Sequence record: LR597660
Length of the DNA: 64,000 nucleotides
Origin: Escherichia phage T4_ev151
Reading direction: 5' to 3' (one strand)
Positions 1-64,000 of this stretch are shown here, one piece after another (positions within the stretch are counted from its first letter, which is position 1; each line of letters starts with the position of its first letter). A program made the position numbers and the translations under genes. The notes below the pieces were generated by a model, which worked only from the letters and a program-made list of their open reading frames with translations, made no database searches and was not told the origin of the DNA.

Positions 1-1889
1 TACTTCATCATAAAATCTAGTTCAGGATACTTGATAATTTTATCAATATATCGTTGAGCTGAACTTGAATAACCTACATACTTATCATAATCTACATCAT
101 CAAAAGCATCTACATATAAATCACGCAAAGCTTCAAAAATACATTGGCACTGACCGAGTTCTTTTACCTTTTTCTGTAAAAGCGGACGAATAACATAAAA
201 TTCATTAATGCCAATAAGATTAGCCATACGAATCAAAATATTCATAGATGGATGACAAAGTGATGTAGTACCATCCATAGAGAAAATATCAGAACGATGC
301 ATATACGCTACATAACCAGTAATTTCATCTGCTTCTGACGTAAGTGTAAATAATTCCTCTTTTTCCCAACGCCCATCTTTAATTTCAAACTTAAATGCTG
401 TAGCAGCTTTAGGACGAGGAGCTTTACTTTTAACTACCTTTGGAATATAGCTTTTAACTAAAGCTTCAATTTCTGACAAATAATGAATGTTAACTTCATC
501 ACTTTCAAACATTGCCATAATATCAGGTAGTAAATCAATCTGCGATTCTACTTCCGGATTAATAAACAGAAGACGCTCATTGTGATGAATATTTAAAGTG
601 TTATTAAATTCACTATCATCTAGCGCATGTGCTAATCCACGGACAATATTAACACGATTTTTAATATTATCAATAACGATATTAATTTTTGTTGTATTAA
701 TACCAAACAGACGATAACTTGACGCAACGGCTGATGTTTCATGACTTTGCTTAATGCGCTTCAGTCGAGGGTCAAGATTTACTTCATACACAACTCCTGC
801 ATTACATAACTTACTGTCAGGTTCAAACATGCTCTGCATTTTCTTATATGACAGATTTTTAGTCGTGAATTTGACTGAATTACTAATCATATAATCTCGA
901 GCAGAATGCCCCATCTTCATCAATTCACGATATGTGTGACGAGGAGATGTAGATTCTTTAAATCGTTTTACATCTTCATTAAATGCTTTCTCACTAAACT
1001 CTTTAACTCGTTCAATAATATTTTTACGAGTGCGATCATCTAATGAAAGAGCTTCACGTGATGGAGCAATATCAAGTGAACCCATTGGAAACTTAATGTA
1101 ATTCACTTCATTGCGGATGCTTAGCCAGTTACGGTCTCTAATAACACCATCGATAGGATAAACAATACCGCCATAGATAGCATATAATCCACCACGATCA
1201 GGCCAGTATCTTTCTGGATTTACACCGTAATAGTCATCAAAATCTGGAAAATAATCAATTTCGCGGTCAAGACCATTAATGATAGCCAAATCTTTGAATG
1301 GTCGCATGATATAAGAAACTTCATAAGCAAAGTTTCTAAAGTCTTTTTCTTCAACTGGAACTACGATTTCAATACCAGTTTTATCATCTGGACCCATTTC
1401 TTTTACGAATGTAGGTTTAATTTGTGGACCATCGCCATCCATGTAAGCTACATAACCACGAATTTCACCTTTATGATACGAAGTAATACTAAATGTATCA
1501 GTATAACTAAACGGAGATTTAGAACCTAAACCAAATCCGCCAATGAAATCGTTAGATTCAGCCTTAGATGAACTGAAATATGAATTATACAGACCAGGAG
1601 AATTATCATCACCCTGAATATCAAAATCACTCATACCCGGACCAAAATCTCGGCAAACAAATCGTGGATCTAAACGTCTAGGAACTTGAATGATAAATTT
1701 TTCAGGATTTCCATTGAGAGCATGGGCATCAATCATGTTGGTAATCAATTCACGGACTACTGCGCGAATTTTGTTTGTATACAAATCAGATGACAGAATT
1801 TTAAATACTTTAGGAGATGCTGTGATGCTAAATGCTTTTGATTTAGAACCATTGCCAAGAATAGTTTCTTTTTCAGCGGTGATAATCAT
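1..1889 (-). CDS. rIIA: rIIA protein, N-terminal 629 codons (3' end lies beyond window start)
   Basis: ATG at 1889 preceded by GAGGAAA RBS; frame open to position 1 (hence absent from ORF track); N-term [20 protein letters not shown] with GHKL-ATPase-like ELITNMIDA motif; lies next to gene 39 as in T4. Confidence 0.8.
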
Positions 1890-1899
1890 AATTTCCTCA

Positions 1900-2103
1900 T
1901 TAATTCATATTGCGTTTAATAACTTCAGCAACTTCTAGTAGTTCGTCTTTAGTTGCGGTGTCGGATTGAATTTTATCTCTAATATCTTTAAAGCGGTTTT
2001 TAAATTCTTCGGCTTCTCCCATATCGAAAAAGCGTTGAATGATTCTATATTCTCGATGAACTGCTTTATCAAAAAGTTCTAAATTTACTTTATATGATTT
2101 CAT
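1900..2103 (-). CDS. small hypothetical protein (rIIA.1 position)
   Basis: 67-aa ORF immediately upstream of rIIA, downstream of early promoter at 2129-2158. Confidence 0.5.
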
Positions 2104-2128
2104 TCCAATATCCTCATTTGCCCAATTA

Positions 2129-2158
2129 ATTATACCACATCCTTGTGGTAAAGTAAAC
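2129..2158 (-). promoter_or_regulatory. sigma70-type early promoter (-35 GTTTAC, 18-bp spacer, extended -10 TGTGGTATAAT) for rIIA.1/rIIA
   Basis: plus-strand attata 2129-2134 and gtaaac 2153-2158; 30-nt near-identical copy at 46104-46133. Confidence 0.6.
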
Positions 2159-3978
2159 TACTGGCTCATCCATTCTTTGCGAAGGTCAGCATTATCTCCC
2201 ATGAGCATTTCAAAAAGCTCTTTCCAGTTCTCAGGAAGTTTAACAACATCATATACTGGATTTTGAATCATCTCACGATATTCAGATTTTTCCAAAGAGC
2301 CAAGTCCTTTAATATAACGGATGCTATGTTTAGGTAGAGCATCTTTGGCACTCTCATATTCAGCGACTGTATAAAACCATTCTTGTTTTTTACCGACCTG
2401 AGCGATGATTACAGGAGTTTTGACAAAGCGAATTCGTCCTTGCTCAAACAGTTCTGGCCAATTACTAAAAAATCCAAGAAGAGAAGGATAAATGCTTCCT
2501 AGACCATCATGGTCAGCATCAGTCATAATAGCAATATTATGATAATTCAAGTTTTCAGCTTTTTCACCAAGAACTAATCCAGTGATTGCGCAAATATCAA
2601 ATAGTTCTTTATTTTTAAGCATATCAGCATATGACATACCCCAACTGTTGAGAACTTTACCACGCAATGGATAACCACCATGAAGTTCTTTATCACGAAC
2701 ATCAATAAGATATCCGATAGCAGAATCACCCTCAGTCAAGAAAAGAGTAGTATCAGCATCTTTACCGCAAAGATTCGCTTTGATATGTTTATGAACTTTA
2801 GCTTTAGAAGCCTTTTTAGCTGCTTTAGTTTCAGCTGCTTTTTCTGCTGCCAATTTACGAGCTAGTGCAGCTTCAATAATCGGCATTAAAATTGCTTCAT
2901 TATTTAGAATAGCGCGTGAAATCTTTTTAGCATCAAGCTGAATATGACTACGAATTTCACCAAATGGAGAAGTCAAACGCTCTTTAGTCTGAGAATCAAA
3001 TCGCATGTTTTTCATATCACGAACAAACATAACGATAGTCAAACATTCTTTAACACGTGCTTTAGTTACATCAATTTTGAACTTGCGCTTGATTTGTGGA
3101 ATAAGGTCTTCACAAATATCATCCATAACGCAGTCAATGTGATGGCCACCATTCTTAGTATGAATGTTATTGACGTATGTTAATTGACGAAAACCATCTG
3201 GTGAACGACCAACCGCAATAGAACAATTTTCTTGTTCTTGAACAATAGCATGCTCATCATATTGGCGTGCATATTTCTTAAAATTACCCTGAACCTTTTT
3301 ACCATTAAAGGTAAATTGAATATCAGGATAAACTACTGCAAGTGTCTGGAGACGATCTAGTGTAATGTCAAGATAAACTTGAGATAGCTCATTAGTTTCA
3401 AATGACATAAAATCAGGAATGAAAGTAACGCGAGTTCCTTTCCATTTTCCAGGAATAGTTTCCCAGGATTTATTTTCCATGCCATTTGAACAACGAACTA
3501 CAATATTATTTTGACCATCGCCAGTTTCACCGACAAACATCACAGAAAAAATGTTAGTTAAACTAGAACCAACACCATTCATACCACCGGTGACACGTTC
3601 TTTATCATCACCAAAGTTACCACCCGCTTTTGGAATAGTCCAAGCAGCAACTGGACCAGGAATTTCTTCACCGGTAGGTGTTTTAACCATCGCTTGTGGA
3701 ATACCACGACCGTTATCTTCAACTGTTACTTGATTGTTTTTGATAGTAACATTAATTTTATTTGCGAATTTAAACTTAGTACGAATACCTTCATCTACTG
3801 AGTTATCGATAATTTCATCAATAAGCTTAACAAGACCAGGTACATACTGAACACTTTCCCATTTACCAAACAGAAAGCGCTCATGCATTTCATTAGCAGA
3901 AGAGCCAATATACATGCCGCTACGCTTTTTGATATGTTCAATATCGCTCAGAATTTTAATTTCATTCTTAATCATCAC
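2158..3978 (-). CDS. 39: DNA topoisomerase II large (ATPase) subunit, uninterrupted 39+60 fusion
   Basis: 606 aa; GHKL motif IDNSVDEG; C-terminal third (IAIMTDADHDGLGSIYPSLLGFFSNWPELF...) is the segment encoded separately by gene 60 in T4; single continuous frame. Confidence 0.9.
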   Translation of the reverse strand: MMIKNEIKILSDIEHIKKRSGMYIGSSANEMHERFLFGKWESVQYVPGLVKLIDEIIDNSVDEGIRTKFKFANKINVTIKNNQVTVEDNGRGIPQAMVKTPTGEEIPGPVAAWTIPKAGGNFGDDKERVTGGMNGVGSSLTNIFSVMFVGETGDGQNNIVVRCSNGMENKSWETIPGKWKGTRVTFIPDFMSFETNELSQVYLDITLDRLQTLAVVYPDIQFTFNGKKVQGNFKKYARQYDEHAIVQEQENCSIAVGRSPDGFRQLTYVNNIHTKNGGHHIDCVMDDICEDLIPQIKRKFKIDVTKARVKECLTIVMFVRDMKNMRFDSQTKERLTSPFGEIRSHIQLDAKKISRAILNNEAILMPIIEAALARKLAAEKAAETKAAKKASKAKVHKHIKANLCGKDADTTLFLTEGDSAIGYLIDVRDKELHGGYPLRGKVLNSWGMSYADMLKNKELFDICAITGLVLGEKAENLNYHNIAIMTDADHDGLGSIYPSLLGFFSNWPELFEQGRIRFVKTPVIIAQVGKKQEWFYTVAEYESAKDALPKHSIRYIKGLGSLEKSEYREMIQNPVYDVVKLPENWKELFEMLMGDNADLRKEWMSQ

Positions 3979-4027
3979 TTATCCTCGTTTGGTTTCGGGA
4001 ATATTATACTCCGGTAATCATAAAGCT

Positions 4028-4045
4028 AAAGGCCCGAAGGCCTTT
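4028..4045 (-). terminator. GC hairpin with UUCG loop between 39.1-position ORF and gene 39
   Basis: aaggcccgaaggcctttt inverted repeat. Confidence 0.45.
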
Positions 4046-4314
4046 TATTTAAAACGAATAGTTGAATCCTTAAAGAACAGCCCAGAACATACTGTTCCTT
4101 CTACTTTCTGCCCAGTAGGTCCAACAGCACGAAATCCAGTATGTTGGAAATCATTTTCAGAGCAACCGAACCAGTTATATCCAGTGATTTCAATATTCGT
4201 AAAACCACTTGATGATAAAATTTTAGTTGCATTATCAGCATCAGTGCATCCTACTAAAGATACTGCTAATACTAATGCTGCGATAGAACGATTAACATAT
4301 TTCATAATTTTCAC
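4045..4314 (-). CDS. putative lipoprotein
   Basis: 89 aa; signal peptide with lipobox LVGC. Confidence 0.5.
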   Translation of the reverse strand: MKIMKYVNRSIAALVLAVSLVGCTDADNATKILSSSGFTNIEITGYNWFGCSENDFQHTGFRAVGPTGQKVEGTVCSGLFFKDSTIRFK

Positions 4315-4682
4315 TTAAATTTAATGGCTTGAAGGAGACTAATAATTCTTAAACGGCTTCTTTCATCTTTAACTGTAAAAGAAAGAGGGTCGCCAGATTT
4401 CATAGTAATAGTGCATTCAAAATCAAAATCTTCTGTGACTTCTTCGAAGAAGTCAAATTCTTCATCATAAATTAGAACATTACTCTGACAACTATGAAGA
4501 ATTTTTCCATCATTTCCAGATGCTGTACTAATCATTATAACATTATGACCTTTCATATCTTCAACGATAAATTCACTAGTCAATATTACAGCATTAATAG
4601 AACTATTCCTATTACTAGCAGAAAGTAGATATTTCTGTTCTTCACCTTCACGAATGCAATATTTCTTACCGATTTTAAACAT
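4311..4682 (-). CDS. hypothetical protein
   Basis: 123-aa ORF, ATGA overlap with downstream gene. Confidence 0.45.
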   Translation of the reverse strand: MFKIGKKYCIREGEEQKYLLSASNRNSSINAVILTSEFIVEDMKGHNVIMISTASGNDGKILHSCQSNVLIYDEEFDFFEEVTEDFDFECTITMKSGDPLSFTVKDERSRLRIISLLQAIKFK

Positions 4683-4684
4683 AA

Positions 4685-4861
4685 TTACCCTTTAAGTAAG
4701 TCGTAAAAACCACCATTCACATGCTTAGGAGCAGAAGGCCGACGAGTAGACAAACGATGACATTTAGGGCAAACATCATTTTCTCGTTCAGAAATCTTTT
4801 TAATTTTTTCATATTCATGCCCGCAATCTTCGGATTGGCATTTATAATCATACATTGGCAT
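4685..4861 (-). CDS. small zinc-ribbon protein (CxxC...CxxC), below ORF-track size cut-off
   Basis: my translation MPMYDYKCQSEDCGHEYEKIKKISERENDVCPKCHRLSTRRPSAPKHVNGGFYDLLKG; fills gap between flanking genes. Confidence 0.45.
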   Translation of the reverse strand: MPMYDYKCQSEDCGHEYEKIKKISERENDVCPKCHRLSTRRPSAPKHVNGGFYDLLKG

Positions 4862-4863
4862 AA

Positions 4864-5289
4864 TTATTCCTTAAAGTGTGCTTTCAGCATTTGATACAAG
4901 GACCATGCCTGTTCATTATTTTCAATAGTAACTTTCATGACAGGAAATTCTGTGAAATCTTCTATTTGTTCTTGCTCTTTCTCTTCCTGCTCTTGCTCTT
5001 CAGCTGCCTGGTATGGATTTTCAACTTCATCAAAGAATTCAGCTTCGCTAGTAGAAAGCCAAATAAAATCTTCATCCAAAATATCTTTACCGGAGGATAA
5101 TGCCAATCTTCCAGTAGATGACATAATTTTAGTTGGACGACCAAGATAGTCAATATCTATAACTTTAAAAGGTTCCATACCTAAACGTCGTGCATAAATT
5201 CCGTTTTCAGTATGGTCTTTAATAAAAGCTTCTTGAGCTTGTTTATTTTTAAATTGATACCATTTATTAACTTCAAATCTAATAGCCAT
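4864..5289 (-). CDS. hypothetical acidic protein (goF position)
   Basis: 141-aa ORF, Glu-rich [12 protein letters not shown] segment. Confidence 0.45.
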
Positions 5290-5504
5290 TAATAAATTTC
5301 CTTCCAGTAAGTTGTACCGTCTTCAGTGATTTCACGGAATACACTGTAAATCGGTTGTTTATCACCAACCTTTTCATACACATAAACCGAAGTCAAGTGA
5401 GTAAACTTGATGGTGTGTTCCTTTTGAACTACTACCAAATTTGGATCGAATAATACATCTTCAAATTCGTCATTAGTGCAGTTCTGAACAATTTTACGTT
5501 TCAT
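5289..5504 (-). CDS. hypothetical protein (cef position)
   Basis: 71-aa ORF. Confidence 0.4.
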
Positions 5505-5517
5505 TACAATTTCCTCA

Positions 5518-5799
5518 TTAATTGAACAGTGGAGCGATGCGTTTCAGAAGAGTAGCAGCACCTTTGGCAAATTTTACATCATGAAAAACAGTTTCTTCTT
5601 CCGTTACAACACGAGCTTTAATGTTTTCACAATCCCAATTTTTGCGAACAATCTTCAAAAGCTGCAGTAAATCTTTACATTCAGCAATATCGATAACACA
5701 TCCACGAGAATCTTCCATTATTGCACGATAACCATAAGCCATACCATAATCATTGAAAGATTGCTCGATGATAATTAAGTTTTCCATTTTATTCTCCAA
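5518..5799 (-). CDS. hypothetical protein
   Basis: 93-aa ORF downstream of promoter/stem-loop cassette at 5806-5860. Confidence 0.4.
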   Translation of the reverse strand: MENKMENLIIIEQSFNDYGMAYGYRAIMEDSRGCVIDIAECKDLLQLLKIVRKNWDCENIKARVVTEEETVFHDVKFAKGAATLLKRIAPLFN

Positions 5800-5884
5800 G
5801 TTGTTTTCTGTATCAGTAGTTGATATTGATATAGTACCATAATCAACTACTGATGTATATAGTTTTATGAAAAAATTTTAAACT

Positions 5885-6376
5885 TTATGCATAACGAGCT
5901 TTGCTATAGTGTTTAATCCAGCTTTCAGGAATGACTTTGTATGTTCCTAAAAATACCGTGTTGTACAACTTAACACCGTCTTCTACCCATTGATCGGTAA
6001 TGTATGCACACATAGCGCGAGTACGGTTAACAACACCTTCCTCACCTTCAGTAAATTCAAACTCATAAGGAGCAACGAACTTGATAGCTTGACCGAGTTT
6101 CCACTTAAAGTCTACACCTACATGCGAAGTATCAATCGTTTCAATTCCTTTAGCGGGAACAGCTTTCAAAAACGCAGGCTCAAGAAATTTCCATCGAACA
6201 TAACCAAACTGAGGTTTAGACATTCCATCTTTAGGAATGATACGCACTTTTACTTCAGAATCTTCATCTTTAACACCATGTTTAAGCTGAATGCTTACGA
6301 CTTCAACCAATTTTCCTGCTGCCTTAGAACGGGATTTATCAGATACACGAGCAATTTCACCGATATTAATATTCAT
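5885..6376 (-). CDS. hypothetical protein, paralog of 6450-6884 (motB region)
   Basis: 163 aa; C-terminal ITDQWVEDGVKLYNTVFLGTYKVIPES resembles neighbour's VTDQWIEDGVELLNVVHAGEYSVVPRS. Confidence 0.5.
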   Translation of the reverse strand: MNINIGEIARVSDKSRSKAAGKLVEVVSIQLKHGVKDEDSEVKVRIIPKDGMSKPQFGYVRWKFLEPAFLKAVPAKGIETIDTSHVGVDFKWKLGQAIKFVAPYEFEFTEGEEGVVNRTRAMCAYITDQWVEDGVKLYNTVFLGTYKVIPESWIKHYSKARYA

Positions 6377-6418
6377 AATTATCTCTCACTTGTTAAAAAG
6401 ATTTTATACTCCACAGGA

Positions 6419-6448
6419 CCATTATACTCTGGTCCCAAGAGTTTGTAA
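6419..6448 (-). promoter_or_regulatory. early promoter (-35 GTTTAC / -10 TATAAT)
   Basis: plus-strand attata 6419-6424, gtaaac 6443-6448. Confidence 0.55.
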
Positions 6449-6449
6449 A

Positions 6450-6884
6450 CTAGCTTACACGAACATTAATCACTGCGCTACGAGGAACTACAGAGTATTC
6501 TCCAGCATGAACTACGTTCAGAAGTTCAACGCCATCTTCAATCCACTGGTCAGTTACCCAACCGCCGACCGGATTCGCGAATGGACGACGAATGTAAACC
6601 GCCTTACACAACAAATCAGTCGGATCTTCAGGTTTTTCAATTTCTGTCAATAGATTAAAATCTTCTTCATAGATGATGAATGATGATACCCTTCCATAAT
6701 AGTTTCTAATTTCCATGTACACTGTACCAATGAGAATTCCGCTATTAACACTAATAACAGTAAAAGGATATCCGCCAGTTGTACCAAGAAGTTCCCAAAA
6801 CTTGCTATCAGTCGTATTCGACATTGTCTGGAAATCAATTTCAGATGGTTTTTTCATTTGATACGTAGTATTAATTTTAATCAT
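6450..6884 (-). CDS. hypothetical protein, paralog of 5885-6376
   Basis: 144 aa; shared C-terminal motif. Confidence 0.5.
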   Translation of the reverse strand: MIKINTTYQMKKPSEIDFQTMSNTTDSKFWELLGTTGGYPFTVISVNSGILIGTVYMEIRNYYGRVSSFIIYEEDFNLLTEIEKPEDPTDLLCKAVYIRRPFANPVGGWVTDQWIEDGVELLNVVHAGEYSVVPRSAVINVRVS

Positions 6885-6894
6885 AATTTTCTCT

Positions 6895-7398
6895 TTAGTC
6901 TAAGGTAATAAAGCCTTTTAGTTCGGCATGAGATTTGCGGAACATTACTTGATGTCCTCCAATGATAACTTGGTCATCTGGCACTTCGTATACAGCAAGA
7001 TAAAATCCTTTAGAAGATAATTCTTCACGCTCTTCTCGGGTGAACCATCTCATCATATCATATTCACTAGCGAAAGCAAAATGATAAAGAGCTATAAACC
7101 ATCCTGGAATATAGTGATCTACGCCTACATATTCTTCTTTCTCAAAGTTAGTATTAATTGCTATATTAGCATTTTTAACTAATAATTTGTCTTCGCGCGG
7201 AAGAGGAATTCTTTTGTTATCATTACTATGATGCGTAAAATTAGGTCTATCATAACCTACGTGTAATAACCACTCTTCGCTCCATGAATCTATTATACTC
7301 CTGTATGGCGTTATTTGAACACAAAGATTTCGACGTATTGTTATAGCATCTTCACAATTAAGAATACTAAAAGATGACTCAACACGATAAATTTTCAT
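6895..7398 (-). CDS. hypothetical protein (start moved to internal Met MKIYRVESS with GAGGA RBS)
   Basis: track ORF 6895-7437 overlaps promoter at 7426-7455. Confidence 0.45.
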   Translation of the reverse strand: MKIYRVESSFSILNCEDAITIRRNLCVQITPYRSIIDSWSEEWLLHVGYDRPNFTHHSNDNKRIPLPREDKLLVKNANIAINTNFEKEEYVGVDHYIPGWFIALYHFAFASEYDMMRWFTREEREELSSKGFYLAVYEVPDDQVIIGGHQVMFRKSHAELKGFITLD

Positions 7399-7425
7399 TT
7401 TATTATCCTCAGTAGCTATGGTGTT

Positions 7426-7455
7426 ATAATACCACAACTAACCGAGGAAGTAAAC
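7426..7455 (-). promoter_or_regulatory. early promoter (-35 GTTTAC / -10 TATTAT with TG)
   Basis: plus-strand ataata 7426-7431, gtaaac 7450-7455. Confidence 0.5.
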
Positions 7456-7461
7456 AACTTT

Positions 7462-8145
7462 TTATCGTTTTGTTGGAAGAGATAGAGGATCGCACTCTTC
7501 CTCTGACGGAGCATCTTCAAGACCCATAGCATACCGCAAAGCATACTTCATCATCAGGATGTCTTTCGCACAATCGTGAATAGAATCATGTGCAACGAAT
7601 CCATCTAAAGTTCCATTTGGAAGAGGACATGTGGTCATATCACGAACAAGCAGAAGTGCTTCAATTCTGGTACGAATATCACGCTGATTCCAGAATTTAC
7701 AAGGTTCTAACTTAAACGTATCAAGCTCATTCTCGGAAACGCCGTTAAGACGTTGAATATCACGAATGAGATCAACTAAAATTGGAAAATCAAACGACAT
7801 TCCACGGCACCAGCCTTGAGATTTCCAAGGATCGATGTTATGTGCATTGATGTAATCATTAAATTTTGCAATACCATCGATAGTGCTTACATCTTCATCT
7901 GATGGCGCAATATTTTTTCGAGCTTCAGGAGATTGATTTTTCCACCATTCGATAGTGCTTTTAGTAAAAAGACGATGTCCTTTTTGGCTTTTTAAATCAA
8001 ACTTGATTTTAATGCCGCGTGAAACTAATTCATCAAATGTTTCAACTACTTCTGGATTAGGATCAAAGGCAATAACAGCCAAATCAATAACAGCTGCCTT
8101 TTCACCGCTTCCCATTGTTTCAAAATCTATAATAAAATCAAACAT
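7462..8145 (-). CDS. dexA: exonuclease A (DnaQ-like 3'-5' exonuclease)
   Basis: 227 aa, N-term MFDFIIDFETMGSG; size and position match T4 dexA. Confidence 0.8.
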   Translation of the reverse strand: MFDFIIDFETMGSGEKAAVIDLAVIAFDPNPEVVETFDELVSRGIKIKFDLKSQKGHRLFTKSTIEWWKNQSPEARKNIAPSDEDVSTIDGIAKFNDYINAHNIDPWKSQGWCRGMSFDFPILVDLIRDIQRLNGVSENELDTFKLEPCKFWNQRDIRTRIEALLLVRDMTTCPLPNGTLDGFVAHDSIHDCAKDILMMKYALRYAMGLEDAPSEEECDPLSLPTKR

Positions 8146-8387
8146 TAAATTTTCCTCGCTAAATCGCGAATTTGACCTACAGTATAATCTTGGATATAAA
8201 CTTTATTAATGGGCTCATCAATAAATTTTGCCATAGATTCAATATCTTTTTGTATCTCTTCAAGACTGTATACTATCTTTAAAGCTTTTTCGCGAATAGT
8301 AACATTATCAGGTCCTGAATTTTCTTGAATGACAGCTTTAACATTTGCCGTAAGAGATTTAAACTGATGCAAACTTAATTCAATCAT
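8145..8387 (-). CDS. small hypothetical protein
   Basis: track ORF 8145-8420 trimmed to Met with plausible RBS. Confidence 0.35.
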   Translation of the reverse strand: MIELSLHQFKSLTANVKAVIQENSGPDNVTIREKALKIVYSLEEIQKDIESMAKFIDEPINKVYIQDYTVGQIRDLARKI

Positions 8388-8640
8388 TAATAACCGCCTT
8401 ATAAAGATGGCTAATTTCACCTAAAACATAATCACTGATTGTAACAGTTTTCACTTCGCCGCAAAAGAATTCTAACGCAATCAAATCTCGTTCAATTTCT
8501 TCCAATTGAAGCATTAACTTGCCTGATTCAATTTTCACGTTTTTGCGATTTTTACTATAAGCTATTTCATAAATTTCGCTCACTTTATCTTGAAGCAGAT
8601 AAAACTGGTCTTTAGTTATTTCCACGAATAGCTTCCTCAA
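8380..8640 (-). CDS. small hypothetical protein
   Basis: 86-aa ORF. Confidence 0.35.
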   Translation of the reverse strand: MRKLFVEITKDQFYLLQDKVSEIYEIAYSKNRKNVKIESGKLMLQLEEIERDLIALEFFCGEVKTVTISDYVLGEISHLYKAVIND

Positions 8641-8872
8641 ATTTAATCAGCAACTTACAGACACTTTCATCTAATGTAATTACCGTATCTGTATTACTGT
8701 GATATGATTGTTTTTCAATTCGTTTAATTGCTAGTATAGTATCACTTATAAGATTAAGCTTATAAAGGAGCTCAGCTCCTGTTACCATAACACTGAGGTT
8801 ATCTTGCTTATCAGTGTGCTTCTTTATACCATCTATTAGACGATTTAAATATTTTGAATTGATGTTAATCAT
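8612..8872 (-). CDS. small hypothetical protein
   Basis: 86-aa ORF with GAGGA RBS. Confidence 0.4.
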   Translation of the reverse strand: MININSKYLNRLIDGIKKHTDKQDNLSVMVTGAELLYKLNLISDTILAIKRIEKQSYHSNTDTVITLDESVCKLLIKFEEAIRGNN

Positions 8873-8878
8873 ATATCC

Positions 8879-10198
8879 TCACACATAAAACACATCATAA
8901 CGACCACGAGTGACACCAACATAAAGAAGCTGCTGAGCCAATTCAGCATCTGCATAATGAATACAAGGCGTATAGATGAAAGCACGGTCTACAGACATGC
9001 CCTGAGCTTTGTGGAATGTTGATGCAGGAAGTGCTTTCACTTTACTAAACTGTGATTTAGCATCCCAAAAATCACTCCACGGAGCTTTTCCACCTTTATT
9101 CCAATTTTTATAAGTTTCTGCTGTTTTACCTAAAAATAGGTTAAACTTATACAGCTCTTCATCAGATGAAATTATTTTAATCTTTTCACGATAATATTCA
9201 TCATCGCCGTAAGTTTCTACTGTTAAATCCCAATGACGAATTAGATATTCTCCAGAAACACCACGAGCTTTAACAAATGTTGATGTATACTCTGCTTCTA
9301 TAATACGAACTAATTGTCCGTTATTAAAAATAATTTCTGACACAGGCTTTCCATCAATTTTATATGTTTTAATTAATGGTTCCTGCATTACAATAATTTC
9401 ACCAACGATAAAATCTTTATCAGTTTCAAAAATCTTTTTGCGAATAATGCTATTTAACTTATCAACAGATTTATTCGTAAATGCCATTACGCGATTTTCA
9501 AACAAATCGTCTAGTGATTTTACGATTGAAAAATAATTTACCATAAAATCGCGTAAAGCGGTATCACCAGTAAATCCACGTACTCCATGCCCGTCAACAA
9601 TTTTATCATAAATCCACTTACCATTACGAACATCAGTAGCTACATCAATAATAGGAGCATTACTGCGTTTAACTTCAGTGAGTTCACACTGATAAAAATC
9701 TTTATGTGTAAAGAATGGACTGATATAAGCAGTGTTTTCTCCTGGGTCAACAGGTCTAATTTGCTTATTATCGCCTATTCCAATTATAGTACACCATGGC
9801 GGGATAGTTGAAAGCAGAATTTTAAATAGCTTTCTATCATACATTGACACTTCGTCGCAGATTAATACTCTGCATTTAGCTAAATCCGGTACTTCTTTTT
9901 GTTCAAAAAGAACGTTTTCTTCATATGTTACCGGGTTAATTTTGAGAATACTGTGAATAGTACTCGCTTCTTTCCCTGACAGTTTTGAAAGAATCTTTTT
10001 AGCTGCATGAGTAGGAGCTGCTAAAATAATGCCAGTTTCGCCCGTAGATATTAAGGCTTCAATGATGAACTTAGTAAGAGTAGTCTTACCAGTACCAGCA
10101 GGTCCATTAATAGTTACATGATGTTTCTTTTCTTTAATAGCCCTCATAACGATGTTAAAGGCATTTTTCTGGCCTTCGGTCAAATCATCAAATGTCAT
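8879..10198 (-). CDS. dda: Dda SF1B DNA helicase
   Basis: 439 aa; Walker A GPAGTGKT; matches T4 Dda length and N-terminus. Confidence 0.9.
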   Translation of the reverse strand: MTFDDLTEGQKNAFNIVMRAIKEKKHHVTINGPAGTGKTTLTKFIIEALISTGETGIILAAPTHAAKKILSKLSGKEASTIHSILKINPVTYEENVLFEQKEVPDLAKCRVLICDEVSMYDRKLFKILLSTIPPWCTIIGIGDNKQIRPVDPGENTAYISPFFTHKDFYQCELTEVKRSNAPIIDVATDVRNGKWIYDKIVDGHGVRGFTGDTALRDFMVNYFSIVKSLDDLFENRVMAFTNKSVDKLNSIIRKKIFETDKDFIVGEIIVMQEPLIKTYKIDGKPVSEIIFNNGQLVRIIEAEYTSTFVKARGVSGEYLIRHWDLTVETYGDDEYYREKIKIISSDEELYKFNLFLGKTAETYKNWNKGGKAPWSDFWDAKSQFSKVKALPASTFHKAQGMSVDRAFIYTPCIHYADAELAQQLLYVGVTRGRYDVFYV

Positions 10199-10506
10199 CG
10201 TAAATTCCCTGCAATTGGTATACTAACAATACGCCCAGTATCTAAAATTCGCCGATATAATCTCTGTGTGTCTACATCAGGCTTAACATGTTTAACTTCT
10301 ATTTTATTAAACCAAAACTTGCGTGGAGTCTCAACTAATCTCGGAATTCCCATACCTAAAGCTAGTCGATACTGCTCTTTAAGAGTGGTAAATACTTTAT
10401 CAGCAATCTCCCTTTCAAAAAATACAGCAGGGCGATGTTCATCAAGCGGAACAGGCACTGCAAATCCATCTTTATCTCTATATACTATCGCATATACATA
10501 AAACAT
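10195..10506 (-). CDS. hypothetical protein
   Basis: 103-aa ORF, ATGA overlap with dda. Confidence 0.45.
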   Translation of the reverse strand: MFYVYAIVYRDKDGFAVPVPLDEHRPAVFFEREIADKVFTTLKEQYRLALGMGIPRLVETPRKFWFNKIEVKHVKPDVDTQRLYRRILDTGRIVSIPIAGNLR

Positions 10507-10507
10507 A

Positions 10508-11254
10508 TTATCCTCGGATAAGTTTAAAAATTGAACAATTTAGCGGGTATCCTCTTTTCAGTTTAAGTTTATCAATAAAAGACAAGTTTTGATACCGCTC
10601 TACACCTTGAATAATTTTATCACACATATCATATTGCATTTCTGCTTCTGACAACTTTTTCACGGTTTTCCAATCCGAGCCTTTAAGAAGAACGTTCAAT
10701 TTAACAACTTCAGCGCCTTCTGCTATACGAGAACCATCAATACGAGCTTTGAGTGCTATAATCGTTAGCTTAACGTCAGAAGTTTGTTTTGATTTAGAAA
10801 GCTGAGAAATGTGCTCAATTCGGTTTTCACGTTTTTTCTGTATAGCTTTAATTTGATTATAAGTCTTTTTGATTTTAGCCCATTTCTTTTCATCTAAATT
10901 TAGTTTATGAACTTTTTTCGCAGATGAACGACCAATTCGCAAAGCAAATAAATCACGCTTTTCAATCAACTCTTCTAAAGTATAATCAGAACGAAATGTA
11001 TTATACTTTTTCTTTACTGCAATAACATTCCCTTTAATGTATCCAACGTTATTATCAAAACGTTCTAATGATAATTTCTCTCCTTCAACACGATTATCAA
11101 AAGGTTCTCCCGAGTAAGCGCAAACTTTCTGATCTAAAATGTTCTTAATGTAATTGAAGTCTAAGTTAAAATCTTTAGAACGTCTTTTAGCAGATGCCTG
11201 AGTGTGCTCTAAACGACGTTTAATTTTACGAATTTGGTTATTAGACAGCTTCAT
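10508..11254 (-). CDS. hypothetical basic protein at srd position
   Basis: 248 aa; position between dda and modA as T4 srd; identity not verifiable. Confidence 0.45.
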   Translation of the reverse strand: MKLSNNQIRKIKRRLEHTQASAKRRSKDFNLDFNYIKNILDQKVCAYSGEPFDNRVEGEKLSLERFDNNVGYIKGNVIAVKKKYNTFRSDYTLEELIEKRDLFALRIGRSSAKKVHKLNLDEKKWAKIKKTYNQIKAIQKKRENRIEHISQLSKSKQTSDVKLTIIALKARIDGSRIAEGAEVVKLNVLLKGSDWKTVKKLSEAEMQYDMCDKIIQGVERYQNLSFIDKLKLKRGYPLNCSIFKLIRG

Positions 11255-11290
11255 ATTTTTCTCACATCTTACGGACGGTTAACTACTTAT

Positions 11291-11320
11291 ACTATAACAT
11301 TTTTACTTTAACTTGTAAAC
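11291..11320 (-). promoter_or_regulatory. early promoter (-35 GTTTAC / -10 TATAGT)
   Basis: plus-strand actata 11291-11296, gtaaac 11315-11320. Confidence 0.45.
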
Positions 11321-11377
11321 AACTTTATGTAAAAATGCTTTAAAAATTTCATGGTATAATGAATCTAAGTCCTTCCA

Positions 11378-11980
11378 TTATAGATTAAATCCTTCAAAAT
11401 CAAGAGTATAGATAGTGTATGTTGAATACTTTTTGTACTCATATCTATCTGCAATTCTAAATACACTTCCAGCTGGTATCATTACTTCTTGTTCATCTGA
11501 AACTAATTCCATATTACGATAGCGATGACTATCCGGAAACTTAAAGTTTGGATTGTATTCTTTACAGCGTAGAGCTTTTATAGCATACTCCTGGAAATTG
11601 AATACCATAGGAGCTTTGAATTCAAAAATAACCTGTGTGTTATACTCTAAACCGGAAGCAAAATGTAGAGCTATATTTTTATCATATGAAGCTGATACGA
11701 CTTTATCAAATGTAATAATATCAATTCCTTGATTTAATACTTGTTTAGTCTCAGCTGGAACACCTCTCCAAAGAGGTTTATCGTTTGGTTCCAAACGAGA
11801 TTTGATTATTTCATTTAACCAAGTATGGTCATCTGGTTTATTAGTAATACAATGAATTAAAAGTTCAATTTCAGATAAATTAAACCCTTCAGAAAGTAAT
11901 TCTTCACGAATAGAAGCACGCACCGATGCATCCATTGATTTTATTTTAAAATCTTTTAGTTGCATTACTGAGTATTTCAT
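11378..11980 (-). CDS. modA: ADP-ribosyltransferase ModA
   Basis: 200 aa; R-S-E type ART signature (LWRG...EQEVMIP); tandem paralog of upstream gene. Confidence 0.7.
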   Translation of the reverse strand: MKYSVMQLKDFKIKSMDASVRASIREELLSEGFNLSEIELLIHCITNKPDDHTWLNEIIKSRLEPNDKPLWRGVPAETKQVLNQGIDIITFDKVVSASYDKNIALHFASGLEYNTQVIFEFKAPMVFNFQEYAIKALRCKEYNPNFKFPDSHRYRNMELVSDEQEVMIPAGSVFRIADRYEYKKYSTYTIYTLDFEGFNL

Positions 11981-12612
11981 TCAACTACCTCAATATCATA
12001 AACTTTAAATGTTCCAAATGAATCGTGTAATTTTTCTTTTGAAATAGAAGTTATTCTATACTTTCCAATTGGAATCATCCATTCTTGTTCACGCACAATC
12101 ATCATTAAGTTATCAGTACGCTCTGAATCTAGCCCATCAGTATCTTCATACGTGTACTTAAACTCAGTATTAGGAGAAGAAAGTATAATATCGCTGATAT
12201 GGTCAGAGTAATTAAAAGCTTTATCAGTTTTTAAGCGAAATATTATTTCAGTGAAATACTCAACATAAGAAAAACCACATGCTGTGTGCAAACTAGTAGT
12301 AAATGAATCTACTCTGTTCGTTGAAAACACTTCTCCGACTTGTAAATCTTTAATGAGTTCTTTTGTCGATTTTGATATACCACGATATAGCTGATAAGGC
12401 GATTTAGTTAAATGCTTTTTAACGATTTTATTCAACTGTTGATGAAGAGCTTCATTCTTTTTGGCTTCCATACATTGCCAAAGAACTGACTGTTCAAAGT
12501 CAGTAAATTTTTCACAGACCTTTTTATACATATCATATTGAAAATCAACACTTTCAGCTTTTATAGATAATTGTTCAACATCTGCAAGATTAATAATCAT
12601 GATAGCCTCCAT
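11977..12612 (-). CDS. modB: ADP-ribosyltransferase ModB
   Basis: 211 aa; LYRG...EQEWMIP; ATGA overlap with modA. Confidence 0.7.
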   Translation of the reverse strand: MEAIMIINLADVEQLSIKAESVDFQYDMYKKVCEKFTDFEQSVLWQCMEAKKNEALHQQLNKIVKKHLTKSPYQLYRGISKSTKELIKDLQVGEVFSTNRVDSFTTSLHTACGFSYVEYFTEIIFRLKTDKAFNYSDHISDIILSSPNTEFKYTYEDTDGLDSERTDNLMMIVREQEWMIPIGKYRITSISKEKLHDSFGTFKVYDIEVVE

Positions 12613-12627
12613 ATACTTCAGAAGCTA

Positions 12628-12656
12628 TCATATCATTGTTAGGAAGGAAAGTAAAC
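12628..12656 (-). promoter_or_regulatory. early promoter (-35 GTTTAC, weaker -10 TATGAT)
   Basis: gtaaac 12651-12656. Confidence 0.35.
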
Positions 12657-12667
12657 AACTTTTTGAA

Positions 12668-12850
12668 TTATTTTGCCCAGGGAGCCCAGGGCGGAGGGTC
12701 AAGATGGTATGAAGCTAGTTCTTCTAGAAGAGCATCTGGGGCTTCAATTCCATAATTCTGTAATACTATACGGTACTCTTTCTTATAATCACTAGAATCA
12801 TTCTGGATATTCGTAGAATGATTATCTTCTAACATCTCAAATAAATCCAT
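12668..12850 (-). CDS. small hypothetical protein
   Basis: 60-aa ORF. Confidence 0.35.
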   Translation of the reverse strand: MDLFEMLEDNHSTNIQNDSSDYKKEYRIVLQNYGIEAPDALLEELASYHLDPPPWAPWAK

Positions 12851-12858
12851 ATTAATTC

Positions 12859-13329
12859 CTAGCGATAAAAACCAAATTGACGATTAGCTTCAATAATCTT
12901 TCTTTCTTCTTCGGACATTCTCCAGCGTAGTCCAACATCAAAATGAGCCCAGACCATCCTAACAAATGCATTTATATCTTTAATATCTTCAATAATGAAT
13001 GTTTTACTTTTAAAAGGTTGACTCGCTAATTTAACTTTATCGTCTTCAAACATGTCAAAAAGACCATATTCATGAGCTCTTTTATAGCCTTTAATAGTTA
13101 AAGCTTCGGAAGAAGAAAACGGTGAATCAGTATTCTGCAAAATATCTTCAGTATGCTTTATAATTAGAATAACATTTTCTGGATATTTTCTTTCTTTTAT
13201 ATCTTTAATTAAAAAATCCGGATTTTCTGCTAAAGGAATAATTAATGAGCATTTTTTATCAAGTGTATTTACTGATTTACCTTCTTTGGACATAAATTCT
13301 ATTGAATAATGTTTTGCTACTTCAATCAT
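12859..13329 (-). CDS. hypothetical protein
   Basis: 156-aa ORF. Confidence 0.45.
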
Positions 13330-13491
13330 GTGATTTCCTTTTGCCTACTAATGGACCGTCAGGAATTTTATTTTCCTGGATATATTTCTCATTTTCTTCC
13401 ATCATTTTACTGCCAATTTTAAGAAGCAAATCCATTGCTTCATTTGCTTTTGCTTTTGCTTTAGCCTCTTCCAATGTCATATCTTTGCTCA
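13326..13491 (-). CDS. small hypothetical protein (not in ORF track)
   Basis: my translation [56 protein letters not shown]; ATGA overlap with next gene. Confidence 0.35.
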
Positions 13492-13692
13492 TGATTTATC
13501 ACCATAGATGTCTCTCATCAATTTAAGCGCTGAGCGTTCTAATTTCTTTTCTTTCTCAGCACTAATCATTGATTTCATCCATTCTTCCGATTCGTTCTGC
13601 ATTTCTTTATTTGCTTGTTCAACCCAACCATCGTCAATATACATTGAGTTTGGTCTATTGAACCATTCAAGCATTTTCTTCAGAACTTTCAT
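13489..13692 (-). CDS. small hypothetical protein
   Basis: 67-aa ORF. Confidence 0.4.
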
Positions 13693-14164
13693 TTGTTTTA
13701 CCTAAAACAATAGTAGGAGCATCGTCAAATTCATGAATTTTTAGCAATTTTGGATTTAAATTATTCCATAAAGAGGTAATAAAATATGATAGCGCACTTT
13801 CGTCCGTAATTATAAATTTATTTCCTTTATCTATTTTCCAATCATATATTGAATCATATGAATAGAAGGATAACGGTTTATTATTATAATATGCTTCAGC
13901 AACATCAATATAGTTAGATTTAGTAAATGCTTGAATTGCCATAAATGGAGAATTTTGTACAGTTTCAATAATTCCGATCTTTTTAAGTTTTATTTCAACA
14001 TCTTCTGGAACTGGCATTGAAATAAAATCTTCTACTAGATACATGTCATTGTCATATCTTTTATCAATCATTACTGCTACTGTAATTGGAACATCCTTGA
14101 CAAACGCCATACTAATACTATTGATAGACATTTCAAACAAAATTGCTTCCATAATTTTCCTCAA
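13667..14164 (-). CDS. hypothetical protein
   Basis: 165-aa ORF. Confidence 0.45.
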
Positions 14165-14502
14165 TCACAAGATGTAGATGAACAACTAGAATCACAAGAA
14201 CTTCCACATGAATCGCCCGTCCATACATGAACAGGAACATTAGTATCATATGAATCAGAACTAGACTGTGTATTCTGTGCATTAGATGATGTAGTAGGTA
14301 CTGACCAGCGCCAAGGATTTTTATAATATTCTTGGGCTTCTTCATAAGTCATAGTAACTGCTTCTACTGTTCCATCTCCCATATAAACATACTCAACTAC
14401 AGTTAAAGGAAGATAGTCATTTGAAATAGGAACTACACCTTCCCCCGGAGTTGTAGAGAAAAAATCTGTAAAGAAATTTTTAAACCAATTAAAGATAAAC
14501 AT
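14161..14502 (-). CDS. hypothetical protein with Cys/Ser-rich C-terminal tail
   Basis: 113 aa ending [19 protein letters not shown]. Confidence 0.45.
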
Positions 14503-14708
14503 TACAAAAAGCCTCTTTTGAATTCGACTTGCTTCTCGCCATAATCATATCGAATCTCTGCATTAAATTCGACAGAACCATCTGCGTACATCATAAATGA
14601 ATGCACAACAACTTCTGTGGACCATGGCTGCAGTTCATATTTCTTCATTACATGCCGTGAAATGATAATATCTAAATCTTCATTTGGTTTAATCCAACGA
14701 TTTAACAT
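14502..14708 (-). CDS. small hypothetical protein
   Basis: 68-aa ORF downstream of promoter 14735-14764. Confidence 0.4.
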   Translation of the reverse strand: MLNRWIKPNEDLDIIISRHVMKKYELQPWSTEVVVHSFMMYADGSVEFNAEIRYDYGEKQVEFKRGFL

Positions 14709-14734
14709 AGTGCTCTCCTCTATAAGATAATTTT

Positions 14735-14764
14735 ATTATACCATACTCATTTTGGAAAGTAAAC
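14735..14764 (-). promoter_or_regulatory. early promoter (-35 GTTTAC / -10 GGTATAAT)
   Basis: plus-strand attata 14735-14740, gtaaac 14759-14764. Confidence 0.55.
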
Positions 14765-14780
14765 CGGTAAAATGAAAAAA

Positions 14781-14800
14781 GGACTCCCTAGGGAGTCCTT
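14781..14800 (-). terminator. rho-independent terminator after soc
   Basis: perfect palindrome ggactccctagggagtcc followed by T6 on minus strand. Confidence 0.65.
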
Positions 14801-14806
14801 GAATTA

Positions 14807-15043
14807 TTAACCACCTATTTCTGTAGGCGTAAACATTGCAGCATTCTTAGTTTTCCAAGTTGCTGCATCGGAAACTACATCAGAATAAGCTGCTTTTTCT
14901 GACGGAAAGATTTGATAATGAGAATCTGCAATACGATGCTCGTTAGAATAGATTTCAAACGGAACAGAAACTTCCATACCTTTAACTTCTTTGCCTTCAC
15001 CTGCTGGATGAGTAAAGGTCTTGATGTTAACGAAACCACCCAT
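14807..15043 (-). CDS. soc: small outer capsid protein Soc
   Basis: 78 aa; GFVNIKTF and FPSEKAAYS motifs; late promoter upstream and terminator downstream. Confidence 0.7.
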   Translation of the reverse strand: MGGFVNIKTFTHPAGEGKEVKGMEVSVPFEIYSNEHRIADSHYQIFPSEKAAYSDVVSDAATWKTKNAAMFTPTEIGG

Positions 15044-15075
15044 AATAAACTCCTTTATTGTTTAATTACAGGTGT

Positions 15076-15083
15076 ATTTATAA
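15076..15083 (-). promoter_or_regulatory. late promoter TATAAATA upstream of soc
   Basis: plus-strand tatttata 33 nt upstream of soc ATG. Confidence 0.55.
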
Positions 15084-15224
15084 CTTACAATTTAGCGGCT
15101 TTCCAGAGTTGTTCAATAATCTCTTGGTCTATTTCTTTAGTTATTTCATTACGTAATAAAGCAGTAAGGGCTTTCGCCCTTTTCTTATTCAACTTTTTGA
15201 GTTGACGTTTATTTAAACGAGACA

Positions 15225-15743
15225 TTAATAACCTCGGTCCTGACGAGCAAAGTTCTCGGCATTTTTCAGATAATAAAGTTTAAAGATTTCTTCTGCTGTA
15301 AGACCAAGACCTTGGAACATGTTCAGAACGAAATGGAGAATATCAATCATTTCAAACTTAATTTCCAGTTGGTCTTGTGGAGACAAATCAGTAATCAGAG
15401 TTTCACGACGTTCACCATGCTGCGACTTCCAAGGTTTCCATACAGCAGATGCGTCTTTTTCACCATTACTCATACCACCAAGAGAAGTCAGAAGTTCACG
15501 GAATTCATCATCAATATAATCTTTCTGATTGCGCAGCCAATCAACAACTTCACCTGCAGTAGCCAAATCATCAGGATGACGGTTATATTCAGGTTTATCT
15601 TTAGCTAAACGAACCTGTAAAGATTTCTGCATATCAAGCATAACTTGCAGCGGGTCTTTTTCATCACCGAGAATATCCCAATATTCATTTTGAGCTTTAT
15701 CAGCGCCTTCAATCAGTTGTGAACATTCGTTAAAGTAAGCCAT
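15225..15743 (-). CDS. 56: dCTP pyrophosphatase (MazG-like)
   Basis: 171 aa from MAYFNECSQL; track ORF extends upstream with no RBS; position between soc and 61. Confidence 0.75.
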   Translation of the reverse strand: MAYFNECSQLIEGADKAQNEYWDILGDEKDPLQVMLDMQKSLQVRLAKDKPEYNRHPDDLATAGEVVDWLRNQKDYIDDEFRELLTSLGGMSNGEKDASAVWKPWKSQHGERRETLITDLSPQDQLEIKFEMIDILHFVLNMFQGLGLTAEEIFKLYYLKNAENFARQDRGY

Positions 15744-15777
15744 TATTTTTCCTTTCAATTCATGGGTTAGTAGATTA

Positions 15778-15803
15778 ATTATACAATAAATATATAAAGC
15801 AAT
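15778..15803 (-). promoter_or_regulatory. possible MotA-dependent middle promoter for gene 56
   Basis: minus-strand ATTGCTTTA MotA-box-like element upstream of TATAAT. Confidence 0.3.
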
Positions 15804-15814
15804 AAGGAGGACAT

Positions 15815-16015
15815 ATGGTACAAAAATTAATGGCACTTATTAATGCCATAAAAGGTAATAAGAAACGTATAGCTTTTACTATTTCTGCTATGATAGGAAT
15901 TTTACTCTGGAACTTTATTTTATCACCTGTTGCAATTGCACATGGTATTAATATTCCAGTAGTTACTCTTGATACATTCGTAGATTTAGCATTTGCTTTA
16001 GTTGGGTTAATTTAA
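15815..16015 (+). CDS. small hydrophobic membrane protein, plus strand
   Basis: 66 aa; AGGAGG RBS 5 nt before ATG; two predicted TM helices; convergent with gene 61. Confidence 0.4.
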   Translation: MVQKLMALINAIKGNKKRIAFTISAMIGILLWNFILSPVAIAHGINIPVVTLDTFVDLAFALVGLI

Positions 16016-17040
16016 ATCTTAGCATATTTAGATAACCGCATTTTAGCCATCAACCCCTGGGCAATATTATTTTTCATATATTCCATAATTTGTTCAGGGG
16101 TTGCACCTTCCTTTCTAATCATATCATTGACGTCTTTTGATTTCCAGGGAGATTTATCCCAAAACATAACCCTTTCTCCTGCATCAACTAATTTAGTCAT
16201 TCGTTTGATAGTGTCAGGGTGACGAGGTTCATTATCTAAGACCCACACACGCCTATCTTTAAATGGAACAACTTCTAGGTCTAATTGACCACCCGTAATA
16301 GCTATACCATTTTCAATAAAAAGTGAATCTATAGGTCCTTCTAGAACATATACATCGCCATCTTTAACTCGTTCGACTCCATATATTTTTGTTGCCTCAG
16401 GATAAGCTTTAATGGTGATATATTTTTGAGGAGCATCTTTCTTTAATGCACGTCCTTGAAAAGACTCAGCTTTTCCATTAGCATTATAAATTGGAATAAC
16501 AAGACGAGGCTCAGAAATTTCCTTTTTGTATGTTCCCGGTGCTATGCTATTAACTAATTTAGGCCATTCGGTTGTAAACCAAAGATATTTCCATTTATCC
16601 TTTGGAATACAACGAGCTTTTACATATTTTATAATTGGATGGTCTTCCGCCAGTTTATCTAATCTAACACATGACGGAAGAGATTTAATTATTTTCTTCT
16701 CAGGTTGTTTAGGAAGTTCTTTAGGTTTTTCTACTGGACGACTTTTACCTTTTTCTTTTCTTATTTCAAAGATATACTCACGATATAAATCGGGTTCAAA
16801 CTCCTTTAAATATATTCCGATTGGTGCATGATAGTTACAGTTATAACAATGAATATTTCCTTCATTATTATCACCATAATACCATCCACGAGCTTTATTC
16901 TGATCGGTTTTTGAATCTCCACAAACAGGGCATCTAAACCGCAATTTAAAAGTTGAACTATTATTTACTTGTGTGAATTTAGGTAAATGAGCTAATGCAC
17001 GATACGCAAACTCATTATCAATCCAAGGTATTGATGACAT
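16012..17040 (-). CDS. 61: DNA primase
   Basis: 342 aa; N-terminal zinc ribbon CPVCGDS...CYNC and Toprim-like core. Confidence 0.9.
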   Translation of the reverse strand: MSSIPWIDNEFAYRALAHLPKFTQVNNSSTFKLRFRCPVCGDSKTDQNKARGWYYGDNNEGNIHCYNCNYHAPIGIYLKEFEPDLYREYIFEIRKEKGKSRPVEKPKELPKQPEKKIIKSLPSCVRLDKLAEDHPIIKYVKARCIPKDKWKYLWFTTEWPKLVNSIAPGTYKKEISEPRLVIPIYNANGKAESFQGRALKKDAPQKYITIKAYPEATKIYGVERVKDGDVYVLEGPIDSLFIENGIAITGGQLDLEVVPFKDRRVWVLDNEPRHPDTIKRMTKLVDAGERVMFWDKSPWKSKDVNDMIRKEGATPEQIMEYMKNNIAQGLMAKMRLSKYAKI

Positions 17041-17044
17041 TTTT

Positions 17045-17209
17045 ACTCTTCTTTTTCTTTAGATTCCTCTTTCTTCTTTTTAGGAATCTGTTCAGGACCT
17101 TTATTTACTACAGCGCCCGACGTTGTTCCAGTAGAGATATTTTCAGGATTACCACCTGAATCTCCAGCTACCATATCTTCTTTAATAAATTCTTTATATG
17201 TTTTCATAT
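17045..17209 (-). CDS. small hypothetical protein (not in ORF track)
   Basis: my translation MKTYKEFIKEDMVAGDSGGNPENISTGTTSGAVVNKGPEQIPKKKKEESKEKEE. Confidence 0.3.
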
Positions 17210-17565
17210 TAACCTCTATTCATAAAAGCATTAAAAATTTGGTCATCAATAGATGGAATAGCAACCTTTTCGGCATCATTTAGCAAATCATTAATTTCAT
17301 CAGATAGCATAACACATGTGCCTTTATTTCCTGTAATTGTTACTGCACAATTACGAACGTTTTCTTTATTAAATTTTAGGTTAATATTTTCGTAATGAAA
17401 ATCCTTTAATGCTGAATATATTTTTAAAATAAAATTGTCTTTTACTACAATAAACCCAACCTCACTATTAAAACGTGGTTCATGGAAACTGTAATAAACC
17501 TTTTCATCTATAAAATCGTATGAAATTTTTTCCATTTTTAAATATGAAAATTCAGAACTATACAT
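17209..17565 (-). CDS. hypothetical protein (61.1/61.2 region)
   Basis: 118-aa ORF. Confidence 0.45.
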   Translation of the reverse strand: MYSSEFSYLKMEKISYDFIDEKVYYSFHEPRFNSEVGFIVVKDNFILKIYSALKDFHYENINLKFNKENVRNCAVTITGNKGTCVMLSDEINDLLNDAEKVAIPSIDDQIFNAFMNRG

Positions 17566-17577
17566 ACTAACCTCTAA

Positions 17578-17871
17578 TTACTCACCTACCACTTCAGCGA
17601 TGATATTTTTATTATTAAAGTTTTTATCGCAATACAGAACATAATTATACTGCATTACACCACCAGATTTAAGTTGTTTTTGCACTTCAGCTTTCATTTC
17701 AGGACGATCACGTTCAACGATATTCATAATATCCGCTTCAATTTGAATTTCAACTTCAGTCTGATCTGCAGTCATAGACCATTCGCACAAATCTTTGTCA
17801 TAACCCGCCATAGCAGGCTGAGCAGCGCAAGAAGATAAAGCAAAAATTGCAGCAAAGATAAATTTTTTCAT
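17578..17871 (-). CDS. sp: periplasmic Spackle-like protein
   Basis: 97 aa; cleavable signal peptide MKKFIFAAIFALSSCAAQPAMA; size and position as T4 sp. Confidence 0.6.
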   Translation of the reverse strand: MKKFIFAAIFALSSCAAQPAMAGYDKDLCEWSMTADQTEVEIQIEADIMNIVERDRPEMKAEVQKQLKSGGVMQYNYVLYCDKNFNNKNIIAEVVGE

Positions 17872-17899
17872 GATAATCTCCTCAGTAGTTTATGTTTAT

Positions 17900-17929
17900 A
17901 TAGTATCTCAATTTCCAATAAAAGTAAAC
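17900..17929 (-). promoter_or_regulatory. early promoter (-35 GTTTAC / -10 TACTAT)
   Basis: gtaaac 17924-17929. Confidence 0.45.
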
Positions 17930-17931
17930 AG

Positions 17932-18189
17932 TTATTTTAAAACTTCTGCATAATCACATGTTACAAACTGTTTCTCTAACTTGGCGATTTTACGAAAGTA
18001 TCTTTTGCATTGACGAATCTGTCGCTTTGTAGGGCGCACAGCAAACTTAATAAATTCCACTCGACCAAATGGAGGGCTTTCTTCTGCCGGAATATCTAAT
18101 ACTAATTCCCACGTATCTGCAATAAGTGCTTTGAATTGAGTATTTTTCCTGACATTATACGGAGTAGGTTTAAATAAAACGATATGCAT
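17932..18189 (-). CDS. small basic protein at 61.4 position (start moved to MHIVLF with GAGGA RBS)
   Basis: 85 aa, Lys/Arg-rich. Confidence 0.45.
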   Translation of the reverse strand: MHIVLFKPTPYNVRKNTQFKALIADTWELVLDIPAEESPPFGRVEFIKFAVRPTKRQIRQCKRYFRKIAKLEKQFVTCDYAEVLK

Positions 18190-18190
18190 A

Positions 18191-18373
18191 TTATCCTCGG
18201 CAATCCACTTCACATACCTTCTTGTCATCAATGAAAGCTTTAACTAGTGCTTTATTAACTTCAGCATATTGAGTAGTAGCCCATTGAACGTCATCTTTCA
18301 TCATTGTGATCTCTTTAGTAAACATGCTTTCGTTCTTAAACCACCCCATAAAAACTACCTTTACCAATTCCAT
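18191..18373 (-). CDS. dmd: Dmd-like antitoxin (discriminator of mRNA degradation)
   Basis: 60 aa; immediately downstream of gene 41 as in T4. Confidence 0.55.
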   Translation of the reverse strand: MELVKVVFMGWFKNESMFTKEITMMKDDVQWATTQYAEVNKALVKAFIDDKKVCEVDCRG

Positions 18374-18402
18374 AACAATCTCCTCATTTAACCAACAAGA
18401 CT

Positions 18403-18432
18403 ACTATACCATAGTCTTGTCAGCTTGTAAAC
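18403..18432 (-). promoter_or_regulatory. early promoter (-35 GTTTAC / -10 TATAGT)
   Basis: gtaaac 18427-18432. Confidence 0.5.
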
Positions 18433-19859
18433 TAAAATTTTAATTCATTTGCCAAAGCATCTAACTGAGCTCGAGCGGATTCGTTTCTTTGATAGCGATT
18501 CTGTTCAGCCTGAATTTGCTGTGAACCTGCTACTTCGTTCACTTCAGTTGGAGTAGAATCTTGTTCAATTTCTACCCATTTCTGATTTCCTTTTTGAACA
18601 CCCATCAAAAACTTATTCCATTTATTCTTATCACCGTATCGTGATTTGATTTGCTTAATGAGTTGTTGTTCAGCAGCTGCTAGCTCCTCGGTTTCAATGA
18701 CCGCAAGCATAAAATCAGCTGTTGCTGGAAGACCGGCAGATTCTGCAATATCGCTCATGTTAACATCAGAAGAATCCCAAGCTTGTTTACCAACCTGTGC
18801 TGCAGTCCAAAGAACAGTTTCGGTTTCAACAGCAAGAGCACGTAATTCCTCTGCAATGGCTTTAACAGTTGTGTAACTATTTTCTGAGTAAACTCTAATG
18901 CGGCAAGATTTACAAATACCCAGATAGTCGACAATAATGATTGTTGGAACAAAATTCTTCTTGAGCTTTAATTCGTTTAAAAGCGATCGAAATGTATTAG
19001 CATCTGCTCCACCAGTAGGATACTGTTTAACTATTAAACGACCGAGAGTAGATTTCTCGCGCCATTTTTCCATTTTTCCTTTATACTCAGCGTAAGAAAT
19101 ATGCCCGTCATCAATGTCATCAAGAGAAACATCAAGCATATTAGCATCAATACGCTTAGCACAGACTTCTTCTGCCATTTCCATGGAAATGTAAAGAACA
19201 TTATGTCCGAGCTGCAAATAATCTGCTGCCAATGAACACAGACCTAATGACTTACCGACGTTAACACCAGCCATTAAAACGTTCAGTGTTCCAGTTTCAG
19301 CTCCACCTTTAGTAATTTTATTTAGAATTTTGAGTCTAAATGGAACCTTACGAGCTTTATTCATATAAGATAGCCAACGTGCTTCGTAGTCATCCATCCA
19401 ATCATGACCAACGTAACTATCAAATGAAATTGATAATGCTTGGCGCATGATGTCAGGAATAGCACCTACATCTGGCATTTTCTTATTTCGTTTTTCCGGA
19501 GGAAGCTCAGCATTAGTTTGAATTTCAATTATTTTAGACGTAGCATTAAACATCGCCCTTTGCTGAACATATTTTTCTGTTTCTTTTACTAACCAGCTAT
19601 GGTCTTCTGGAGAATCGGCTAGTTTCGAAATAAGTGTTTTTACACCAGAATATTCTGTTTCAGTAAATGAACTATTTTCTAATGCAACATTTAACGCATT
19701 AATAGATGGAACGCTATGGTACTCATTAACATGAGATTTAATTAATTTGAATGTATTTTTAGCTGGACCACTTTCAAAATATTCTGAATCCATATATGGC
19801 CAAACTTTTGAAAAATAAGCTTGATCAAATATGAGATGGGAAAGAATAATTTCTACCAC
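18432..19859 (-). CDS. 41: replicative DNA helicase (DnaB-like)
   Basis: 475 aa; Walker A GVNVGKS. Confidence 0.9.
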   Translation of the reverse strand: MVEIILSHLIFDQAYFSKVWPYMDSEYFESGPAKNTFKLIKSHVNEYHSVPSINALNVALENSSFTETEYSGVKTLISKLADSPEDHSWLVKETEKYVQQRAMFNATSKIIEIQTNAELPPEKRNKKMPDVGAIPDIMRQALSISFDSYVGHDWMDDYEARWLSYMNKARKVPFRLKILNKITKGGAETGTLNVLMAGVNVGKSLGLCSLAADYLQLGHNVLYISMEMAEEVCAKRIDANMLDVSLDDIDDGHISYAEYKGKMEKWREKSTLGRLIVKQYPTGGADANTFRSLLNELKLKKNFVPTIIIVDYLGICKSCRIRVYSENSYTTVKAIAEELRALAVETETVLWTAAQVGKQAWDSSDVNMSDIAESAGLPATADFMLAVIETEELAAAEQQLIKQIKSRYGDKNKWNKFLMGVQKGNQKWVEIEQDSTPTEVNEVAGSQQIQAEQNRYQRNESARAQLDALANELKF

Positions 19860-19868
19860 ACTTACTCC

Positions 19869-20231
19869 TTAAAAGAATTTAAATTTTTTCTTTGACCTTT
19901 TATTAAATGCATCTTGTAGTTGCATTGTAATACATTTTTCTACATGAGGAGCTAACTCAGCTTTTCTTTCTTGGTCAAGAACAGCAAAGTCCATTACGAC
20001 TTTTCCATCAACCCAATCTAATTTTGTCACATACACAATGTGTGTAGAACCGTCTTCTAGTTTAATGACAATCTCCTGGATAACATTTTCCATGGCAGAT
20101 TTAATTATCTTAAGAGATTCATTAAAAAGACGTTCTTTTCTTTCTTCTTCCCCCTCCGAAGAGGGGGATTCATCGATAATTTCTAGATCTAAGTCTAAAT
20201 CATCTTTATTCATTAAATTCTTCCATATCAC
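19869..20231 (-). CDS. 40: head vertex assembly protein gp40-like
   Basis: 120-aa ORF between 41 and uvsX. Confidence 0.55.
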   Translation of the reverse strand: MIWKNLMNKDDLDLDLEIIDESPSSEGEEERKERLFNESLKIIKSAMENVIQEIVIKLEDGSTHIVYVTKLDWVDGKVVMDFAVLDQERKAELAPHVEKCITMQLQDAFNKRSKKKFKFF

Positions 20232-21387
20232 TTAACTGATCTAGGTCAGTTTCTAAATCAGCTGCTGATTTACTTTTACTTTCTGGAGATTTAAATTTTT
20301 CAACCTTTGAGTTAATCAATTCATCAACTTCAGCTTCAACAATTTCATTACTATCAATAGCACCTAACTGATAAGCACGTTTAATAGCATCTCGGAATGG
20401 TTGATGCTTAAATAAAGGACCCCAGAATGTAGTGCAATTGGTATCTTTTGCACGCCAAGATTTTTCTTCGCGAATCATCTCGCCGGTTTCTTCATCAAGA
20501 AATTCACGAGCATACCAGCCATTTTTAGGTTTTACCACAAATCCTAATTCAAGAGCCATATCTAACAATCCAGAATAAGGATCGATGCCACCGTCAAATT
20601 TAACATCAATAAAGAATTTACTTTTTTCTTTAACGGTACGAGATTTTTCTACATTTAGAACAAATTGATACCCCTGAAGATCAGAACCATCTTTAATCTG
20701 GCGCTTACCGATAATGAATACAGTATCAGCCGAATACATTACGCCTGTACCACCTGTCATCACGGTTTTACTAAACATTTCAATTGTTTCAATTGTATGG
20801 TTAACCGCAACACATGGAATGTTTTTAATACTAAAATAAGGAGTAACAATACGGAATAATGACTTCAGTGATTTAGCACGAGTCATATCTGCCACAGATT
20901 TTTCATTCAAGGCATCTTCCGTTTCTTTCTTAGAAGCCATATTACCAATTGAGTCGATGAATACTATAACCTTTTCACCACGCTCAATAGCTTCAAGCTG
21001 ATTCACCATATCAATTTTCAGCTGTTCAACTGATTGAATTGGCGTATGAATTACACGTTCCGGGTCAACTCCCATGGATCGCAAATAAGCTGGAGTAATA
21101 CCAAATTCGCTATCATAGAATAGACAAACCGCGTCAGGATATTTGTTCAAATATGCCGCAACCATAGTCAAAGACATATTTGATTTAAAGTGTTTAGAAG
21201 GCCCTGCGAAAATAGTTAAACCAGACTGCATACCGCCATCAATCGCACCAGAAATAGCAATATTAAGCATTGGAATTTTTGTACGAATTACATCCTTTTC
21301 ATTAAAGAATTTAGATGTAGTCAGTTCAGCAGTCATTTTAGAAGTGGAAGCTTTAATCAAACGGGATTTTAAATCTGCAATAGACAT
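20206..21387 (-). CDS. uvsX: UvsX recombinase (RecA-like)
   Basis: 393 aa; Walker A GPSKHFKS; acidic C-terminal tail. Confidence 0.9.
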   Translation of the reverse strand: MSIADLKSRLIKASTSKMTAELTTSKFFNEKDVIRTKIPMLNIAISGAIDGGMQSGLTIFAGPSKHFKSNMSLTMVAAYLNKYPDAVCLFYDSEFGITPAYLRSMGVDPERVIHTPIQSVEQLKIDMVNQLEAIERGEKVIVFIDSIGNMASKKETEDALNEKSVADMTRAKSLKSLFRIVTPYFSIKNIPCVAVNHTIETIEMFSKTVMTGGTGVMYSADTVFIIGKRQIKDGSDLQGYQFVLNVEKSRTVKEKSKFFIDVKFDGGIDPYSGLLDMALELGFVVKPKNGWYAREFLDEETGEMIREEKSWRAKDTNCTTFWGPLFKHQPFRDAIKRAYQLGAIDSNEIVEAEVDELINSKVEKFKSPESKSKSAADLETDLDQLSDMEEFNE

Positions 21388-21464
21388 TCATTTTTTCCAT
21401 AGGCATCATTATATTTTCCTCACTGGTTAAAGATAGAGTAATTATAACACAATAAATTTAGGCA

Positions 21465-22313
21465 TTAATCAACTGCTATTGGATGAATAGCATTAAACTT
21501 ATGAAATGCTTCTGATTTTTCTTTACGCGAAACGCACATGCGAAGAACCTTTAATGGCTCGTCTTCTTCACCCAACGATTTTCGTTTTTCAATATTAGAA
21601 GTTTTCCAACGAGCTTGCTCTGGAAACTCTCTATTGATTTGCTCAAGCGCTCTATTATGTTTAGAATTACTACGAATTGAACTACACCCGCCAGGAGCTT
21701 GTGCTTTTCCAGATACAACTAGATATTTGAACAAGGCCAAATGCGGATAACCTTGATTAATTAAATTGAGAAATGCATACATATCTTCGCATAAATCAAT
21801 TTTTCCATACCCAATTTGTTCTGTCGTAAGTTTTCCGAGGTCATACCATGTATTCGTGAATCCATATGAATTTTCACGATAATTACCCCAAGATGAAGTA
21901 ATTTTAAAAATTGGTAGACGAGCATGGCCATGATAATATCCGCAATCCATGGCATCCTCAACATATTGAATCAATTCATAGAACTGTTCACGAGTTAATT
22001 GATTAATTTTATCTACGCGCCGTTTATCGTCTCTCTTTCGTATTGAACTCATACGGATAGTAGTATCATCGTCAATCATCCAGATTCGTTGACCTGCATA
22101 CATATCAGTAATTGCTTTACGAGTACCGGCAATTCCGTTTACATCATCAGGAATAGTTATAATTTTAGCTCTAGACCCATAGGCATCATAATAAGCTTTT
22201 TCTTCGTGTTCACGCACTACAATATGGGGTTCATAATCAGTCGGAAACATATCAAGGGCAGAAACTGCCCCTACACGTTGATAGCTTGGAATTACGAATT
22301 GAATCATTTCCAC
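21465..22313 (-). CDS. DxD-motif glycosyltransferase at the beta-gt locus
   Basis: 282 aa; WMIDDDTT DxD motif; sits between uvsX and 42; does not resemble T4 beta-gt N-terminus. Confidence 0.5.
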   Translation of the reverse strand: MEMIQFVIPSYQRVGAVSALDMFPTDYEPHIVVREHEEKAYYDAYGSRAKIITIPDDVNGIAGTRKAITDMYAGQRIWMIDDDTTIRMSSIRKRDDKRRVDKINQLTREQFYELIQYVEDAMDCGYYHGHARLPIFKITSSWGNYRENSYGFTNTWYDLGKLTTEQIGYGKIDLCEDMYAFLNLINQGYPHLALFKYLVVSGKAQAPGGCSSIRSNSKHNRALEQINREFPEQARWKTSNIEKRKSLGEEDEPLKVLRMCVSRKEKSEAFHKFNAIHPIAVD

Positions 22314-23044
22314 TCACCGTTATAATCTTTTTTCACAATATGAGTTTCACCAGTGTTCCACCAATGGTCAACTAAATAAAACTGATTTTCGTACACATGA
22401 AGACTTCCAACGTTCCATATAATAGAACCTGCTTTATATTGCCGCGATGGGTCGCCTGCATTCAAATCAGATACTAATTTATCTAGTACGTATTTTTGCC
22501 ATGCATAATCATTACGATAGCCTGCCCAGCAGTCATTGCTTCTCATATTAACAACTGCATTGACTTTCTTATCACGAATCAGGTACTGTACTGTATTAGT
22601 ACACATGAAATCTGACATACCATCTTTATTGTAGTCAAATTGCATGGATGGACGAGTATAAATCATGATACCACGTCGAGAATCAGGATTTTGACCAAGT
22701 TCAGCTAAACACATATCATACTGGGCATAGTTATCTTCTGACCAGATAGCCCAACCATAATTCGAGTTAATTTCACCTTTAGAAGATGCTACCTGCTGCC
22801 AAATCTTCGGTGTTTCACCTGGAATATCTTTAACAAACAGACTTTGAGACTTATACCATTCAAGTTCACGCTGAATGTATTCATCATTAAGAGCGCCAAA
22901 AATAAACGGTTCATCTGCTACAAATGATGCGCCAATAATTTCAATAGTTTTAACACCAGTTTTATCAATTACGAAATCTTTTTCCTTTAATGCAATTCCC
23001 AAATGAAGACGGATTTCTTCAACTGTCATAGAGTCACTAATCAT
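22304..23044 (-). CDS. 42: dCMP hydroxymethylase
   Basis: 246 aa; thymidylate-synthase-like fold. Confidence 0.9.
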   Translation of the reverse strand: MISDSMTVEEIRLHLGIALKEKDFVIDKTGVKTIEIIGASFVADEPFIFGALNDEYIQRELEWYKSQSLFVKDIPGETPKIWQQVASSKGEINSNYGWAIWSEDNYAQYDMCLAELGQNPDSRRGIMIYTRPSMQFDYNKDGMSDFMCTNTVQYLIRDKKVNAVVNMRSNDCWAGYRNDYAWQKYVLDKLVSDLNAGDPSRQYKAGSIIWNVGSLHVYENQFYLVDHWWNTGETHIVKKDYNGEWK

Positions 23045-23197
23045 TTAAACCTCAATTGATACATTCATATTTAACTTGTAACAGTAATAAACCCCAACCT
23101 AAAATAATAGTTGGAATCATAAGAGGAACCGTTACACTATAGTATATACTTATTATAATCATCAAGATTAAAAGCAACACTGTTATAATTTTGCTTT

Positions 23198-23449
23198 TCA
23201 TTCCTTCTCTCTGATGATAATTACCTGATTTGGTTGTGCAGACTTTTTAGTTTCACCCGCAATTGACCAAATAAATGTAATAAACCAACCAATAATTGAC
23301 CAGTTAAACAGTAAAGATGTGAAAAAGATTCCTACTGTCGATTTTGACCCACGCATCAAAGCAATAAACCATGGAAGCATGTATATAATAATAGCCAACA
23401 CACCTGAAACTAAAACCATAAAAATTGAACCTGCTACTAAAGTTTCCAT
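23198..23449 (-). CDS. imm: superinfection immunity membrane protein Imm
   Basis: 83 aa, two TM helices. Confidence 0.65.
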   Translation of the reverse strand: METLVAGSIFMVLVSGVLAIIIYMLPWFIALMRGSKSTVGIFFTSLLFNWSIIGWFITFIWSIAGETKKSAQPNQVIIIREKE

Positions 23450-23456
23450 ATTTTCC

Positions 23457-23837
23457 TCACTTAGTCAAATTTTTTACGCATGAATTATAAGAATTCACTA
23501 CATACTCCATCGGAGCATTTTTACCAGTACGCCATTGGTAATTATTGGCCCAATTAGCCCAAAGCTCGGCGCAGTAGTTTTCAATTTTTTCTTCGCGTGT
23601 AATTACATCCGAATTACGATATGCTTGAGCAGATTCATCTGGACGAATAGCTTCGTCAAAATTCGCCTGCATTTGTTCGACTGTTTGCTTTGGAGCTTCT
23701 TTATAACACTTGACATTAGGATTATAAAATTTGCTTGAACAGTTTACAATTTTTCCTGCATCAGACTGATTTACTACCGGTCCTTGAGCTACACAACCAG
23801 TAAGACCTAATGCAATAACCAAAATAGCGATTTTCAT
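23457..23837 (-). CDS. putative lipoprotein
   Basis: 126 aa; signal peptide with lipobox LTGC. Confidence 0.45.
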   Translation of the reverse strand: MKIAILVIALGLTGCVAQGPVVNQSDAGKIVNCSSKFYNPNVKCYKEAPKQTVEQMQANFDEAIRPDESAQAYRNSDVITREEKIENYCAELWANWANNYQWRTGKNAPMEYVVNSYNSCVKNLTK

Positions 23838-23847
23838 AATAATTTCC

Positions 23848-24096
23848 TCAAATGCAAGTAGTAATTACTCCAGTAGTGCTTATGCAGGTATTACCCATTT
23901 GCACACCTAAAGATCCATTTGTATTCACATGAAGATTATCATCAATTTTAACTGATATTTTACCATTAGTGTGAATAACAGTGCTAGATTCAATCACAGG
24001 TTGAGTATCATTTTCAACACTAACAAATGGAACTGCTGTTAATGCAACTAAACAAACTGCTAAGCATCCCATAACAATTTTCATTTTATTCTCCAA
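23848..24096 (-). CDS. small secreted protein
   Basis: 82 aa with signal peptide. Confidence 0.4.
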   Translation of the reverse strand: MENKMKIVMGCLAVCLVALTAVPFVSVENDTQPVIESSTVIHTNGKISVKIDDNLHVNTNGSLGVQMGNTCISTTGVITTCI

Positions 24097-24120
24097 ATCT
24101 GTATCAGTAGTTGATAGTTG

Positions 24121-24150
24121 TATAGTACCATGGAAGAACAGTCTTGTAAA
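24121..24150 (-). promoter_or_regulatory. early promoter with conserved stem-loop leader (PeSL-like cassette)
   Basis: gtaaac 24145-24150, -10 TACTAT; transcribed tatcagtagttgata inverted repeat at 24101-24115. Confidence 0.55.
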
Positions 24151-24238
24151 CAGTTTTGTGAAAATTTTTTAGGGAATTCTAAAGGTCCAGAATCATCTGT
24201 TTTTCATAAGTATAGATTTATATTACTTGTATGAAAAA

Positions 24239-24256
24239 GGGACCCGGAGGTCCCTA
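24239..24256 (-). terminator. rho-independent terminator after gene 43
   Basis: gggacccggaggtccc hairpin followed by T5 on minus strand. Confidence 0.6.
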
Positions 24257-24267
24257 GATTTATTCTA

Positions 24268-26964
24268 TCAGCCAAACAGGAAGTCTAACGAAGCTTTTTC
24301 TTCATAGTCCATACCAGCCGATTCACACATACCCGCAAGCGGTTTAACAAACGATTTTTGGAACAAAGTTGAGTAGTCAATCCAAGATAGTACATCAGAA
24401 CGAATTTCTTTTGGAAGTTCTGTGCCCGACGGCCAAGCAATGCACTTGTCACCAAATGGATTTCCTTCACGTAATGGAAGAACCATTACTTTATTTCCAT
24501 CCAAAATTGGAGCTACACCTAAACCGCTAACAGCTCGACGATAAGTTAGCACACCACGAATATGGAACGGACATTTAAATCCTGGCCAACCTTTATCATC
24601 ATATTTCGCTATATCGTTCGCAGTTTTTACTTCAGCAATAACTTTATAGTCAAGTTGACGATATTCTTTCTCGAAGTTCTTGTAATATTCTTGGACAGAC
24701 TCTTCACCTTCCTGAAGAATACGACGAATACTTTCTTCGAGAGCTTCTTGGACCGCTTTAGGCGTTGAACTCTGCTGAGTTTCCATACCCATGATTTTTA
24801 GATGTGGTTCAGCAAAACGCTTATCTTCCATATCATAAACGTTCAGAGCATAACGCTTTTTCGCTTTCCAAAATCCACCAACGCCCTTTGAACCAAGTGG
24901 AGGGCAAGAAATAGCTTCACGGTCCATATGCATCAGATGCTCGCGGTTATTCATATAATCACATAACTCACGATATGCAACATCAATCATAGGTTCCATC
25001 TTTTTCTTACCGAACTGATTCATGAATTCAACCAAATCGTTCTGCTCTTTGAATCGGTCAAGACCAACTTTTTCAATAACTTTATCTACACAAACATATA
25101 CTGAATCAGTATCACCTGCTGCAATGAAATCTTCACCATTAGTTCCGCATACTTTATTCAGATATTCATTAATTTTACGAGCAATCCACTGAATACCGAC
25201 TTGACCAAAAATTGTGATAGCAGTAGCATTTCGCAAATCATAGTAACGGAAATGAATATTACCAAGAGCACCGTAAAGACTGTTAATAAGAATTTTACGG
25301 TTCAGCTGATTTGTGTTAGCAAGTGTAGCTGCTTTTTCACATTCCTCAATCAGACTATTGAGAACAGATTCAGTATAATTCGATAGCTCATTTAAGAAAT
25401 CATCACTGAACTTAACATATCGTTCAACTTCTGGTTTAGTTGAACAGGACCCTGCGCCTTTCATAATAATCTTTTTAATAGCTTCGGCATTCATTTCTTC
25501 AGCGAACATTTTCTTTTTCCAATCTTTACGCTGGAAAAATACTTTAGCGATTTCCTTTGGAATGATACCTTCTTGATGCTTATCATACATCCATCCATTC
25601 GGAGAACAAGAATATTCATCACTCGGTTTAGGAGCTGTTCCTGCGATATATTCATGAATTGGATGAACTTTAAACTGACCACGAATAGTCTCAGGACTAA
25701 TGTTAACCTGACGAATAATGCTCGGATACAGAGACGTCAAGTCAAAACTCATAATATATCGACGAGCAATTGGTTTAGGTTCAAATACAAATGCACCCGG
25801 AAAACTTTGTTTAACGTGCGAACCTTGTTGAGGAATAACCTTATGTTCACCTTTCAGTGAGTTAAAAATAATAGCATCCCAAGTTTTAATAGGACTCATT
25901 ACACCAGAAAAAGGCATTTTAGCATAATAAGACATACTTAAAACTAGATCGATAAACCCGCGAATTTTATCAATTGCTTGAACTGATTCTACGTCAATGA
26001 TGTTATAACTAATGTATCGTTGATGATTAGTCTCACGAAGTTTATTAATAGGACCATCATACGGTAATTTACCTTTTTTGGTTTCATGTTGAGCAACTGA
26101 TTCCAAAGAGAATGACGGCAAATTAGTAAAAGCGAATTTCTTGTACAAATCTAAATAATCAAGAATAGATACGCCATCAATAGAATAAATTTCTTTGCTA
26201 CCGTACATATTTTGAATTAGTTTAGATTTTACTCGACCGATTGGAGAGAAGCGTTTCATACTACGTTCACCGAGAACCATTTTAACACGATTCATGATAT
26301 ACGGAACGTCAAATCCCTCAATATTCCAACCGGTAAAAATAGCAGGTCGTTTCTGTTCCCAGAGATTAATATATTCCATGAGCATATCACGCTCATTATC
26401 AAATGGCATATAAATTACTCGGTCAAGAATTTCTTGAGGAACTTCATCACCACCTTCACAGTCAAGCTTAGCAGCTAACTTTGCATCCCATTTTGATACT
26501 GAACCGTACATTGAATTCAAAAGGTCGAAAACATAAAAACGATCGTCAATTGAATCGTAATGAGTGATAGCATCAATTTCATATTCAGCTTTCATTGGGT
26601 CAGGAAATTTATCACCAGTAACCTCAATGTCACAGTTAGCTACACGAACAAATTTTCGGTCATAAACAATTTCTGAACCATATGTATCACTGATATAAGC
26701 GAGTTTAAAATCGTTCATACCGAGAGCTTCGAGACCGATGTCTTCCATTCGTTTCATCCAATCTCGAGCATCTTTCATTGATGGAAATTTTTGAGGAGCG
26801 CAGTTTTTACCATAGATGTCTTTGTACTTTGACTCTTCCTTACAATGCCTAAACATAGTCGGAAGATATTCTACTTCACGAGTACGTTCCTTTCCGTTTT
26901 CATCAATATAACGTTCAACAATGTTATTTCCGACTGTTTCAATAGAGATATAAAATTCTTTCAT
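24268..26964 (-). CDS. 43: DNA polymerase (family B)
   Basis: 898 aa; exonuclease and polymerase motifs. Confidence 0.95.
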   Translation of the reverse strand: MKEFYISIETVGNNIVERYIDENGKERTREVEYLPTMFRHCKEESKYKDIYGKNCAPQKFPSMKDARDWMKRMEDIGLEALGMNDFKLAYISDTYGSEIVYDRKFVRVANCDIEVTGDKFPDPMKAEYEIDAITHYDSIDDRFYVFDLLNSMYGSVSKWDAKLAAKLDCEGGDEVPQEILDRVIYMPFDNERDMLMEYINLWEQKRPAIFTGWNIEGFDVPYIMNRVKMVLGERSMKRFSPIGRVKSKLIQNMYGSKEIYSIDGVSILDYLDLYKKFAFTNLPSFSLESVAQHETKKGKLPYDGPINKLRETNHQRYISYNIIDVESVQAIDKIRGFIDLVLSMSYYAKMPFSGVMSPIKTWDAIIFNSLKGEHKVIPQQGSHVKQSFPGAFVFEPKPIARRYIMSFDLTSLYPSIIRQVNISPETIRGQFKVHPIHEYIAGTAPKPSDEYSCSPNGWMYDKHQEGIIPKEIAKVFFQRKDWKKKMFAEEMNAEAIKKIIMKGAGSCSTKPEVERYVKFSDDFLNELSNYTESVLNSLIEECEKAATLANTNQLNRKILINSLYGALGNIHFRYYDLRNATAITIFGQVGIQWIARKINEYLNKVCGTNGEDFIAAGDTDSVYVCVDKVIEKVGLDRFKEQNDLVEFMNQFGKKKMEPMIDVAYRELCDYMNNREHLMHMDREAISCPPLGSKGVGGFWKAKKRYALNVYDMEDKRFAEPHLKIMGMETQQSSTPKAVQEALEESIRRILQEGEESVQEYYKNFEKEYRQLDYKVIAEVKTANDIAKYDDKGWPGFKCPFHIRGVLTYRRAVSGLGVAPILDGNKVMVLPLREGNPFGDKCIAWPSGTELPKEIRSDVLSWIDYSTLFQKSFVKPLAGMCESAGMDYEEKASLDFLFG

Positions 26965-27004
26965 AGATATTCCTTAGTTTATAGCCCGAGTTATTAGGCT
27001 CTTG
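26965..27004 (-). promoter_or_regulatory. gene 43 translational operator (RNA hairpin plus RBS)
   Basis: minus-strand GAGCCUAAUAACUCGGGCUAUAAACUAAGGAAUAUCUAUG directly upstream of the gene 43 AUG. Confidence 0.55.
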
Positions 27005-27020
27005 ATATATTATACTCCAA

Positions 27021-27036
27021 ATAAGGGGCCGAAGCC
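27021..27036 (-). terminator. GC hairpin (UUCG loop) upstream of gene 43
   Basis: aaggggccgaagcccctt. Confidence 0.4.
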
Positions 27037-27042
27037 CCTTGC

Positions 27043-27264
27043 TTAAATTAGTACTATTTGTCGGTGAAAAATTGTCATTCCATCTGCATTAATTGATTTA
27101 ACGACTGCGGTAAAGTGTTTTTGTTCTGGATGAATTAATTTTTGAAATTCTACCTGAAATTTTAGTTGAAGGTTTTCTGGTAAATCAAAAAGTGTTTCTG
27201 TTGCAGAAAGATTATATTTTTCTTTAAGAGACGCCATGTATTCTTGCGGAGTTATAGCAGTCAT
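27043..27264 (-). CDS. small hypothetical protein
   Basis: track ORF 27043-27306 overlaps regA; likely starts at internal Met. Confidence 0.3.
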   Translation of the reverse strand: MTAITPQEYMASLKEKYNLSATETLFDLPENLQLKFQVEFQKLIHPEQKHFTAVVKSINADGMTIFHRQIVLI

Positions 27265-27265
27265 A

Positions 27266-27634
27266 TTAATTACCAATCGTATATTTAGGAACGAGTTTCC
27301 ATTCATGTTTTTGTTTAAAAGAAATAACTCGGAAGTTATTAGTTAAATCTTTCATAAAAGTTCTTTGACCAGGAACGATTTCAATCAGTCCCCAATCTTC
27401 TAACAACCATGCAATCGAATCACGACGAACTTCATCTTCTTCTGTCATTTCAACTTGGCGACCATCCATACGAAGCATTTCTTTAAAATGGACGATATAG
27501 TATAGTCCTTTTTTCTGAAGAATATGACAGGACTGATACAGAACTTTATCTTTATTATTAGCAATTCCCATACGAGTCAAAGTTTCTTTTACTTTCAGAA
27601 AATCTTCAGGTTTTTTAAGAGTAATTTCAATCAT
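27266..27634 (-). CDS. regA: translational repressor RegA
   Basis: 122 aa. Confidence 0.85.
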   Translation of the reverse strand: MIEITLKKPEDFLKVKETLTRMGIANNKDKVLYQSCHILQKKGLYYIVHFKEMLRMDGRQVEMTEEDEVRRDSIAWLLEDWGLIEIVPGQRTFMKDLTNNFRVISFKQKHEWKLVPKYTIGN

Positions 27635-27635
27635 T

Positions 27636-28199
27636 TTACCATTCCAATGTTAGTTTTTTGAGTTGTTTCTGTTCTTTTACGTTCTTAGTCACTTCTTTCA
27701 AAAAATCATCCGTGACTAAACCTTTTAGTTCTTTTAATACTAAAGGAAGTTTTCCATTTTTAGTAAGAATTGATTTATAGTTAATTGCATCATTTGTATT
27801 AACTTGATACCGCTTAGCAAGTAACTTAATAATCAATACTTCGGTGGAATCTTCAACCAGTTTTGCCCATTTACCATATCTTTTACCACGAGGAACTGCA
27901 GCCATTAGATAATTAAAATGAGCTTCATCACTTAAGCCTGATCCAATTAAATTCATAGCATATACAGCTGGCATGCACTCTGGAAATTGTGATAATGCAT
28001 TTTCAACCATGAATTTTGAATAATCTTTTTGAGCAATAGAGCATTTAGTTTTATTATTAATAGCTCCAATTATTTCAAAAAATTCATTTTCAGCTTTTTC
28101 TTTAAAAGTATCAGCAGCAGATTGGACAGCTGTCCAATCTTTAGAATACCAAGCAACTTGATGCTCGTTTAATTGAATATCATCTTCAAATAAGCTCAT
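27636..28199 (-). CDS. 62: clamp loader small subunit
   Basis: 187 aa. Confidence 0.85.
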
Positions 28200-28200
28200 A

Positions 28201-29160
28201 TCACTTCCACTGCATTTCGCATGCTAATTGAATGAAAAGATAAGCTAAATGCAATTCAGTATTAGCTGCAATACCATGATACTGATTATTTTCGCCGACA
28301 ATTTCGTACATACGAATAATACTCTGTGGTGTTACACGTGAATAGATTTCTTCGGCAAGTTTACCCACGAACCACGAATAATCAGCCGCATATTTTGGTG
28401 CTAAAGCTCTGAGTTGTTTAACATCTTTATTTTTGAGAGACTCAAGAACATCATCAATAGCACCACGATCGTTAGTAACCAGTGATAAAATACCAGCATC
28501 CAAAACACCTTTAGATGAATAACTATCGAGCTCGCCAATAGTTTTACGAAAATCAGGAAAATTCTTTTTAACCAAAGCTGCTACAACTTTCATATCAGCT
28601 ATAGCAATTCCTTCATGCTTACAGATTTCAGTCAATCGACGAATCATCTGCTTCATCATTTCAATTTTATCTTCATCGGTCGGTTGACCGAATGTAATAA
28701 CTCGGCAGCGTGACTGAAGAGGTTTAATAATACCATCAATATTGTTAGCAGTAATAATAATACTACAGTTTGAACTATAAGCTTCCATAAAGGAACGAAG
28801 ATGTCGCTGAGACTCTGCTAATCCTGAACGGTCAAATTCATCAATAACGATTACTTTTTGACGACCATCAAATGAAGCTGCACTGGCAAAATTAGTCAAA
28901 GGACCACGAACGAAATCAATTTTACAGTCTGATCCATTCACAAACATCATATCAGCATTTACATCATGACACAATGCTTTTGCTACAGTTGTTTTACCTG
29001 TTCCTGGAGAAGGAGAATGAAGAATAATATGTGGAATCTTACCTTTACTTGTAATAGATTTAAAGGTTTCTTTATCAAAGGCGGGAAGAATACATTCATC
29101 GATAGTAGATGGACGATATTTCTGTTCAAGAATGTGTTCTTTTTCATTTACGGTAATCAT
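28201..29160 (-). CDS. 44: clamp loader ATPase subunit
   Basis: Walker A SPGTGKT; start at MITVNEKEH. Confidence 0.9.
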
Positions 29161-29195
29161 AATTTCCTCATTCAAGTTTTAGTGTAAATTATAAA

Positions 29196-29208
29196 GGGCC
29201 GAAGCCCT
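29196..29208 (-). terminator. intercistronic hairpin between 45 and 44
   Basis: agggccgaagccct (UUCG loop). Confidence 0.4.
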
Positions 29209-29211
29209 CTA

Positions 29212-29898
29212 TTAAAAATCGTGGGTAGAATCAGCTTCAAGAGCTACTACATAATTCGCGTGTTCACCTTCAAATTTAGCAGCACCTTGTTTACCTTTTG
29301 CCCAGAGCAGAAGTTTATAATTTCCTGGTTGCATTTTCATATTTGCCATATTGATAATGAAATTAAATGTATTTTCACCATCATAATCACCAAGAGTCAA
29401 AGAATATTTAACACGGGTCAGAGCAGAATCTTCTACTTTATTAAAACCGTTAATTACGATTTTACCTTCTTTTACCGTGATAGCAATTGTATCAATCTGC
29501 AGACCACGAGATACACGCAACAGTTGTTGAAGGTCTTCAGCTTTAATTTCAGTAACAACAGATGCTACCGGGAATGGAATTGGTTTATTAGGAGCAACTA
29601 CTGTACTCGGATCGGCTGCTGGCCAAAAAATTGTTGAACGAGCATCAGCAATTTTAATATTTCCATCTTCTGACTGGGAAATTTCTGCATCATCATTAAC
29701 TAGAGACAGAATACCGAGAAAACCGTTCAAATCGTAAATTGCTACATCAAAATCAATAACGTCAGAAATATTTGCTTCCGCATAAGTTGTACCATTAACT
29801 GCGCGAGTCATAATAAATTGACCTGATTTAAGCATAATACCAGAGTTAATAGTAGCGAAATTTTTAAGCAGAGCAGTAGTATCTTTAGACAGTTTCAT
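29212..29898 (-). CDS. 45: sliding clamp
   Basis: 228 aa. Confidence 0.9.
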   Translation of the reverse strand: MKLSKDTTALLKNFATINSGIMLKSGQFIMTRAVNGTTYAEANISDVIDFDVAIYDLNGFLGILSLVNDDAEISQSEDGNIKIADARSTIFWPAADPSTVVAPNKPIPFPVASVVTEIKAEDLQQLLRVSRGLQIDTIAITVKEGKIVINGFNKVEDSALTRVKYSLTLGDYDGENTFNFIINMANMKMQPGNYKLLLWAKGKQGAAKFEGEHANYVVALEADSTHDF

Positions 29899-29953
29899 GT
29901 AATTTCCTTCAATTCAAATGAGATTTAATTTTATAACTAATTTAATAAAGCAA

Positions 29954-30343
29954 TTAACGATTAAAATCAGCCGCAATTGTTTCCGCAACAATTTGAGCAG
30001 CAACAATTAGACGTTCATCTGCATTACCACAATAATCATCTTCAAGACGTTCACCACATGAAGTCATAATAAATTTAGCACCGGCGTTTAGGGATTCTGT
30101 AGTATGTTTGCGCATTAGTTCAATCCATTTATTACTTACTTCACGATCGATAGCTTCATAATACGCATGACGAGCAGGTGCAGATTTAATTTTGTTCTGA
30201 ATAACTTCCATTGCGTTATCAGAAAGAGACAAAACCCATGCTCGACGAATTTTATTTTGGTTTTGTGGATTTGATTCAGAACGCACGTGTTTTGGCTGAA
30301 TATCTTTTACATCAACAGTATAATTCACAGTAATTTTAGTCAT
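29954..30343 (-). CDS. rpbA: RNA polymerase-binding protein RpbA-like
   Basis: 129 aa, position between 45 and 46. Confidence 0.55.
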
Positions 30344-30352
30344 AATACACCT

Positions 30353-30541
30353 TTAGTCATAATAATCAGTAACAGTCCAAGCTTCATTTCTATTGGACAT
30401 TATTTTTGTATATTCTGCTTTAAATGCATTCCTAAGCATAGATTCAGTAACTATATGCTCTTCATTAGAAAAATTATTTCTCAGAATATATCGTTTTATT
30501 TCAGGAAAAGTTAATAAATGCTGTCCAGTTGAATATTCCAT
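30353..30541 (-). CDS. small hypothetical protein (45.2 position)
   Basis: 62-aa ORF. Confidence 0.4.
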   Translation of the reverse strand: MEYSTGQHLLTFPEIKRYILRNNFSNEEHIVTESMLRNAFKAEYTKIMSNRNEAWTVTDYYD

Positions 30542-30596
30542 GTTTTTCCTCCATAGAGATTATACTCTAATAAATTAAAGCATAATCTCTTATAAA

Positions 30597-32279
30597 TTAA
30601 ACCATTACAGTAAATCGACCAACTTTCTTCATTTGAAGATGCTGACCGTATGCTTGTGGGTCATGGTCTCTATGCGAAATAACAAAAACATTAGTATTTT
30701 TTAAACTATCTAAAATAGTTGAAATAGCTTTTACACCTTCAACGTCGGTCGCTGAATCAAAAACTTCATCAAGAATTAGTGTGTTTATTTTAACACCTGA
30801 AACTTTTTCAGCAATATCACGCCAAGTAAATAAAAGAGCAATATCAATTCGCGCTTTTTCACCTTGACTGAATGAAGCATAACTAAAATCTTCACGACCA
30901 CGGGATTTAATTGTCTCATTAAATTCTTCATCTAATGTAAACACATAATCCGCTTCCATTATTTTAAGATAATGGTTAATCTGCTTATTAAATAATGGAA
31001 TGTACTTTTTAATAATAGCACCTTTAATACCAGAATCTTTGAGCATATCAGTCAAAATTCCTCTGTGGTATTTTTCCATTACTAAATTAGTTTTTGTCTT
31101 AACAATTTTATCAAGTTCTTCTTGAAGCAGTGCTATTTCATCAGCATGGTCAATAAACTCGGATGATGCTTTTTCTATAGCTGCTTTAACTTTTTTAGCT
31201 TTATCTACTGTCGTGATTAGAGATTGCTTTTTATTGCGAATATCATTTGCCAACGACTGCTGGGTTTTAATATTATCTCGGTATTCATCAACAAGAACTT
31301 TTAAATTATCACGGTGTGTTGAAAGCTGTTCAAACGAATGCGTGCATTCAGAAACTTTATCTTTAATTTTAGAAACAACTTTATCACCGGAACTCAATTG
31401 TGACAAACAGGTTGGACATAATCCACCTTCGTGATACATATTAATGACTTTATTATACGAGTCAATTTTTGATTTAATTAAAACTGCTTCTTGACCGATT
31501 TTATTAAATGCATCAGTCGGGTCTTCATCTAAAACAATATTAACTAATCTTTCATTAGCTTCTTCTATTTCAGATTTTAGCGTTCTAGCTTCTTTTGCCA
31601 AATCATCATACATATTTTGCAGACGAGTAAGGTTGTCACCCGTTAATTTTTTCTGGCGTTCAACGTTATCATTATATATTTTAATTTGTTGGATAATACT
31701 ATCTTTTTTAACATCAAGCACTTGGTTCTGCGAATTTAATTCACGTATTAGTGCTTTATTAAGCTTATCCATTTCAGCTAATGTTCCTACCTCAAGCAGG
31801 TCTTCCACAAGCTTTCTTCGTGCAGGGGTCGACAAACCCATGAAAGGGGTATACCCTGCTGTACCAAGGACAACAATCTGCTTGAAACTGGCATATGACA
31901 TTCCGATAAGCTGTTCAAATTCTGCTTGGAAATCTTTACTGCTGGCAGATTCATTAAGACGTGTACCGTTAACGGTGATTTCGAAAACGTTTGGTTTTTG
32001 TCCTCTTTTGATATAGTATTTTTTCTCATCATATTCCATCCACAGTTCAACTAAAAGTTCTTTCTTATTTGTGCTGTTTATTAATTGACCTTTCTTTACA
32101 TCACGAAATGGCTTGCCAAAAAGCCCAAATGTGATGGCTTCTAGCATAGTAGACTTACCACCGCCATTTCGTCCAGTAATAAGAGTTTTTTGAACCTTAT
32201 CTAATTGAATGTCAATCCCATTTTGACCAACTGACATTATATTTTTATATTTTACTCTATTAAGTTTAAAATTCTTCAC
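30597..32279 (-). CDS. 46: recombination endonuclease subunit (Rad50/SbcC-like)
   Basis: 560 aa; Walker A GRNGGGKST; coiled coil with CxxC hook; Walker B LILDEVFD. Confidence 0.9.
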   Translation of the reverse strand: MKNFKLNRVKYKNIMSVGQNGIDIQLDKVQKTLITGRNGGGKSTMLEAITFGLFGKPFRDVKKGQLINSTNKKELLVELWMEYDEKKYYIKRGQKPNVFEITVNGTRLNESASSKDFQAEFEQLIGMSYASFKQIVVLGTAGYTPFMGLSTPARRKLVEDLLEVGTLAEMDKLNKALIRELNSQNQVLDVKKDSIIQQIKIYNDNVERQKKLTGDNLTRLQNMYDDLAKEARTLKSEIEEANERLVNIVLDEDPTDAFNKIGQEAVLIKSKIDSYNKVINMYHEGGLCPTCLSQLSSGDKVVSKIKDKVSECTHSFEQLSTHRDNLKVLVDEYRDNIKTQQSLANDIRNKKQSLITTVDKAKKVKAAIEKASSEFIDHADEIALLQEELDKIVKTKTNLVMEKYHRGILTDMLKDSGIKGAIIKKYIPLFNKQINHYLKIMEADYVFTLDEEFNETIKSRGREDFSYASFSQGEKARIDIALLFTWRDIAEKVSGVKINTLILDEVFDSATDVEGVKAISTILDSLKNTNVFVISHRDHDPQAYGQHLQMKKVGRFTVMV

Positions 32280-32488
32280 AAAAGATTCCTTTTAATGTAT
32301 CTTTTAGACCATTCTATCATATCATCATAATCTAAAAAGTATTCATCAAATTCAGCCATGCAAACAACGCCTTGTGCTGTTTTTGATGTAATATAAATTA
32401 TTCCAACATATCTAGAATCTTCTTCGGTATAATCAATGTTTGCTATGAATTCATCATTAATGTCAAATGTCGAAAACTTCACAGTATG
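32276..32488 (-). CDS. small hypothetical protein
   Basis: ORF trimmed to internal Met with AAGGA RBS. Confidence 0.3.
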   Translation of the reverse strand, partial: HTVKFSTFDINDEFIANIDYTEEDSRYVGIIYITSKTAQGVVCMAEFDEYFLDYDDMIEWSKRYIKRNLL

Positions 32489-32726
32489 CATCCTTAATAC
32501 AAGATACGGCCATATCTCGTAATGATTTAGGTGTGTCATTATCTAAAATGTTGAAGTTAAAGGATACAGCCCAGTCAGTGCAGACCGTAACCTTTTTAAT
32601 ACAATTATCTTCAACCTCTAGCGGTTCAAACCAATATTCAATAATTTCTTTATGCCCAATATCATCTTTTACTTCGCATTCAAAATGCTGACTCATCATA
32701 ACATTTTTAAATTCATCAAAAGTCAT
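32463..32726 (-). CDS. small hypothetical protein
   Basis: 87-aa ORF, ATGA overlap with gene 47. Confidence 0.35.
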   Translation of the reverse strand: MTFDEFKNVMMSQHFECEVKDDIGHKEIIEYWFEPLEVEDNCIKKVTVCTDWAVSFNFNILDNDTPKSLRDMAVSCIKDAYCEVFDI

Positions 32727-33742
32727 TGTGTTGCCTCTACATATAGCTGATTTGCATATTGAATAAGTGCTTCACGGTCAGAATCGGTGATGTCTGGAAT
32801 TGCATTAATGTATTCTTCCATCAACGTCTGAAGAGATTGAACTTCAACCTCTTCGCTGTCATCTGACTCGACAGAGTTATCAATCTTTGACACAACTCGT
32901 AATGAATGCACAACTTTCTCTAGTTCAGATTCGAACTTCGTCAGATTTTTGTCTACTTCAGTTACTATAACACGTACTGATAGATTTGTAAAATCTTTAT
33001 AGTCAATTTTTCCTTTAAATGGATAATGAATTCTACGATGCCAGGTAGTATTATTTGGAATAAATTCCATTCGTTCTGTTTCTGTATCAAACATCCAGAA
33101 CCCACGAGGGTCATTCTCGTCACCTGCTGTTAGTGTCCATGGTGTCCCAATATATCTGACGTTAGCAGCCTCAGAAATAGTATGGAAGTGACCAGACCAC
33201 ACTTCTTTATAAGTCTTAAGGAAATCAGGTTCAAGACCATGAGATTTCATTCCTTTATAAAAATAAAATCCATTCAGTTCCCAGTGACCAACACAAAAAG
33301 AAGCAGATGAAGTTTTGATATGCTCAAGAATTTCACCAGTATTTTCTTCACACATCCAAGGAATTAAATCAATTAAACATCCTTCAAAATCTACTGTAGT
33401 AGGCTTATCATATACTTTAACATTAGGATATTTAGCCAAAAGCTCAGTAGAGGCATTTGGATGCATTACATTTTTATAGTGGAGATCGTGATTTCCTACA
33501 ATAGTATGTAATGTGATTCCAGCACCATCAAGCATTTGAACTATTTCACGGGCAAACTCCATAGTTTTATGCGTGATTGCTTTTCGCACATCAAAAATAT
33601 CACCATATTGAATCCATACAGTAATTCCATTTTTCTTAGAATATTCTATCGCTTGTTTAATTCCATCAATTTGAATACCGCGAATCCACTCATCATCAGC
33701 TTTAACGCCTAAATGCCAATCACCTAAATTTAAAATTTTCAT
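32723..33742 (-). CDS. 47: recombination nuclease subunit (Mre11/SbcD-like)
   Basis: 339 aa; calcineurin-like phosphoesterase motifs. Confidence 0.9.
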   Translation of the reverse strand: MKILNLGDWHLGVKADDEWIRGIQIDGIKQAIEYSKKNGITVWIQYGDIFDVRKAITHKTMEFAREIVQMLDGAGITLHTIVGNHDLHYKNVMHPNASTELLAKYPNVKVYDKPTTVDFEGCLIDLIPWMCEENTGEILEHIKTSSASFCVGHWELNGFYFYKGMKSHGLEPDFLKTYKEVWSGHFHTISEAANVRYIGTPWTLTAGDENDPRGFWMFDTETERMEFIPNNTTWHRRIHYPFKGKIDYKDFTNLSVRVIVTEVDKNLTKFESELEKVVHSLRVVSKIDNSVESDDSEEVEVQSLQTLMEEYINAIPDITDSDREALIQYANQLYVEATQ

Positions 33743-33744
33743 AT

Positions 33745-33885
33745 ATCAAGAACCGTCATTGAAATGCAAAATAAAATTATTGAAATAAACCCATCTGGTG
33801 TGCTAAAGAAACCAATCCAGCATGCTCTAGTGAATAGATAAAATGCAAGAAAAAGTATCACATATCCAAGAAATATCATTATATC
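33745..33885 (-). CDS. small hydrophobic membrane peptide (not in ORF track)
   Basis: my translation MIFLGYVILFLAFYLFTRACWIGFFSTPDGFISIILFCISMTVLDI. Confidence 0.3.
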
Positions 33886-33903
33886 AAACTCCGTATAAAG
33901 CTA

Positions 33904-33920
33904 AAGGGCCGAAGCCCTTT
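33904..33920 (-). terminator. GC hairpin (UUCG loop) at agt stop codon
   Basis: aaagggccgaagcccttt. Confidence 0.45.
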
Positions 33921-35121
33921 ATTTTGTAATAATGTCAAACTGTTCTTTAAAGCAGAAGCTTGAATCTTGATGCTGATACAAAAATTCATATGCTTTTTCT
34001 CGCTCACGGTCATAAAGAGCTCGGTCAGATGACAGTTCTTTAATACGTTCAAATGTTGATTCCATATCATTTTCATCAAACCAAATGATACCGCTATCAT
34101 GCGAGGTCAAAGGAGTATTATCAACACGGAATTTTAAATTTTCGCCAGTAGATTTCCAAAATACCGGAATTGTTCCACATGCACCAAGCTCGAGATGAGT
34201 ATATTCTAAAGAGCGCTGTAGATATTTTTTATCCAACTTACTCAGCTGATAACCAAATCCGGATTTACTCATGCGTTCAAGCATTTCGCTATTTACATAA
34301 CGGTCAAGAATTTGCGTTGGCAAATTAGGAGCAATTTTAATTTGGTCTACTTGATGAAGACGATAATACTCATATGGAATTCCTTTTTCTTTAATAGGAA
34401 TGAACGCTGGAGAACGTTCCAGACCTTCCATAATAGTACTTAGTCCTGCAGGTTTAAGATGTTTTTCGTGAAAATCAAACATCTGATAAAAACCTTTCCA
34501 TGTAGTCGTACGACCAATCCAACGGTTGATATTCATGTTAATTTCAGAAACATCTTTCCAGTAGGTTGATCGAACCTTCGCAATATCCATAGGAGGCTGA
34601 AAGTTATATACGGTCGGTGCTTCTTCAATATCATCAAACAGAGAAACAGTTTCCGGATACCATTCTTTCATCAGAACTTTATTAAAATCACCATTATCAG
34701 AATGGCTAAAAATAACATCAGCTCGACGAACAGTTTCTTCTAATCCCAAATTTCGACGCAAAGAAAGAGAAGAATGGTCATGTTGATAAACTACAACACG
34801 AACCGAAGGTTTAATGTTATCAATAATTTTTTTATAGTTATTAATAGTGTCTTCTTCAACCGAAGTAGCAGGAACTGAATTGATAATTAGAATATCACAA
34901 TCATTTACCAGCTTAAGTGTTTTATCATATTCTTTTGCCAATAAAACCGGAATTGAAAATGATTTATAATCATGCGCGCAATTACGAGTAAATGATTTAT
35001 CTTTAGCATAAACCAAAGTTACTTCATGACCATTCTTAATAAACCAATCACGTTGCTCAAGAGAAAATTTAGTTACACCACAACCTTCAAGACCTCGAGC
35101 CATAAAAATACATACTTTCAT
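33919..35121 (-). CDS. agt: DNA alpha-glucosyltransferase
   Basis: 400 aa; N-term MKVCIFMARGLEGCGVTKFSLEQRDWFIKNGHEV. Confidence 0.85.
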   Translation of the reverse strand: MKVCIFMARGLEGCGVTKFSLEQRDWFIKNGHEVTLVYAKDKSFTRNCAHDYKSFSIPVLLAKEYDKTLKLVNDCDILIINSVPATSVEEDTINNYKKIIDNIKPSVRVVVYQHDHSSLSLRRNLGLEETVRRADVIFSHSDNGDFNKVLMKEWYPETVSLFDDIEEAPTVYNFQPPMDIAKVRSTYWKDVSEINMNINRWIGRTTTWKGFYQMFDFHEKHLKPAGLSTIMEGLERSPAFIPIKEKGIPYEYYRLHQVDQIKIAPNLPTQILDRYVNSEMLERMSKSGFGYQLSKLDKKYLQRSLEYTHLELGACGTIPVFWKSTGENLKFRVDNTPLTSHDSGIIWFDENDMESTFERIKELSSDRALYDREREKAYEFLYQHQDSSFCFKEQFDIITK

Positions 35122-35171
35122 TTAATATCCTCTTTGTTTTGGTTTATTTTACCAAAAATTTATAAAGCAAT

Positions 35172-35190
35172 ATAGGAGCCGAAGCTCCTA
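35172..35190 (-). terminator. GC hairpin (UUCG loop) upstream of agt
   Basis: taggagccgaagctccta. Confidence 0.45.
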
Positions 35191-35364
35191 TCCACATAAT
35201 ACGCCATACAGAGGCTCGTTAGAACTTTTAAATTTTATGCGCTTATATTTTATAGTTCCTTCTGCTTTAGCTTTATCATGAGACGCTTTAAAGAGTCTCA
35301 TCATTTCCTCTTTAGAGGAACGAATTTTATTATAATCTATTTCAGAAGTCTGGGTGTTCATCTT

Positions 35365-35571
35365 TCACAGTTGCCACCATTTTTTGACTTGATAAGAATC
35401 AACCCACACTTTCATATTAGGGTCTGCTCTTACAATAGGAGGATTAACTTCTTTAATTGAACTATCATGGTATTCTTTTTCAGAAATTTTCACACAAAGA
35501 TGACCATTCAAAGATTCAGTAAATCCTGCATTAATTTTAAGACGCTTGAATTTTACGTGTGTAAGCATCAA
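35365..35571 (-). CDS. small hypothetical protein
   Basis: 68-aa ORF. Confidence 0.35.
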   Translation of the reverse strand: MMLTHVKFKRLKINAGFTESLNGHLCVKISEKEYHDSSIKEVNPPIVRADPNMKVWVDSYQVKKWWQL

Positions 35572-35854
35572 TCATATCCTCAATTTGCGATCTAGTAGTC
35601 TTCCAAAGAATACTGATGAGTTCATCGTTATATGGCTGTTTTAGAATATCCCGACTTTTCTTGATAGCATATTCGTATTGAGCAAAATTATTGTTTTCAG
35701 CTGCAATCTGAGCGTGCTTATAAAGACGATTCAGTTCGCGTTTGTTTTTAGACAATAACTTATTTGCTTTTCTTTCTGCTTCAAGACGGTTCTTTTCTTC
35801 AATAGAAGAAATAAGCTTTTCCACTTCATCATTAATTTCGGGTTTATCAGTCAT
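35537..35854 (-). CDS. hypothetical coiled-coil protein
   Basis: 105-aa ORF. Confidence 0.4.
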   Translation of the reverse strand: MTDKPEINDEVEKLISSIEEKNRLEAERKANKLLSKNKRELNRLYKHAQIAAENNNFAQYEYAIKKSRDILKQPYNDELISILWKTTRSQIEDMIDAYTRKIQAS

Positions 35855-35855
35855 A

Positions 35856-36074
35856 TTATTTCTCTAATATAAAATAAAAATCATCATCTGTTAAATGATA
35901 CCGATAGTTTAATTCTACACCATTAGATTTAAAAGCGGTATCATACGGATTTTCTGGATCAATATCAATGTCAAGAGCTAAAACTTCCCTGAGATACATT
36001 TTAAGTAAATAGGGAATAGCTTCAACTTCAGGTATTTCTTCCAAGAATCCGGAGAGGTTAATCGTTAGCCTCAT
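35856..36074 (-). CDS. small hypothetical protein
   Basis: 72-aa ORF. Confidence 0.4.
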
Positions 36075-36615
36075 ATAAAAAATCCAAACTAGGAGAATCG
36101 TCTACAACACTTTTCTTTTCAGCCCCCGGTGTTCTATAGGTTGATTCTTCGTAATGCGTCATTTTATCGTAGATGTCTTGAATAAAAGTTTCATCTACTA
36201 ACGCAACCATATCGTCGTCACGGCTGTCATAGACATTGTGAACGAAGTAACTATATTTCTTTGCAACTTCCTTACGTTCTTTTTTAATACGTTGGACGAA
36301 TGCATTAAAACAAGCTTGAGTTATATATGCATGTGGGTTTTTATATTTCGTTTCATCAAAATTATGAAGCCCCTTAATAGAAGCTTCTATACCATCTGCA
36401 ATCATTTCTTGTTTCCAAGACTGGGTGTATCCTGAAAAGTTGAAACGTTTAGATAAGCCTTCTGCAATAAGCATAATGGCTAATCCGATAGTATCATTCT
36501 GACGAACTACTTTATTTGGGTCTTTATTATTTGCTAATTCTGTTTTCCAATCAATAATAGCTTGTAAAAGCTCTTTATTGTTTACGTAATTATATTTAGG
36601 CTTAGTTTCTGACAT
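36058..36615 (-). CDS. 55: late sigma factor
   Basis: [24 protein letters not shown]; 185 aa from second Met. Confidence 0.85.
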
Positions 36616-36693
36616 TTTCACCTCTTAGCTCAATTCATAGATCTATTATATCATAATATTTGAAGATCTATCTTAAAGCATAGAGGATATCAG

Positions 36694-36963
36694 TTATCTA
36701 AGTAAACAGTATGCTTGGAATACTTTTTCCATCATCTTTTTAAATTCATGAATATCTATATAATGACTAGTTAAATCAGCATGATATAAAAAGTCTAAAA
36801 ACTTTTCATGTGTATTAACATATTCACTTTCATTTAATTCAGAAACATGGCTTTCCCAATATCCAACACCAGTCTTATTTGGGAAAAATGAAATTTTCAT
36901 GTATTGGTCAACATAGAAAATGCCATAATTTTCAATAGTAATAGAAATATTAATAAATTTCAT
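36694..36963 (-). CDS. hypothetical protein
   Basis: 89-aa ORF. Confidence 0.4.
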   Translation of the reverse strand: MKFINISITIENYGIFYVDQYMKISFFPNKTGVGYWESHVSELNESEYVNTHEKFLDFLYHADLTSHYIDIHEFKKMMEKVFQAYCLLR

Positions 36964-37175
36964 ACATTCATCAACTTAGCCGCTTCAAGAGCTGCATCTA
37001 GTGAATCAAATTGGTCAACATATTCAATCAATTCGCCATAATTGGCATATAACCACCATTGGCTAAATTCATACTCAAGGATGAATCCGTTTCCTTCAAT
37101 TTGAGTTAAACCAATGCCATTTGTATTTACTTCATATCCAGCAAGACGTAAATCGTTAATAAGAGCTTCGTTCAT
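36960..37175 (-). CDS. small hypothetical protein
   Basis: 71-aa ORF. Confidence 0.4.
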   Translation of the reverse strand: MNEALINDLRLAGYEVNTNGIGLTQIEGNGFILEYEFSQWWLYANYGELIEYVDQFDSLDAALEAAKLMNV

Positions 37176-37177
37176 AA

Positions 37178-37504
37178 TTATACCTTAGTAATTTTCAGGT
37201 CTGCAAATTTTTTCTTACGTTGATTTTTCATGCGACGAATAGTTTTATCGGAAATTTCATGCTTTTGATAAGCTTTAGATTCTACACCAAAAGCTTTAAC
37301 ATCAAATTCTGACAAGATATATTGAACCAGCAATTCACGGATAGTATTGCGTCCAATCTTCTGATCATTCTGTTTCATCGTCTGATGAAGCTCTTTTTCC
37401 CATTTATCCAAAATTTGAGGAGTTACAATATCGCCTTTTTCTAGCAAAGAAACTACTTTATCATATGCGTAAGAATTAATGACGTTTTTAATTTGAATAG
37501 TCAT
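37178..37504 (-). CDS. hypothetical protein
   Basis: 108-aa ORF. Confidence 0.4.
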   Translation of the reverse strand: MTIQIKNVINSYAYDKVVSLLEKGDIVTPQILDKWEKELHQTMKQNDQKIGRNTIRELLVQYILSEFDVKAFGVESKAYQKHEISDKTIRRMKNQRKKKFADLKITKV

Positions 37505-37542
37505 ACATTATCCTCAATTACGTTAAAATTTTATTATCCAAA

Positions 37543-37558
37543 AAGGGCCGAAGCCCTT
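37543..37558 (-). terminator. rho-independent terminator
   Basis: aagggccgaagccctt hairpin followed by T5 on minus strand. Confidence 0.55.
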
Positions 37559-37757
37559 AGCTAAACTTTTTGGCACCCTTCCAGCCTTCATACATCATTG
37601 CGACTGATATTAATATTGCTCCTGAGCAACTTGAATATTTGTGGTTCCAAAACCAGTTTAGAAAAACTTCGTCATCAATACCTTGGGCTATCATATTTTC
37701 AAAGAACTGACGACGAGCTTCGGCAATTCGCTGCGATAATTTAGATTCAGGATTCAT
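37557..37757 (-). CDS. small hypothetical protein
   Basis: 66-aa ORF. Confidence 0.4.
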   Translation of the reverse strand: MNPESKLSQRIAEARRQFFENMIAQGIDDEVFLNWFWNHKYSSCSGAILISVAMMYEGWKGAKKFS

Positions 37758-37973
37758 TTAAATTTCCCAATTACCATTTTCATCAATAAATTTAATCCAG
37801 TCATTTACTGACCACTTAGTTGTATCGCCTTTTGGAGTAGCATTTAAAGTATATAGCCCTTGCTTAAAAAGCATTCGTTTGATATTCATATTTTCCTCAG
37901 CTGTAACGATAACACTCGTTTGATTTGCGTTTAGCAACTCGTTGAGAAATATTATAATCAAAATCATCGTCAA
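37758..37973 (-). CDS. small hypothetical protein
   Basis: 71-aa ORF. Confidence 0.35.
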   Translation of the reverse strand: MTMILIIIFLNELLNANQTSVIVTAEENMNIKRMLFKQGLYTLNATPKGDTTKWSVNDWIKFIDENGNWEI

Positions 37974-38229
37974 TGTAAACTGATTTTTTCAACTTTCTTA
38001 CTTCACCACGTAATTGGTGGTTCAATTCATTCTTAACCTCTGAATCAACACCTCGCATACGTCGCCATTTATCTGAGCGAAAAATGTTTTCAACCATATC
38101 TTTATGACTTACACCGTCTGGAGCTTTACGCTTTCCGAAATAGTCATAATCACGCACTTTTAAGTCTTTACGACGATACGTTTTACCCATGGAGTTTAAT
38201 TTCCTTAGCAACTGAACTAAATGTAGCAC
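37897..38229 (-). CDS. hypothetical basic protein
   Basis: 110-aa ORF; real start possibly internal. Confidence 0.35.
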   Translation of the reverse strand: MLHLVQLLRKLNSMGKTYRRKDLKVRDYDYFGKRKAPDGVSHKDMVENIFRSDKWRRMRGVDSEVKNELNHQLRGEVRKLKKSVYIDDDFDYNISQRVAKRKSNECYRYS

Positions 38230-38396
38230 GATCGCAAATCATGCGTTTATGTAACTTGAGTAATAATATAGCAAACTTCAAAACTATTTACATGAGTAAC
38301 ACGAACAGCATTACCATTAATAAAATAATATTGTCCCTTTTTAATTTCTTTATCAACCACAACCATATTAATTCCTCAAAGGCAATTCATATGTTA

Positions 38397-38426
38397 ATAA
38401 TACCACAGTTTGAACTTGTTGTAAAC
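38397..38426 (-). promoter_or_regulatory. early promoter (-35 GTTTACA / -10 TGTGGTATTAT)
   Basis: gtaaac 38421-38426. Confidence 0.55.
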
Positions 38427-38507
38427 AACTTTGTGAAAAATATTTTAGGGAATGATAAGAAAGGAACGATAGCTTAGAATGGTAATATACAGAATGTGAG
38501 AAAGAAA

Positions 38508-38522
38508 GGCCCAGAGGGCCCG
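38508..38522 (-). terminator. terminator hairpin after nrdH
   Basis: ggcccagagggcc followed by T-rich tract on minus strand. Confidence 0.5.
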
Positions 38523-38524
38523 TC

Positions 38525-38833
38525 TTAATCTTCTATGATATCTCTATCATATCCAAGTGAAATGAGAGTTTCTTTGAAGTGTTTAATGTTCTTTTGTCTA
38601 GAATCATTAATGAAAATGACTGGATAACGAATGTTAAGAGATGTGAATCCAGCGCGTTTAGCAAGAGATACAATCAGCGGACGATCATACTCAATCTTAC
38701 CATTATTTGTAAGAACTTTATAGAAAGTAAAAGGAGCATTAAGCTCCTTTAGAAGTTTTGTAACTGATTGACATCCAGGACAACGACCTACTTCATCTGG
38801 AATTCCATAGACTTCAATCTTATTTTGTTTCAC
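38525..38833 (-). CDS. nrdH: glutaredoxin-like protein NrdH
   Basis: 102 aa; CPGC redox motif. Confidence 0.65.
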   Translation of the reverse strand: MKQNKIEVYGIPDEVGRCPGCQSVTKLLKELNAPFTFYKVLTNNGKIEYDRPLIVSLAKRAGFTSLNIRYPVIFINDSRQKNIKHFKETLISLGYDRDIIED

Positions 38834-38835
38834 AA

Positions 38836-39048
38836 CTATTCCTTACTAAGAGCAGCATTCAGCTTGTTAGTAATTTTATCCAGACGCTCATTGAACTCAC
38901 TGGAAGATAAGCCCTTTTCTGGAGAAATTAAACTAATCACGAAAAATATAGCAATAAAAGGAATAAGGAAAATAGCTCCAACTGCCATAAACAGAAAGAA
39001 TGTTACAGTTGTAAGAAAATCAGCCAAACCTTTACGAAATTTATACAT
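38836..39048 (-). CDS. small membrane protein
   Basis: 70 aa, hydrophobic core. Confidence 0.4.
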   Translation of the reverse strand: MYKFRKGLADFLTTVTFFLFMAVGAIFLIPFIAIFFVISLISPEKGLSSSEFNERLDKITNKLNAALSKE

Positions 39049-39163
39049 ATTTTACCCTTAATTGATTAACCAAGCATTGATAAGCACTAAACTATACTGC
39101 GAATAAAATTCTGGACCAAAATGAAAAATCATATCATTTATAGTATCCATAATGTAATTCAAT

Positions 39164-39634
39164 TTAATCATGTTTCCACACCCCATCGGTATTTGACCAA
39201 AGTCGCTGATTATCTGATCCTCGCCACAGCTTTTTAGTCGGAAGATTTTTCTCATACTTCCCATCAATAATAACATCAACATATTTAAGCATTTCTAGTT
39301 GTTTAATATCTTCAAACTTATATCCTGTCCACAACCAAATGCTTTTATTGGGATAAAGATTTTTTACTGTTTGAACAATGCAATGAATAACATCTCGATT
39401 GTCAGGATAGAGAGGGTCTCCTCCAGTTATAGTCAATCCTTCTATATAATCATTATTCAAACATTCAATTAATTGCTCTAGTGTTTCGCCAGTGAATGGA
39501 ATACCATTTCTAGCATTCCATGTTGATTTATTATAACACCCTTCACATTTATGCAAACAACCTGTAACGAAAAGAACGACCCTGCAACCAGGGCCATTCA
39601 CAAAATCGCAAGGATAAAATCTATCATAATTCAT
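39164..39634 (-). CDS. nrdG: anaerobic ribonucleotide reductase activating protein (radical SAM)
   Basis: 156 aa; Cys cluster CLHKCEGC. Confidence 0.85.
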   Translation of the reverse strand: MNYDRFYPCDFVNGPGCRVVLFVTGCLHKCEGCYNKSTWNARNGIPFTGETLEQLIECLNNDYIEGLTITGGDPLYPDNRDVIHCIVQTVKNLYPNKSIWLWTGYKFEDIKQLEMLKYVDVIIDGKYEKNLPTKKLWRGSDNQRLWSNTDGVWKHD

Positions 39635-41448
39635 TGGTGTTTAACCCTATGCATGATTTCTTTGTTTTTACCGAGATTAAATCCGCGTTCGTTCGGATTT
39701 CCCAAATAACCACATGTTCTTCTTATGGTATTCATCTTTTTAGGATCAGTTTCTCCACAAATAGAACAAACAAATCCGTTTTCAGTAGGAGTCATTTCAT
39801 GGGTACTTCCACATGTAAAACATTTATCTACCGGCATGTTAACACCAAAATAATCTAAATGTTGTGCAGCATAATCCCATACGGCCTCAAGGCCTTTTAA
39901 GTTATTTTTCATATCAGGAAGTTCAACATAAGAAATGTGACCACCTGTCGCAATGAAATGATATGGCGCTTCACGAGAAATCTTTTCAAACGGAGTAATA
40001 TTTTCTTCTACTGAAACATGGAAACTGTTAGTGTACCAACCTTTATCGGTAACATCTTTTACGCTTCCATATTTTTCTGTATCTAGTTTACAGAAGCGAT
40101 AACAAAGGTTTTCAGCAGGAGTCGAATATAAACTAAAAGCAAATCCGGTTCTTTCAGTCCACTGTTTAAGATGAGCATTCATTTTAGTTAAAATTTCCTG
40201 TCCAATATCACGACCGACAAGAATATTCAATTCGTGAATACCAATGTATCCTAAAGACACTGAACTTCTGCCGTTTTTAAATAACTCAATTATATCGTCA
40301 TCAGGTTTAAGACGAACCCCGAATGCACCTTCTTGGTAAAGAATAGGAGCAACAGTCGCTTTAACTCCTTTTAAGGAACTAATTCTACACATCAAAGCTT
40401 CAAAACATAAATCCATTCGTTCATTGAACAATTCAACAAATTTCTGTTCATTGAACTGTGTTCCAATATAAGAATCTAACGCGATGCGAGGAAGATTCAG
40501 TGTTACAACACCAAGATTATTACGTCCATCAAGAATTTCATTACCAGTCGAATCTTTCCATACGCTCAAGAAACTACGGCAACCCATTGGAGAAACAGGA
40601 ACAGATGAACCAGTGATAGCTTTATTGTTCTTAGCTGAAATAATATCAGGATACATCCTTTTGCTTGCACACTCTAGAGCAAGCTGCTTAATATCATAGT
40701 TCGGATCGTCTTTGTAAAGATTAACGCCTTCTTCGACGAACATAACAAGCTTAGGAAAAATAGGAGTTATCCCATCACGACCGAGACCTTTAATACGATT
40801 TTTCAGAATTGCTTTCTGAATCATTCGTTCAGTCCAGTCAGTTCCCGTACCAAATGTAATTGTTACAAAAGGAGTTTGTCCGTTTGAACTAAAGAGAGTA
40901 TTTACTTCATATTCATAAGCTTGGAATGCATCGTATACGTCTTTTTCTGTTTTAGATTGAGCATAATTCAACGCATCGGCGATTTGCCATTTTTCTGCAT
41001 CCTCAATATGTTTTGCATAGGTGCGTTTAACATAAGGAGAAAGTACTTTATCTACATTAGCAAAAGTCGTTCCGCCATATTGGTGAGAAGCAACCTGTGC
41101 AGTAATTTGTGCCATAATTGCAGTAGCAACACCGATTGATTTAGGAGTTTCAATCTGCGCATTACCAAGCTTAAATCCGTTCTCAAGCATTCCTTTTAAA
41201 TCTACTAAACAGCAATTAGTAAATGGAAGAGCAGGGGAATAATCAATATCATGGAAATGGATAATTCCGCTTTCATGCGCTTTCATAATAAAAGACGGGA
41301 CCATATTTTTGGCAATGTGTTTAGACACAATACCAGCCATAAGGTCCCGTTGAGTTGGAAAAACACGAGAATCTTTATTAGCATTCTCGTTTAAAAGGTC
41401 TTTATTAGTTTTATGAATCAATCCTTCAATTTCTTTTTCAATTGTCAT
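39631..41448 (-). CDS. nrdD: anaerobic ribonucleoside-triphosphate reductase
   Basis: 605 aa; C-terminal glycyl radical motif RTCGYLG and Zn ribbon CFTCG...CSICG; continuous frame. Confidence 0.9.
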   Translation of the reverse strand: MTIEKEIEGLIHKTNKDLLNENANKDSRVFPTQRDLMAGIVSKHIAKNMVPSFIMKAHESGIIHFHDIDYSPALPFTNCCLVDLKGMLENGFKLGNAQIETPKSIGVATAIMAQITAQVASHQYGGTTFANVDKVLSPYVKRTYAKHIEDAEKWQIADALNYAQSKTEKDVYDAFQAYEYEVNTLFSSNGQTPFVTITFGTGTDWTERMIQKAILKNRIKGLGRDGITPIFPKLVMFVEEGVNLYKDDPNYDIKQLALECASKRMYPDIISAKNNKAITGSSVPVSPMGCRSFLSVWKDSTGNEILDGRNNLGVVTLNLPRIALDSYIGTQFNEQKFVELFNERMDLCFEALMCRISSLKGVKATVAPILYQEGAFGVRLKPDDDIIELFKNGRSSVSLGYIGIHELNILVGRDIGQEILTKMNAHLKQWTERTGFAFSLYSTPAENLCYRFCKLDTEKYGSVKDVTDKGWYTNSFHVSVEENITPFEKISREAPYHFIATGGHISYVELPDMKNNLKGLEAVWDYAAQHLDYFGVNMPVDKCFTCGSTHEMTPTENGFVCSICGETDPKKMNTIRRTCGYLGNPNERGFNLGKNKEIMHRVKHQ

Positions 41449-41918
41449 TTTAAACTCTTTCTAAGCTGCTTCTTAAATGAAGCTATTAACTGTGTTTTGG
41501 TGTCAGATTCATTATATTCAAATCCTCTTTGAAGCATCTCGGCCATCATTTCCTCTTTTCCTAAACGAGAAAATTCCTTTGATTTATCTCCAACAAAGTT
41601 AGGGTGAATATTATTTTGGGTGTAATCGGATTTTAAGTAAGTAAGTAAATTTTCTAACCATTCAAGATAATCAACACCCTGTCCCTTTAAGCCAGAACGA
41701 TTAAATTTATGCTTCATTTGACCTTCTGCGGCATTGCAGAGATTACAAAGCAATCCACGTACCTTTCCTGCTTTTGGTCCATTTAATTCATGGTCATGAT
41801 CAAGGTGATTAGCTTGAACATCAGGATTTAGTTCTCGTTGGCAAATTAAGCATTTACCGTTTTGTGCATCATAAAATTTCTGTTTTTCTTCTTTATATAA
41901 TTTGCCAGTCAATAACAT
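41445..41918 (-). CDS. 49: endonuclease VII (Holliday junction resolvase)
   Basis: 157 aa; Zn-binding CLIC...CNLC and HxH motifs. Confidence 0.85.
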   Translation of the reverse strand: MLLTGKLYKEEKQKFYDAQNGKCLICQRELNPDVQANHLDHDHELNGPKAGKVRGLLCNLCNAAEGQMKHKFNRSGLKGQGVDYLEWLENLLTYLKSDYTQNNIHPNFVGDKSKEFSRLGKEEMMAEMLQRGFEYNESDTKTQLIASFKKQLRKSLK

Positions 41919-41959
41919 AATAAACCCTTACCTTAAATAGATAAGGGTATTTATTATTT

Positions 41960-42463
41960 TCAAGTATTGTAAAACATTTGATTCAATCGCTTATATTGCC
42001 GAATCTTTTGGTCAGAAAAAGAAATTTGGGTTTCAAGCCATTCAATATATTCTGCCGCAGCTTGCATCAAATTTCCTTCATAGCCATCGTTATTTTCTTG
42101 TGCAGCTAATTTAGCTAATGCGTATGAAATACGTTCACCTTGAAAATCGGCTTTAGGCTTCTGAACAACTTGATTAGTTCGCTCTACAACTTCTTCAATT
42201 TCGCCATTTTCAACGGATTCAGTATTCCATAAGCACCAATACGTAATTGGCTTATCATAGATATTAATAATCTTTCCGTCGGAAAGTTCAATTTCAATAA
42301 TTCCAGTATCAGGTTCTATATCATCTTCACATTCTTTTGCAAGTTCACGAACTTTAAAGACAGTACCTGCACTAAGTTCCGGCCAGTAATTACACAGCCC
42401 TGTATCAACACGATTAATTCTAAACCACTTATCTACTGTAATCATGTCCCATCTCCATATCAA
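41960..42463 (-). CDS. hypothetical protein at pin position
   Basis: 167-aa ORF upstream of gene 49. Confidence 0.4.
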   Translation of the reverse strand: MIWRWDMITVDKWFRINRVDTGLCNYWPELSAGTVFKVRELAKECEDDIEPDTGIIEIELSDGKIINIYDKPITYWCLWNTESVENGEIEEVVERTNQVVQKPKADFQGERISYALAKLAAQENNDGYEGNLMQAAAEYIEWLETQISFSDQKIRQYKRLNQMFYNT

Positions 42464-42568
42464 TTAAGTCATTTATCGTTGGTTCATTATATACTGTTTC
42501 TTCATCAGTGTAAACCGGTTCTTCCGGCTCTGGCTCTACAGTTTCCCATCTAGCCGCCCACCAAGGTT

Positions 42569-42889
42569 TTATAGCGTAATCCATTCTCGTACTATCTGAG
42601 TTACTACACGTTCTCGAAGCTCAACCAGTTCAACGGTAGGAACTGCATAATACCAGTCAGAATGGTAAGAACCTGAGCGAGATTCATTTACAGCCACATG
42701 TACATTATGTTTTGGACTAAAATAAACACACTGACGATATTGGCATTTACCATCTTGCACCCAGTCTTCTATTTCGATAGGTTTAAGATAGTCGGAAAAA
42801 TCGAAATCATAGTTTTCCGAAAATGCATCATGGTCTTCGATGATTTCACTCAGAACTGCATCAACATCTAATTTATTTTCAATAGTCAT
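42569..42889 (-). CDS. hypothetical protein
   Basis: 106-aa ORF. Confidence 0.4.
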   Translation of the reverse strand: MTIENKLDVDAVLSEIIEDHDAFSENYDFDFSDYLKPIEIEDWVQDGKCQYRQCVYFSPKHNVHVAVNESRSGSYHSDWYYAVPTVELVELRERVVTQIVREWITL

Positions 42890-42900
42890 TTTTTCACCAA

Positions 42901-43110
42901 TTAATTTCGCAATTTATTAAGTTCTTCATAATCAATCCAGGATTCTAATCCTGATGGCAAATCAGATTCAATTTCCCACAGAAGTTCTTCAATTTTATGA
43001 AGACGATCTAATTCTTCAACAGGAATAGTAACCATTGATGGAGCTCTTGCTGCACTAATATCGTATATCATATTTACCCCAGTTTGACCATGCAATCGCC
43101 GTATTTCCAC
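42901..43110 (-). CDS. small hypothetical protein
   Basis: 69-aa ORF. Confidence 0.4.
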   Translation of the reverse strand: MEIRRLHGQTGVNMIYDISAARAPSMVTIPVEELDRLHKIEELLWEIESDLPSGLESWIDYEELNKLRN

Positions 43111-43289
43111 TTAGAAATAGACTTTTCACCATTAGAATAATAAACTTCGAGTTTAGCACGATTATTTTTAATTTGAATAACCTTGGCTGTCATCAAAGTT
43201 CCATACCCATAATAAACTGCAACCTCATCACCTACATATACCGCGCTTCCGCGGTAATCATGGATATAATCAGTTCCTTCGAGAATCAT
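43074..43289 (-). CDS. small hypothetical protein
   Basis: 71-aa ORF. Confidence 0.4.
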   Translation of the reverse strand: MILEGTDYIHDYRGSAVYVGDEVAVYYGYGTLMTAKVIQIKNNRAKLEVYYSNGEKSISKWKYGDCMVKLG

Positions 43290-43549
43290 TTAAAGTATTC
43301 TCGCAATTGGTCAAATCCACCAATATGACTTCCATCAGGAGCAAATACCTGAGGCATTGTTAAGCCGATTTGAGTATCACGACCTAGTTTCGTCAGAAGC
43401 TCAGCGATTTTCTCATCATCAAAAACACCTTTTTCCGGCATAATATTGATAAATTCAAACGGTTGTTTCTTAACAGTCAAAAGACGTTTTGCATTATCGC
43501 AATACACACATTTGTGGATGTTGCTATCATAACCATATACTTTAAACAT
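43286..43549 (-). CDS. nrdC: thioredoxin/glutaredoxin NrdC
   Basis: 87 aa; CVYC active site. Confidence 0.8.
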   Translation of the reverse strand: MFKVYGYDSNIHKCVYCDNAKRLLTVKKQPFEFINIMPEKGVFDDEKIAELLTKLGRDTQIGLTMPQVFAPDGSHIGGFDQLREYFK

Positions 43550-43550
43550 A

Positions 43551-43808
43551 TTATTCCTTAATTCCTAGTACTTGTTTAAAAGTCTCGTCGTAATCAAGAC
43601 TTTGGCCCGTTTGTTCTTTATGTTTGTATATAATATCACTTACTTCTGATAGCATATTTTTATATGAACGAGTTAAAGCAGATTTAAGCACGCTGTATCT
43701 ATCAGGAAATTTACCATGTTCATTATAATAAGCTATTGCTAATTCACGGACTGCCTTTTCAGCAGTCTCCATATATTCTTTACGCTTTGTCATTTTCTTC
43801 TCGGTCAA
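43551..43808 (-). CDS. hypothetical protein
   Basis: 85-aa ORF. Confidence 0.4.
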
Positions 43809-44094
43809 ATCGGTGTTTACAATGGCGACATTTATAACGAAGAATACTAGTCTGCCAATGAATCAATTGAACCTGTTCAGTTCCACATTCAGGGCAATTA
43901 GGAACGTTTTTAGAAGCCCTTTCACGACGTTCAACCATGACCATTACAGAATCCCAATTAACAGGAGGGCTATAATCATCACAACCATAAATCTTTCCAC
44001 GCATTTCCAAATTGTCTTCTTCACCAGCCATAATAATTTTAATTAGACTAGAATTACTTGAAGCTACAATGTCTTCTAATAGACGCTTTTTCAT
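43780..44094 (-). CDS. zinc-ribbon protein
   Basis: 104 aa; CPECG...CRHCKHRF. Confidence 0.45.
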
Positions 44095-45020
44095 TTCAAT
44101 ACCTCAATAGCATTGCGTAAACCATTTGCTTTTGCATTAAGAGCTTTTAACAATTTGGTGTGTTCTGCAATTTGGGCTTCAACTTCAATCAAACGAGCAT
44201 TGAGATATTCGCGTTCTTCGCTCAAGTTATCAACCTTTTCTACTTTAGGCTCTTTTACAACTGTCTTATATGTATTAGGGTTCTTCAGTTTAATTAGAAT
44301 GCGTGAACTGTATAACATTGAACCATTATCTTCGGTTTCGTCATACATTTCCACTACGTCCATCATCTCCACCATCGTGCAGAGTTTATAAGACAACGAA
44401 CGAATAATTTTGTTGTGCTTATTAATTTCTCTAGCTGTCATGGTGCCGAGATTACGTGAGTAATAATAAGGAACCTGGATATTAATTAATACTGATGAAC
44501 CACCTGGCTTGTGTGTTACTTCATCAGCAATAACCCAATCCTTAACATGAACTGTATTTGTACGGTCATCGCCCGCGGTAAATAGTTTACGAGCATGCTT
44601 AAAAAGCATATTCACTTGGTCATTGAATTGACAAGCGAATTTATCAGCAAATTTAGTTTCGGGAATGGTAGATAACCAATCAGCCAAATGGGTCTTTTTA
44701 ACATCGTTAACAATAGTAAATTCAACCAAATCGGTTATAGATGTCGCAGTTTTAATGAATCTCGGCTTCATAAAGTTTTTAATGTTATCGCGAGCTACAG
44801 TAGAAGATAACATACGAGAACGTTTAAACCATTCAAGTAAATTGCCTAACGAATGAGAATAAGCGTTCTGAGTATCTTTACAGATATGATTTTCCTGGCC
44901 AACATACTGAAGGAAATCACGAAGAATATTATTGATTACTGCTCTGTGTCCTATCTGATAATCACGATGTTTAGTAATAAGACTGTCAAAATAATCAATA
45001 TAATGTTTACGAGTTTTCAT
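44091..45020 (-). CDS. coiled-coil-tailed paralog family member 1
   Basis: 309 aa; C-terminal heptad-like [33 protein letters not shown]. Confidence 0.5.
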   Translation of the reverse strand: MKTRKHYIDYFDSLITKHRDYQIGHRAVINNILRDFLQYVGQENHICKDTQNAYSHSLGNLLEWFKRSRMLSSTVARDNIKNFMKPRFIKTATSITDLVEFTIVNDVKKTHLADWLSTIPETKFADKFACQFNDQVNMLFKHARKLFTAGDDRTNTVHVKDWVIADEVTHKPGGSSVLINIQVPYYYSRNLGTMTAREINKHNKIIRSLSYKLCTMVEMMDVVEMYDETEDNGSMLYSSRILIKLKNPNTYKTVVKEPKVEKVDNLSEEREYLNARLIEVEAQIAEHTKLLKALNAKANGLRNAIEVLK

Positions 45021-45074
45021 GTTCTTCTCACTTGGTTAATGGTTTATACTCCGAGCCATCCTTGGCTTTAAATT

Positions 45075-46076
45075 TTACTTAATTAACTGTAAAGCTTGTT
45101 CAAGACGATCCAGGCGATTAACAGATTCTTCCCAAATCCTTTTAGCCTGCTCATATTCTTTCTGTGCTTTATTAGAAATTTCTAGAACTTCTTTATAAGC
45201 TTTTTCTAATGCAATAACTTCTGGACGAATTTCTACCGGTTCAGGTGAATCATCAAGATTATCCATTAGTTCCTCAAGGGTAGTTTCTTCTTTAGGAGTA
45301 TTCACAATTTCATCACATTTTTGTTGGTAAATTTCTTTATCAGTCGGTGAGTACGCACACTTTACTTCACGAAGACTAACTACAATTTTATATCCTTCCC
45401 AACCGCATATATTCTTAAAAGGATAAGTATGAATATTTTCTACCGTTTCCATACAAAGTAATGCAGTCTCTAACTGACGAGTTGTATCACTAGCAATTGA
45501 GAAAAATTTATTAATGTTCTTTTGATTAGCTTCTGGTGTAAAAAATTCGTAATTCACAAAAACAGCTGCTTTATTTTTATCAAGTTCATATTCTTTTATG
45601 ATAATCATATCAGAAGCCAAAGGATGAATTTGACGATAATCGCCATAACATAATTTAGAAGCTGATTTTAGAATTTGCTTCTTGAAAAGTCTAAAATTAC
45701 TAATCCAACGACGAGTAAAAATATTCTCAGGGTCTTCTTTATTATTAAGATGATAAGAATTAACATCACCGAACCAACTGTATCCTACTACATCTTTGGT
45801 TCGTTTAATTTCTTTCCCAAAATTACTAAGAATATCTTGATTAACTAAATATGAAAGAAGACGAGACCCTTTAAAGGTTTCCTTAATATCATCTTTATCT
45901 ACACGACTAGAAATTTTATGAACTTCATGAATAAATTTGCTGGAAGAAACAATACTTGCATCAGTATTGTTGAGCCACTGATTGATAATAGAAAGAACAC
46001 TATTCTGACTAGACATAGGTTTAACTTTATCATCAATAACGCTATTGAATGATTTGATATATTCGTTACGAGTCAT
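45075..46076 (-). CDS. coiled-coil-tailed paralog family member 2
   Basis: start MTRNEY with GAGGA RBS (track start overlaps promoter); RRWISNFRLFKKQILKSASKL shared with member 3. Confidence 0.5.
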   Translation of the reverse strand: MTRNEYIKSFNSVIDDKVKPMSSQNSVLSIINQWLNNTDASIVSSSKFIHEVHKISSRVDKDDIKETFKGSRLLSYLVNQDILSNFGKEIKRTKDVVGYSWFGDVNSYHLNNKEDPENIFTRRWISNFRLFKKQILKSASKLCYGDYRQIHPLASDMIIIKEYELDKNKAAVFVNYEFFTPEANQKNINKFFSIASDTTRQLETALLCMETVENIHTYPFKNICGWEGYKIVVSLREVKCAYSPTDKEIYQQKCDEIVNTPKEETTLEELMDNLDDSPEPVEIRPEVIALEKAYKEVLEISNKAQKEYEQAKRIWEESVNRLDRLEQALQLIK

Positions 46077-46103
46077 ATTAATCTCCTCAGTAGAAAGTAA
46101 GAA

Positions 46104-46133
46104 CATTATACCACATCCTTGTGGCAAAGTAAA
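46104..46133 (-). promoter_or_regulatory. early promoter, near-identical copy of the 2129-2158 promoter
   Basis: attataccacatccttgtggcaaagtaaac. Confidence 0.55.
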
Positions 46134-47156
46134 CTAGTTCAGTGCATTTAGTGCATTGTTCAATTTAGAACGTTGCTTCGTGAGATTTTTGACTTTTTCT
46201 TGAGCTTTTTCTAGCATCTTTTCAGCTTCTAGCACTTCATTAGTTGCTTTAACGAGTTCATCATCTACTGCCTTGATAGACTTCTCAATCGCATCCGCGT
46301 GCCATTTTTCAACAGGTTTAAGACTCGGATTTTCAGTAGGAAGAAAATTCACTTTATTGAATTTCCATGCATCTTTATTACCTGAGCTATACATCCAAAA
46401 TTTAGGATCGTTTGATGAGCAATTAGATAAATTTAAGTTATCTTGCACTTCCTGCTTTTTCTCTTGCGGGACTTCATCCTTTCTCAAAAAATCGTATTTA
46501 AATGAAACGATCATATCAAGTTCATACGTTGTTGTATGTTCCCAATTTCGCTCAAAATGAGGTAAAATCTTAGACTGAACAGCGGCAACAACATCCATAT
46601 ACTTAAATGCTTCTGTCAACTGTGATTTAAGGCATTCACAAATTGAAAGAGAATTTTTTGTATTAGGTTTAAAGCTAATTCGTGCAGTTCTATTATTTTC
46701 TTTTAATGGTCTTACTTCCATCTGAAGAGTATAACCATCAAATTTCAGGTTCTTTAAGTTAATATCAGAGCCTTTTAATCGACTAGCAGTAGACAAAATT
46801 TGCTTTAATTGTCTACGGAACAGAGCAATAAATCTCCATTCAATACGATAATGATTTGGATTGAAAAATCCAGATGATAAATCGACCTTACTTTGACCAA
46901 CGCCTTGAACAAATAGAGGATTTTTATAATCAATAGTTTTACAGAAATCGGTGAGCTGCTCACGAGCAGTCATTTGTGTAATATACCCTGCTTCATTAAA
47001 ATTACGCACCCATTCACTGCTATTCTTATACTTAAAGTGATGAATAGCATGATTAACTTTACCAAGGTCTAAATTATTTTCACACAAAAATGTCATAACA
47101 TCACGAGTATAGCTGGCATTACGAACCATATCTTCAATTTGAGAACGAGTTTTCAT
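46134..47156 (-). CDS. coiled-coil-tailed paralog family member 3
   Basis: 340 aa; RIEWRFIALFRRQLKQILSTASRL; C-terminal coiled coil. Confidence 0.5.
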   Translation of the reverse strand: MKTRSQIEDMVRNASYTRDVMTFLCENNLDLGKVNHAIHHFKYKNSSEWVRNFNEAGYITQMTAREQLTDFCKTIDYKNPLFVQGVGQSKVDLSSGFFNPNHYRIEWRFIALFRRQLKQILSTASRLKGSDINLKNLKFDGYTLQMEVRPLKENNRTARISFKPNTKNSLSICECLKSQLTEAFKYMDVVAAVQSKILPHFERNWEHTTTYELDMIVSFKYDFLRKDEVPQEKKQEVQDNLNLSNCSSNDPKFWMYSSGNKDAWKFNKVNFLPTENPSLKPVEKWHADAIEKSIKAVDDELVKATNEVLEAEKMLEKAQEKVKNLTKQRSKLNNALNALN

Positions 47157-47164
47157 GGTGTTCC

Positions 47165-48067
47165 TTAAGATTTAAGTAAATCAACAATTTTAATTAACTT
47201 TTCACGCTCAGATTTAGCTTTACTACTCAGTCCAGATAGTCTGAAAATTTCATCATCATATTGTTGAATAGAAATATTCAGCTCTTCAATTTGCTTATTA
47301 AAATAATCAATTTGCTCAGAATGTTTTTCATTACTACGAACTGGTACAGGTTTTGTAGGCAATTTAGTTGAACTGGATTCATCCGGGCGATAAATTAAAA
47401 TACAACTTGAACCAATAGGGCATTTTGCACCAGATGAATATTCTAATGTTCCGGATTCTTTTAAAACTTCAAAAGCTAAACAGAGATGATGCCCCATATT
47501 AACATAATCTGTAGAGTGAGCTCTGATATAATAATCATCGCCACGAATACTAAATTTAAAGCATTTAAGGTCTTCTGTATTATTGGTCTTAAAAATCATT
47601 TGTTTATCTAGACCTTTAGCTAATCGAGCGCCTAATGCTAATAATCGTCGTTGATTTTCCCACAAATCTGCGATCATTTGGTCAAATGATAATTTCGGCA
47701 TTAGTCGACCATAAAGGTCATATCCTTTATTATAATTGCGAAGGATTTCACTCGCATTAATACGAGACAACGCTCCAATTTTATTAAGGGCTTTCATGAT
47801 GCGATTAGATAAACCCATTCCAGACCCATTTGTTCGTTGTAAATGTTTTTCTAATCCAAATCCAATATCAACTTTAAATTTATCTAAAATTTCAGCATGA
47901 ACATCTCTGTCAATAACATTCAAATCCAAAGTTGGGTTAAATCTATGAAAAAATTTATCTGGCTCTCCACGACGAAGTACAGTCCATTCATTTAATTTTT
48001 TATTAACTAAAGATTTAATTACTGCATTGACATTATTAATTACTACTGACATATTTTTCTCACTCAA
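47165..48067 (-). CDS. coiled-coil-tailed paralog family member 4
   Basis: 300 aa; WENQRRLLALGARLAKG and C-terminal coiled coil. Confidence 0.45.
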   Translation of the reverse strand: MSEKNMSVVINNVNAVIKSLVNKKLNEWTVLRRGEPDKFFHRFNPTLDLNVIDRDVHAEILDKFKVDIGFGLEKHLQRTNGSGMGLSNRIMKALNKIGALSRINASEILRNYNKGYDLYGRLMPKLSFDQMIADLWENQRRLLALGARLAKGLDKQMIFKTNNTEDLKCFKFSIRGDDYYIRAHSTDYVNMGHHLCLAFEVLKESGTLEYSSGAKCPIGSSCILIYRPDESSSTKLPTKPVPVRSNEKHSEQIDYFNKQIEELNISIQQYDDEIFRLSGLSSKAKSEREKLIKIVDLLKS

Positions 48068-48468
48068 TTTTCAATTTTACTAAATACACAGAATATGATG
48101 GAAAAGACTATATAAGCACCGCATACAGATTGAACTAATACCATTCCAAAGAACCAAACAATATTATCAAACAATGTCTGTTTTACGTCGAAAGGACGTA
48201 AACTTACAGTAATATTATCGCCTTTTTCTATTGATGAATACATCTCTGGTGAAATATATTCACTAAATCTATAACCGTCTTTGAGTTCATATACAGCAAT
48301 AAACGATAAACTAGACCCCTTTCCTTGAGTTCCTGTAAAGGTATTAACTACAGTAACATCATAATCTTTATAATGCATATAATCATTAATAGCATAATAA
48401 CCATATGCAATTATTATACATAAACAACATATCAATAAATTCAATCTTTTAATTATCAACTGTTTCAT
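48064..48468 (-). CDS. membrane protein
   Basis: 134 aa; N- and C-terminal TM helices. Confidence 0.45.
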   Translation of the reverse strand: MKQLIIKRLNLLICCLCIIIAYGYYAINDYMHYKDYDVTVVNTFTGTQGKGSSLSFIAVYELKDGYRFSEYISPEMYSSIEKGDNITVSLRPFDVKQTLFDNIVWFFGMVLVQSVCGAYIVFSIIFCVFSKIEN

Positions 48469-48523
48469 AATAATCTCAATTAAAAGGGCTTAGAACCATT
48501 ATACCATCCTTGGTATAAAGCGG

Positions 48524-49051
48524 TTATGCGAGTACCGTCTTTAACCGTTCTTCAAACTTCCGAAGAGTATTTTGGCGTTCAGCTCTTTGCTTTTTGTAAG
48601 TTTCAATACGCTCTGAAATGAGAGTGTATCGTTCATTTACTGATTCTTTCATAAAATCAGGAATTTCACGAGAAGCTTTAATCTCGTCAAATTTATCAAT
48701 AACAGCTTGCTCTTCAGCAATTAAGTTATCATACATCAAAATATCTTTCTTGATGAACTCAATATCTTCTTGAGTTACACGAGATAATTTAGATGCTTTA
48801 TCCTTTTTGTACTGTTCGTTAGTATCACGAGACCAGTGTAATGTACGATTTTTATTCGTATTTTTGTAAATTTCTACAATACCAATCTCATCGATAATAA
48901 CGATCCAATTCCAACGAGATTTGTAAATTTGTCCTCCATCAACCGTGATTTCACCTCCGATTGAGATGTCATTAAAGAACTTGCTTTGTGCTTCTGATTT
49001 AAATTTACCATCATTGTAATTTACCAGGTTGAAAATATCTTTAGCGTTCAT
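48524..49051 (-). CDS. hypothetical protein (start at MNAKDIF, downstream of promoter)
   Basis: 175 aa. Confidence 0.45.
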   Translation of the reverse strand: MNAKDIFNLVNYNDGKFKSEAQSKFFNDISIGGEITVDGGQIYKSRWNWIVIIDEIGIVEIYKNTNKNRTLHWSRDTNEQYKKDKASKLSRVTQEDIEFIKKDILMYDNLIAEEQAVIDKFDEIKASREIPDFMKESVNERYTLISERIETYKKQRAERQNTLRKFEERLKTVLA

Positions 49052-49079
49052 TTTCTGTTCCTCCGTAGTTGATAGTTGT

Positions 49080-49109
49080 ATAGTACCACAGAGGAACGGT
49101 CTTGTAAAC
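49080..49109 (-). promoter_or_regulatory. early promoter with stem-loop leader (PeSL-like)
   Basis: gtaaac 49104-49109, -10 TACTAT, leader gtagttgatagttgtatag. Confidence 0.5.
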
Positions 49110-49111
49110 AA

Positions 49112-49426
49112 CTAAAAGAAACTTCTTTCACAATTTTTTCCACTGAACCACGCGCTCACTGCTTTCTTAGTCTCAGGAGCAGTGTTATCCATAAACCATT
49201 CAAAGGCAGCCTTTTTATGATTCTGGAGGGCTTCTCGGGCTTTAATCTGCTCACGGTCTATTAACACTAACATATGAGCCTTTCTTGTCACCATGGGCTT
49301 CTTATGATTCTTGGAGTATTCCCAGTCATTTGTCCAACGCATTGTCGTTGCGAACTGATGAACCGCGTCTTTAATTTTAGTTTCGTAAATTTCACGAGCC
49401 TTTGAGTATAACATCATTACCTCCAT
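49112..49426 (-). CDS. hypothetical protein
   Basis: 104-aa ORF. Confidence 0.4.
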   Translation of the reverse strand: MEVMMLYSKAREIYETKIKDAVHQFATTMRWTNDWEYSKNHKKPMVTRKAHMLVLIDREQIKAREALQNHKKAAFEWFMDNTAPETKKAVSAWFSGKNCERSFF

Positions 49427-49496
49427 TTACCAGTTTAATTCTAGTCATCTTTTTGATGGCAGTCCATATAATCTATTTCTGAACTGCCTTTTTGTC

Positions 49497-50216
49497 TTAG
49501 GATTCTTCTAAATGTCTTTTCTGAAAAGTTGATACCATACTACGATACGGTTCATTTGGATACCCGTGTTTTATAGCTTCCTTTGTAAATTTTCTCCATC
49601 CATATTTAGTTTCTTTCCAAAGCTCGAATAATTCATCTTCATATTGCCATATAGTTAAATGAGAACGCTTTGCAGCTTTAATTCCATTAATATGCTTTTC
49701 TTTTACTACAGGATTGCTTAGTTTCTTTTTAATAATATTACTAACTTTTCTAACAAAAACTGGGTCCTTATATCGTTGCGAAGTTTTTATTGAAGTGTTT
49801 AATTTAGCTTCCGGCGTGGATGTGACCTCTTTCATCTTTTTCTTCATATGCTGTATATGATTAGGATTTTTCCATAAATTTATAGAATGCTTTTTGCATT
49901 TTATCCTAGTTTCATCTGCAACCTTTCCTCCTTCACCCCCGTATGACAGGTTAACACAGTTTTTTCCATATTTCAATTTACCTGCCATGATATATAATAT
50001 TTCAGCTTGTACCATTTTATCATAATTATCAAAAACTTCTAAAACCGTTTTTGATAATATGTGGTCATTTGACACTTTTACACGTTCTATATAATTTCCA
50101 CTACCAACATACGAATCATTGATGTTATTAGTTATATGTCGACCATAATAATATTTCTTAATACCTGTCTTTAAATTTAATATTTCAGTTTTATAGATAG
50201 TAAAATATTTTTTCAT
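49497..50216 (-). CDS. possible free-standing GIY-YIG-like homing endonuclease
   Basis: 239 aa; N-terminal TIY...YYYGRH...YVGSG; basic C-terminal repeats resembling DNA-binding modules. Confidence 0.4.
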   Translation of the reverse strand: MKKYFTIYKTEILNLKTGIKKYYYGRHITNNINDSYVGSGNYIERVKVSNDHILSKTVLEVFDNYDKMVQAEILYIMAGKLKYGKNCVNLSYGGEGGKVADETRIKCKKHSINLWKNPNHIQHMKKKMKEVTSTPEAKLNTSIKTSQRYKDPVFVRKVSNIIKKKLSNPVVKEKHINGIKAAKRSHLTIWQYEDELFELWKETKYGWRKFTKEAIKHGYPNEPYRSMVSTFQKRHLEES

Positions 50217-51193
50217 TTTAATAATACCGTTTCAGCGATTTCTTCCCAACCGTTTTTGTCGGTCATAATAAAGTCAGCAAGATAAAGAGCAGTACGCAGT
50301 GAAACATTACGTAAACGATTAACATTGACTTTCATCCATGATAATGCTTTATAAGTTTCTTCATCAGAAAGACCGCGCTTTTGCATCATGTCAGTTGAAA
50401 GAATAACATCTTCAACCCTGACCATAATTTCTTCATTAGTGTGAACACCCAAATCCAAATAAACTGAGCGGGACACTAATGCTTGTAAATGTGGAGCAAG
50501 TTTAGTACCACGGTCTAATTCGCGGTCAATGTCAACGTTTGTGATAAAAACAATCGTTCCTTTAAATTCAAACTCACGCTCAATGCCTTTTTCTTCTAAG
50601 TAAGAAGATGCGGTGCTCCAGCAGACTTTACGGGTCTCTCCAGTGTCCAGAGCAGCTTTCAGAAGATTAAGAATGTCCATATCAGAGAAAACATCCACAT
50701 CATCAATCAAAAGGACAGAATTCTCTTCACGATTATTCCAAAGCTGCTCATAAAGACCAATACCAGAGATTTTACCATTAATGCTTTTATACTCAATGTA
50801 TCCAATATCATTTGCTTTATTTAAAGCTTTATCTAAAGAATACGTTTTACCAATACCCGCCGCACCAGAGATAATTAATGAACGAATATTTCCGTTAATA
50901 ATACCGTTCGTCATCATTCCCATAACATTAAATCTTTTATTAATGCGGGTTTTCATATCTTCATATGATTCTTTAACTTCTTCAACTTTTACACCATCAT
51001 ATGAAATGTCTGATTTGTAAACCCAAACACCGCGACGCTTACCGTCAATTTCAACAAAAACTTTACCATCTCCTTGTGCATCTATCGGAGCATTATCTGG
51101 GAACCATTCGCCCAAGAGTTCAAAAGTTCCAGAGATTTCTTTACCGAAGTAGATACCCTTATTGATAGTTACAGTTTTCATTTTATTCTCCAA
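50213..51193 (-). CDS. AAA+/P-loop ATPase with ~100-aa N-terminal domain
   Basis: 326 aa; Walker A GAAGIGKT, Walker B VLLIDDVD. Confidence 0.6.
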   Translation of the reverse strand: MENKMKTVTINKGIYFGKEISGTFELLGEWFPDNAPIDAQGDGKVFVEIDGKRRGVWVYKSDISYDGVKVEEVKESYEDMKTRINKRFNVMGMMTNGIINGNIRSLIISGAAGIGKTYSLDKALNKANDIGYIEYKSINGKISGIGLYEQLWNNREENSVLLIDDVDVFSDMDILNLLKAALDTGETRKVCWSTASSYLEEKGIEREFEFKGTIVFITNVDIDRELDRGTKLAPHLQALVSRSVYLDLGVHTNEEIMVRVEDVILSTDMMQKRGLSDEETYKALSWMKVNVNRLRNVSLRTALYLADFIMTDKNGWEEIAETVLLK

Positions 51194-51215
51194 ATCCGTA
51201 TCAGTTGATAGTTGT

Positions 51216-51245
51216 ATAGTACCATAAAGCTTTATGCTTGTAAAC
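51216..51245 (-). promoter_or_regulatory. early promoter with stem-loop leader (PeSL-like)
   Basis: gtaaac 51240-51245, -10 TACTAT, leader gtatcagttgatagttgtatag. Confidence 0.55.
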
Positions 51246-51274
51246 AGTTTTGTGAAAAATTTTTGAAATAAAAA

Positions 51275-51297
51275 AGGAAGCCCGAAGGCTCCCTATC
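51275..51297 (-). terminator. rho-independent terminator (strand-specific)
   Basis: minus-strand RNA AGGGAGCCUUCGGGCUUCCU with G-U pair, followed by U6. Confidence 0.6.
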
Positions 51298-52309
51298 ATT
51301 TATAATAACTTCGGTGGTTTTCAAGATAGACCTTCTCAAGGAAGTCATCCCAGAAACTCATGTCTACTTTTTGCTGCATACCGTTCTTAGAAGCTTCAGT
51401 AGATGCTGCTTCTACTTGATCGACCACATCTTCCAAAAACTCTTGAACCGTTTTAAATGGATGTTTACCCAACTTCACGTCGAGAATAAATGGAGCATCT
51501 TGGAGTGGATAAACCAAGTCACCAGTTTTGTAAATTTCCAATAGTTGGAGTCCACCACGACAAGCATGACTCTGTGCTTTCCAGTCAATGCCCTCATTCG
51601 CTTCAGCCTTACGAGCGCGTTCACCGTATTCAGCATCTAATTTGTTCAGTGACTGCTTAAGCTCAATAAGAGAAAGCGTTGTCTGATATTTACGACCCAA
51701 CACTGTGTAAAACGTTTGTGGGCCTGTTTTCTCATGATTATGGAACACCCATTCACAGAATTCGTTTTCTGGAAGACGATGCTTAATATCTTCAACTTTA
51801 GTGCGACGCTGCTTAATAGAACCATCTTCTTGGTAATCAACCCATTGCTCGGGGATTTGATTAACTACTTTCAATACATCACGTAATGCAGCCAAACGAG
51901 AACCCTTGACACCGTATTTAGAAGCTTGCTTGCGGACATATCCTAAATAGGATTTCATGTTAGTCGTATAAAAACGAGAACGATTGTCTTGAATAAACTT
52001 CCACACATCAGGCAAATCAGATTTAACCACTAACTCAGGTGGAGTATGAAGCATATCTAATGCTACGGTTTCACCATCTGCTGCTAATTTAAAGAAATAC
52101 TTAAGACTGTATAGTTCATGGTCAATATCATCTTTAGTGTTTTTAGATGATGTGTTGTTGGTGTTTTTACTCATGTGCTCTTTGACGTTTCCGATAAGAA
52201 TATCGCGAGCAGGAGGAACAAAGATTTCTTTAAAATCTACATCAGATTCTGGGGTAGAAGTTCCATAAAGATGACTACCAAAATAGCTTTTCATTACTGT
52301 TTTCATCAT
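51296..52309 (-). CDS. Pol-beta-superfamily nucleotidyltransferase-domain protein
   Basis: 337 aa; N-terminal FGSHLYGTSTPESDVDF fits the GS-x(9-13)-DxD signature; ~230-aa helical C-terminal extension. Confidence 0.55.
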   Translation of the reverse strand: MMKTVMKSYFGSHLYGTSTPESDVDFKEIFVPPARDILIGNVKEHMSKNTNNTSSKNTKDDIDHELYSLKYFFKLAADGETVALDMLHTPPELVVKSDLPDVWKFIQDNRSRFYTTNMKSYLGYVRKQASKYGVKGSRLAALRDVLKVVNQIPEQWVDYQEDGSIKQRRTKVEDIKHRLPENEFCEWVFHNHEKTGPQTFYTVLGRKYQTTLSLIELKQSLNKLDAEYGERARKAEANEGIDWKAQSHACRGGLQLLEIYKTGDLVYPLQDAPFILDVKLGKHPFKTVQEFLEDVVDQVEAASTEASKNGMQQKVDMSFWDDFLEKVYLENHRSYYK

Positions 52310-52767
52310 TCAACCTTATATTCAATAACAGGACATACTTTAGCTTTACGAGCTTTTAAAAATTCAACAATAATCGATTTCTTGGGTTGAATAGGAGGTA
52401 AACCTTTATACGCCCTATCAATATTTTCTACGTGTAAAGCATAATCCTTTTTCCATTTATAATCTTTATATTTTTCACGCAAATGTGCAGGAATAACAAA
52501 TGAACCGATAATAAGTAAAACAACCAAAAGCGCAAGTATAAATGCCGATGGAAGAAGAGTCCATAAACTACCGAAAATAAGCCAACGTTGTAGGCTTTCT
52601 GCACAAATAATTGTTAGCCCTACGAGTATAGCACACCCAAAAATAGAAACGAAAAATGTAGGAATGGCAATAGACCAAAAATATGCGCATAGTGTCTTAG
52701 GTCGTTGCCATTCATCGTTAAACAATTTGAATAATTTATAGTGCCAAGAGTTTTCATTAATAATCAT
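52306..52767 (-). CDS. membrane protein
   Basis: 153 aa; 2-3 TM helices; ATGA overlap with nucleotidyltransferase gene. Confidence 0.5.
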   Translation of the reverse strand: MIINENSWHYKLFKLFNDEWQRPKTLCAYFWSIAIPTFFVSIFGCAILVGLTIICAESLQRWLIFGSLWTLLPSAFILALLVVLLIIGSFVIPAHLREKYKDYKWKKDYALHVENIDRAYKGLPPIQPKKSIIVEFLKARKAKVCPVIEYKVE

Positions 52768-52769
52768 AA

Positions 52770-53291
52770 CTATCCTTTCATTGAAGGCGTAACAGTTGTT
52801 AAATACTTAATCATAGCTTCAGCTTCTGATTTTGATAGTGAAATTTCTCCATTGTTTTGACGAATAGAAATAAAATCCGGATGACGGTCACCACCAGCTT
52901 TTAAAACACACATATAAGTATCAGTTTCATCTTCAATATCTGAAATGATTGAAGCAGTTCCACATGAATGTGGTTTTTGATAAATCAATACAGCTTTTCT
53001 TCCACCGTTTGACTGTTCATAAACTTTTAACACATCAAACAAATCACTTCTTTTATCAATAGCTAAAATGTTATTTTCATCTTCAATGTTAAATCCTTCG
53101 GATACTTCATAAAGTGTCACCCATAAATCGCCAATATCAATAACAGCGTTCACTTTTCCATGACTTTCAAGAGAATGACAAATTTTCTTGATTTCGTCAT
53201 AACTCATTTTAATAATATCATCTCCTTGAATAAGAAAGATGTCATTTTTAAATTCAACACGAATTAAACCACTTCCACTTGAAATAAACAT
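52770..53291 (-). CDS. hypothetical protein, paralog of 53298-53855
   Basis: 173 aa; C-terminal LSKSEAEAMIKYLTTVTPSM. Confidence 0.45.
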   Translation of the reverse strand: MFISSGSGLIRVEFKNDIFLIQGDDIIKMSYDEIKKICHSLESHGKVNAVIDIGDLWVTLYEVSEGFNIEDENNILAIDKRSDLFDVLKVYEQSNGGRKAVLIYQKPHSCGTASIISDIEDETDTYMCVLKAGGDRHPDFISIRQNNGEISLSKSEAEAMIKYLTTVTPSMKG

Positions 53292-53297
53292 ATTTCC

Positions 53298-53855
53298 TCA
53301 CTTTGAAATCATAGTTGGAATGACAGAATCAAGATAAGTCTTTAGCGCAATAGCTTCGTCTTTGGTAAATGTGACAATATGTGATCGAAAATCGTCGATT
53401 TGGCGAATAGTTAAGACATCTCCCTCTTCATAACATTTTGATACATTTAAAAGAGTTTCATCATTCTGATTGCAAGAGTTAGTAATAATAGCATTGCAAT
53501 TTTTGAGCCATTTTAAACTATGTTTTCTTTCATTAGAATAATAAAAATATTTAATCTTAGCTATAAAACTATCCCAATGGATAACTGATAAACACATTGA
53601 CTCACTTTGAATATTAAATCCTGGGCATGAAGAATAAAAATGAATTTTGTGCTCATCATTGATGCTTACTATTTTATCAGTATAAGGATATTCAATTTGG
53701 GTTAAATGAATGATTTCACTAGGCGTAAAATATAGCATATCGTCTTCTTGCGTCAAACGATACATGTTATTTACTTTTTCTATAGCCAATTCACCAAAAA
53801 GCGGACTAACTTCTAATACTAATCGTTTCATATTGATTCTCTTCGACTCACTCAC
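53298..53855 (-). CDS. hypothetical protein, paralog of 52770-53291
   Basis: 185 aa; C-terminal FTKDEAIALKTYLDSVIPTM. Confidence 0.45.
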   Translation of the reverse strand: MSESKRINMKRLVLEVSPLFGELAIEKVNNMYRLTQEDDMLYFTPSEIIHLTQIEYPYTDKIVSINDEHKIHFYSSCPGFNIQSESMCLSVIHWDSFIAKIKYFYYSNERKHSLKWLKNCNAIITNSCNQNDETLLNVSKCYEEGDVLTIRQIDDFRSHIVTFTKDEAIALKTYLDSVIPTMISK

Positions 53856-53990
53856 AATTACATACTCCTTTGAATAATATCAATAATGTTGTTCACCAGA
53901 TTATAAGTAAACATTGGGTAATTATATTGAATCATTACATACACAACAAACAAAACTTTCATTCTCTTCTCCTTGACAGTTGACAAGATT

Positions 53991-54020
53991 ACTATACCAT
54001 AACCTTGCCAACTTGTAAAC
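53991..54020 (-). promoter_or_regulatory. early promoter (-35 GTTTAC / -10 TATAGT)
   Basis: gtaaac 54015-54020. Confidence 0.5.
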
Positions 54021-54021
54021 C

Positions 54022-54198
54022 GTTAAATGTTGTTTTCAATAAAATTTTGAAGCTTTGTGTGAGCATCAACCATGATTTTCATTTCTTCTTTGGCGAAAGC
54101 TGTACCTCTTTCCCGAGCAGAATACTCATAGTCAGAAACTGCATTAGCATATTCTTCAATTAGCTTCATTAAAAACATCTGCTTTTCAGTTTTCATTA
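54022..54198 (-). CDS. small hypothetical protein (not in ORF track)
   Basis: my translation MKTEKQMFLMKLIEEYANAVSDYEYSARERGTAFAKEEMKIMVDAHTKLQNFIENNI. Confidence 0.3.
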
Positions 54199-54380
54199 TT
54201 CCACCTAATCATTTCAAGATATTGAACTAACTTAGCTTTAGATTTATCCAAATCCCTTTTAGCTGATTCTATACCATCGTATGAATATCCTTCACAATGC
54301 TCAACTGCTAATTGGTATGAATCTATTTCAATATCATGCGCTAATTTAATGATTTTTTCAAACTGTTCGCGTGTTAGCAT
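54186..54380 (-). CDS. small hypothetical protein
   Basis: 64-aa ORF. Confidence 0.35.
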   Translation of the reverse strand: MLTREQFEKIIKLAHDIEIDSYQLAVEHCEGYSYDGIESAKRDLDKSKAKLVQYLEMIRWNNEN

Positions 54381-54382
54381 AA

Positions 54383-54622
54383 TTAAACTCTCGTATTATG
54401 ATCGATAATTTCATCAAGAAACATATCTAACGCTTCTAAAGCATTATCAACTTTAGTTTCAAGTTCATCAATGCCTTTATTTGCAATGCCTGATGAAAAC
54501 CAAGCAAAGTCACTAAGTTCCTCGTCTGCTTTACGAATTAAAGCTACCAATTCCTTAATTTTATCAGCTTGTTCGATACTAATCATTATTCCACCACATA
54601 TGAAAGAGAGAATATTGCACAC
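54383..54622 (-). CDS. small hypothetical protein
   Basis: 79-aa ORF. Confidence 0.35.
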
Positions 54623-54774
54623 GCCATGTGAGTTGCAGCTTCATCACACATATTATAACGTTTCTTAAGAAATTCTACAAGTTCTTCACTAGTAACTTCA
54701 TCCATGTCGACGAAAAAATCACCATTAATGATGACGTAGATATTTCCTTCTTGATTGAGTGCTTCAATTTTCAT
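54586..54774 (-). CDS. small hypothetical protein (start [10 protein letters not shown] with GAGGAG RBS)
   Basis: track ORF start overlaps promoter. Confidence 0.35.
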
Positions 54775-54802
54775 GATGTTCTCCTCTTTATCCGATAGTT
54801 GT

Positions 54803-54832
54803 ATAGTACCACAGCTCAAACGTAAAGTAAAC
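54803..54832 (-). promoter_or_regulatory. early promoter with leader repeat (PeSL-like)
   Basis: gtaaac 54827-54832, -10 TACTAT. Confidence 0.5.
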
Positions 54833-54847
54833 CGGTAAAATGAAAAA

Positions 54848-54865
54848 AGTCTCCCGAAGGAGACT
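54848..54865 (-). terminator. rho-independent terminator
   Basis: agtctcccgaaggagact followed by T6 on minus strand. Confidence 0.65.
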
Positions 54866-54869
54866 AACG

Positions 54870-55256
54870 TTATTCGAGGGAAAGAAGATATTTACTCTGG
54901 TAAAACATCCCAGTAATATCATCTATCGTGCTTTGAATGGCTGGAGGCATTTCTTTATAAATGCTGTTAGATTGGTCTAGTATGCGATCAATCATTTTAA
55001 TTGTGTCGGTAGGAAGTTTACTGGCATCTGGAATAGAAGGCGTGTATTTTCTACCAGAATACCCCAAATATTGCTCACCAAATTTATCAATCAAATCTGG
55101 CAACTCAGAGAAAATAAAATCGTATGCTTTGTGTCTAGCATAACTTTTAGTTTCAAAATGCGCAGAATGAAAATAAGCTTGTGCAGCCATTAATAAACCT
55201 AAGTATTCATCTGCCTTTGAAGGTTTTCCACTTTGTGAAAAGTCGCTGAATTTCAT
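54870..55256 (-). CDS. hypothetical protein (rI.-1 position)
   Basis: 128-aa ORF. Confidence 0.45.
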
Positions 55257-55546
55257 TCAGTCTCCAATTTAATGTTCATAATTCTAGCGTATGATTGTGC
55301 CATCTCCGCGCCTCGTTCTATACATTCAAAATCAGAAGAGCACGGGTCATTTTTATAGGTCGTTCTCATAAAACTATAGAACTGTTCAGACGATTCTACG
55401 CTTTTATTTTCAAAAAGCATATAAACGTGCCTAATACCAGATTCCATAAATTTATCAAAATGAGGATCGACATTCGCTTCAATCGATGGAGATAAAACAA
55501 ACGACAATCCTAGCATGGCAAATAGTGCCGTTGCTTTTAAGGCCAT
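55253..55546 (-). CDS. rI: lysis inhibition regulator RI (signal-anchor periplasmic protein)
   Basis: 97 aa; N-terminal hydrophobic MALKATALFAMLGLSFVLSPSIEA; adjacent to tk as in T4. Confidence 0.65.
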   Translation of the reverse strand: MALKATALFAMLGLSFVLSPSIEANVDPHFDKFMESGIRHVYMLFENKSVESSEQFYSFMRTTYKNDPCSSDFECIERGAEMAQSYARIMNIKLETE

Positions 55547-55558
55547 AAAGGCCTCCTA

Positions 55559-55771
55559 TCATTTTTGTCCTGTATTTACTTTATGCCGATGCACGGCCTT
55601 AACTTTATCAAGGTATTTTTCAAAATTTCGCAATCTAGTATAGTCTGCCGGAGATTGGTTGAGTGATACTTCTCGACGCAAAGCTGAAATGATATTTCCA
55701 ACTTCCCTACGAATTTCATCTAATTGAAGCACAGTAAGATTGCGAAGTTGCTTTTCAGTTAATTGTAGCAT
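55559..55771 (-). CDS. small hypothetical protein
   Basis: 70-aa ORF. Confidence 0.4.
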
Positions 55772-55813
55772 ATATACCCCTTTAGTTAGATAAACCTATT
55801 TATAACTTTTGCA

Positions 55814-56395
55814 CTAACCGAGCTTTTTAGTTAATTCGTTCCAATGTTTTCTACACAAAGAAACATAAATTTCATCACCAATACAGATTTGATTACCTTC
55901 TTTAACTGGTGTTCCATCTTCCATTAATCGAGCTGTCATAATAGCTTTTTTACCACAATGACAAACTGCCTTTAGTTCAATAAGTTTATCTGCAATCGCC
56001 AAAAGTTCTTTAGAACCTTCAAATAATTTTCCAGCGAAATCAGTCCTTAGCCCATAAGCCATAACAGGAACATTATATGTATCAACAATTCGACTTAATT
56101 GATGCACCTGTTCAGTTTTTAAAAACTGAGCTTCATCTACAAATACACAATGAATATCTTTTTGTGCTTCAGCCCATTTATAGAACTCAAAAATATCCAT
56201 ATCATCCGTAATAATATTCGCTTCCTGCTTAATTCCAATGCGAGAAACGACTTCACAGACAGAATCGCGAGTATCAATAGCAGGCTTAAGAACTAATACA
56301 CCCATTCCGCGTTCTTTATAATTATGTGCAGCAGTCAAAAGAGAAGCAGATTTTCCAGCATTCATTGCTGCGTAAGTAAAAATTAAACTCGCCAT
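55814..56395 (-). CDS. tk: thymidine kinase
   Basis: 193 aa; P-loop AAMNAGKS; Zn-binding CHCGKK...C..C. Confidence 0.85.
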   Translation of the reverse strand: MASLIFTYAAMNAGKSASLLTAAHNYKERGMGVLVLKPAIDTRDSVCEVVSRIGIKQEANIITDDMDIFEFYKWAEAQKDIHCVFVDEAQFLKTEQVHQLSRIVDTYNVPVMAYGLRTDFAGKLFEGSKELLAIADKLIELKAVCHCGKKAIMTARLMEDGTPVKEGNQICIGDEIYVSLCRKHWNELTKKLG

Positions 56396-56404
56396 ATCAC
56401 CTTC

Positions 56405-56590
56405 TTAAAGCATATTCACATAAGCTATTAATTCGTTTTCTTTCTTATCAAACCGATCAGCAAATTCTTCTTGCTGTTCTGGAGATAGCGGGCCGTATTC
56501 ATCATAAAAGGTGTTTGCTTCTGTATGCTCATCTAGAAGTTCATGGATAAGCTCAAACAATTTATCTTTTTGTTCTTTACTCAGACTCAT
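56405..56590 (-). CDS. small acidic protein
   Basis: 61-aa ORF. Confidence 0.4.
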   Translation of the reverse strand: MSLSKEQKDKLFELIHELLDEHTEANTFYDEYGPLSPEQQEEFADRFDKKENELIAYVNML

Positions 56591-56760
56591 ATATTAATTT
56601 CCAGGAGTTTTAAAATAATTCGCTTTTGCTTAAATATTTCCATAGTTAAATGACCAGTATCTTTTTGACCGATTCCAATGGCAAAACCTTTATTGACAGC
56701 GAGTTCAATTAAATTATCAAGCTCACGTAACACTTCATACTGTAACTCAAAACTATTCAT
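56587..56760 (-). CDS. small hypothetical protein (not in ORF track)
   Basis: my translation MNSFELQYEVLRELDNLIELAVNKGFAIGIGQKDTGHLTMEIFKQKRIILKLLEINI. Confidence 0.3.
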   Translation of the reverse strand: MNSFELQYEVLRELDNLIELAVNKGFAIGIGQKDTGHLTMEIFKQKRIILKLLEINI

Positions 56761-56969
56761 TTCGGTTTACCTTCTTTAACGAAATCTGGATAAGGATAAA
56801 ATCCCGAATAAAATCCTTCACCTTTATGATTGATGCATCCTTTATTAGAACAATAGCACCAATAATCGAAATCACAAGCCATTTCATCGTTGCATAAAGC
56901 AAAAACAACTGGCCATTTACACTTTTCACAATGGGCATTTTTAAGAATACTAGTTTGGCTCATAACCAT
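56757..56969 (-). CDS. Cys-rich small protein (putative zinc-binding)
   Basis: 70 aa with 8 Cys. Confidence 0.45.
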   Translation of the reverse strand: MVMSQTSILKNAHCEKCKWPVVFALCNDEMACDFDYWCYCSNKGCINHKGEGFYSGFYPYPDFVKEGKPK

Positions 56970-57187
56970 GTAACCTTTAAGCAGTATTCTTCTACATGCT
57001 GTTTACGACCTTTCTTATCAATAAAGGTATATTCAACGAATGTTCCAATGTAGTCTTTATCTACATCATGCGGACTATTAATTGGACATTTAGTACGGCA
57101 AATGCGTTCCCATTGACGAATAATTACTGCCTTATTCTTTGGGTCATATGGATGTGGATAATGTATATTCATAATAACGGTTCCCAA
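56960..57187 (-). CDS. small hypothetical protein
   Basis: 75-aa ORF. Confidence 0.4.
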   Translation of the reverse strand: MGTVIMNIHYPHPYDPKNKAVIIRQWERICRTKCPINSPHDVDKDYIGTFVEYTFIDKKGRKQHVEEYCLKVTWL

Positions 57188-57636
57188 TCAACAATCACAA
57201 TTTCTAATTTAGAGGAATATGTATCTAAAATCCCCTCAATAATATCCCAGTTCCCTTTACCTATGCCTGCACCAATCCTAGGCATATAGATTGTAGGTTT
57301 AATCAGTTTATTTTCACCAAACTCATTTAATTCTAACATACAATTCATTAAAGCGGAATACTCAAAATTTGGCCCTGGTTGAAATTGAGTATAAAGGTTG
57401 AAGCAATACGCTTTATGAGTCCTAAAGTATTTTTCATAGACTGAGTAAGAACCGAGTTTAGTTACATCACCCCATTCAGTCTGTAATTTATCAGCTTCCA
57501 AAATTTTAGGGAAAGCTTTGGTTAATTGACCCGCTACGCCTGAACCCATAGTATGAAAACAATTGCATCCATGCGCAATAATATTACCTTGAAGAAATAG
57601 GGCGACAATATCGCCCTTGATATATTTTACAATCAT
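57169..57636 (-). CDS. macro-domain protein (ADP-ribose binding/hydrolase fold)
   Basis: 155 aa; N-terminal GDIVALFLQGNIIAHGCNCFHTMGSGVAGQL matches the macro-domain signature. Confidence 0.55.
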   Translation of the reverse strand: MIVKYIKGDIVALFLQGNIIAHGCNCFHTMGSGVAGQLTKAFPKILEADKLQTEWGDVTKLGSYSVYEKYFRTHKAYCFNLYTQFQPGPNFEYSALMNCMLELNEFGENKLIKPTIYMPRIGAGIGKGNWDIIEGILDTYSSKLEIVIVDWEPLL

Positions 57637-57974
57637 CTAGTACTCAATCCTCGATTATAAGAATCTACCAAACGGTCAACCATTGAATGACAAGCGGCTT
57701 TATCTTTCTCCTCCGCAACTGAACATTCTAAGGTATTCCACTTTTTAGCATATCGTTTTAACAATGTATCATTTTTGTATCTGCTTGATTTATCTCTTTC
57801 TCCGTCTTTATATGCATATATTAATTTCTGCGCAAATTCAGCTTGGCATGCTTTATTTTTCCCGCAATAATCCGCTGCAGTACGGTTTACATACTCTCTA
57901 ATTTCAGTATATGATGTATCTGCTAACGCAGAAAATGAAATTAATCCTATACATAAAACCAAAATTTTAGTCAT
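57633..57974 (-). CDS. secreted/periplasmic protein
   Basis: 113 aa, signal peptide, 4 Cys. Confidence 0.45.
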   Translation of the reverse strand: MTKILVLCIGLISFSALADTSYTEIREYVNRTAADYCGKNKACQAEFAQKLIYAYKDGERDKSSRYKNDTLLKRYAKKWNTLECSVAEEKDKAACHSMVDRLVDSYNRGLSTR

Positions 57975-58512
57975 TTACTATTTCCAAAAGTTTATTATTT
58001 TTAAGGTAATTAGCCTTTTCTAGGACTTCAGAAGCATATTTAGAACCTGCTTTAACATTCCATCCCGAATTATAAGAGGATATTGCTTTTCTTATATCGC
58101 CCTTATGTATATTTAACCAATAAGAAAGTTCAATGTACGCCCAGGAAGCTGAATTGGATCGTTTATTCAACATTCTTTTTATTTCAGCATCGGTCATATT
58201 ATAACCAAGTTCCTTAACTCTTGCTCGCATAGTAGGCAAATAATTTTGGAACATTCCATAAGCGTGATGCTTTGGTTTAGATTTTAAATTAACTCCGCCA
58301 GAGCTTTCTTGCCATAAAATGGCTGCCATTATATGGCCTAATCCGCTCTTGTGGATGTTTTTGTGTGTTTTATATTTTCCATCCTTAGAAAATTGTTCCC
58401 CGAATTGATACGCGTAACGCATGTTATCGAGTTGGACATTACTGAAAGTATGCTCGGAGCTATGTGCCATCATTGAAATGGCCAATAGACCAGCGAGTAG
58501 TGCTTTTCTCAT
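57967..58512 (-). CDS. periplasmic protein with lytic-transglycosylase-like motif
   Basis: 181 aa; signal peptide; AAILWQESSGG. Confidence 0.4.
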   Translation of the reverse strand: MRKALLAGLLAISMMAHSSEHTFSNVQLDNMRYAYQFGEQFSKDGKYKTHKNIHKSGLGHIMAAILWQESSGGVNLKSKPKHHAYGMFQNYLPTMRARVKELGYNMTDAEIKRMLNKRSNSASWAYIELSYWLNIHKGDIRKAISSYNSGWNVKAGSKYASEVLEKANYLKNNKLLEIVND

Positions 58513-58519
58513 GCTTACC

Positions 58520-58981
58520 TCATTGAGTTTTAATTACTGCTTTAGAAGCCTTTCCTGGTAAACGACGACTGTTGATAATTGCCATCCTGCATTGAAGTGA
58601 CGGGTTTTTGAACTTCTCATTAGGCTTACAAACCGTAAATCCAAGCCAAAGATTTCCATCTGTGATTTCTAAACGTCCAGGACGATATTCAACCCCATCA
58701 ATAAAATCCTCGTCAATGTCAGGACGCGGAGGCATACTCAGGAATTCATTAACTTCTAAAACATGGTCTTTTATTTTATGGAATAATTCAAAAACATATG
58801 TCTCATCAATCTCCCGTTGAATTGCACGATCAAGAAGATGTTGAGAATATTTTAGATGAAACGATGAGACTCCTGCTGCTTTTGATGCCTCACGAATCTC
58901 ATTGTTAATTTGACGAAACTCCGACTCAAAATGACGACGAAGCTTATTTCGACGGATAAAAACTTCTGTATTGATAGTCAT
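58520..58981 (-). CDS. regB: RegB endoribonuclease
   Basis: 153 aa; position downstream of tk region as in T4. Confidence 0.6.
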   Translation of the reverse strand: MTINTEVFIRRNKLRRHFESEFRQINNEIREASKAAGVSSFHLKYSQHLLDRAIQREIDETYVFELFHKIKDHVLEVNEFLSMPPRPDIDEDFIDGVEYRPGRLEITDGNLWLGFTVCKPNEKFKNPSLQCRMAIINSRRLPGKASKAVIKTQ

Positions 58982-59008
58982 GTTGTTCTCCTCTTAACTG
59001 ATAGAAAA

Positions 59009-59038
59009 ATTATACCACAGTCAAGAGGAAAAGTAAAC
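59009..59038 (-). promoter_or_regulatory. early promoter (-35 GTTTAC / -10 TGTGGTATAAT)
   Basis: attata 59009-59014, gtaaac 59033-59038. Confidence 0.55.
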
Positions 59039-59040
59039 AG

Positions 59041-59316
59041 TTATTCTTTAAATCTAATCAATTTATTCATAGACTTTGAAACTTCTGCACGGACCTCATG
59101 TAGATTTTTGAGCTGTTCAAGACGCTGCGTATAGTAAGCAATTTCATCTTCTTCGAGACAGTCCTGCGAATCTTCTTTAAGATAACGTGCATAGTCCTGG
59201 AAAGCGTTACGGACTACTTCCTGGAAGTCATCAAGACTTTGAATTTTCTTAGGAGCAGTAGATACACGACGAGGGGCAGTATAATACTCATAACCAAACC
59301 CTGCGCTTAATTGAGC
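59041..59316 (-). CDS. small hypothetical protein (vs.3/vs.4 region)
   Basis: 91 aa from [13 protein letters not shown]. Confidence 0.4.
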
Positions 59317-59318
59317 CA

Positions 59319-59585
59319 TTAGTATTTTTCCTCTGGTTGGAACACTGCGCGACAAGCCCACATACTGGCTTCTTTGAGTTTCGTTTTAGCAATAGTTAAC
59401 TGATCGAGGCTTTCAGCATAATTCTTCGCGAATTCACAGTCTTCGCAATTATCTAGTGCTTCCCAGAATTCATCGTATAAAGCATCAAAGATAAGTCCTA
59501 AACGAACTTCAGCGTCTTTGATAGCATTCACTTTACCGATTTTCTCTTCAGTATGCGGCTTATAACCTTTAATGTCTTCAATCAT
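59319..59585 (-). CDS. small hypothetical protein
   Basis: start MIEDIKGYK with GAGGAAG RBS. Confidence 0.4.
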
Positions 59586-59799
59586 ATTTGACTTCCTCAC
59601 CAGTACATAAATCATATTCAACTAAACGAATAGGTTCATGAATGCCATATCCCTGAACAGAAATTTCTGTCGTAGGATAAATTCCACTAATATCACCCAT
59701 ATTCCACGCTTCATTAAATTGCTGTTCGCCTGAATTACTAAACCATTCTGCGAAAGCATTTAGCACATCTTTAGAACCTTCAATAATTATCTTTGCCAT
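59578..59799 (-). CDS. small hypothetical protein
   Basis: 73-aa ORF. Confidence 0.4.
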   Translation of the reverse strand: MAKIIIEGSKDVLNAFAEWFSNSGEQQFNEAWNMGDISGIYPTTEISVQGYGIHEPIRLVEYDLCTGEEVKYD

Positions 59800-60161
59800 T
59801 ACAGACTCTCAGTAAAGGTACGAGCGATAACGTCGCGCTGCTGTTCCGGAGTCAGAGAGTTAAAGCGAACTGCATAACCTGATACACGGATGGTCAGCTG
59901 CGGATATTTTTCCGGATGCTTAACTGCATCTTCCAGAGTTTCACGACGCAGAACGTTAACGTTCAGGTGCTGACCACCTTCAATTTTAACTGTAGGTTGT
60001 GGCTCAATTTCAATTTCACGGGCATGCAAACCATAGAAAATTTCTGGGTCTACAAAAGAGTCCTCTTTAAAGGTTTTAGAAACAATAATTCGTGCTTGAA
60101 TACCATCTTCAAAATAAATAGTACCTTTATGCGTGCCTTCAAGAATTTGATATGCTTTCAT
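59799..60161 (-). CDS. autonomous glycyl radical cofactor (GrcA/YfiD-like)
   Basis: 120 aa; C-terminal [59 protein letters not shown] is the pyruvate formate-lyase glycyl-radical module. Confidence 0.8.
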
Positions 60162-60168
60162 ATAAACC

Positions 60169-60498
60169 TCAATTAGAAAATAAATTTATCCAAGATTGTT
60201 CTTTAATTAAAAATGGCTCAGAATCATATGCCATTAAACTTTGCGTAATTAATCCTTTAAAAGGTCCATCAATAAATTCCATGGTAAAATATGGAATTTT
60301 ATTCATTAGCCGTGCATTAGGAGCAGTGCACAAAACTCTGCATCCTTTGAATACACCTTTTTGTAATTTGTATTGCTTGGGATAAAATTCGCTTAAAATG
60401 TTGTTATTTGCCAAAATTTCAAAATGATTCACCAATTTATTTTTAATAGTTTTTGGCGAAAAATAAAGATATTCGAAAAGCTGAGTGTCTGTCATCAT
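60169..60498 (-). CDS. hypothetical protein
   Basis: ORF trimmed at ATGA overlap. Confidence 0.35.
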
Positions 60499-61031
60499 TG
60501 CATTCCGATTACGAAAAACTGTGGACGAGTAATACCACCAATACAACATTTAATATTACAGCAGTAGTGTACAGTGTCAATATGGACGCTATAAATCTTA
60601 TCCATATCAGGAGATTTGACAGGCTCATCAATTATATACAAAATTCGCGAAAGCGATAAACCTCTGAACTTGCTTCCTTTATTACCAATAAAACTGCGCA
60701 CAGAATCAGTAAATAAACGAAAACGTATATCATTAGAATAACGCGAAAATTCCTTTTTAATGTTATTTGCAGAAATTTTAGCGTAAGCTGAAGTATTAGA
60801 AAGAACAATAACTGTTCCGCCATCATACAACCAATTAGCGGCAAAATTAGTTACTGCGGTTGATTTACCGGATTGACGTCCACCATCTAGTCGAAGTGTG
60901 CAATACTGCTTAAGTAAGTCTTCAAATGGTGGGATATATTCGTTTTTACAAATTTCTTCTACTCTAGCATCAGAATGGTGTGTAAAAGCATTCATCAGGG
61001 ATAGATAAGGACCAGTTAAAAATGTTCTCAT
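60495..61031 (-). CDS. small P-loop NTPase
   Basis: Walker A GGRQSGKST, Walker B ILYIIDEP; start approximate. Confidence 0.45.
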   Translation of the reverse strand: MRTFLTGPYLSLMNAFTHHSDARVEEICKNEYIPPFEDLLKQYCTLRLDGGRQSGKSTAVTNFAANWLYDGGTVIVLSNTSAYAKISANNIKKEFSRYSNDIRFRLFTDSVRSFIGNKGSKFRGLSLSRILYIIDEPVKSPDMDKIYSVHIDTVHYCCNIKCCIGGITRPQFFVIGMQ

Positions 61032-61184
61032 TTTATTCTCTCTAAATTTGGGCCATTCCATGGCGCATGAATTGTCCATTTCTGTATTTACCCATTACCG
61101 CACTTGGGCTCGACCTTATTACAGGTTGGCGGGAATCCCTCATAGAATCATGAGGTCCAGCTTGTTCCCATATTTCTTATTTGC

Positions 61185-61658
61185 TTATTTGAATGATTTG
61201 ACGTACTGAATAGAGCCTTTGCTATTCACAAAGGCAATTTTACCATTTTTATTATACATGGTAGCAGTACGCTGATAACCATAAGTTTGTTTACCAGATT
61301 GATAACCAACTAATGCAAAATTATCTTCGCCCATTTTATTCTGTTTAGCGCGGATGCGTTCATGGCCATGTGCCATAAGAACCTTAGCATCACCAGTTGC
61401 AATGGATCGACGAGTTTTTTCATCTTCAACTGTATTAACAAAGTCGTCAAATGAATCAAATTTAGCATGAGATTTATTATACAGTTTTCCATCTACTGCA
61501 TAATTATATCCCTGTACATCCATCTCAACTTCTGTACCATCATCCAATACAGCAGTGATTTTTTGACCTTTTTTAAATTTCAAAAGATCAGTAAAAGATT
61601 CAGCAATAATTTGAGAATTAATAGCTGCTTCAGTAATAAATTCTTGATATGTTTTCAT
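61185..61658 (-). CDS. hypothetical protein
   Basis: 157-aa ORF. Confidence 0.45.
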   Translation of the reverse strand: MKTYQEFITEAAINSQIIAESFTDLLKFKKGQKITAVLDDGTEVEMDVQGYNYAVDGKLYNKSHAKFDSFDDFVNTVEDEKTRRSIATGDAKVLMAHGHERIRAKQNKMGEDNFALVGYQSGKQTYGYQRTATMYNKNGKIAFVNSKGSIQYVKSFK

Positions 61659-61667
61659 ATGTTTCCT

Positions 61668-62084
61668 TTAAATGTAAATATTTTTGCCGTAATACTTGTA
61701 CCAGTGTGGCTTCATTAAAATTTTTTCATCAAGTCGTTGTTGACTCAATTTAATAGCTGATTTGCATGGATTATAATCATTTTTCCATTCTGCTGGAATA
61801 TCGCTGATGTCAGGAACTTCAGTATCTTTTATACTGAACCCGCGTTTTAAGCATTCCGTTATAATGTCTGATTGACGCTTTCGCAAAAATTCTAACTTAT
61901 CGTAAAAGAAAGTAACATGACCAGAACCTAAAATAAACTCGGAAGATATTTTAAAATCTTTAACCCGCTTACCATTTGCAACATGTTTACGAACTATACC
62001 AAAAACACGCGGCAATTCACGGTATTCTGCGATTAAATGTTGATCAGCAAGTTCAGATACTAAAGTCAAATTAATACGAGTCAT
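61668..62084 (-). CDS. denV: endonuclease V (pyrimidine dimer DNA glycosylase)
   Basis: 138 aa; [17 protein letters not shown]...YKYYGK. Confidence 0.9.
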
Positions 62085-62109
62085 TTTATCCCTCCAAGTA
62101 ACTGTGAAT

Positions 62110-62139
62110 ATACTATCACAATTCTAGGAGAAAGTAAAC
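62110..62139 (-). promoter_or_regulatory. early promoter for denV
   Basis: gtaaac 62134-62139, -10 TAGTAT. Confidence 0.45.
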
Positions 62140-62143
62140 AACT

Positions 62144-62674
<531 letters not shown>

Positions 62675-63130
62675 TTAAAAGAGGTTGTTCATTATTCGGT
62701 AAAGTGAAGGACCCATCACATATTGCCACTGAGTACGAGGAATAAGAGCAAAAGCATCCATCTCTGGAATCATAACGCCATCTTTATTTTCAAAATAAGA
62801 CTCACAATAGCAATTTCTGAACATCTCATGCTCTACTGGAATCGTATAATAAAATAACTGTAAGTCTTTATTACTAGAATATTTAAATACACCTAGGTCT
62901 TCTAGAAGGTCTGGATTATAATTGCTAAAACCAGTCTCTTCTAAGCATTCTCTTCGTGCTGCATCTAGTGCGCTTAAATCAGAATTTTCTACACGGCCCT
63001 TTGGAATATCCCAGCGATGTGCCATCATTCCAGGCTTACGAGAACCAGTAACACGACCCATAAATAAATCTTTATCTTCTGTCATAAAGATAATACCAGC
63101 TGATAGTGTTTTCATTTTAATTTCCTGCAA
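62675..63130 (-). CDS. nudE: Nudix hydrolase
   Basis: 151 aa; Nudix box GRVENSDLSALDAARRECLEETG. Confidence 0.85.
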   Translation of the reverse strand: MQEIKMKTLSAGIIFMTEDKDLFMGRVTGSRKPGMMAHRWDIPKGRVENSDLSALDAARRECLEETGFSNYNPDLLEDLGVFKYSSNKDLQLFYYTIPVEHEMFRNCYCESYFENKDGVMIPEMDAFALIPRTQWQYVMGPSLYRIMNNLF

Positions 63131-63474
63131 TCACTCACAAACTCTTTCATTGACTCATTTTCAATATAAGACATGTAGCTATTATATTCCTTTAATTGTA
63201 TTTTGTAATCCTTTTTTCTTTGCCAATTTATTTTAAAATTATCATAATGAAAATATAAAATGATACCAAAGAATGAAAACAATGAAATAATTTTAGTATA
63301 ACAAAGCTCACTCCAAACTTCTGTTATATTTACTGTGCCGTCGATGTTTAAAATAAGACAGTCAATTAACAATCCAAAAAGACTACCCGCAAGAGCTGCA
63401 GCCAACGCCACAGCAAAAATTAAAAATGACTCAGGAAACGAATATTTGACTTTATTTAGTTTTGGCTTTTGCAT
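63112..63474 (-). CDS. small membrane protein (tandem family, C-terminal EFVSDCRK)
   Basis: 120 aa, 2 TM helices. Confidence 0.45.
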   Translation of the reverse strand: MQKPKLNKVKYSFPESFLIFAVALAAALAGSLFGLLIDCLILNIDGTVNITEVWSELCYTKIISLFSFFGIILYFHYDNFKINWQRKKDYKIQLKEYNSYMSYIENESMKEFVSDCRKLK

Positions 63475-63848
63475 CGTGATTCCTTAACAAATTTCATAAT
63501 TTCATTAAATTCATACGCAGCAAGTTTAAGCTGATGTTCCTTTTTAATCTTTTTACACTGAGCTTTCCATTCGCGTACGCGTTTACGATAGTGTCTTCCT
63601 TGATACCAGTATCCTACCCAATTTACAGGTACTAATAAAAATGGAACTACTAATGGAAGAATTAATACTAACAGAAATACTGCGTCTGATTCAATATCAG
63701 TAGTAACATCTATAACTATTCCAATAATCATTAGGATTATAAATGATACAGCTGTCACAGGACCTACTAATACATCAGTAGGAATTAGCTGGCGCTTTAA
63801 TTCATACTTCAACGGTTTACTTGGAAGGTATAGTGATGGTTTTGACAT
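63456..63848 (-). CDS. small membrane protein (tandem family, C-terminal KFVKESRC)
   Basis: track ORF uses non-ATG start; ATG at 63848 (MSKPSLYL) preferred. Confidence 0.45.
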   Translation of the reverse strand: MSKPSLYLPSKPLKYELKRQLIPTDVLVGPVTAVSFIILMIIGIVIDVTTDIESDAVFLLVLILPLVVPFLLVPVNWVGYWYQGRHYRKRVREWKAQCKKIKKEHQLKLAAYEFNEIMKFVKESRCKSQN

Positions 63849-64000
63849 ATTCTCTACATTCCTTAACAAATTTTTCTAGTAATAAATCGCTTTCAAAATT
63901 GGGATTTTCTACGAATTTATCAAAAAGATCATCAACAATAGTTAAGATATTCTTTTTACTAAGAATACGTTTATTTTCATGCTTCGTTTCAGAATCAACT
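63818..64000 (-). CDS. partial ORF, C-terminal end (5' end beyond window); same family (ends KFVKECREYVKTITIPSK)
   Basis: open frame from window edge to stop at 63818-63820. Confidence 0.35.

Follow-up and report, generated by a model that had tools for sequence, protein, structure and literature searches.

In phage T4 (NC_000866) the genes e and denV lie about 1.15 kb apart with ipIII and ipII between them, whereas in the Tequatrovirus (T4-like phage) DNA analyzed here, a stretch of 64,000 nucleotides referred to as the window, the e stop codon ends at 62144 and denV starts at 62084, so that only 59 bp separate the two genes. The question raised by this joint is whether the phage lacks the internal proteins (IPs) of the locus or carries them in another arrangement. 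The first-pass annotation had placed denV 59 bp from e, with ipII and ipIII absent from the interval, and its coordinates were exact. It had read the joint as loss or relocation of internal proteins, had proposed looking for ip-like genes elsewhere, and had taken an adjacent ip homologue as a possible sign of misassembly. Its premise that internal proteins are injected anti-restriction factors with a plausible relevance to host range agrees with the finding that each of Ip1, Ip2 and Ip3 is an inhibitor of a different GmrSD type IV restriction enzyme (PMC12373910). According to later papers describing the work of Repoila (1994), T-even phages have two highly variable IP loci, with many IP ORFs that have only the CTS in common (PMC2839356, PMC3012670, PMC12373910). 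Two of them, which cite Repoila 1994 and Comeau 2007, place T4 early promoters with AT-rich stem-loops, possible mediators of shuffling, on the flanks of the loci (PMC2839356, PMC3012670). The number of IP variants known exceeds 30 (PMC2839356). Within the CTS, positions 4 and 7 direct a protein to the prohead core, and positions 8 and 10 make it a substrate of the gp21 protease (PMC9026906).

All genes at the e-denV part of the window are located on the minus strand, and along the direction of transcription they follow the order nudE, e, a 59-bp gap, denV, a 9-nt gap, a 157-codon ORF (ip4), a 105-nt gap and a vs.8 homologue (Table 1). The e product matches Pfam Phage_lysozyme (PF00959, E=1.5e-13), and in the alignment with T4 gpe, of 96% identity over 164 aa, E11, D20 and T26, the catalytic residues of T4 lysozyme, are present. 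The denV product matches Pfam Pyr_excise (PF03013, E=2e-13) and aligns over its 138 residues, with no gap, to T4 DenV at 78% identity. Read from the sequence, it carries Thr2, Arg3, Arg22, Glu23 and Arg26, residues with catalytic roles in T4 endonuclease V, the N-terminal Thr2 and Glu23 in particular being catalytic residues.

Table 1. Features of the e-proximal IP locus of the window, listed along the direction of transcription
Feature	Position	Strand	Remarks
nudE (NUDIX hydrolase)	62675-63130	-	Pfam NUDIX E=1.5e-13; position as in T4 nudE; upstream neighbour of e
Two T4 late-promoter consensus boxes TATAAATA in tandem	62665-62672 and 62652-62659	-	A short distance 5' of e
e, T4-type lysozyme (endolysin)	62144-62638	-	164 aa; Pfam Phage_lysozyme; 96% identity to T4 gpe
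Inverted repeat / predicted RNA hairpin	62079-62143	-	First base past the e stop to second denV codon
e-denV spacer	62085-62143	-	59 bp, no ORF inside
denV, pyrimidine-dimer DNA glycosylase (endonuclease V)	61668-62084	-	138 aa; Pfam Pyr_excise; ATG at 62084
ip leader and CTS-coding segment	61635-61684	-	50 nt identical to T4 ipII leader and CTS
ip4 (ipIV), internal virion protein gene	61185-61658	-	157 codons; CTS codons at 61629-61658
Region 3' of ip4, homologous to the sequence directly after T4 denV	61080-61168	-	Marks 3' boundary of the ip4 cassette
vs.8 homologue	60495-61079	-	92% identical to T4 Vs.8; conserved flank of the variable locus

The ORF that starts 9 nt 3' of denV, with its own Shine-Dalgarno sequence, bears on the question directly. 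Its product is 100% identical to T2 ipIV, RB32 Ip4 and the teqskov homologue, and it matches Pfam DUF7412 (PF24183) with E=5.7e-96 and 319 bits over a cut-off of 27, residues 1-157 aligning to profile positions 1-158, as well as PHROG 3155 (phrog_3155), "internal virion protein", with E=6e-102. The N-terminus, MKTYQEFITE/A (the slash follows position 10), agrees with the MKTYQEFIAEA of T4 IPII and IPIII at 10 of 11 positions and at nine of the ten within the CTS. It thus has the roughly ten MKTYQEFIAE-like residues of the IP class, with Y4 and F7 present, and the gene lies between denV and vs.8 in the e-proximal IP locus. The gp21 cleavage motif, I/L-x-E and then a small residue, is present as well, at I8-T9-E10/A11. 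M1, K2, F7 and E10 do not vary among 13 family members, with identities down to 61%, and position 8 is occupied by I, L or M. Beyond the CTS, Ip4 is by sequence not homologous to IPII or IPIII, being unrelated past residue 11; the overall identities of 31% and 22%, respectively, depend on gaps, and true identity is confined to residues 1-11. Once the CTS is removed, the predicted mature protein has 16.5 kDa and a pI of 9.1, basic like IPII and IPIII. The CTS, together with the annotation "internal virion protein / T2 Ip4", suggests that Ip4 would be packaged, cleaved and injected. An AlphaFold2 model from the 13-sequence alignment was poor (mean pLDDT 52, pTM 0.47) and gave no hint from structure, and a PDB sequence search with Ip4 gave weak matches that indicated no function, the best one being a designed protein (E=6e-4) whose matching stretch was sub-threshold on its own.

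Hence, the IP at this locus was replaced and not lost, because the locus carries Ip4 on the other side of denV. From the earlier reading of loss or relocation, the absence of ipII and ipIII stands, while the intact ip4 gene 9 nt past denV does not fit with a loss. The proposed search, carried out over the 64-kb window, had a similarly divided outcome: a scan with a degenerate CTS-coding pattern picked up neither an ipII nor an ipIII gene there, and its only two sites were ip4 and gene 61.1.

The second of these sites, for which 0.02 matches were expected by chance, is a 54-aa ORF on the minus strand (17043-17207) that takes the place of T4 gene 61.1, with 61.2/sp on one side and the primase gene 61 on the other. 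It begins with MKTYKEFIKE/D, close to the internal-protein CTS; T4 gp61.1 has MKTFKEFIKED at this place, like the MKTFKEF of IPI. With a pI of ~5, the small product of the ORF is acidic, as opposed to the basic IPII, IPIII and Ip4. The literature search found no paper treating 61.1 as a CTS protein, and the literature confines IP genes to the two IP loci.

The spacer that joins e to denV is itself informative. Its first ~48 nt past the e stop can be aligned with the spacer between e and ipIII in T4, an element that T2 also has in front of ip4, and what remains, ~12 nt at the 3' end, belongs to denV as its ribosome-binding site (GGAGGGATAAA, then ATG), with the Shine-Dalgarno sequence GGAGGG. 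On the minus strand the spacer contains a T4-type early promoter, with GTTTAC at 62134-62139, N18 and a TG-extended -10 box TAGTAT at 62110-62115. Over the window, GTTTAC-N17-19-TANNNT has 23 matches, the spacer site included, where 2.9 would be expected; the minus (coding) strand holds 20 of them. The spacer motif belongs to the T4 early promoter type, a class that is 8-fold enriched on the coding strand. A generic sigma-70 scan did not have the spacer promoter among its calls because GTTTAC/TAGTAT agrees with the E. coli consensus at 8 of 12 positions.

The promoter overlaps an interrupted hairpin with an MFE of -24.1 kcal/mol (z = -4.7), a value equalled in none of 200 shuffles. In the predicted RNA fold, CUUUCUCC pairs with the denV Shine-Dalgarno GGAGGGA, and the 3' arm holds both the Shine-Dalgarno sequence and the start codon. 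Equivalent T4 elements are also predicted to fold, with z = -4.3 before ipII (the ipIII-ipII spacer) and z = -2.5 before denV. The T4 denV leader is non-homologous; in its predicted fold the Shine-Dalgarno AGGAGA is paired in a 10-bp stem beside a GTTTAC promoter. The window spacer thus shows the two traits of an IP-locus element, an early promoter consensus in an intergenic element of ~60-70 bp and an overlapping inverted repeat. Judged from its sequence, it is the early-promoter and inverted-repeat element that precedes T4 ipIII and T2 ip4, here joined to the denV ribosome-binding site.

The joints on the other side of denV have a comparable structure. The segment AAAATATTTACATTTAAAGGAAACATATGAAAACATATCAAGAATTTATT, identical in window ip4 and T4 ipII, spans leader, Shine-Dalgarno and CTS codons, and the upstream part of this 50-nt ip leader segment encodes the last five codons and the stop of window denV, whose homology with T4 denV stops at GG(C/T)AA. 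Past the ip4 stop, the sequence rejoins that of T4 right after the T4 denV stop, at GGGAACAA(G/C)CTGGACCTCATGATT. From the alignments of the spacer, of the denV-ip4 joint and of this downstream joint, the breakpoints relative to T4 are located at the edges of short conserved regulatory or leader segments, which suggests that the IP-locus elements could act as recombination sites. A further pattern along the locus is that denV, whose final residues ..GKNIYI come from the ip leader, is 78% identical to its T4 counterpart, versus 96% for e and 92% for vs.8 on either side.

The alleles suggest that denV may itself be an exchangeable module, with distinct versions tied to the locus configuration. 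On the minus strand 3' of ip4, the non-coding segment 61100-61168, with a short hairpin CCTCATGATTCTATGAGG followed by GGGATTCCC, hardly varies among the window, RB3, teqskov and T4, and a longer vs.8 frame may begin with it in some relatives.

The distribution of the joint was analyzed by searching phage records with a 299-bp probe across it (window positions 61965-62263). The probe matched 537 phage records, and in 244 of these at least 80% of it was covered in one place; among the latter are Sf21, with 100% identity over 299 bp, wV7, RB68, teqskov and PYPS2T. In the annotated records of teqskov, PYps55T and Sf21, e is followed by 59 bp, denV, "internal virion protein (T2 Ip4)" and vs.8. For a matter of gene order no chance statistic applies, and it is the recurrence of the joint that shows the e-denV-ip4 arrangement to be genuine. 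The arrangement is also common and not unusual, being found in about half of the matching relatives. An Ip4 homologue is present in 470 phage records (306 at identities of at least 95%), while IpIII and IpII homologues are present in 261 and 198, respectively. For the e-proximal locus there are at least four configurations: e-ipIII-ipII-denV in T4, e-ipII-denV in UGKSEcP2, e-denV-ip4 in the window, Sf21, teqskov and PYps55T, and e-ip4 without denV in T2 and RB3.

Other pairings occur in Klebsiella phages. In KP182 (OM337876) ip4 adjoins ipIII (57893-58459 and 58544-59020) and in vB_KpnM_311F (LR877331) it adjoins ipII (165660-166136 and 166221-166478); therefore, the cassettes combine beyond the four configurations listed.

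At its second IP locus (trna.4-57B), Sf21 has two more CTS genes, one of them Ip5-like. By comparison with this relative, the window phage probably has further IP genes at its own second locus, which lies past the end of the window.

The joint could be explained in other ways. If the phage had simply shed its e-proximal IP genes, it would inject fewer accessory factors, and both the interval without ipII and ipIII and the CTS scan, which finds neither gene in the 64-kb window, would be as observed. Such a genuine loss is nonetheless very improbable: it is refuted by the intact, full-length ip4, 100% identical to T2 ipIV, that lies 9 nt past denV, and Sf21, whose junction is identical, keeps the two extra CTS genes at trna.4-57B. 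The short repeats of the locus, promoter/hairpin and leader/CTS, could also have misled an assembler or mediated a deletion in the laboratory, collapsing the repeated elements and removing ipIII-ipII. This has next to no chance of being correct, as the identical joint recurs in 244 independent records from many laboratories and hosts, that of Sf21 being 100% identical over the 299 bp, and a plain ipIII-ipII deletion would yield neither an ip4 gene beyond denV nor a denV allele of 78% identity. An ip homologue does adjoin, but with the joint common to 244 of 537 records it loses the meaning of a misassembly that the first-pass annotation had attached to it. Both misassembly and simple deletion were rejected on the recurrence of the joint and the position of ip4.

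A different objection concerns the protein and not the joint. The 157-aa ORF might encode a cytoplasmic early protein with an ancestral N-terminal tag, expressed from a denV-ip4 early operon and having no role in the virion. The sole promoter immediately upstream is an early one and no TATAAATA lies beside ip4; gene 61.1, a small acidic ORF that lies in neither IP locus, shows that a CTS-like start (MKTYKEFIKE) can occur elsewhere; and in the literature searched there was no proteomic evidence for Ip4, nor any paper that characterizes it or names its target. However, T4 ipIII and ipII, which encode proven head proteins, are also without a nearby TATAAATA and have the same promoter element. The CTS is kept in the Ip4 family down to 61% identity, with invariant F7 and E10, two of the positions required for targeting and cleavage (PMC9026906), and predicted mature Ip4 is basic, as are IPII and IPIII. 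A purely cytoplasmic protein is consequently unlikely, though less so than loss of the IP genes.

It is highly probable that the window contains one of several natural configurations of the e-proximal IP locus, in this case e, promoter/hairpin, denV, ip4 and vs.8, expressed in the manner outlined here. Early in infection, sigma-70 RNA polymerase would start at the spacer promoter, and the resulting transcript, without the 5' arm of the hairpin, would leave denV, and then ip4, translatable. Transcripts coming from upstream would hold both arms, and the hairpin would then attenuate them or mask the denV ribosome-binding site. TATAAATA occurs four times in the whole window, two of these being the boxes upstream of e; the pair is likewise found before e in T4, where the e-denV interval has no such box. 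No exact-consensus TATAAATA that could serve as a dedicated late promoter was found directly upstream of ip4. Because the only exact TATAAATA boxes nearby are those upstream of e, late ip4 mRNA for prohead assembly would be produced by read-through from these two promoters, as would that of T4 ipIII and ipII. Late expression of ip4 thus assumes that the polymerase reads through a hairpin which could act as a terminator as well. The CTS would take Ip4 to the prohead scaffolding core, where the gp21 protease would cut after Glu10 (I-T-E/A), and the protein, a basic species of ~16.5 kDa, would be packaged and enter the host along with the injected DNA. Its probable role, judged from that of Ip1, Ip2 and Ip3, would be to neutralize a host defence against modified T-even DNA.

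Recombination may have given rise to the configurations, the cassettes being bordered by short conserved segments, promoter/hairpin and leader/CTS, between which exchange could take place. As to the direction of the change, the data would be compatible with either an insertion of denV into a T2-like locus or a cassette replacement starting from a T4-like one. A bolder and rather doubtful proposal is that Ip4, the sole e-proximal IP here and the most widespread of those compared, inhibits another GmrSD subtype or a different defence, so that e-denV-ip4 would represent a distinct host-range class of Tequatrovirus, and that the hairpin limits denV translation to early promoter-proximal transcripts while late read-through still delivers ip4.

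The set of IP cassettes carried by a therapeutic or environmental T4-like phage helps to predict which wild E. coli it infects, because phages without Ip2 or Ip3 are restricted by the matching GmrSD: T2 and T6, which lack both, are restricted by GmrSD-ECOR21 and GmrSD-ECOR17 (PMC12373910). The absence of Ip2 and Ip3 in the window is plausibly relevant to host range in the same manner, although this is already established biology. The hyper-polymorphic IP locus is likewise a known feature, described by Repoila et al. (1994) according to later papers. Current understanding is unchanged, and what could still be new is confined to the target of Ip4 and the putative regulatory role of the spacer hairpin. 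The practical upshot is a correction of the annotation, which should read Ip4 at this locus instead of "no IPs".

The closest known counterparts are Sf21, teqskov, PYps55T, RB68 and wV7, which have the same gene order and the 59-bp spacer, with probe identities of 100% for Sf21 and 96-98% for the others, and which at this locus show point differences only. PYps55T, teqskov and Sf21 have a 489-bp e.2 next to nudE that is missing from the window, where e.3 has a homologue at 63112-63474, with 92% identity to T4 e.3, that runs into the first bases of nudE (63112-63130). The gene e.2 has 309 bp in T4, and none is annotated in T2. The 489-bp variant accounts for the two-piece BLAST matches of the window to PYps55T, teqskov and Sf21; BCH953P2 matches the window in one piece.

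The T2/RB3 locus (e - ipIV - vs.8) shares with the window the promoter/hairpin after e, the vs.8 flank and, in T2, an Ip4 of 100% identity, but it has no denV between e and ip4, whereas in the window denV is placed between the promoter element and ip4. T4 has in common with the window e (96%), vs.8 (92%), nudE, the tandem late promoters before e, the early promoter/hairpin after e, the ip leader/CTS DNA and the presence of denV. It differs in lacking ip4 and in placing two other IP genes before denV, with each of ipIII, ipII and denV behind a promoter, and in a denV that has its own unlike promoter/hairpin leader and 78% identity to that of the window.

A broader parallel exists with the promoter/stem-loop elements associated with IP genes and with the PeSL cassettes of RB49 and phi1 (Arbiol et al. 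2010, PMC2839356). Like the window spacer, these are intergenic elements of ~60-70 bp in which a strong early promoter overlaps a stem-loop; they border variable non-essential genes and have been proposed as recombination sites (PMC2839356). The T-even IP elements and the PeSLs are analogues and not homologues, the former having a GTTTAC promoter and an AT-rich stem without polyG/polyC (PMC2839356). In the window spacer, the 3' arm additionally holds the ribosome-binding site for the gene behind it.

Follow-up and report, generated by a model that had tools for sequence, protein, structure and literature searches.

About half of the genes of bacteriophage T4 are without an assigned function, and many of these encode small membrane proteins in variable regions of the genome, which are thought to serve host takeover, exclusion or counter-defence. 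Imm, an inner-membrane protein of T4 with two transmembrane (TM) helices, confers superinfection immunity, and gene t encodes the T4 holin. In classic studies of the rII and e regions of T4, deletions reportedly occurred between short direct repeats. The hyperplastic regions of T4-type phages undergo modular shuffling of promoter-early stem-loop (PeSL) cassettes (PMC2839356, PMC4122927).

The T4 genes e.2, e.3, e.4 and e.5 correspond to msp7, msp6, msp5 and msp4 of GenBank L13089, and to PHROGs 2203, 2330, 2604 and 2607, respectively. The searchable literature gave no function for e.2-e.5 and no description of a C-terminal motif shared by them. An initial annotation of 64,000 nt of Escherichia phage T4_ev151 (LR597660; this whole stretch is referred to here as the window) reported three consecutive genes for small membrane proteins with a related C-terminal motif and a repeated sequence at their junctions. 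The observation proved largely real and was partly confirmed. It is a modest one: the genes are already catalogued, their family is limited to two closely related genera, and no new kind of system is revealed.

Gene content of the locus

The phage was assigned to Tequatrovirus (T4-like). The region matches Yersinia phage ZN18 at 98% identity, and about 500 Tequatrovirus records match it in a database search. By homology, the block is the e.5-e.4-e.3-(e.2)-nudE segment of a T4-like phage, the names e.2-e.5 being those of the T4 annotation. The genes are as follows.

62675..63115, (-) strand: nudE (Nudix hydrolase), from the ORF and the annotations of relatives; follows e.3 in the series of overlaps
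63112..63474, (-) strand: e.3 orthologue, ORF of 120 aa, ending KEFVSDCRKLK
63456..63848, (-) strand: e.4 orthologue, 130 aa, ATG at 63848, ending MKFVKESRCKSQN
63820..64000, (-) strand: e.5 orthologue, last 59 codons and stop, cut by the window end, ending EKFVKECREYVKTITIPSK

The three ORFs are consecutive and all on the same strand, as first noted, but with respect to transcription they lie upstream rather than downstream of nudE, and upstream also of the lysozyme gene e. Gene e.2 is absent from the window. The e.3 product is a member of phrog_2330 (E 4.1e-59, residues 1-118), with 96% identity to a PP01 protein named 'e.3 ... predicted membrane protein' and 80-97% identity to 45 database clusters. 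The e.4 product belongs to phrog_2604 (E 5.5e-70, residues 1-130) and is 85-99% identical to many relatives. In relatives e.5 is 202 aa long, placing the N-terminal 143 residues outside the window; the visible 59 residues match the end of e.5 of phage C2-3 exactly, identifying the fragment as e.5, and the full-length C2-3 protein matches phrog_2607 (E 1.4e-109). In the closest relative, ZN18, e.5 carries a frameshift. Genes e.5 and e.4 co-occur (643 and 643 records). Alternative TTG starts are present for e.4 (63869, by automatic ORF calling) and for nudE (63130, the ATG being at 63115). The best promoter-like sites are upstream of e.6-e.8, the sole hairpin lies between e.6 and e.5, and the annotation of one relative places a T4 late promoter between nudE and e.

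Distribution of the family

The e.2-e.5 family is confined to Tequatrovirus and Mosigvirus. An e.3 profile run against 1.84 billion representatives gave only seven matches; all genuine-looking relatives resembled those of Tequatrovirus or Mosigvirus, with no sign of a broader family. An IMG/VR scan with the e.4 alignment returned only six loci, and a scan of the same collection for the coding pattern of ENFIKECR returned, besides the Mosigvirus copies, only one marine protein and two 40-codon frames that are probably spurious. The marine protein is soluble, 114 aa long, and carries LENFIKECRG internally.

Precomputed Pfam assignments exist for e.2 (PF26896) and e.4 (PF26873, on 102 e.4 homologues). 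Searches of Pfam (a local copy without PF26873), NCBIfam and PDB sequences gave nothing useful for the array proteins. PADLOC found no component of a known system, only a weak match of the TM region of e.4 to a 4TM effector (E 0.0085). The NCBI name 'sulfurtransferase', carried by some homologues, has no profile support in Pfam or NCBIfam and was rejected as an annotation artefact.

Membrane topology and relationships between the proteins

Hydropathy and charge predict that e.3 and e.4 each have two TM segments, N-in/C-in, followed by a long basic C-terminal helix. In e.3 a short basic N-terminus precedes the two TM helices, which are separated by an acidic loop and followed by the basic helix; e.4 has two TM helices, an acidic loop and a very basic C-terminal helix. 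Both loops lack K and R, and the C-terminal tails carry 10 and 15 K+R, respectively. The AF2 models, of moderate confidence and from shallow alignments, place helices at residues 13-42 and 46-119 of e.3, and at 24-49 and 54-129 of e.4 (pLDDT 74), giving for both a hairpin followed by a single long C-terminal helix. The same topology and tail architecture (two hydrophobic segments, acidic K/R-free loop, K/R-rich C-terminal tail) is common to e.2, e.3 and e.4. TM2 and the C-terminal motif are separated by 37-45 residues in e.3, e.4 and a 101-aa Mosigvirus protein, and by about 20-25 in e.2. The initial description of all three ORFs as having TM segments thus holds for e.3 and e.4, which are small two-TM proteins, but not for e.5, a soluble 202-aa protein with no hydrophobic segment in either the fragment or its full-length orthologues.

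Alignment of the whole proteins gave no significant similarity between e.3 and e.4 (blastp E 0.42, hhalign probability 1.8%). Comparisons among e.2, e.3 and e.4 by blastp gave E-values of 0.42, 0.003 (tail only) and 0.17, which does not establish full-length homology statistically; tandem paralogy of the three genes is no more than plausible. What the proteins share is an architecture and a tail of about 10-16 residues. More sensitive comparisons found an e.3 to e.4 PHROG match over the full length (E 0.0017), and the best non-self matches of an e.3 HMM were the 101-aa protein, e.4 (E 0.012) and e.2. When the AF2 model of e.4 was searched against BFVD with Foldseek, it retrieved itself and one further protein of 119 aa (E 7e-4); the e.3 model retrieved nothing significant, and did not retrieve e.4. 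A hairpin with a long helix is too simple a fold to be diagnostic.

These weak full-length matches, together with the similar topology and predicted shape, the similar N-termini (MSKPSL and MQKPKL) and an in-register e.4::e.2 chimera (described below), would be expected if the genes were tandem duplicates of one two-TM ancestor, with the motif as their slowest-evolving remnant, without a special role, and gained by e.5 through fusion. We consider this unlikely, given the hhalign and blastp values, the negative reciprocal Foldseek result and the extra event needed to place the tail on the soluble, unrelated body of e.5. It is largely compatible with the explanation preferred below, the sole difference being whether the tail is functional.

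The size, N-in/C-in topology and charged C-terminal tail of e.3 and e.4 resemble those of class II holins, and the genes lie two to three genes upstream of e, which raises the idea of holin-like or lysis-timing proteins acting with the lysozyme. There were, however, no matches to holin families in PHROGs or Pfam, and gene t already provides the T4 holin. A late promoter positioned as in the annotated relative would split late transcription of e from the array, the best promoter-like sites lie upstream of e.6-e.8, and natural isolates lose e.2 and e.3. A lysis role is accordingly very improbable.

A shared C-terminal motif

The e.3, e.4 and e.5 proteins end in ...MKEFVSDCRKLK, ...MKFVKESRCKSQN and ...EKFVKECREYVKTITIPSK, with the consensus Φ-x-x-F-[VI]-x-[ED]-[C/S]-R. 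The motif is 1-11 codons from the stop, beside the downstream start. Its copies in the window are as follows.

63124..63141, (-) strand: F-V-S-D-C-R of e.3, TTT GTG AGT GAT TGC AGG
63474..63491, (-) strand: F-V-K-E-S-R of e.4, TTT GTT AAG GAA TCA CGA
63853..63870, (-) strand: F-V-K-E-C-R of e.5, TTT GTT AAG GAA TGT AGA

The final base of the e.4 motif codons is also the A of the e.3 start codon. The pattern F[VI].[ED][CS]R matched three times in the 332 ORFs of the window (32,002 aa), two of the matches being C-terminal in e.3 and e.4; the adjacent e.5 fragment provides a third such case. Many other T4 genes in the window overlap, and none has a further C-terminal copy; a looser pattern gave no match in bases 1-50,000 of T4.

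The related C-terminal motif reported at the outset is real, and it is conserved in orthologues from a second genus and in further genes at the same locus. Among Tequatrovirus proteins it occurs in e.2, e.3, e.4 and e.5; the Mosigvirus e.3, e.4 and e.5 proteins have it too, despite orthologue identities of only 36%, 60% and 45%, respectively. A two-TM protein of 101 aa found only in Mosigvirus ends in LENFIKECRGK; its gene, about 2 kb distant, is not overlapped by a downstream gene, and other synonymous codons are used, with AAA GAA (no AAGGA) in the motif. A Mosigvirus e.2-like ORF ends in RFITECRNLR. In all, three to four Mosigvirus genes carry the motif, one of them without a downstream overlap.

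Recurrence was also examined with a 16-residue HMM of the motif (tail taken as the last ~17 residues), leaving out one family at a time and searching 309 ORFs. The omitted tails of e.2 (E 0.0036), the 101-aa protein (5e-6), e.5 (3.7e-4) and Mosigvirus e.3 (6e-6) scored ahead of all other ORFs. Tequatrovirus e.3 was weak (E 0.34-0.96, ranks 10-11 of 309) and the e.4 tail was not recovered (E 2.3); at the Cys position e.4 has Ser or Ile. A hydrophobic stripe at positions -3, 0, +1 and +4 is present in all nine tails (9/9), and tail amphipathicity is only weakly above that of shuffles. Between copies, Arg is written AGA, CGA or AGG, and Cys TGT or TGC, which argues that conservation is at the protein level.

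The position of the motif, adjoining the next start codon and in e.3, e.4 and the 101-aa protein a similar distance beyond TM2, could suggest that the nascent peptide acts in cis as a pause or termination signal tuning downstream initiation, perhaps sensing TM insertion some 37-45 residues upstream. This is purely speculative and highly unlikely: the motif resembles no known arrest peptide, e.5 has no TM segment, the spacing in e.2 is shorter, and the 101-aa gene has no overlapping downstream gene to be tuned.

Repeats and translation signals at the gene junctions

The 3′ end of each gene overlaps the start of the next, as originally proposed, by 29 nt (e.5/e.4), 19 nt (e.4/e.3) and 4 nt (e.3/nudE, ATGA). 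The repeated sequence sits at these junctions, also as proposed. The 15-mer first reported, ttccttaacaaattt, has exactly two copies in the window, but these are at 63480 and 63859, so the coordinate of 63481 given for one of them was not correct. The exact repeat is 16 nt, AAATTTGTTAAGGAAT on the (-) strand; it encodes KFVKE and includes the TAAGGA Shine-Dalgarno sequence of the next gene.

63858..63873, (-) strand: 16-nt repeat, copy 2, with TAAGGA at 63860-63865, 11 nt upstream of the e.4 ATG (63848-63846)
63479..63494, (-) strand: 16-nt repeat, copy 1, with TAAGGA at 63481-63486, 6 nt upstream of the e.3 ATG (63474-63472)
63112..63129, (-) strand: e.3/nudE junction, TGCAGGAAATTAAAATGA, encoding C-R-K-L-K-stop with the ATGA stop/start overlap; its AGGA is the nudE Shine-Dalgarno sequence

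The spacing of 11 nt for e.4 is long. The repeated 15-mer is therefore simply the K-F-V-K-E codons, including the Shine-Dalgarno sequence of the following gene, rather than a separate junction element. With 41 repeats of at least 15 nt in the window, the 15-mer alone is weak evidence; its weight derives from its being in the same frame and identically placed at two gene junctions. Apart from the 16-nt repeat, no direct repeat with copies within 1 kb of each other reaches 15 nt anywhere in the window, and the number expected from shuffles is 0.35.

One such repeat among 41, and the weak pairwise blastp E-values, might be put down to chance, that is, low-complexity, lysine-rich tails that happen to look alike and a fortuitous 15-mer. 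This is effectively refuted by the rarity of the pattern, with three matches in all the window's translated residues yet a C-terminal position in three adjacent genes (four with e.2), by its retention in a second genus and by the leave-one-out HMMs.

RNA at the junctions showed no structure and was less structured than shuffles (z +1.2, +1.4 and -0.7), and an RNA element was rejected on these grounds. Open RNA at the junctions would also permit independent initiation. Among 11 Tequatrovirus loci, junction DNA is invariant over about 40 nt, while 20% of sites vary overall, a pattern that fits constraint at the nucleotide level as well as it fits one at the protein level.

Such invariance, which extends to synonymous sites, is also what would be seen if the peptide were functionless, a coding by-product of 3′ ends that must accommodate the ribosome-binding site and start region of the gene that follows. 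TAAGGA or AGGA occurs within the motif codons at every junction, and a Mosigvirus-like contig (L011) keeps the 3′ end of e.3 and the junction although e.3 itself is destroyed. The Shine-Dalgarno sequence, however, accounts for the K-E or R-K codons at most, and not for Φ, F, V/I or C/R. Different codons write the same peptide in different copies, the 101-aa gene has the motif without AAGGA or an overlapping gene, and the window's many other overlapping genes have no such C-terminal motif. A pure by-product therefore seems rather unlikely. The location of Shine-Dalgarno sequences inside motif codons implies that the junctions are doubly constrained, and translation of the overlapping genes is probably linked.

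Loss of e.2 and chimeric genes

In phages C2-3 and T4, TGCAGGAAA(A)TTAAA(A)TGA is the sequence of the e.3/e.2 junction and also of the e.2/nudE junction. The window phage, which lacks e.2, shows a precise deletion between these TGCAGGAAA…ATGA repeats, the joint being its e.3/nudE junction. The joint falls inside TGCAGGAAA; six genomes, whose flanks are mosaic, share it exactly. The repeat is exact over 9 nt and near-exact over about 20 nt. About one in ten Tequatrovirus records lacks gene e.2 (534 versus 643 records).

Other rearrangements were found in relatives. UFV05 and UFV11 carry an e.4::e.2 chimera, joined at an 8/10-nt microhomology and in register within TM1, at P-V-T / P-A-S. In contig L011, e.3 is ruined by an internal deletion that leaves its 3′ end and the junction in place before the next gene. 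Similar junctions recur every ~0.4-0.5 kb, and as short direct repeats they allow cassettes to be deleted or fused by recombination. The e.2 deletion is precise and in frame, with downstream translation signals kept, because the repeats are functionally equivalent gene junctions.

Proposed organisation and function

The explanation we favour, with somewhat better than even confidence, is an accessory array of translationally linked genes, whose products carry a cytoplasmic tail for helix packing or docking and whose junctions recombine. The array is fast-evolving, the 3′ end of each gene overlapping the start of the next. The e.3 and e.4 proteins, and e.2 in relatives, would be small inner-membrane two-helix hairpins whose ends are both cytoplasmic, TM2 running on as a basic helix of ~45 residues with the motif Φ-x-x-F-[VI]-x-[ED]-[C/S/I]-R at its tip. 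The soluble e.5 ends in the same motif as the membrane proteins.

From these features we infer a protein-protein role for the motif, translational coupling and the biological function outlined here. The motif is taken to be selected at the protein level, its stripe most likely forming a helix-packing or docking surface. The array products may bind each other or a common cytoplasmic partner, e.5 and e.4 being the likeliest pair. The motif codons also hold the following gene's Shine-Dalgarno sequence (TAAGGA in K-E; AGGA in C-R-K), and the recurring junctions act as direct repeats, by which e.2 was lost in this phage.

A bolder and quite doubtful version treats the tail as a portable C-terminal 'address' that spread by recombination at the junctions and docks otherwise unrelated proteins at the inner membrane, or else as a coupling peptide acting on the ribosome. 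If an address, the two-TM hairpins and the soluble N-domains of e.5 and e.2 would be brought to one common assembly or host target, and e.2-e.5 would be combinatorial, rapidly reshuffled effectors with one docking site.

Four adjacent T4-type orphan genes, three of them present in the window, encode proteins that end in one short helical tail, as do their equivalents in a second genus. This tail offers an experimental handle.

Comparison with known systems

The genes of the window are orthologues of T4 e.3, e.4 and e.5 in the same order and with the same overlaps, and the phage differs from T4 by the loss of e.2. In size, two TM helices, cytoplasmic termini and accessory status, e.3 and e.4 resemble Imm and class II holins, but have no sequence or profile similarity to either. 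The ATGA and longer stop/start overlaps, with a Shine-Dalgarno sequence inside the upstream coding sequence, are like those of coupled gene pairs in operons of phages and bacteria. Overlaps in operons are usually 1-4 nt, whereas two of those found here are 19 and 29 nt, and coupling is putative.

As in PeSL cassettes, short repeats lie at the boundaries of accessory genes of T4-like phages and coincide with gain or loss of single genes. PeSL elements, however, consist of an intergenic promoter and hairpin, whereas the junction repeats here are coding (tail plus Shine-Dalgarno sequence) and much shorter (9-16 nt exact). A PeSL-type cassette was rejected, the junctions being coding and overlapping, with no strong promoter-like site or stable hairpin.

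The e.2 joint in a 9-nt exact repeat, and the UFV chimera at its microhomology, are like the short-repeat deletions of T4. The e.2 deletion differs from the classic ones in that its repeats are equivalent gene junctions, such that it is in frame and downstream signals are retained. The locus is a clean natural case in which equivalent junctions, each a tail with a ribosome-binding site, enable precise gain, loss and fusion of cassettes.

Gene content at the end of the window

Tequatrovirus (T4-like) DNA makes up the final 1.9 kb of the window and is shown opposite to its direction of transcription. The features of this region, together with the neighbouring denV gene, are:

61668-62084: denV
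62144-62638, minus strand: gene e, T4 lysozyme
62675-63115, minus strand: nudE, Nudix hydrolase
63112-63474, minus strand: e.3, ORF of 120 aa
63456-63848, minus strand: e.4, ORF of 130 aa
63820-64000+, minus strand: e.5, last 59 codons of an ORF continuing past the window end

The region matches 513 phage records by megablast, the best being Yersinia phage ZN18 (98%). The names e.3, e.4 and e.5 are those of the T4 annotation, in which e.2 sits between e.3 and nudE; a 1993 GenBank entry lists e.3, e.4, e.5 and e.2 as msp6, msp5, msp4 and msp7. The ORFs also match PHROGs 2330, 2604 and 2607 (E 1e-59 to 1e-110), and database homologues carry precomputed Pfam accessions (PF26873 for e.4, PF26896 for e.2), so these are T4 genes that are already catalogued, though uncharacterised. 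The initial annotation placed them downstream of nudE, but in the direction of transcription they lie upstream of it. The gene overlaps it described are present, and measure 29, 19 and 4 nt.

Several e.3 and e.4 homologues are named 'sulfurtransferase' by NCBI, and one e.3 homologue 'DNA primase'. These names have no backing from any Pfam or NCBIfam profile and therefore look like propagated misannotation. In ZN18 (L001 5218-5833, equivalent to sequence just past window position 64000) a frameshift splits e.5 into overlapping ORFs of 145 and 93 aa. In the T4 RefSeq genome (L003 3473-3961), the annotated e.2 (102 aa) stops early at a -1 frameshift in an A-run, with a +1 frameshift 106 nt further on; the tail (NFITECRKLK) and junction downstream are intact, and the frameshifts reflect either a genuine disruption or mistakes in old sequencing. 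In the window, ipII and ipIII are missing between denV and e, so its internal-protein locus is organised differently from that of T4. The start of a 157-aa ORF (61185-61658, minus strand), MKTYQEFITEAA, resembles the N-terminus that targets T4 internal proteins to the capsid.

A shared C-terminal tail

Translation gives the C-termini originally reported, ...EKFVKECREYVKTITIPSK for e.5, ...MKFVKESRCKSQN for e.4 and ...KEFVSDCRKLK for e.3, and full-length Tequatrovirus copies of e.2 end in NNFITECRKLK. All tails follow one pattern, with a hydrophobic residue at -3, F at 0, V or I at +1, C, S or I at +4 and R at +5, forming an i, i+3, i+4, i+7 stripe. The expression F[VI].[ED][CS]R has three matches in the 32,002 residues of all 332 window ORFs, two of them the e.3 and e.4 tails, and a looser version has none in T4 bases 1-50,000. 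This rarity excludes chance resemblance, the one alternative that is discarded outright.

Mosigvirus (RB69-like) genomes carry the e.5-e.4-e.3 cluster with overlaps identical to those of Tequatrovirus, and the orthologues are 45%, 60% and 36% identical, respectively. Their tails are QFIMECREYV... (e.5), EFVKEIRCKSLNS (e.4) and NFIKECRK (e.3), while an e.2-like ORF ends in RFITECRNLR and a Mosigvirus-specific two-TM protein of 101 aa, encoded about 2 kb away, ends in LENFIKECRGK. In a leave-one-family-out test, in which a 16-residue HMM was run against 309 ORFs, e.2, e.5, Mosigvirus e.3 and the 101-aa protein ranked above all unrelated ORFs. Tequatrovirus e.3 was borderline, and e.4, which has Ser or Ile where the others have Cys, was missed. 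The same substitution argues for a packing role of the Cys at +4 rather than metal or disulfide chemistry. The motif is thus more widely distributed and older than the window alone indicates. The family is limited to Tequatrovirus and Mosigvirus.

A second tandem set occurs within this variable region in Mosigvirus, where small soluble proteins encoded just 3' of e.3 (L005 2638-2835 and 2845-3150; L011, a Mosigvirus-like IMG/VR contig, 3307-3579) share a different C-terminal motif (GAWVSSSALC, QGWVSSSYSC, GGWVASSHTC). Three marine viral contigs (L024 11995-12017, L025 894-916, L026 4410-4432) encode a conserved soluble protein (about 114 aa, no match in PHROG or Pfam) with an internal LENFIKECRG, which agrees with the tail of the 101-aa protein at all 10 residues. 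The agreement may be coincidental, or the sequence may be distantly related to the motif.

Topology and relationships of the membrane proteins

TM segments had been attributed to all three ORFs; they are found in e.3 and e.4, but e.5 has none. In both e.3 and e.4 a short acidic loop free of K and R lies between two hydrophobic segments, and the C-terminal tails hold 10 and 15 K+R residues, respectively, from which an N-in/C-in topology is predicted. AlphaFold2 models, built on shallow alignments, are alike, with a TM1 helix, a tight turn, and an unbroken helix from TM2 to the C-terminus (e.3: helices 13-42 and 46-119, pLDDT 66; e.4: helices 24-49 and 54-129, pLDDT 74). The motif lies at the tip of the long helix. 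In most Tequatroviruses e.2 is a 162-aa protein in which a soluble N-domain precedes two TM helices and the tail. A holin-like role for e.3 and e.4 is very improbable.

A common origin of the membrane proteins is favoured by the likeness of e.3 and e.4 in topology, predicted shape and N-termini (MSKPSL and MQKPKL). In addition, e.3 matches the e.4 PHROG over its full length (E 0.0017), and both e.4 and e.2 rank near the top of the non-self matches to an e.3 HMM. On direct comparison the membrane proteins share the motif, but blastp and hhalign between them gave nothing significant, Foldseek matches were not reciprocal, and among 1.84 billion representatives profile searching gave no credible relatives beyond the e.3-type proteins of these phages. 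Shared ancestry is plausible, though not proven. Because e.5, which is soluble and otherwise unrelated, has the tail too, the tail acts like a module. Plain tandem paralogy with the tail a functionless remnant is rather improbable.

Gene junctions and the repeated sequence

The reported 15-mer has exact copies at 63480 and 63859, and the full repeat is 16 nt. All other direct repeats in the window that reach 15 nt have their copies more than 1 kb apart. By itself the repeat is weak evidence, because 41 exact direct repeats of this minimum length occur window-wide (about 5.5 in mononucleotide shuffles). On the coding strand it reads AAA TTT GTT AAG GAA T (K-F-V-K-E) and includes TAAGGA, which matches the Shine-Dalgarno (SD) consensus over 6 nt and lies 6 nt upstream of the ATG of e.3 and 11 nt upstream of that of e.4. 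At the e.3/nudE junction, C-R-K-L-K-stop (TGC AGG AAA TTA AAA TGA) supplies AGGA and the ATGA overlap.

The motif could be purely a coding by-product of the embedded SD. Its codons differ between the 101-aa gene (AAT TTC ATT AAA GAA TGT CGA) and Mosigvirus e.3 (AAC TTT ATT AAG GAA TGT AGA), and its Arg codon is AGA, CGA or AGG across copies. Since synonymous codons vary, and no downstream gene overlaps the 101-aa gene, the motif is conserved at the amino-acid level and predates the Tequatrovirus/Mosigvirus split; the by-product explanation is unlikely. A nascent-peptide effect on the ribosome has very little probability. The 16-nt identity is particular to Tequatrovirus and superimposed on a peptide motif of greater age, because Mosigvirus e.5 and e.4 tails show no comparable DNA identity.

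Among 11 Tequatrovirus loci, in which 20% of positions vary, neither junction shows any variation over about 40 nt, which fits a double load of protein tail and translation-initiation region. An RNA structural element was rejected, as RNA folding at the junctions does not exceed that of shuffled sequences (z +1.2, +1.4 and -0.7). The best promoter-like sequences precede e.6, e.7 and e.8, and a perfect GC-rich UUCG-type hairpin (AGGGGC-CGAA/UUCG-GCCCCT; L002, a related locus, 6332-6347), annotated in several relatives as a putative stem-loop or terminator, separates e.6 from the e.5-nudE block, in which successive genes all overlap. This context suggests linked translation of e.5 through nudE.

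Deletions and fusions

The e.3-nudE interval is 485 bp longer in most relatives because they carry e.2. Their e.3/e.2 and e.2/nudE junctions are GATTGCAGGAAAATTAAATGA and GAATGCAGGAAATTAAAATGA, and the window junction GATTGCAGGAAATTAAAATGA is a precise in-frame deletion of e.2 with the crossover within TGCAGGAAA. The same joint is found in ZN18, T4_ev240, SA20RB, F13076 and Pu-Krd-SF2, whose flanking haplotypes are mosaic rather than a single clade. The e.4 and e.5 pair appears to be retained, each occurring in 643 records, against 534 for e.2.

Phages UFV05 (protein P0101) and UFV11 (an Escherichia phage; L017 1301-1621) have a single 106-aa chimera, e.4 residues 1-32 joined in register to the C-terminal 74 of e.2 at an 8/10-nt microhomology (TCCTGYGWCA) inside TM1; e.3 is deleted, and one gene stands for e.4, e.3 and e.2. 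In L011 (2880-3000) an internal deletion leaves e.3 as a 16-codon remnant, which keeps about 75 nt of the 3' end, motif codons and SD included, immediately before the next gene. From these joints, the junction repeats are probably recombination substrates.

Proposed function and comparison with known systems

The tail is most likely a helix-packing or docking surface, which would join the array products to each other or to one partner. The overlaps would link translation of successive genes, and the genes may serve accessory host-interaction functions. The feature is real and modestly interesting; the genes that carry it are known, and it does not represent a new kind of system. Its closest known entities are the T4 ORFs e.2-e.5, and no paper on these or on the shared tail was found in the searchable literature. 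Classic T4 deletions occur between short direct repeats, and resemble the junction-mediated gain and loss of genes seen here. The modular shuffling of promoter-early stem-loop (PeSL) cassettes in T4-type phages (PMC2839356, PMC4122927) is similar in the same respect, but the junctions in the window are without the intergenic promoter-hairpin unit that defines PeSLs (PMC2839356, PMC4122927).
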